This document shows, piece by piece, positions 1 to 18,593 of a stretch of 18,593 bases of DNA. This stretch comes from Candidatus Heimdallarchaeota archaeon. GTDB lineage: Archaea > Asgardarchaeota > Heimdallarchaeia > Heimdallarchaeales > Heimdallarchaeaceae. Below the pieces are notes generated by a model that worked only from the letters and a program-made list of their open reading frames with translations, searched no databases and was not told the DNA's origin. A program made the position numbers and the translations under genes. How positions within the stretch are numbered: position 1 is the first letter of the stretch; each line of letters begins with the position of its first letter. Where the stretch lies: assembly GCA_016839945.1 (NCBI GenBank), contig JAEOTE010000091.1, positions 1 to 18,593 on the forward strand, written 5' to 3'.

Positions 1-1
1 C

Positions 2-607
2 AAACTTCTTCTTACTACAAGAAAATTATCAGAGAATGATAAGAAAAACATTCAAATTCTAAACAAGGTAGTTAAAGGTTTTAATTCCATAAAATATCTA
101 ATTAAGAAAATTGAATATGTAGAGGATGTTCATTCTGTTCTAGGTCAATATCCTACTCCCGACAAAAAAACTGGATATGTCATTGAGGAAACTAGATATA
201 TTGAAGCTATAAACGCTATGAATTCTTTACTAAAAATCAGTAAATCAGATAAAACAACAGAGAAAAAATCAAAATTAGAAAGAGAACTCATTAATCTTTC
301 AAAGTTTTTAGGATTAGCAAATGAAAAACTAGTAATGAACGTTATTTACACTAAACCTCCTATATTAATGTCTGAAATAAGAGCTTCTTTGGAAATAATC
401 ACTGCAACTATAGAACCAATCTATGAGATGATAAAAGGTAAGTATTTCAGAGAAGAAATAAAAAGTGCAAAGATAGGTTTAAGTTTATTAGCTGAGGATA
501 AAAATCTCAAAGTTGGAGATTCTGTGAAAATAAATAGATTGTTTACAAGAAAAAAAGCAATCGGTGAATTAGAAGAACTAAGTGAAATACTCCGAAGTTT
601 TAGTTAA
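2..607 (+). CDS. Hypothetical protein, 5'-truncated by the window edge
   Basis: The frame of ORF 218..607 stays open back to position 2 (KLLLTTRKLSENDKKNIQ...EAINAMNSLLK), so the listed ATG is internal. Lys/Glu/Ile-rich and helical-looking; no motif recognised. Confidence 0.7.
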   Translation, partial: KLLLTTRKLSENDKKNIQILNKVVKGFNSIKYLIKKIEYVEDVHSVLGQYPTPDKKTGYVIEETRYIEAINAMNSLLKISKSDKTTEKKSKLERELINLSKFLGLANEKLVMNVIYTKPPILMSEIRASLEIITATIEPIYEMIKGKYFREEIKSAKIGLSLLAEDKNLKVGDSVKINRLFTRKKAIGELEELSEILRSFS

Positions 608-692
608 TATTATCATACATTCAAATTGTACTACAAATAGAATTCATTTTTTTAAGAATAAAGTTTTTAACAAGTTATTTTTATGGGAATTT

Positions 693-2162
693 ATGTCAAA
701 TAATGGAAACTTAGAAGATCTTGTAGCTTATGGTATAAAATGTAGTGAAAAAGAAGGAGCGGAGTATGCAGATGTTAAGTATATGGACACTAAAATGGAA
801 GAAATATCCTACAAAAATGAAAATATTGAAAAAATTAGTAGAGATGACAAGAGAGGAATAGGTATTAGATGCATTGTAAACAAAAGCTGGGGATTTGCAA
901 GTACAAACGAATTAACAAGGGAAAAGATTACTGAACTAGCAAAAAAAGCAGTAAAAATTGCCAAAGCTTCATCTTTAGTGAAAAAATTTGACATTGAACT
1001 AGCTGATGAACCTATTCATGAAAATACTGTAAACACTCCTATGAAGAAAGATCCTTTTGAGGTTGAATTAAGCGAGAAGTTATCAATTCTTCAAGAGAGT
1101 GCTAAAAGAGCTAAAGAGTTTTCAGATAGAATAAAAATCGCTTCCAGTCATTATGTTAGTAGAAAAGATAAGATGGTTTTGCATACAACTGAAGGGACAA
1201 AAATTAACCAAACTATAGTTTTTTGTGGAGGAGGAGTAGCTTCTACTGCAATAGAAGGGGGAGAAGTACAAACAAGAAGTCTGCCTGCTAGTTTTAGAGG
1301 AGACTTTCATACAGAAGGTTTTGAGTACTTTGAAGGGTTGAACTTAATTGAAATTTCAGAAAAAACTTCAGAAGAAGCAATTAAGCTATTAACAGCAAAT
1401 AAAATGCCAAGTGGAAAGTCTGCAATAATTCTAGGTCATTCGCAACTAGCATTACAAGTACACGAGAGTTGCGGTCATCCTACAGAATTAGACAGGGCAA
1501 TTGGATACGAAGCAGCTTATGCAGGAACAAGTTTTTTAACACCTGATTTGATTGGAAAGAATTTCAAATATGGAAATGAACTAGTAACAATGGTTGCAGA
1601 TGCTACAGTGCAAGGTGGATTGGGAACTTTCTTCTATGATCACGAAGGTGTTGAAGCTCAAAGAAATATCATGGTAGATAAAGGTGTATTTATTGATTTC
1701 ATGTCTTCTAGAGAAACTGCAAAAGCAATAGGACTTGATCGAAGTTCTGGTGCAGCAAGATCTATGGGATACGATAGGATACCAATCGTGAGAATGACTA
1801 ATGTTAATCTTGAACCAGGAGATTGGGATTTTGATGAGTTGATAGAAGACACAAAAAATGGATATTTCATGGACACCAACAGAAGTTGGAGTATTGATGA
1901 TATAAGAATGAATTTCCAATTTGGAACAGAAATTGGGTGGCGAATAGAAAACGGTGAAATGACTGATATGATTAAGAATCCTACATATGAAGGAATTACA
2001 CCTGAATTCTGGGGAAATGTTAGTGGAATATGTAACAAAAAGCATTGGAAAGTATTCGGCACTCCTAACTGTGGTAAAGGTGAACCCGGTCAAGCAGCTT
2101 ATGTTGGTCATGGCATTGCTCCAACCCGGTTTGATAATGTTAGAGTTGGTATTCTGCAATAA
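693..2162 (+). CDS. tldD: TldD family metalloprotease (catalytic subunit)
   Basis: HESCGHPTE (HExxxH zinc motif), GIGIR...WGFAS N-terminal motif, RMTNVNLEPG, and C-terminal CGKGEPGQ carrying the Cys ligand. ATG 693 (MSNNGNLEDL) is more plausible than GTG 582, which overlaps the upstream gene. Confidence 0.93.
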   Translation: MSNNGNLEDLVAYGIKCSEKEGAEYADVKYMDTKMEEISYKNENIEKISRDDKRGIGIRCIVNKSWGFASTNELTREKITELAKKAVKIAKASSLVKKFDIELADEPIHENTVNTPMKKDPFEVELSEKLSILQESAKRAKEFSDRIKIASSHYVSRKDKMVLHTTEGTKINQTIVFCGGGVASTAIEGGEVQTRSLPASFRGDFHTEGFEYFEGLNLIEISEKTSEEAIKLLTANKMPSGKSAIILGHSQLALQVHESCGHPTELDRAIGYEAAYAGTSFLTPDLIGKNFKYGNELVTMVADATVQGGLGTFFYDHEGVEAQRNIMVDKGVFIDFMSSRETAKAIGLDRSSGAARSMGYDRIPIVRMTNVNLEPGDWDFDELIEDTKNGYFMDTNRSWSIDDIRMNFQFGTEIGWRIENGEMTDMIKNPTYEGITPEFWGNVSGICNKKHWKVFGTPNCGKGEPGQAAYVGHGIAPTRFDNVRVGILQ

Positions 2163-2179
2163 GTTGAGTTTTGACTAAT

Positions 2180-2210
2180 ATGGAGTTTGAAGTATTTCCG
2201 ATAACTCCAT
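2180..2210 (+). other. Intergenic hairpin with K-loop geometry between convergent genes (possible terminator or L7Ae site)
   Basis: ATGGAGTT (2180-2187) pairs perfectly with AACTCCAT (2203-2210), followed by U.U, G.A and A.G oppositions and a 9-nt loop. Confidence 0.5.
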
Positions 2211-2224
2211 TACGCGTAGAATAT

Positions 2225-3955
2225 TTATCTAAGTAGTGCAAAATATTTAGTAAACTTCATTATTGTTTTTATTCCTTTGACTTTCAATTTCCCAGTTAAT
2301 AATGCTTTAATTGGACTTATCTTTCCCAATCCTAATCCCATAAATGTAGCTCGTGTTGTTATAATTGTTCCATCGCACTCTTTTTTAGATCCTTTAACAA
2401 TTTCTACTGTATTGTTTATCTGTTTGAATTTAATCATTCCATTTCCAACATCCAAAACCATAGCTTTGGGATCCTCTTTTGCAACAATCAGTAGGGTATA
2501 TCTGTCTTCTTTAAATTTCTTAAATTCTGTTTTGGTATTCAATGATTTAAGCATTGCAAAGAGAATTGATGCAAAACCTTCGTAATCTTTGCTTTGGTTG
2601 TATATGGGAAGAACCATTTCCATTGCTTTTTTGAACCGTTTTATAATCTCATCTATGGTTGATTCATTCATTGGTGTTGAAAGAATAAAAGCAGTAATAC
2701 CTCTAGAAACGGCATAAAGACCATTGATGGCTAATGCTAGAGTAAAGTATTTAGAAAGTTCTAGTGTGGGTATTAGTTTGAAAACAACTTGTCTTCCATC
2801 AATCACTGGTTCCTCAAAAAGATATACATAATTTAGGGATTGCAGTCCGCTAACTTGTCCTTTAATTTTGAGCTCTTTTAGAACCTCTCTTAATCCCTCT
2901 CTTAATCGAGTCCCTAGTCGATCAAGTCTTTCAACTTCTGCTTCATCATACAGCTCCATGGCTTTTCTGCCTGCTGACATTGTCATGGCATTTCCACTGA
3001 AAGTTCCTGAATGAGTAATGAAATCTTTCTTTGTAGGATTAAATTGATCAATGATATCATGTTTTCCACCGAAGGCTCCTATAGGTAATCCACCACCAAT
3101 TGTCTTTCCGAGTGCTGTTAAATCTGGTGTGACACCATAGAGCTTCTGTATACCTCCAGTCGATAAGCGGAAAGTTATTACTTCGTCAAATATTAGTAGA
3201 ATATTGTATTTATTGGTCAATTCTCTTAATCCTTGTAGATATTCCTTTGTTGCTATAACTCCTCCTCCTGATCCCATAACTGGTTCGAGAATCATTGCAG
3301 CAATTTTCTTGTGGTGTTTCTTCATTATCTTCTCTGCAGCTTCCAAATCATTAAATGGGACAATGAAGACATCTTCAAGAATAGTATTTGGTACTCCCTT
3401 CTCTGTTGTGGCAATAGGCATGTCTTCTGCTGTAAGATTTGGGGTGATGTTAACTTCAACGTAATCATGCGAGCCGTGATAACCTCCCTCTGTTTTGATA
3501 ATCTTGTCCTTTCCAGTATATTTACGAGCTGCTCTTATTGCAAACATTGTTGCTTCAGTACCTGAATTACAAAAACGGAGCAATTCAATTGAAGGAGTTC
3601 TTTCACAGATTATCTTTGCAAGATCATATTGGATTTGCATAGGTGCAGCATGAGATGTACCTTCCTTTCCTTGTTTCTCAATTGCTTTTGCAATTTCAGG
3701 ATGAGCATGACCATGAATATTTACTGTCATACTGTTGAGAATGTCAATGTACTCATTCCCATCAACATCATAAAGATAATAGCCTTTACCTTTTGTAACA
3801 AAATATGGATAAGGATAGAAATGTGCAACATTACGGGTTCCTCCCCCAGGCAGCCATTTTTGTGCTTCTTCAAAGTGTTTTTTGGAGGTAGGTGTTTTAT
3901 CTTTATATAATTGAACTATGTCCTCTTTTATTTTCTCAATTTCTTCAAAAGTCAT
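2225..3955 (-). CDS. Class-III PLP aminotransferase (glutamate-1-semialdehyde aminomutase-like) fused to a C-terminal SCP2 sterol/lipid-binding domain
   Basis: DVDGNEYID, FCNSGTEA, EGGYHG, LLIFDEVIT, DLTALGKTIGGGLPIGA (PLP lysine) and HSGTFSGN. The last ~115 aa contain CDGTIITTRATFMGLGLGKISPIKALLTGKLKVKG, the SCP2 signature. Confidence 0.85.
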   Translation of the reverse strand: MTFEEIEKIKEDIVQLYKDKTPTSKKHFEEAQKWLPGGGTRNVAHFYPYPYFVTKGKGYYLYDVDGNEYIDILNSMTVNIHGHAHPEIAKAIEKQGKEGTSHAAPMQIQYDLAKIICERTPSIELLRFCNSGTEATMFAIRAARKYTGKDKIIKTEGGYHGSHDYVEVNITPNLTAEDMPIATTEKGVPNTILEDVFIVPFNDLEAAEKIMKKHHKKIAAMILEPVMGSGGGVIATKEYLQGLRELTNKYNILLIFDEVITFRLSTGGIQKLYGVTPDLTALGKTIGGGLPIGAFGGKHDIIDQFNPTKKDFITHSGTFSGNAMTMSAGRKAMELYDEAEVERLDRLGTRLREGLREVLKELKIKGQVSGLQSLNYVYLFEEPVIDGRQVVFKLIPTLELSKYFTLALAINGLYAVSRGITAFILSTPMNESTIDEIIKRFKKAMEMVLPIYNQSKDYEGFASILFAMLKSLNTKTEFKKFKEDRYTLLIVAKEDPKAMVLDVGNGMIKFKQINNTVEIVKGSKKECDGTIITTRATFMGLGLGKISPIKALLTGKLKVKGIKTIMKFTKYFALLR

Positions 3956-4066
3956 AACTATTACCTTCTTCTATCGTTTGAACCCAGAACTGCTATTTAA
4001 ACAATTTGAAGATTCGAAATACAATGATTAGAAAAATTAAAAACATGATAGAAATGCTGTTTATCA

Positions 4067-5524
4067 ATGATAGACTTAACAAAAAATGAAAATGGTTTAC
4101 TGGAAGCTGTAAAAAGAGCAAAAGAAAGGAATATAATTATACCAACTTTTGCACAACAAAGAGATCCTAGCAAAATTCCTCCTTCAATTGTAGATGAATT
4201 GAAGGAAATAGGACTTTGGCAAGTACATCCTCGAAATCTCTTTAGAATCACTTGGAAAAATGAACCTTTAGAAAAAGGAGGGGGTTTTGGAGAAGTCAAT
4301 TTTATTGAACTTCCTCCTGAACTCACTGGAGTTGAAGCAAGGATTATATGTTTAGTTGGTAAATTTTTCCCAACTGGAGCACATAAAGTTGGTGCAACTT
4401 TTGGTTGCCTTGTTCCACCCTTAGTTACAGGACAATTTAATCCTATAACACACAAAGCAGTTTGGCCTTCAACTGGTAATTACTGCAGGGGAGGAGCATA
4501 TGACGCAACTCTGCTTTCCTGTGAGTCAATTGCAATTCTCCCTGAAGAGATGTCTAAAGAAAGATTCGAATGGTTACAAACAGTCTCTGGAGAAATCATA
4601 AAGACTCCTGGTAGTGAAAGTAATGTTAAAGAAATTTTTGATAAGGTATGGGAGTTACGAGAAACAAGAGAAAATATCTTTGTTTTCAATCAATTTGAAG
4701 AATTTGGTAATTACCTATGGCATTATGATATTACTGGACATGCAATGAAAGAAGTATTGGAGAAAGAACTAAAAGGTGATGCTTTTAGAGGTCTAGTTTT
4801 AACTACAGGTTCTGCAGGTACAATAGGATGTGGAGATTTTCTCAAGCAGCAATATCCAGAGATGAAAATTGCAGCTGGTGAAGCATTGCAATGCCCAACA
4901 ATGTTATTGAACGGATATGGTGCTCACAGAATTGAAGGAATAGGTGATAAACACATACCCTGGATTCATAACGTGAGAAACACTGATATGGTAATTGCAA
5001 TAGATGATGAAGATACCATGAATATAATGAGATTGTTTAATGAAGAAGAAGGGCACAACTACTTAAAGAAAAAGGGTGTATCTGAAGAATTAGTTTCCAA
5101 ACTGCATTTATTAGGAATTTCAAGTATAGCTAATCTCTTGATGGCAATCAAATTTGCTAAATACTATGAGTTAACTCACAACGATGTCGTCCTAACAGTT
5201 TTCACAGATTCTATGGAACTTTATCAATCCCGCTTAAAAGAGTATAACGCTAAGTTTGGTCCTTATTCAGAAGAAGATGCTATAAAGGATTTTCACTCTC
5301 ATTTAATGGGACAGAAGTTAGATAATATGTTAGAACTAAATTATGTTCAAAGAAAAAGGATTCACAATCTCAAATACTTCACTTGGATTGAACAACAAGG
5401 AAGAGACTTAGATGAACTAATTAGACAATGGGATGATTTAGAATATTGGAATGATATACAAAAGTCAATTGAACCGATTGATAAACTAATAATAGAATTT
5501 AATGAAAAAGTAAGTCAAGGTTAG
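4067..5524 (+). CDS. PLP-dependent enzyme, fold type II (cysteine synthase / Trp synthase beta superfamily), substrate unknown
   Basis: FPTGAHKVGA (PLP lysine), PSTGNYCRGG, NQF, TTGSAGT phosphate-binding loop, HRIEGIG. It has long N- and C-terminal extensions relative to CysK. Confidence 0.85.
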   Translation: MIDLTKNENGLLEAVKRAKERNIIIPTFAQQRDPSKIPPSIVDELKEIGLWQVHPRNLFRITWKNEPLEKGGGFGEVNFIELPPELTGVEARIICLVGKFFPTGAHKVGATFGCLVPPLVTGQFNPITHKAVWPSTGNYCRGGAYDATLLSCESIAILPEEMSKERFEWLQTVSGEIIKTPGSESNVKEIFDKVWELRETRENIFVFNQFEEFGNYLWHYDITGHAMKEVLEKELKGDAFRGLVLTTGSAGTIGCGDFLKQQYPEMKIAAGEALQCPTMLLNGYGAHRIEGIGDKHIPWIHNVRNTDMVIAIDDEDTMNIMRLFNEEEGHNYLKKKGVSEELVSKLHLLGISSIANLLMAIKFAKYYELTHNDVVLTVFTDSMELYQSRLKEYNAKFGPYSEEDAIKDFHSHLMGQKLDNMLELNYVQRKRIHNLKYFTWIEQQGRDLDELIRQWDDLEYWNDIQKSIEPIDKLIIEFNEKVSQG

Positions 5525-5530
5525 AATTAA

Positions 5531-5551
5531 TTTTCCTTTTTTCCCTTATTT
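5531..5551 (+). terminator. Oligo-T archaeal terminator candidate
   Basis: TTTTCCTTTTTTCCCTTATTT lies immediately after the stop codon at 5524. Confidence 0.4.
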
Positions 5552-5585
5552 AAATGATTTTACGGATATACTTTTTGAAACATAA

Positions 5586-6377
5586 ATGAGTGATGTTGCT
5601 AGAGATGAAATAGATGAATTAAGGGATAGTATAGCATCTCCTCTAGTAGACATTGAAACAGAGAAAAAAGAGAAACTTCTTTTATCTTTAGAAAGGCAAG
5701 AAGTCCGTGTGCAAGAATGTATAGATGAAATATTGGTGATTTTGAGTGATCACATACCTCAAGAAATCCTCATACAAGCTGTGACACAATTTGAAAGCAT
5801 ACAGTATAGGATGATTTCAAACAGAATAAAAGAGAACAAACACTTTACGAAAAATCAAATTGCTACGGTCTTTTTGGCTATTCTTGATAATCTGCTAGCT
5901 CTCATTTATGAAAAGATAACTCCTGAATATTTCTCTATACTTAGACATAATATTCAGGGTATGAGTAATGGAAAATCTTTCAGTTATAACACTATGAAAA
6001 AAACACAAATTGAACTTTTCCAAAATGGTTATATCTCTCGAATTAAAAAACTAGGTTATACTTTGCAACTAAAGGACAGATTTTGTCAGATTCTTAGCAA
6101 TATGATGGCTATTTATCCACAATATGTTGACGAACTATACGACCTCGAAATAAGCGGATACAATTTGATTCACTCTAAATCAATACCAAAGATAGATGTA
6201 ACAAAGTCAGCTGCTGTAGTAGTTGGATCTTTAATTAAAACTTACTTTGCAAAGAAAGATGATCAGGAAAAATTGTGGAAATATGTAGAAGAAATCACGG
6301 ATGAAGATTACAATCAATTTCGAAGGAAGGTTTACAGATTTAAATCTAATCTGAAAAAAGAAGGATATGAAATCTAG
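5586..6377 (+). CDS. Hypothetical all-alpha protein, possible cyclin/TFIIB-like double helical repeat
   Basis: 263-aa ORF filling the gap between genes. The fold call rests only on the spacing of helical motifs (see findings). Confidence 0.7.
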   Translation: MSDVARDEIDELRDSIASPLVDIETEKKEKLLLSLERQEVRVQECIDEILVILSDHIPQEILIQAVTQFESIQYRMISNRIKENKHFTKNQIATVFLAILDNLLALIYEKITPEYFSILRHNIQGMSNGKSFSYNTMKKTQIELFQNGYISRIKKLGYTLQLKDRFCQILSNMMAIYPQYVDELYDLEISGYNLIHSKSIPKIDVTKSAAVVVGSLIKTYFAKKDDQEKLWKYVEEITDEDYNQFRRKVYRFKSNLKKEGYEI

Positions 6378-6409
6378 ATTTCAAAAATCTTCATAATGCT
6401 TTCATCATC

Positions 6410-6417
6410 TTTATAAA
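6410..6417 (+). promoter_or_regulatory. TATA box candidate upstream of the structured RNA
   Basis: TTTATAAA at 6410-6417, with a pyrimidine/purine step (T6440/A6441) about 31 nt from its first T. The background is AT-rich, so this is tentative. Confidence 0.35.
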
Positions 6418-6449
6418 CTGCTTTTTTTTCAGTTTAACATATTTTTTGA

Positions 6450-6722
6450 AACGCACGTTATGAAACTTGGTTAAACTTGCTAAAGGCTTTCTAACCGTCG
6501 TTTAAGTGGTTCCCCTCACGTGCGTTGAGGGGAAGTAATCATGAGGATCATGATTTAGTAGGAAAGGAGGGAGTGTGCATACTCCTCAACATCGTTCCTA
6601 CAATTGCACATAGTGCTACTTGATTCAAATGATTCTAACTGAGGGATAGGTGTTCGAGCACCTGTGAACCAAGCTATAGGTGAGTATTCACCTAGCACTA
6701 CCCACTTATCCGCACTTTCATA
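6450..6722. ncRNA. Putative novel structured non-coding RNA (multi-branched, pseudoknotted), strand unresolved
   Basis: Nested complementary segments: 6503-09/6702-08, 6510-18/6526-34, 6537-44/6548-55, 6558-64/6595-6601, 6570-74/6581-85, 6611-18/6693-6700, 6619-27/6665-73 (one mismatch), 6648-52/6659-63 and 6679-83/6688-92. Loop 6519-25 is complementary to 6451-57. Hand-counted GC is 93/210 (44%) over 6501-6710, well above the flanks. Confidence 0.7.
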
Positions 6723-6844
6723 TATAAACCCGTAAAAAACACTGCAGACGAATGAAACCTCACTCTCACAGTTAAAGAGCAATAAATATATACTATAGCG
6801 CTTCTGGCAAGATTGAGTAATATTTAAACACTCAGTAGTCTAAG

Positions 6845-8239
6845 GTGAATCTCTTGGATAATGACACTGATAGCCCCATGATACCCTTGGAAACTGAGCC
6901 AACTACTGTTTCACCTACTGAAAAAGATCCAACATATCTAGATGTTTTCAAGAATAAAGATTTCATGAAACTACTTTCTGGTCAGTTTTTCAGTAATTTT
7001 GGTGATGCTATCTTTCGTATTGCTATTCAATTGTATGTTTATGAGGCGACACTATCCATCACTGCAATGACTCTTATCTTAGCGGCTCAAACAGTTCCAT
7101 GGATAATAATCGGACCTATAGCTGGGGTTTTTGCAGATAGAATCAGCCGTAAAGCAATTATGGTTGGTGCTGATATCGTAAGAGGAACAGTAATTTTAAT
7201 TCTACCTTTTCTTAAAAGCATCTATGGTATCGCAATAATTGCATTTATTCTTGGTGCAGCTTCTGCCACTTTTGTAGCTCCTCGATCGGCAGCTATACCT
7301 GAAATAACTGGTTTACGATTATATGTGAAAGCTATATCACTTAGTCAACTAGTTTTTCAAACTCTTGCAGTTGTTGGACCTCTTTTTGCTGCTCCAATTT
7401 ATATTTTACTAGGTGAATCAACTTTTTGGATAACTAGTGGATGTTTCTTAGTTTCAGGAATAATCATATTCCTAACAACGATACCTTCTGCATCAAGAGA
7501 TAAAAAAGAAGTCATTTCGTTTAAGGTTGTTTTCAAGGATTTAAAGGAAGGATTTGGATATCTTGTTAAGCATCCAACAATAAGAATGCTAATTTTCCTT
7601 TTTACCTTCATAATAATTGGAACAGCATTCGCAGGTCCTTTGCTTTTACCGTATCTTTTTGAAGTAAAACACAATGCAATTTCTATTCAGTATTTTAATA
7701 CGCCTTTATCTATAACACGAATTTATGATTCAGCTTTCATTTCTGGACTAAAAGATTTGTCTGATCGGGAATTTGGTTTTTTGGGAGCAATTGTCGCATT
7801 AGGCTCTATAATGGGTAATCTAATTTTTGGAAGATTTGAGAAAAAAATAGGGAGGCCACTAGCGATAACACTAGGATCTTTAGCCATCTCACTGTATTAT
7901 TTTGTATTTCTTTTCAAACCAAGTTTCTATGTTCTGCTTGCAGTTGGCTTAATTCAAGGTTTCCTGAATGGGATGTTTAGTTTAGCAATTAACGCTCTTT
8001 TTGCAGAAAATGTGCCAAATGAAGTAAGAGGGAGAGCTTATAGCGCAACGAATGCATATATACAAGTTTTCAGTGTTCTATGTTTATCTCTTTCTGGCTT
8101 GACTGCAGATTCAATTGGTGTTGTTGTAACAATGGCTGGAGCAGGCATTTTCTTGCTTTTTACCACAGTAGTAATTATAATATTTACAAGGTTTTACAAG
8201 TTTGCTTCTGAGCCTCCTAGTCCGATTCTGAACTCTTAA
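6845..8239 (+). CDS. MFS transporter (DHA3/MefA-like H+ antiporter family)
   Basis: About 12 hydrophobic segments, GQFFSNFGD, motif A GVFADRISRK, DLKEGFGYL and VPNEVRGRAYS. The start may be GTG 6845 or ATG 6878. Confidence 0.92.
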   Translation: MNLLDNDTDSPMIPLETEPTTVSPTEKDPTYLDVFKNKDFMKLLSGQFFSNFGDAIFRIAIQLYVYEATLSITAMTLILAAQTVPWIIIGPIAGVFADRISRKAIMVGADIVRGTVILILPFLKSIYGIAIIAFILGAASATFVAPRSAAIPEITGLRLYVKAISLSQLVFQTLAVVGPLFAAPIYILLGESTFWITSGCFLVSGIIIFLTTIPSASRDKKEVISFKVVFKDLKEGFGYLVKHPTIRMLIFLFTFIIIGTAFAGPLLLPYLFEVKHNAISIQYFNTPLSITRIYDSAFISGLKDLSDREFGFLGAIVALGSIMGNLIFGRFEKKIGRPLAITLGSLAISLYYFVFLFKPSFYVLLAVGLIQGFLNGMFSLAINALFAENVPNEVRGRAYSATNAYIQVFSVLCLSLSGLTADSIGVVVTMAGAGIFLLFTTVVIIIFTRFYKFASEPPSPILNS

Positions 8240-8333
8240 TTTTGTTCAATTCATTGGATTAGTTTCTCTATATTGGTATTACATATTACACAACTCTTTT
8301 GTATGTAAAATCAAATATGTTCTTTTGATTTAA

Positions 8334-10772
8334 ATGAAAAGAAATCAAAAGAATTTTATTTTGACATTCCTAGTTGTTACGTTGTTTTTGTCTGTAACTC
8401 TAACATCTGTAAAGACTTTAGGGTATGATTGGAACACCTTTACAACTATGGGATTGGTAGAACATGATAAAACAGAATATGGTTACCTTACAGGAAACCA
8501 TATGATGGAAAACCAATATCTCGAAACCGATTACGCAACTGATATAAGATATGTCAGCGAAGGTGTGGGAAATACTGTAGACTCCATGAATAATAATTCG
8601 AAAGAATTTAGAAGTAGTTTCAGTAGCATTTACTATGACAGTTTTGATCGCTACGATTATGGTAATAATATGTGGGCTAACCATATAACATATATTCAAG
8701 CTTCCAATAACACTGGACTATCCCCACAACTGAATTTTACTGTTGGTCTCAATGACAAAGGTGCTTTATCACTTAGATCTCAAACTGCTTTAGAACTGGA
8801 AGCTGAGGTAGTTTATCTGTTTACAGTTAATCTACGTGCTGGAGATGTATATGACCTTAATTTAAGGGCAACTGCTTTTGCATCTTACTATGTATTCTTT
8901 GGTGATCAATACTCTTTTGAAGGATCTGTAGGAGCAGTACCTACAAGAGATGTACAAATTCTTTTTGCAAGAGAAAGTGGTGAGTACTTAATCTATTTCT
9001 ATTCTTCAAATGAGAATTATATAATAATTGAACCCAGAGATATTAAAGTCAACAGTCTTTCAGTTGATAACCCAGTTTCTGGAACCTTCATTAACCAACC
9101 AAATCAAATTTGGAATGAAACTATTCACGACACTCAAGAAAATAAAAAGAAAGAAGCTGTTCATGCATTTTTCGTAACTATTCCGAAAGGAGATTATAAA
9201 TTCAAATATGTTAGATTTGATACTTATAGTACAGATGCTTGGATACTTTCCTCTGCCATGATGTATGAAGAAGCATCACCGCCTAGTTACTTAGACTTTC
9301 CAATAGGATCTACTTTTTTAGATAAATTTACATTTCATTTTGAATATGATACCAAAGTTGTTGTTTTAATTATGGCTGAAAGAGATAACACAGATTATGT
9401 TGAGTTTGATTACGTCTTCTCTATTACCAGTGAAGAATTTCCAATTTTAGAATCAGGTGAACAATACCAATATCAAGATGATATGATCAATTTTGGAATT
9501 AACATAGAAGAAACTCAAGCTATCTATCTAAATTGGTCAGAACTGGGAATGGAAGATGTTTATATGTTTAATTATGTAGATGAACAACTCATGTTTAGTA
9601 CTCCTTACACTCTTAGAACCTATGCAGAAGACGCAGCAAAACTCCTGCTACAACCCGGATTTTATTATTGCATGAATCCAGTAATAGCAAGTTATGACTT
9701 CTTATTGGAATTTAACACAGTTGATTATGTAGAGTTCAATTCTACAATGAACATCAATCTTGAACAAGAAAACGGTGCTCCTTCAAATTATAAATTACTT
9801 AAATTTGAAATTTCTCAATTTGCTTTTGACAACTATAATTTCTCATTCTTAATGCCTAATAATTATACTCTTGCTGTAAGTTGTGATACTTATATCGAAA
9901 ATTATCCATATTATTCTGCAGAAAATGACTTTGTACTTGGCAATCAACAAGTTGATGGTGAATTTTTCGCGTATAACCAAAATGATTCACAAGAATTATC
10001 CTACCTTGGATTTAATCTAGGTGAAGTAAGATATGTTCTTCTTTATATTACGGAATTATACAACAACACTGGATACTCATGGGCAAATTATGGTGATCCG
10101 TTTGTAAACCAGACCTCAGCTGTAATTAGATTAGAAAAAGATCCAGGTTACCCAGATGACTTTAACAACATTAATGTTCATATGATTAATGCTATTCCTG
10201 AAACTTATGGAAATTGGTCTGCCACTTATAACTTCAATGATGTAGAAAATGATGAAGAACTTTACTTTATTAATGCAACAGTTCCAGAATATACTTGGTA
10301 CAAAATTAGAGTATTCATTGTAAATGGTACAAGAGACAATAGTTTACACACTCTCGATACAGCTGATGGGATAAGTTTTACTTTGCAACCTTATATGTTC
10401 CATTACGTCTATAGAGATGCTGTGTGGAATAAATACTATTACAAAGACGTTTTTTATCCAAATTACTTCGTTACAATCGATAGTTCTCATGCTCCTGACA
10501 ATTATACTTATGAAATAGAATTTGGAATACTTGATCCAACATTAGTCTTTATATTTGCTGTAGATCATTCTGGATTAAATGGTTCAATTTCAATTGAATT
10601 CATACCTTATTCTTGTTCTGGATTATTAGGTATCTATGATATTGGGTTGAAAGGTGGATTGTCTACAGGTGCAATTATTGCATTGGCAGTAATTGGAGGA
10701 GCTATTGTAGCTGGAACTATAGCATTTGTCATTGTACGTGTTGTTCTACCGAAGAGAAAAACACCTTACTAA
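8334..10772 (+). CDS. Large type-I single-pass cell-surface glycoprotein with probable beta-sandwich ectodomain
   Basis: N-terminal signal peptide (MKRNQKNFILTFLVVTLFLSVTL), Tyr/Asn/Phe-rich beta-strand pattern, 16 N-x-S/T sequons counted, C-terminal TM helix GLSTGAIIALAVIGGAIVAGTIAFVIV and basic tail RVVLPKRKTPY. Confidence 0.85.
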   Translation: MKRNQKNFILTFLVVTLFLSVTLTSVKTLGYDWNTFTTMGLVEHDKTEYGYLTGNHMMENQYLETDYATDIRYVSEGVGNTVDSMNNNSKEFRSSFSSIYYDSFDRYDYGNNMWANHITYIQASNNTGLSPQLNFTVGLNDKGALSLRSQTALELEAEVVYLFTVNLRAGDVYDLNLRATAFASYYVFFGDQYSFEGSVGAVPTRDVQILFARESGEYLIYFYSSNENYIIIEPRDIKVNSLSVDNPVSGTFINQPNQIWNETIHDTQENKKKEAVHAFFVTIPKGDYKFKYVRFDTYSTDAWILSSAMMYEEASPPSYLDFPIGSTFLDKFTFHFEYDTKVVVLIMAERDNTDYVEFDYVFSITSEEFPILESGEQYQYQDDMINFGINIEETQAIYLNWSELGMEDVYMFNYVDEQLMFSTPYTLRTYAEDAAKLLLQPGFYYCMNPVIASYDFLLEFNTVDYVEFNSTMNINLEQENGAPSNYKLLKFEISQFAFDNYNFSFLMPNNYTLAVSCDTYIENYPYYSAENDFVLGNQQVDGEFFAYNQNDSQELSYLGFNLGEVRYVLLYITELYNNTGYSWANYGDPFVNQTSAVIRLEKDPGYPDDFNNINVHMINAIPETYGNWSATYNFNDVENDEELYFINATVPEYTWYKIRVFIVNGTRDNSLHTLDTADGISFTLQPYMFHYVYRDAVWNKYYYKDVFYPNYFVTIDSSHAPDNYTYEIEFGILDPTLVFIFAVDHSGLNGSISIEFIPYSCSGLLGIYDIGLKGGLSTGAIIALAVIGGAIVAGTIAFVIVRVVLPKRKTPY

Positions 10773-10776
10773 TCCC

Positions 10777-10800
10777 TTCTTTTTTTCTTTTTTTCTTTTT
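10777..10800 (+). terminator. Oligo-T archaeal terminator
   Basis: Three consecutive T tracts (5-8 nt) start 5 nt after the stop codon at 10772, between convergent genes. Confidence 0.6.
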
Positions 10801-10829
10801 AAAACTTGAATATCTTATTTGTAAGAGCT

Positions 10830-11792
10830 TTATGTGATTTTTTGTCTTATTTTCTCGAAAAAGGATGACAAATCAACATTTCCCCCAGAAATAACAATGC
10901 CAACTTTTTTTGATTTCAAATCGATTTGCTTTGATAAAACACCTGCTAACGAAACTGCTCCAGAAGGTTCAATAACAAGCTTCATTCGACTCCATAGAAA
11001 TTCCATGGCTTCAACTATTTGTTCTTCAGAAATAGTAATTATGTCATTAACATTTTCTCGGATTATCCTGAAAGTATTTGATCCCAGGGAAGTCTTTAAT
11101 CCATCAGCTATAGTATTTGGATTTATAGAAGGATAGATTTTTCCATCTCGAAAAGATCTGTATGCATCATCTGCATTTTTTGGTTCAACACCAATTACCT
11201 TGGCATTTGCACATATTGCTTTGGTTGCAATTGCTGTACCTGACAATAATCCTCCACCTCCGCAAGGAGCAAAAACGTAATCAATCATACCTACTTCTTT
11301 TATCAATTCATAAGTTGCGGTGCTTTGACCATAGATGATATTCAGTTCATTGGAAGAATGGACTAGAGTATAACCAAATTCATCTATTAGCTCTTGAGTT
11401 GTTTGTTCTCTATCATTTGGTTTAGTGCCACAGAAAACAACCTCTGCACCATAACTCTTTGTTGCTTCAACTTTGATTTTAGGGGCATTTTCAGGCATAA
11501 CAACAACAGCTTTGACTCCCGCCATTTTAGCAGCGAGAGATAATGCTTGTGCATGATTACCTGAAGAATGTGTTGTTACACCTTTCTCTTTCTGTTCTGA
11601 AGATAAGCAAGAAACTGCATTGAATGCTCCTCTGAATTTGAATGATCCTGTTTTTTGAAAGTTTTCTAATTTCAAGAAGCATTTTGCATTTGTAATATTA
11701 TCTAATGTTGTAGAAGTCATAACTGGTGTCTGGTTTATTGTGCTTCTTATTCTTTCATAAGTTGCTTCTATTTTCTCTAACATTATCTTCAT
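10830..11792 (-). CDS. Serine/aspartate racemase family PLP enzyme (serine racemase / serine-threonine dehydratase-like)
   Basis: KLENFQKTGSFKFRGA (PLP lysine), THSSGNHAQA, GGGGLLSG, metal site VEPKNADD, TIADG, RMKLVIEP and SGGNVD. There is no ACT domain. Confidence 0.88.
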   Translation of the reverse strand: MKIMLEKIEATYERIRSTINQTPVMTSTTLDNITNAKCFLKLENFQKTGSFKFRGAFNAVSCLSSEQKEKGVTTHSSGNHAQALSLAAKMAGVKAVVVMPENAPKIKVEATKSYGAEVVFCGTKPNDREQTTQELIDEFGYTLVHSSNELNIIYGQSTATYELIKEVGMIDYVFAPCGGGGLLSGTAIATKAICANAKVIGVEPKNADDAYRSFRDGKIYPSINPNTIADGLKTSLGSNTFRIIRENVNDIITISEEQIVEAMEFLWSRMKLVIEPSGAVSLAGVLSKQIDLKSKKVGIVISGGNVDLSSFFEKIRQKIT

Positions 11793-11833
11793 TTCCTTTT
11801 ACAGATTACTCTGAGATGTTTGAACTAATTTGC

Positions 11834-13195
11834 TCAATGCTTACTCTTTCCTGTAAATTTAAACGAATCAAGTTTTATAGACGGGGTTATTGTTCTTGTT
11901 CCTATTTCTGTTTCTTTACTTATCAGTGGAACATTCTTCAGAAATTGAGGAAGTATGTCTGTGAACCTGAAATTCTTTGCAGCTGATACAACTTCTCCAT
12001 CTTCTATATACAATAAACCGTCTCTAGTTAATCCTGTAATAGCTCCAAGTCTTCTATTCACAAAATTCGTATAATGAAGTCTATTTATGAAAAAGCCTTT
12101 CTTAGTTTCTTCTATCATTTCAGCTAGAGAAGAATCTCCTGGAGCAAAAATGGCATTTAGAGGAGATACTGAGCTCCAAACATAATCAGAGAAAGGAATA
12201 ATTCGATGACCAGTAGTTCTTTTCTTATCATTAAGATATTTGGATGCAAAGAAATTGTCGTAGATGACAGTTTTTGGAACTCCTTCTTCTATTATGAATG
12301 AAGGTTTCTTGGGCACACCTTCACCATCAAAAGGTGAAGCTAGTATTGTATCCGAATTTAGTGGATCATCATGTAAGGTGATTTTTTTATCAAAAAGCTG
12401 TTCTCCAATCTGATCTGTGATAAAGCTCTGAGATTCATTGAAAGAAACTGCACCAAAACCAAACGATAAAAACGTAATCAAGCTTTGAACTGCATAAGGA
12501 GACAATATTACTTCATATTCACCATGAGGATAATCTTTTGCAGAACAGGTATTAACAGAAAGTTCAGTTGCTTTTCGTGAAAGAAGCTCAGGAGTAAATT
12601 TTGAAGGATCTCTTAAACATTGTTCTTCTTTCCCATACCCTTTGTTTTCTTTCTCGGTTAGAGAATTGATGATTAAACGATTATATGTTATTCGATGAGA
12701 TAAATCTACACCGTTTGAATTTATAACTTGGAAACGAACATCGTTTGCAATGACAGATCCAGCTAATTTTGCATTCCTGTCCACAACTTCAGCTTCATTA
12801 ACTGAAGTTTCAACGATATCTGCTCTTTGAAATTCGTCTAATAGATTTCCAGTTGAGGAAACTGTGGGAATTACATGGTCTGTTGGTTCTGTAAAACCTT
12901 GGAAAAAAGGAATTTCTGGAACAAATGAAATCATGGACTCTAATTCTTTGGTGTTTTTATCAATAGATGTCTTTGTTAATGAAGTTAAAGTATTTTCACT
13001 AGTTCTTTTTTCTTTAGCAACACGAAATTTGAAACGATAAGTATGATCTTCAACATTTTGATGAATTGTTGAATTTGCAAATCTTGTGAGAGCATATGCT
13101 CGATCTACGCAACTAATTTCAAATTCATCGAAACTAGCCTTTTGTAAGGTTTTTTTTGCATAATCTATTAAATTAGTAAAACTTTCTGAAAACAT
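11834..13195 (-). CDS. TldE/PmbA family protein (non-catalytic partner of TldD)
   Basis: LTRFANSTIHQN, GEYEVILSPYAV, PFDGEGVP, TGH, TGLTRDG and KNFRFT. It lacks HExxxH. Confidence 0.9.
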   Translation of the reverse strand: MFSESFTNLIDYAKKTLQKASFDEFEISCVDRAYALTRFANSTIHQNVEDHTYRFKFRVAKEKRTSENTLTSLTKTSIDKNTKELESMISFVPEIPFFQGFTEPTDHVIPTVSSTGNLLDEFQRADIVETSVNEAEVVDRNAKLAGSVIANDVRFQVINSNGVDLSHRITYNRLIINSLTEKENKGYGKEEQCLRDPSKFTPELLSRKATELSVNTCSAKDYPHGEYEVILSPYAVQSLITFLSFGFGAVSFNESQSFITDQIGEQLFDKKITLHDDPLNSDTILASPFDGEGVPKKPSFIIEEGVPKTVIYDNFFASKYLNDKKRTTGHRIIPFSDYVWSSVSPLNAIFAPGDSSLAEMIEETKKGFFINRLHYTNFVNRRLGAITGLTRDGLLYIEDGEVVSAAKNFRFTDILPQFLKNVPLISKETEIGTRTITPSIKLDSFKFTGKSKH

Positions 13196-13346
13196 CCTAT
13201 CACATCATCTTTTAAGTGAGATTTAGTTTTGTTGATGTTTAAACGGATTTCAATTTAATTTAAATATTTCCCCGATTCTGAAATAATATAGAGTTATTCT
13301 GTTGTTCACCACAACTGTTTTAATTAATTCATTTTGATGGATTGAT

Positions 13347-13979
13347 ATGTCGGATTCTTTTTATCCTGGTACTTTCATTTGCATAGAAGGTATTGATGGT
13401 TCTGGTAAAACAACTCACGCAAGAGCACTTGTTAAAAGACTGTGTTCACTTGGCTATGATGCAGTTTATACAACAGAACCCACAAGGTATTCAATACCTG
13501 GAAGAAAACTAAGAGAAAGTTTCTTTGCTCCTGAGAGACTACCTGTTGAAGAAGAATTTAGACTGTTCTTAGAAGATCGAATAATTCATCTTAAGGATGA
13601 AGTTATTCCACAGTTAGAAGATAACAAAATCATCATCACAGATAGGTATTATTTCTCTTCCGTTGCATATCAAGGTTCTCGTGGTTTAGATTGGAAATAC
13701 ATCCTTGAGGAAAATTTGAAGGTTGCTTTGGTTCCTGATTTAGTAATCATTTTGGATATTCCTGTTAAAGTAGCTATAGAGAGAATTGCTTCTGATCGTA
13801 CAGAAGGCGTGAATACTTTTGAGAAAGAAGAAAGTCTCCAAAAAGTTAGAGAAATTTACATGCTCTTAGCTGATGAATATCCTAATTTAATACATCTTAG
13901 GAATACAAACAAAACAATAGAAGAGGTAAATGATGAATTGTTAGAACATCTTCAAAATTTTCTGCGACAAAAATCATAA
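13347..13979 (+). CDS. tmk: Thymidylate kinase (dTMP kinase)
   Basis: FICIEGIDGSGKTT P-loop, TTEPT, DRYYFSSVAYQG and PDLVIILD. Confidence 0.96.
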   Translation: MSDSFYPGTFICIEGIDGSGKTTHARALVKRLCSLGYDAVYTTEPTRYSIPGRKLRESFFAPERLPVEEEFRLFLEDRIIHLKDEVIPQLEDNKIIITDRYYFSSVAYQGSRGLDWKYILEENLKVALVPDLVIILDIPVKVAIERIASDRTEGVNTFEKEESLQKVREIYMLLADEYPNLIHLRNTNKTIEEVNDELLEHLQNFLRQKS

Positions 13980-13986
13980 GAATTGA

Positions 13987-14721
13987 TTAAAAGAAAATTA
14001 TAGTTAATATTGCAGTTGTACAAGCAAGAATCATCACTAAAACATCAAAAATTTTTATTTTTAAATCAAGGGTATAGGTGATCCTTCTTCTAGGTTGAAA
14101 ACCTTTTATTACCATCACTTCTGCTAAATCAATACCTGTGTTAATTGAGTTTGTAACTAAAGGATTGAATGATTTCTTCAGAACATGAAAGGATTGTTTT
14201 ATATTCCATTTCTTTGCAGTTAACCCCTTGATTTTTCTTATTTCATTTATTTTTTGAGCTTCTTTAGTAAGTGTTGGTATAAACTGATATATAGTTGTTA
14301 GAAACCAAGTAAATTTCGCTGGAATATACATTTTTTCCAAAGCAATTGCTAATTCATATGGCGTTGTTGTTCTGAAGAACCAAGTTATCATCAGAAAGGA
14401 TGTTACAAATCTACATTCGATTAATGTAAATGTAAAATATGGGTTGTAGGTTATGTTGGTTAGAAAAGCAAATAATGCTGCCAATACTGAAAAAATAGTA
14501 AGGAAAATAAAGGTTCTTATGAATTTTATAAATTTCATTCTTGAAATAATAACTAATACTAAGGAGATGTAAGTTAGACTTACTAATATATACAAATTTG
14601 AAGTATAAAGAACCATAATAATCAAAGCAAGAATGAATACAAGTTTTGTTCTTGGATCCAGATAAAAATGATTTGCATACTTATCCGGCATTATTCCTTC
14701 GCACATATCTGTTACTCCCAT
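13987..14721 (-). CDS. ecfT: ECF transporter transmembrane T component
   Basis: LDPRTKL N-terminal motif, TTTPYELAIALEK, QFIPTL, and coupling-helix motifs with Lys in place of Arg (IKG, VMVIKGF). It overlaps the upstream ATPase gene. Confidence 0.88.
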   Translation of the reverse strand: MGVTDMCEGIMPDKYANHFYLDPRTKLVFILALIIMVLYTSNLYILVSLTYISLVLVIISRMKFIKFIRTFIFLTIFSVLAALFAFLTNITYNPYFTFTLIECRFVTSFLMITWFFRTTTPYELAIALEKMYIPAKFTWFLTTIYQFIPTLTKEAQKINEIRKIKGLTAKKWNIKQSFHVLKKSFNPLVTNSINTGIDLAEVMVIKGFQPRRRITYTLDLKIKIFDVLVMILACTTAILTIIFF

Positions 14722-16190
14722 GGTCTAACCTCCTCTTCTTCAGAAAACTGCTTGAATAATTTTATGTCCATGTGCGATTTAATGCCCCCATCTTCAAAGT
14801 ACACAATTTCATCTACAAATTCTCTCAACCATTCCCATTCATGAGAAATTATGATTATTGTTTTCCCTTTATTCTTCAATTCAACGAATTGCTTTGCTAA
14901 CCACTTCTTGTTGTCATAATCTAGTCCATTAGTAATTTCATCGATTAGCAAAATGTCTGGGTTGTGATGTATTGAGGAAAGGAATGCTAATCTTCTTTTT
15001 TCTCCATGTGAAAGTGAATGAGGGCTATATTCTTTGTAACTAAACAAACCGCTTTCTTTCATTATCAGAGAAATTTCTTCATTATTTACGGTTTTTCTAA
15101 TATTTTTTGAAACAAAAGCAATTTCATCGATTGTTGTTTCCTCAAAAAAATGTTTTTCAGGATCTTGTGACACATATCCCAAGATATTAGCAATCTCATA
15201 ACCTTCCAAAGATTCAAGTTCTTTCCCATCAACTCGAATGATTCCTGCCTTCTTTGTCAATAAACCTGCTAATAACTTAAGAAAAGTGGTTTTCCCAGAT
15301 CCATTTTCTCCAACGATTCCTATTATTCTGTTTCTTTTAATTTCAAAACTCAAATCTTGAATTTGAAAACCAGAATCGAAAACAAAGCCCAGTTTTTCAA
15401 CTTCAATTATGCTATCCTTTTTTTCAGATTTTTTATTGTCCTTTATCTCAAAACTATATGATTTATCATTCATATTGGAAATCGTAATAAAGGATTTTGA
15501 AGGTAAATCTCTAGATATTTTTCCTTCTTTTATTTCAATAATTCGTGTAGCTAATGCTTCATAATATTCATAATTATGAGTAAACACAATAATTGTCTTC
15601 TTTCTCTTTTTTAGCTCTTCTAGAACGTTTAATATCATTAAACGATTTTTTCTATCAAGATTTGATAGAGGTTCATCAGCTATTATTATATCTGGATCCA
15701 TAACTGTTGAACATGCAAAACCAACTTTCTGTTTCTCACCTTCTGAAATCTGATTGGGATCTCGATGTAGAAGATCTTCTAATTTTAAATTGTTAGAAGT
15801 TGATATAATTTTAGAGCATAAGGTTTGTTTATCATAATTTCTATATTCCAATGGAAATGCAATTTCTGTGAAAACATAAGGTGTTGTTAGAGAGGTTTCA
15901 ATTCTCTGTGAAATATATCCTGTTTTTTCTGTGATTTCTGATATGGATGTATCAAACACATTATGGGTGTTTGTAGTAATTTCACCTGTTACGTCTCCGG
16001 AATAAAAATGTGGAATTAATCCAATAATTGAATAACATAAGGTAGACTTTCCTGAACCACTTGATCCAGTGATTACAACGAATTCTCCATTTTGAATTTT
16101 TAAATTTATATTAGAGAGAGCTTCTTTTTGTCGCAAATGATACCGGAAAGAGTAATTTTCAAAAGAGATAATTGGCTCTTTCATTTCCAT
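14712..16190 (-). CDS. ECF transporter ATPase with two fused ABC domains (A-A')
   Basis: Two Walker A motifs (GSSGSGKS, GENGSGKT), two Walker B motifs (IIIADEP, LLIDEIT), signatures ISEGEKQK and LSHGEKRR, and GLIPHFY typical of ECF ATPases. Confidence 0.9.
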   Translation of the reverse strand: MEMKEPIISFENYSFRYHLRQKEALSNINLKIQNGEFVVITGSSGSGKSTLCYSIIGLIPHFYSGDVTGEITTNTHNVFDTSISEITEKTGYISQRIETSLTTPYVFTEIAFPLEYRNYDKQTLCSKIISTSNNLKLEDLLHRDPNQISEGEKQKVGFACSTVMDPDIIIADEPLSNLDRKNRLMILNVLEELKKRKKTIIVFTHNYEYYEALATRIIEIKEGKISRDLPSKSFITISNMNDKSYSFEIKDNKKSEKKDSIIEVEKLGFVFDSGFQIQDLSFEIKRNRIIGIVGENGSGKTTFLKLLAGLLTKKAGIIRVDGKELESLEGYEIANILGYVSQDPEKHFFEETTIDEIAFVSKNIRKTVNNEEISLIMKESGLFSYKEYSPHSLSHGEKRRLAFLSSIHHNPDILLIDEITNGLDYDNKKWLAKQFVELKNKGKTIIIISHEWEWLREFVDEIVYFEDGGIKSHMDIKLFKQFSEEEEVRPWE

Positions 16191-16201
16191 TTACCTGCTA
16201 T

Positions 16202-17209
16202 TCAATCTTTTTTGGTTTCATCTAAAAACAATTTCAGAATATGATCCATGCATTCTTCTTTATTTGAGGGTAAATCATAAGATTTTGGAACATTTATTCC
16301 TGCAGCTGTTTCATGACCTCCTCCTGATCCCCCTATTTTGGAACCAATTTTATTTGCTATATCACCTAAATTAATTCTATAATGCCTGGCAAATTCTTTT
16401 CTACATCGCATACTTATTCTAAACTCACCTTTTGATGGTTCTGCGATAACAATCGAACAACTACCTCCTAAATCTATCAATGCTCTTGCTACAGATGATT
16501 CAAAAGTACTTACGTAAGAAAGAGCAAAGACATTTGATCCCTCTCGGTGAAGTTTTGTTCGCATTGCTCCTTTTAACCTTGCTATTTTTTCTGATTCTGA
16601 TAAAGGTGTATGCAATAGAGATAGCACTTTGTTGTAATCTCCTCCCTTATCTATAAGGAACTGAACTCTAGTAAAAGTTGAGGGGGATAAATAGATGAAG
16701 CGCCTAGAATCAAAGACTATTCCTGCAATTAATATAGTTGCTATATCTTTTGGAATTTGGATGTTCTTTTCCATAAATATGCTAGTTATTATTTCAGCTG
16801 TTGACGATATTTGTAATATAATAGATTGAGCAGCTTGAAGAGAAAAATCATGATGAGAATGATGATCGATTATAAATATCGGTATTTTTTTCTCTAGAAG
16901 AGGATTAATATCAATGTCTCCTATTTGAAGAGGATTGTTAGTATCACACAGAAATATTGCATCTAACTCTTCTTTGAGGGTGTTTTTGAACTTGCTTTTA
17001 TGAACCATTAGAAGTTTTTTTGATACAACACTCATAGAGCTTGCATATAGATTAATGTTATAGGATGAGTCCATATTCTTTAACAGATAATTCAAGCCAA
17101 TAGCACTTGCAATTGAATCAGGATCTGCATTTTGATGTGTGAAAATACCTATTCTCTTACATTTCTCTTTTTTCAAAATAGCCAATATTTTCATGAATTC
17201 TTCTGACAC
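16202..17209 (-). CDS. DHH/DHHA1 family phosphoesterase (NrnA-like)
   Basis: THQNADPDS, IIDHH, GIVFDS and C-terminal SGGGHETAAG. Confidence 0.92.
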   Translation of the reverse strand: MSEEFMKILAILKKEKCKRIGIFTHQNADPDSIASAIGLNYLLKNMDSSYNINLYASSMSVVSKKLLMVHKSKFKNTLKEELDAIFLCDTNNPLQIGDIDINPLLEKKIPIFIIDHHSHHDFSLQAAQSIILQISSTAEIITSIFMEKNIQIPKDIATILIAGIVFDSRRFIYLSPSTFTRVQFLIDKGGDYNKVLSLLHTPLSESEKIARLKGAMRTKLHREGSNVFALSYVSTFESSVARALIDLGGSCSIVIAEPSKGEFRISMRCRKEFARHYRINLGDIANKIGSKIGGSGGGHETAAGINVPKSYDLPSNKEECMDHILKLFLDETKKD

Positions 17210-17496
17210 AAAAGTTCCTCCTTTAAGATATCTTGCGAATAATTAAATATTTCTTCTTGAAGCGTTGTCAGTTCTTCTACAGTAATGTTTCCAGCGATAT
17301 CTGTGTCAATTGTTAAAGTTAGAAGGTTATCAGAAGATTGTGTTAAACTTATTATTATGTTATAATCAGTAAGAAATTTCCAATGTGAAGATTTTCTAAG
17401 ATGTGAGAGTATTTTGTCCTCCAACAGAGATGCTAGCTCTTCTAATTCTAAATCTGTTAACTTGCCTAATCCTATGTCAATAACATCTGTTTCCAT
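17191..17496 (-). CDS. Small acidic archaeal protein, DUF3194-like
   Basis: IGLGKLTDLELEELASLLE resembles the DUF3194 N-terminus as I recall it, and the position between prefoldin beta and DHH is a known archaeal gene order. Probable start ATG 17496 (METDVID); the ORF track starts at 17538. Confidence 0.6.
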   Translation of the reverse strand: METDVIDIGLGKLTDLELEELASLLEDKILSHLRKSSHWKFLTDYNIIISLTQSSDNLLTLTIDTDIAGNITVEELTTLQEEIFNYSQDILKEELLCQKNS

Positions 17497-17548
17497 CAAT
17501 ATTCTACTCTCAAGTTGTTTGGGTACAGAAAGGAGCATTATTAGAAAT

Positions 17549-17890
17549 TTATTGTTTTCCTAATAACTTTTCTTGAAGCTCTTTTACAGAAGAAACTAAC
17601 TTCTTTTCTCTTTTACTTAAGGATGATATTCTAACTTCAACTGATTCTTGTTGCTCAGCAAGATGCTTTTTGACATCTTCAGTGTTTGTTTGAAATAATA
17701 ATCTTCCAGCAGAACGATATATTACTGCGGATGGATCTAGATCTTTGGATTCCTTTAGAGCATCTTCAGTTTCTCTTTTTTCCAATTCTAGTTGTTGTAA
17801 ATTTACTCTTATCACTTCTAATTGTTGAACAAGCTGATTAAAACGTTGAAGTTCTTCTTGTTGTTCTGGTGTTAGTTGTGGGGTTGCCAT
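17549..17890 (-). CDS. pfdB: Prefoldin beta subunit
   Basis: Coiled coil, beta hairpin (AVIYRSAGRLLFQ), coiled coil. ATG 17890 is preceded by GAGGA. Confidence 0.93.
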   Translation of the reverse strand: MATPQLTPEQQEELQRFNQLVQQLEVIRVNLQQLELEKRETEDALKESKDLDPSAVIYRSAGRLLFQTNTEDVKKHLAEQQESVEVRISSLSKREKKLVSSVKELQEKLLGKQ

Positions 17891-17936
17891 TAATAATCCT
17901 CTCAATTAAATTATTAACCAACGCTGAAGATGAAGT

Positions 17937-17950
17937 AAAATAAACCTTTT
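17937..17950 (-). promoter_or_regulatory. BRE/TATA candidate for pfdB
   Basis: The minus strand reads AAAAGG-TTTATTTT about 50 nt upstream of the pfdB ATG. Confidence 0.35.
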
Positions 17951-18031
17951 GATAAATGGGAAGGTGTATTCCTGTCAATTACTAGAAAAAGCAATTAATA
18001 GTTTAACGATAACAATAGAAAAAGGGCTCTT

Positions 18032-18047
18032 AAAAAGAAAAAAAGAA
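18032..18047 (-). terminator. Oligo-T terminator after the actin gene
   Basis: The minus strand reads TTCTTTTTTTCTTTTT shortly after the actin stop codon. Confidence 0.55.
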
Positions 18048-18063
18048 GATTGGAGAAGTTTTC

Positions 18064-18591
18064 TTAGATACAGCGGTATACGGATGTTGGACCAATCTCC
18101 TTATACTCTTTGCGGGTAACCCACAATTTAGCGAAAGTTTTCAAGGAACTTAAGATACTACCACCAATCCATACAGAGTATCTCCTCTCAGGTGGGGCAA
18201 TGATCTTTACTTCCATAGTCTCTGGAACGAGTTCAGTTAATTCTTTGTGAAGACGTTCTTTTAGACCTGGGAACATTGTAGAACCACCAGAAAGAACTAT
18301 GTTTGCATATAGATCTCTTCTGAGATCCACATCACAATTCTGGATAGATCTGTAGATTAGCTCATCTAGAGGATTCTCTTCTGAGCCAATTGCACCAGGA
18401 TTGAATAGTAATTCTGGAGCCATGAATCTTTCTGCGCCAATTGTTAAAGTTTCACCATCTGGTAGAGTATAGGTTTTTTCCATTCCGGATACTTTCTCTG
18501 CTAACTTGAGTTCCTTTTCAGGATCAAGTGCTACATAACAGAGACGTTCTTTTATGTCTCTAACGATTTCTCTCTCAGCACTGCTTGAGAG
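18064..18591 (-). CDS. Asgard actin (Lokiactin-type, eukaryote-like), 5'-truncated by the window edge
   Basis: The frame is open to the window end: [21 protein letters not shown]...YTLPDG...IGAERF.APELLF.P...[24 protein letters not shown]...[22 protein letters not shown]. These blocks are near-identical to eukaryotic actin. Confidence 0.97.
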
Positions 18592-18593
18592 TG

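Follow-up and report, generated by a model that had tools for sequence, protein, structure and literature searches.

The window, the whole 18,593-nt stretch analysed here, is contig C64 of a 3.0-Mb assembly (G000, 88% complete) of a Candidatus Heimdallarchaeota archaeon. The minus strand of positions 6451-6841 very probably represents a 391-base, protein-less derivative of an IS607-family transposon, the RNA of which carries in its 3' part the guide-RNA scaffold of a TnpB nuclease. The original prediction had placed a densely structured RNA candidate of ~270 nt at 6450-6722. The true unit is larger, about 6451-6841, and is a repeat. Window positions 6449-6850 recur on contig C130 of the same genome at 94% identity, and its first 100 nt (6449-6547) are found again, with 87-89% identity, on contigs C104, C154 and C39, in all three cases linked to tnpB. 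Matches are present in 22 of the 24 genomes of the genus and in both genomes (2/2) of a second genus. Relatives hold dozens of copies at unrelated sites, and the copies often lie at contig ends, as expected for repeats. The sole open reading frame inside the element (6555-6782, minus strand, 75 aa) begins upstream of the TATA box; in other copies the same frame is interrupted by 0-4 stops and by 1-nt indels, so it does not represent a conserved protein gene. The idea that this frame is a relic of the TnpB protein was rejected, as it has no significant similarity to TnpB. The features of the element are as follows.

6842-6846, minus strand: transposon-adjacent motif, ACCTT here, with ACCGT as the family consensus.
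6790-6841, minus strand: left end (LE), including the 12-nt LE core at 6805-6816; the homology of the C130 copy ends near here.
6717-6739, minus strand: T-run and BRE/TATA-like promoter (TATA at 6721-6728), a homologue of the promoter found immediately ahead of tnpB in full-length elements.
6613-6698, minus strand: 5' RNA module A, with 93-99% of cells paired and double compensatory changes in three of four helices.
6694-6698/6613-6617, minus strand: outer stem of module A, enclosing the hairpin 6689-6693/6678-6682 and the stem 6666-6673/6619-6626.
6659-6663/6648-6652 (hairpin) and 6635-6647 (invariant single-stranded motif), minus strand: inner parts of module A, held within the stem 6666-6673/6619-6626.
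6538-6601, minus strand: 5' RNA module B, a stem (6595-6601/6558-6564) with an inner hairpin, followed by the hairpin 6548-6554/6538-6544.
6511-6533, minus strand: nexus-type hairpin of 8-9 bp, whose 7-nt loop (6519-6525) forms base pairs with the 3' end of the scaffold.
6451-6503, minus strand: terminal scaffold, with stems 6500-6503/6463-6466 and 6490-6496/6469-6475, a small inner hairpin and the 3' strand of the pseudoknot.
6451-6457, minus strand: 3' strand of the pseudoknot, identical to the right end (RE), pairing with the nexus loop.
6431-6450, minus strand: putative guide, which is host DNA also found at empty sites and is positioned by analogy with TnpB omegaRNAs.

The secondary structure of the region exceeds chance expectations. 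All helices proposed originally are present in 6450-6722, and the RNAfold z-scores are -3.25 for the plus and -4.26 for the minus strand, with none of 200 dinucleotide shuffles as stable. The elevated GC content was likewise confirmed (43.6% at 6450-6722 vs 28% in the left flank and 33% in the whole window). We aligned 23 short copies using MAFFT (mean column identity of 82%) and ran RNAalifold on this alignment, which recovered compensatory pairs in several helices. In a 71-pair structure, 94.4% of cells are paired across the 23 copies, compared to 34-39% with the partners slid. The same structure has 54 double-change cells against 22 ± 4 after shuffling, a value reached in 0 of 500 shuffles, and since covariation among repeat copies is partly inherited, the shuffle control overstates its weight. 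Most of the proposed arms are kept in the 23 copies, and compensatory changes occur in the three arms nested within the TAGTGCTA arm and in the TGGTTA/TAACCG arm. The two hairpin structures of module B are paired in 90% and 98% of cells, with few double changes. The closing stem at 6503-6509/6702-6708 fared worse: it is poorly conserved and paired in just 61-68% of cells. The invariant motif of module A (6635-6647) shares a hexamer with the 5' arm of the nexus hairpin (6526-6533) and could pair with the nexus 3' arm in an alternative fold.

Comparison with known RNA families agrees with the original expectation that the region belongs to none of them. Rfam gave no gathering-level matches and nothing with E < 1 across 6300-6900; a permissive search returned weak snoRNA/sRNA-like noise with E = 1.5-10, all of it outside the element, and a tRNA/tmRNA scan of the stretch found none. 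Elsewhere in the genome, other contigs carry its RNase P RNA and an incomplete SRP RNA.

The 3' 85 nt have the makeup of an omegaRNA scaffold. The nexus-type hairpin is 99% paired both in the short and in the tnpB-linked copies. The pseudoknot between its loop and the last 7 nt is kept in 84 right-end modules, with double changes at four of the seven positions, and is 92-99% paired in tnpB-linked copies. A nexus hairpin pseudoknotted to the scaffold 3' end beside the guide has been reported as universal among TnpB omegaRNAs (10.1101/2023.11.20.567912). The terminal scaffold is 87-96% identical to the sequence that spans and follows the tnpB stop codon at C154, C39, C104 and in relatives; in nine full-length copies the stop codon lies inside the shared module, 40-65 nt before RE. 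These sequence comparisons support the identification of the 3' 85 nt as the probable omegaRNA scaffold of an IS607-family TnpB element. By analogy with other TnpB omegaRNAs, the nucleotides that follow the scaffold, 6431-6450, would serve as the guide.

The ends of the element were delimited from the copies and from an empty site. At the right end, a fixed 7-mer with GT as its last two letters closes the conserved sequence at 6451, and the dinucleotide beyond it varies among the 84 copies. The LE core is common to TnpB-only and autonomous elements, including C154 of the same genome. ACCGT stands immediately before LE in 19 of 23 left junctions, with random sequence farther upstream. In the empty site of genome G003, CACCGT is directly followed by the right flank, so that the insertion falls right after CACCGT. 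As the empty site already has the motif, ACCGT is the target, or transposon-adjacent, motif. The dinucleotide GT ends RE in nearly all copies and precedes LE in most of them. Published IS607 properties include a core dinucleotide, lack of target site duplication and an omegaRNA with nexus and pseudoknot (10.1101/2023.11.20.567912). At the family level, the GT seen at most junctions, the absence of duplication at the window copy and the presence of the dinucleotide within the motif would fit this behaviour. The window copy has ACCTT as its motif and TT at its left junction, and may no longer be excisable or targetable; judging from published mismatch experiments (10.1101/2023.11.20.567912), this departure from the consensus may hinder excision.

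The off-consensus motif and dinucleotide of the window copy would also fit an RNA that is made without being a working guide, acting instead as a decoy or regulator of TnpB or transposase expression, or persisting as a decaying relic with an inherited structure. Described omegaRNAs lack a counterpart of the 5' module, and the loop motif at 6635-6647, given its resemblance to the nexus 5' arm, could compete for the partner of that arm, both of which fit such a role. Against it, the compensatory changes reflect selection on the fold while the family spread, in 84 copies the scaffold and the element end at exactly the same point, and the layout is shared by short lineages that are independent of each other and come from two genera. 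We regard this explanation as improbable.

The strand of the RNA was read from the pairs that tolerate G.U. Across the 84 copies the counts of G.U versus A.C are 13:4 for the pseudoknot and 66:11 for the stem 6490-6496/6469-6475. At C154, C39 and C104, the shared 100 nt adjoin an open reading frame of 642-655 aa on the strand opposite to the window orientation. The G.U counts and the orientation of tnpB together place the RNA on the minus strand. This call rests on the 84-copy set; helices common to both predicted folds are indecisive (10:6). The slight leaning towards the plus strand in the original prediction is thereby reversed, with 66 G.U cells for the minus and 11 for the plus strand in the TGGTTA/TAACCG helix.

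The position of the promoter is consistent with this orientation. The T-run and the TATA box are kept in all short copies of both genera, and the same promoter motif is found 30-45 nt before the tnpB ATG in loci L072 and L118. The TATA box lies ~25 nt ahead of the first conserved helix. Following archaeal promoter geometry, transcription is likely to start near 6697-6701, at that helix, and to yield an RNA of ~250 nt from the minus strand. The proposed closing stem sits between the TATA box and this start, and would thus be outside the predicted RNA. The outer TATGAAA/TTTCATA helix coincides in part with the region of the TATA box.

Watson-Crick covariation by itself cannot separate DNA from RNA, and serine transposases require sub-terminal motifs at both ends (10.1101/2023.11.20.567912). 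The structure could accordingly exist at the DNA level only, in the form of recombinase sites or cruciforms for transposition, with no functional RNA made. The strong strand bias of G.U-tolerant positions (66:11 and 13:4) speaks against this, as do the conserved TATA promoter ahead of the first conserved helix, the conservation of pairing over ~250 internal nt far from the ends, and the position of the same module across and beyond the tnpB 3' end, as in omegaRNAs. We therefore give a purely DNA-level function only a very small chance.

The site of the insertion was compared with its orthologs. In genomes G016 and G003 the same intergenic site is empty: the flanks are 86-88% identical and are joined without the ~391 nt. 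Comparison of filled and empty sites reveals no target duplication at the window copy. The empty orthologous sites, together with the recurrence of the element, identify it as a mobile insertion and not a conserved leader. A chromosomal ncRNA of a new class serving the host, or an element controlling the downstream MFS transporter as its 5' leader or as a riboregulator, has the strong conserved structure, the lack of an Rfam family and the location directly upstream of the MFS gene in its favour, but is contradicted by the site being empty in the two closest genomes, by the multiple copies, scattered over unrelated sites and frequently found at the ends of contigs, by an RNA strand opposite to the MFS gene, and by ends and a 3' module that belong to TnpB/IS607 elements, and we give it next to no credence. 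What stands of the proposed ncRNA is a conserved structured RNA backed by covariation and probably transcribed; the attribution to an undescribed class of cellular RNA does not, given a mobile repeat present in 22 of 24 genomes of the genus with an omegaRNA-type scaffold in its 3' part. The 263-aa open reading frame upstream of the element (window 5586-6377) matched no Pfam family at E <= 0.001.

Full-size relatives of 2.1-2.7 kb share both ends with the window element and encode a TnpB-like nuclease of 640-650 aa (642-655 aa in the individual loci), which is unusually large. The protein has a Cas12f1-like TNB domain in Pfam, matches the NCBIfam guided_TnpB profile at E = 1e-7 over profile positions 171-388 (the RuvC/zinc-finger half), and matches Cas12f and TnpB structures in the PDB. 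The RuvC-III motif NADxN reads NTHxN, replacing the third RuvC aspartate with histidine, in every copy examined (L072:190-2130, which is G000 C154, as well as L073 and L116-L118); the zinc-finger cysteines are kept in the copies examined. According to a published survey (PMC10691335), TnpB branches with an Asp-to-His substitution are conserved and presumably active; DNA cleavage by the histidine variant found here is presumed. Relatives identified by tblastn in public genomes are all Candidatus Heimdallarchaeota MAGs. A second, distant TnpB lineage of ~650 aa, 35-42% identical, is present across the genus, including G000 (C47:3465-5273 and C1:5-1513).

Pairing of the LE and RE motifs in four relatives outlines elements of 2.7 kb. 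In L117 and L118 an intact protein of 197-248 aa, which combines a MerR-type HTH with the serine motif YARVS, is encoded upstream of tnpB. In the L116 fragment, the frameshifted transposase matches the NCBIfam model transpos_IS607 at E = 2.4e-30; the frameshift in this 2.7-kb element (L116:2166-2764, genome G001) splits the serine transposase between its HTH and catalytic parts. The genome that contains the window retains a remnant of 63 aa (C39:20053-20241), which shares 76% identity with the C-terminal end of the IS607 serine transposase and immediately precedes the tnpB gene of C39; an intact serine transposase was not found in its 88%-complete assembly. Other mobilisers were considered. 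An IS200/IS605 (Y1) parent was dropped, as a search for PF01797 came up empty in all 25 genomes of the genus while detecting it in control genomes. No Cas1-type transposase was found in the same genome as the window, and its two resolvase genes were set aside as generic, unlinked to the elements and not of the IS607 type.

These components suggest how a gene-less element could be propagated. It keeps two recombination ends, the tnpB promoter and, by prediction, an RNA of ~250 nt. Because the scaffold ends exactly at the right end, transcription is expected to run into host DNA (from 6450 downwards) and thereby to create the guide. The RNA would be loaded in trans by the TnpB of 640-650 aa encoded elsewhere in the genome (C154, C39), and a serine transposase would move the element to sites after ACCGT. 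TnpB and the RNA would then cut the emptied site, recognised by the motif and the match to the guide, favouring retention of the element. TnpB binding, guide use and homing are thus predicted activities of the element.

The 5' half of the RNA requires a separate explanation. In tnpB-linked copies the 3' module alone keeps its pairs (92-100%), and helices of the 5' half mapped to the tnpB 3' end are paired in merely 22-56% of cells; the tnpB 3' end was therefore rejected as the origin of module A. The structure of module B is not kept there in full-length copies either, and an nhmmer search with module B against full-length elements returned nothing significant. The profile of module A, on the other hand, finds a 16-nt core and the hairpin directly before it at one fixed site in the middle of tnpB in five full-length elements. 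The reverse search, with the mid-gene profile against short copies, aligned up to 105 positions at marginal E-values of 0.003-0.02 and is consistent with this result. In the short elements of the second genus the same motif follows a hairpin of different sequence.

The middle of tnpB is conserved beyond its amino acids. We aligned the codons of 26 tnpB genes with protein identities of 59-100%. Codon identity at sites with the same amino acid is ~0.5 gene-wide, rising to 0.7-0.9 over codons ~255-350 and to 0.9 at the 3' omegaRNA overlap. The mid-gene segment contains two nearly invariant hairpins and one covarying pair. The recurrence in the middle of the gene and the frozen synonymous sites indicate that module A is a conserved nucleic-acid element of the family, located mid-gene in full-size copies. 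In the mini-elements it is joined straight to the scaffold behind the tnpB promoter. Our best guess is that the 5' 150 nt are a part of the ribonucleoprotein or a regulator of it. That the functional RNA is bipartite, made up of the 3' scaffold and a required structured module from codons ~255-350 of tnpB, is a tentative idea and in our estimation rather doubtful. If true, with the module residing in the TnpB ribonucleoprotein or gating its assembly, for example by competition for the nexus stem, it would constitute an undescribed guide-RNA architecture.

Standalone mobilised omegaRNAs acting in trans and PATE-like elements bearing omegaRNAs have already been described (PMC10691335, PMC10055086), and the window element belongs to this kind. 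It resembles them in having no protein gene, in being mobile and multi-copy, in sharing its ends with effector-encoding elements of the same genome, in a scaffold that ends at the right end and, by analogy, in the expected use of TnpB in trans. Unlike them, it has an IS607 (serine recombinase) and not an IS200/IS605 (Y1) parent, an Asgard (Heimdallarchaeota) host, its own TATA promoter taken from tnpB and an additional covarying 5' module of 150 nt. No omegaRNA described so far includes this 5' module. One published study of archaeal circular omegaRNAs says nothing about gene-less elements.

IS607-family elements with a serine TnpA, TnpB and omegaRNA, as in the CboIStron study (10.1101/2023.11.20.567912), offer a further parallel. 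Autonomous copies of the family have an HTH serine transposase upstream of tnpB, the window copy shows no target duplication, a dinucleotide within the target motif would be common to both junctions in most copies (the window copy having TT at the left), and the omegaRNA has a nexus hairpin with a pseudoknot to the scaffold 3' end. The core is GT and the motif ACCGT here, as opposed to GG and TGGG in CboIStron (10.1101/2023.11.20.567912). The family also differs in lacking a group I intron and in its TnpB of ~650 aa with a RuvC-III histidine, and the window copy is without both genes. As in omegaRNAs of the ISDra2 type, the scaffold of full-size copies shares sequence with the 3' end of tnpB, a pseudoknot lies beside the guide, and flanking DNA would provide the guide. 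Unlike in ISDra2-type omegaRNAs, there is no detectable sequence or Rfam similarity, the RNA is longer, and one portion corresponds to a conserved element located within tnpB, ~1 kb upstream.

The analysis removes a false lead, as the stretch is not a new Asgard RNA class and belongs to the biology of RNA-guided transposons. One lineage combines three tiers, in which the element is an autonomous IS607 transposon, carries TnpB only, or carries the guide RNA only. With a defined motif (ACCGT) and a large TnpB with a RuvC-III histidine, the family is a compact natural system for study, suited to asking how guide-only elements persist, whether histidine-variant TnpBs cut DNA and what role is played by the conserved RNA module in the middle of the gene. 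For genome annotation, it is relevant that such repeats fragment Heimdallarchaeota assemblies and can displace promoters.

The start codon of the MFS transporter gene marks the exact point of insertion (window 6842-6870; L060 ~2346; L059 ~2357). The insertion point in G016 coincides with the ATG of the MFS gene, and the reading frame of the window copy must begin at the GTG at 6845. The native upstream region of the gene has been pushed away by 391 nt, and an AT-rich, TATA-like stretch on the LE side of the element (6783-6800) faces the MFS gene.

Follow-up and report, generated by a model that had tools for sequence, protein, structure and literature searches.

A protein-less IS607-type miniature element in a Heimdall-group Asgard archaeon probably carries a guide-RNA scaffold with a guide-proximal pseudoknot

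The locus and its complementary words

The window analysed here comprises positions 1–18,593 of contig JAEOTE010000091.1 (18,593 nt, forward strand) from the GenBank assembly GCA_016839945.1 of a Candidatus Heimdallarchaeota archaeon. It contains two TldD/PmbA-type peptidase genes (582–2162 and 11834–13195) and several PLP-enzyme genes, and two of its ORFs, of 263 aa (5586–6377) and 812 aa (8334–10772), have no Pfam match. The region of interest is the 467-nt gap between the 263-aa ORF and an MFS transporter gene. On the plus strand it holds the word AACGCACGT at 6450–6458 and the reverse complement of that word at 6518–6526, making two matches in the 18.6-kb window against 0.01 expected; none of 200 shuffles held two. 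The second word spans the loop of a hairpin, described here as hairpin A, in which arms of 9 nt each (6510–6518 and 6526–6534) are 100% complementary and enclose 7 nt. The search confirmed the starting observation of an earlier note, made from the letters of the sequence, that a 9-bp hairpin has its whole 7-nt loop within an exact complement of 6450–6458. The shorter words which that note had proposed as further partners, GTGCA (6575–6579), TGCAC (6605–6609) and CGCAC (6711–6715), are all present in the window.

From these words the earlier note had proposed tertiary pairing at the RNA level, of a kind typical of ribozymes, riboswitches or RNP scaffolds, possibly with switchable partners. Our data uphold the RNA level and the RNP scaffold, and depart from the note on the strand, on the ribozyme and riboswitch options, and on switching. 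No Rfam family, RAGATH-18 included, matched the window at the gathering threshold; with E values up to 10, searches of 6300–6900 returned chance-level matches only, on either strand. ARAGORN gave no tRNA match.

A multicopy element with precise boundaries

Comparison with sister genomes delimits an ORF-less mini-element at 6451–6843 on the minus strand, the strand of all element features below; the insertion comprises 391 nt, and the coordinates count the core dinucleotides at both ends. In sister genomes G003 (contig C21) and G016 (contig C53), with flanks 86–88% identical to those of the window, the corresponding sites are empty and read ...TTTTTTGAAAC|GGTGAATCTC..., with nothing between. 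Since these empty sites keep one GT, the insertion was precise, without target duplication and with a single shared GT. The genome itself holds a second copy of 6449–6846 on contig C130, 94–96% identical, and the first ~100 nt (6449–6547) are 87–89% identical to three further loci of the same assembly. The element was detected in 21 of 24 genomes searched in the genus and in both of those searched in a sister genus, and gave no match in the other genera searched. Dozens of copies occur across the two genera; 17 complete copies from other genomes could be aligned over ~400 nt, and the loci fetched include 27 copies with the 5′ RNA domain described below. Among the copies examined, the neighbouring genes vary from one to the next. 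Absence of an ORF, shared ends, multiple copies and insertion polymorphism together place the family with non-autonomous elements of the MITE or PATE kind. Many mini-element copies lie at contig ends (in G005, G008, G012 and G022), so the repeat family breaks assemblies and the copy numbers given here are underestimates.

Read in the TnpB sense, the element consists of a left end, a poorly conserved spacer of ~60 nt, the stretch TTTATATA, a structured scaffold of ~250 nt and a right end. A common left end, TATA-like box and right-end module also characterize other ORF-less subfamilies (L022:1500-1900 on the minus strand, L024, L030, L057, L061, L072, L078 and L082), to which the g2 copies L105, L109, L111, L112 and L114, with an extra hairpin after hairpin A, also belong.

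Autonomous relatives encode TnpA and a putative TnpB

At three loci of the same genome (C154, C39 and C104), ~100 nt of the module overlap the 3′ end of ORFs of 642–646 aa that run in the window-minus sense. In these full-length copies hairpin A contains the stop codon of tnpB. The window copy retains only the last 14 TnpB codons, as judged by tblastn. A reading of 6548–6846 as decayed tnpB coding sequence was rejected: tblastn matches no more than those 14 residues, and blastn against full-length copies returns the right end and an 18-nt left-end motif only. The ~645-aa ORFs match the Pfam family Cas12f1-like_TNB at 24.7–32.1 bits against a cut-off of 26.3 and the NCBIfam family guided_TnpB at 30 bits against a cut-off of 100, together with weak Cas12f2 matches; the best PDB match of this putative TnpB is 8hr5_A (E = 3e-4). 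At least two intact tnpB genes are present in the genome.

Elsewhere among the relatives, at least seven copies of the same right end are preceded, at a distance of ~2 kb, by a Resolvase gene that points the same way. The four such loci inspected encode a resolvase-domain TnpA of 178–222 aa followed by a TnpB of 644–678 aa. Three of the TnpA proteins were scanned (L138, L139 and L141); all match Resolvase, and that of L138 also matches a MerR-type HTH. The left ends of the autonomous elements, ACC|GT...CAATCTTGCCAG, match that of the mini-element. The autonomous relatives thus have IS607 architecture, a serine-recombinase TnpA followed by TnpB. The family lacks target-site duplications and terminal inverted repeats and carries a 2-bp core at both junctions (TT at the left end in the window), as expected of IS607. 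The assembly that contains the window, which is 88% complete, yielded no tnpA linked to the element. That assembly does contain Resolvase genes of 263–269 aa (C58:1154-1960 and C15:11600-12400), without the element's end motifs or TnpB linkage; similar unlinked Resolvase genes (250–269 aa) occur in most genomes of the genus.

Ends, core dinucleotide and predicted guide

Directly 5′ of the left end lies a TAM-like flank, ACC (6844–6846). Across 27 independent left junctions, the three bases before the core GT are A in 25/27, C in 27/27 and C in 22/27. As the motif is already present in the empty site, ACC belongs to the target DNA, and the target site in the TnpB sense is ACC|GT. Junction alignment places the left core dinucleotide at 6842–6843; it is GT in 25 of the 27 copies, which have GT at both junctions, and TT in the window copy, in which the right-end core is GT (6452–6451). 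The left-end motif ACTCAATCTTGCCAGAAG (6802–6819) is common to the autonomous tnpA-tnpB elements. A 9-bp part of the left end, CTTGCCAGA, recurs inverted in the right end, where its consensus CTCTGGCAAG forms the apical part of hairpin B; in the window the motif occupies 6802–6815 and 6473–6487. TnpA is likely to bind this motif, which also forms part of the RNA structure. The right-end motif of the window copy is a variant, TTAGCAAG instead of CTGGCAAG.

Across the 106 aligned copies, conservation stops after ...ACGTGCGT / ...CAUAACGUGCGU (6458→6451, minus), and the bases past this right end differ in every copy. The flank DNA at 6431–6450, UUCAAAAAAUAUGUUAAACU, is the predicted guide; the guide length of ~16–20 nt is taken from published TnpB systems. 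Overlap with the tnpB 3′ end (C154, C39 and C104), a finish at the right end, a pseudoknot adjoining the guide, and a guide of variable flank DNA are together the features expected of an omega-RNA.

Covariation of the guide-proximal pseudoknot

The right-end module was aligned from 106 distinct copies found in 25 genomes. The pseudoknot tail ACGUGCGU (6451–6458) forms the last 8 nt of the element and includes the right-end core GT. In the RNA sense, the tail (6458→6451) pairs with the hairpin A loop (6525→6518) ~60 nt upstream. Hairpin A itself (6510–6534; stem CCCCUC/GAGGGG) is 98.2% paired, and its loop, 6519–6525, supplies the 5′ strand of the pseudoknot.

In the loop–tail helix 94.5% of cells are paired, and double changes occur in 5/8 pairs: CG to UA or AU in 6 copies, GC to AU in 8, CG to UA in 1, AU to UA in 1, and GC to AU in 2. 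Sliding the 3′ partner by 1–3 columns, for the whole structure, left 27–43% of cells paired. None of 500 shuffles reached the observed values, a statistic that overstates independence, as the copies are related by descent. Seven distinct, fully compensated loop/tail haplotypes were found, among them ACACACGU/ACGUGUGU, AUGCACGU/ACGUGCAU, ACGUACGU/ACGUACGU and ACGCUCGU/UCGAGCGU. The covariation between loop and upstream word in homologues, which the earlier note had named as a check on its reading, is therefore present, and a pairing that is both conserved and covarying favours tertiary structure in an RNP scaffold over a chance match and, as the note had argued, over a simple DNA palindrome. 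Its claim of nine base pairs stands for eight: conservation ends at 6451, so the ninth position, 6450, is flank DNA. The constant core is 7 bp, as the first of the eight pairs is unpaired in 30/106 copies. In RNAalifold, a program that is unable to draw pseudoknots, the tail was matched to the linker GYGC instead; given the covariation, the loop partners are preferred over this alternative.

A paralogous module on contig C47 (L136:3270-3400) shows a comparable layout. There, a 652-aa TnpB paralogue with 42% identity to the protein of C154 ends in a CCCCUC/GAGGGG hairpin with loop UUCGCAUGC, followed by two more hairpins and then GUAUGCGA. Loop and tail are again complementary in different letters (UCGCAU / AUGCGA), in the same order of hairpin, hairpin and tail, and the conserved right end extends ~25 nt beyond the tail. 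The pairing register is ambiguous, because the palindromic loop CGCAUGCG could pair with either of two partners; given this ambiguous alignment, the C47 layout may count as supporting evidence only.

The loop–tail helix holds 13 G·U cells and 11 A·C cells, a balance that by itself gives neither the strand nor an exclusion of a DNA-level reading. The neighbouring hairpin B (6469–6496; GGUUAGA/UUUAACC, apical GCC/GGC), in which 4/7 stem pairs covary, is more informative. It contains 118 G·U cells against 17 A·C cells, and 93.8% of its cells are paired when read as the minus strand against 84.3% as the plus. This excess of G·U over A·C identifies the window minus strand as the RNA strand.

These observations bear on whether the complementary words might instead act at the level of DNA, as an inverted pair of sites at the right end where the serine recombinase binds or forms a synapse, or as a cruciform, with the RNA pairing incidental. 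The tail is the extreme right end of the element and holds the recombination core GT, TnpA depends on subterminal motifs in IS607 ends (10.1101/2023.11.20.567912), and the G·U and A·C cells of the helix are balanced; a separate 9-bp motif, CTTGCCAGA, is moreover inverted between the two ends. Against this, seven compensated haplotypes among copies that would all be served by one trans-acting TnpA fit base pairing, not a fixed protein specificity. In addition, the left end lacks a copy of the tail word, the partner word sits in a hairpin loop within a module whose hairpin B carries an RNA-type G·U bias, and the position of the pairing equals that of a solved omega-RNA pseudoknot. A purely DNA-level role is thus improbable, and we favour pairing in an RNA.

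The strand assignment likewise bears on the MFS gene. A structured 5′ leader transcribed from the plus strand (a riboswitch, ribozyme or switch) could control this downstream gene: the element lies a single nucleotide before the GTG start codon of the MFS ORF (6845), transcription from TTTATAAA (6410–6417), a TATA-like box on the plus strand, would pass through the element, and the plus strand folds below shuffled controls (z = -2.7). However, the minus strand folds better (z = -4.3), and the G·U pairs, which are strand-specific, disfavour the plus-strand transcript that the earlier note implied, as do the element boundary and the TnpB context. The same 391 nt adjoin unrelated genes in many genomes, with no constant downstream gene family, and the orthologous MFS loci in G003 and G016 lack the element. 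Varying neighbours, absence from the sister loci and the null Rfam result on both strands also speak against the ribozyme and riboswitch options, and we regard a plus-strand leader as scarcely credible. The TTTATAAA box is conserved in the empty-site genomes, and the element is inserted downstream of it; the insertion probably separates the MFS gene from its promoter, or adds a leader of ~400 nt that contains the element in antisense.

A 5′ RNA domain with a second pseudoknot

Upstream of hairpin A on the minus strand, a short perfect hairpin, AAUCAUGA-UCC-UCAUGAUU (6537–6555), has 98% of its cells paired in 21 copies. It is preceded by a 5′ RNA domain (6556–6700) comprising a multi-branch stem and a stem-loop with the loop of a second pseudoknot; its helices covary. 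Over the full structure, 96.6% of cells are paired in these 21 copies against 35–42% in slid controls, and nine pairs show double changes. The second pseudoknot (6575–6609) joins the linker GUGCA (6609→6605) to the loop UGCAC (6579→6575). The earlier note had matched these two words, and their pairing covaries: eight of the 21 copies have GCGCA/UGCGC, another two retain 5 bp once the register is shifted and three misfit, and the pair 106–138 is CG in eight copies, UA in eight and other in five. By contrast, CGCAC at 6711–6715, which the note had offered as a switchable competitor for the hairpin loop, shows three kinds of disruption with no consistent compensation.

All 17 complete copies have the TATA-like box TTTATATA (6721–6728), 15 of them exactly and none with more than one substitution. 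The box lies in a stretch whose homologue in the autonomous copies is the TTTAAATA region that immediately precedes tnpB. From the usual archaeal TATA-to-start spacing, transcription is predicted to start near 6698, the first base pair of the first helix; CGCAC lies between the box and this predicted start, upstream of the latter. A second promoter candidate, TTTAAATA at 6819–6826 (minus), was rejected as unconserved in other copies, unlike TTTATATA.

The distribution of the ~145-nt 5′ domain differs from that of the right-end module. Searches with a covariance model (R1) and nhmmer matched ORF-less elements only, in several subfamilies from two genera, and gave no matches in the ~20 TnpB-coding copies of the searched set. 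In the window's own genome there are just two matches, both in mini-elements. Two or three other ORF-less subfamilies have a diverged 5′ domain that shares a 57-nt core (R1 positions 26–82), which bears the CCCUCAGUUAG internal loop (C[CU]CUCAGU). A consensus fold of the last 230–300 nt of TnpB-coding copies contained no conserved helix upstream of hairpin A. As TnpB-coding copies have no counterpart of the 5′ domain, the RNA of the mini-element cannot simply be equated with the scaffold linked to TnpB. The domain may stand in for a scaffold part otherwise provided by the coding region, or it may bring a new function. It is possible, if rather doubtful, that the domain is not a scaffold leftover and is instead an added module, serving to compete for the TnpB of autonomous elements, as a hyperparasitic guide RNA, or to provide stability, processing or a contact with another protein partner.

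A model for the mini-element RNA

The analysis establishes where the element begins and ends, that it is mobile, that it is homologous to the tnpB 3′ end, that both pseudoknots and the helices covary, which strand is read, and that its autonomous relatives are built as IS607 elements; together these results point to one explanation. We consider it highly probable that 6451–6843 (minus) is a protein-less IS607-type miniature with a guide-RNA scaffold, and that the pairing of 6451–6458 with 6518–6525 is its guide-proximal pseudoknot. The mini-element would have retained the left end, the tnpB promoter region, the omega-RNA/reRNA scaffold and the right end. An RNA of ~250 nt, transcribed from near 6698 off the TATA-like box of the retained tnpB promoter, would run into the flank, which would serve as guide. 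Pairing of tail and loop would fold the 3′ module (hairpin A, hairpin B and tail) into a compact, guide-adjacent knot of the type held by TnpB/Cas12-type proteins. The RNA would be loaded in trans by TnpB from full-length copies, and the complex would recognise the vacated site as ACC-GT followed by a match to the guide. The element could then be restored by recombination after its excision, as published for IS605 and IS607 TnpB, and mobilisation would require TnpA in trans.

It is a separate question whether the copy in the window still takes part. The altered left core (TT) and right-end CTGGCAAG motif mean that this copy may be inert; the family RNA would then be functional and the window copy an immobile, unused relic. 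Mismatched cores abolish excision in CboIS607 (10.1101/2023.11.20.567912), and here a TT at the left faces a GT at the right, alongside the variant right-end motif and an assembly that yielded no linked tnpA. Yet all helices, both pseudoknots and the TATA-like box are intact in this copy, its 94–96% identical counterpart suggests recent activity, and the assembly is only 88% complete. We therefore judge a fossil copy possible and, on the whole, unlikely.

The pairing is well supported as a new example of a published pseudoknot type, in a Heimdall-group Asgard archaeon. The finding is confirmatory, not surprising, as the omega-RNA pseudoknot, IS607 homing and ORF-less carriers of guide RNAs are already published. 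It turns an unexplained structured intergenic region into a bounded element, with ends, core, target motif, promoter candidate, scaffold, two pseudoknots and guide mapped, and it provides a covariation-backed guide-RNA secondary structure for a large, little-studied family of Asgard TnpB, useful for tests of these proteins as RNA-guided nucleases. The 5′ domain confined to ORF-less copies is the one piece that could newly inform how non-autonomous elements exploit such nucleases.

Comparison with known systems

Elements of the IS607 group are known to share a common core dinucleotide and to produce no target duplication (Zedaveinyte et al., 10.1101/2023.11.20.567912). As in CboIStron and IS607, the elements described here have the same core at both junctions, and a target motif next to the core or overlapping it would also act as the TAM. 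The core and flank are GT and ACC here against GG and TGGG in CboIStron; our elements contain no intron.

The reRNA of IS607 elements such as ISFba1, of RAGATH-18 type, forms two pseudoknots, one of which joins an apical loop to a distant segment (Ren et al. 2024, PMC11061315). The mini-element RNA resembles it as the probable guide RNA of an IS607 TnpB with two pseudoknots, likewise largely independent of coding sequence. Unlike ISFba1, it has no Rfam RAGATH-18 match; the bacterial proteins are 330–433 aa, and the TAM/core is AGGAG there against the proposed ACC-GT here.

ORF-less PATE elements carry omega-RNAs that are used in trans (Meers et al. 2023, PMC10055086). The mini-element is similarly protein-less, keeps both transposon ends and a predicted guide RNA, and would depend on TnpA and TnpB supplied in trans. 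PATEs are derivatives of IS605, whereas the element described here is archaeal and of IS607 type, with a serine recombinase, a 2-bp core and no hairpin ends. The extra conserved 5′ RNA domain, absent from autonomous copies, further sets the mini-element apart from PATE.

A structural parallel to the pairing is found in the omega-RNA of ISDra2 (Nakagawa et al. 2023, PMC10097598), in which nt -5 to -3 beside the guide pair with -103 to -105, a pseudoknot conserved in all Cas12 guide RNAs (PMC10097598). The helix has 7–8 bp here against three Watson-Crick and two non-canonical pairs in ISDra2, and the partner here is a hairpin loop ~60 nt away. The proteins also differ, with ~645 aa in this IS607-type, archaeal family against 408 aa in ISDra2. 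There is no sequence similarity. In both systems, the 3′ end of tnpB and the scaffold overlap, the right end of the transposon is also the end of the scaffold, flank DNA provides the guide (predicted as such here), and the bases that immediately precede the guide are paired to a segment far upstream.
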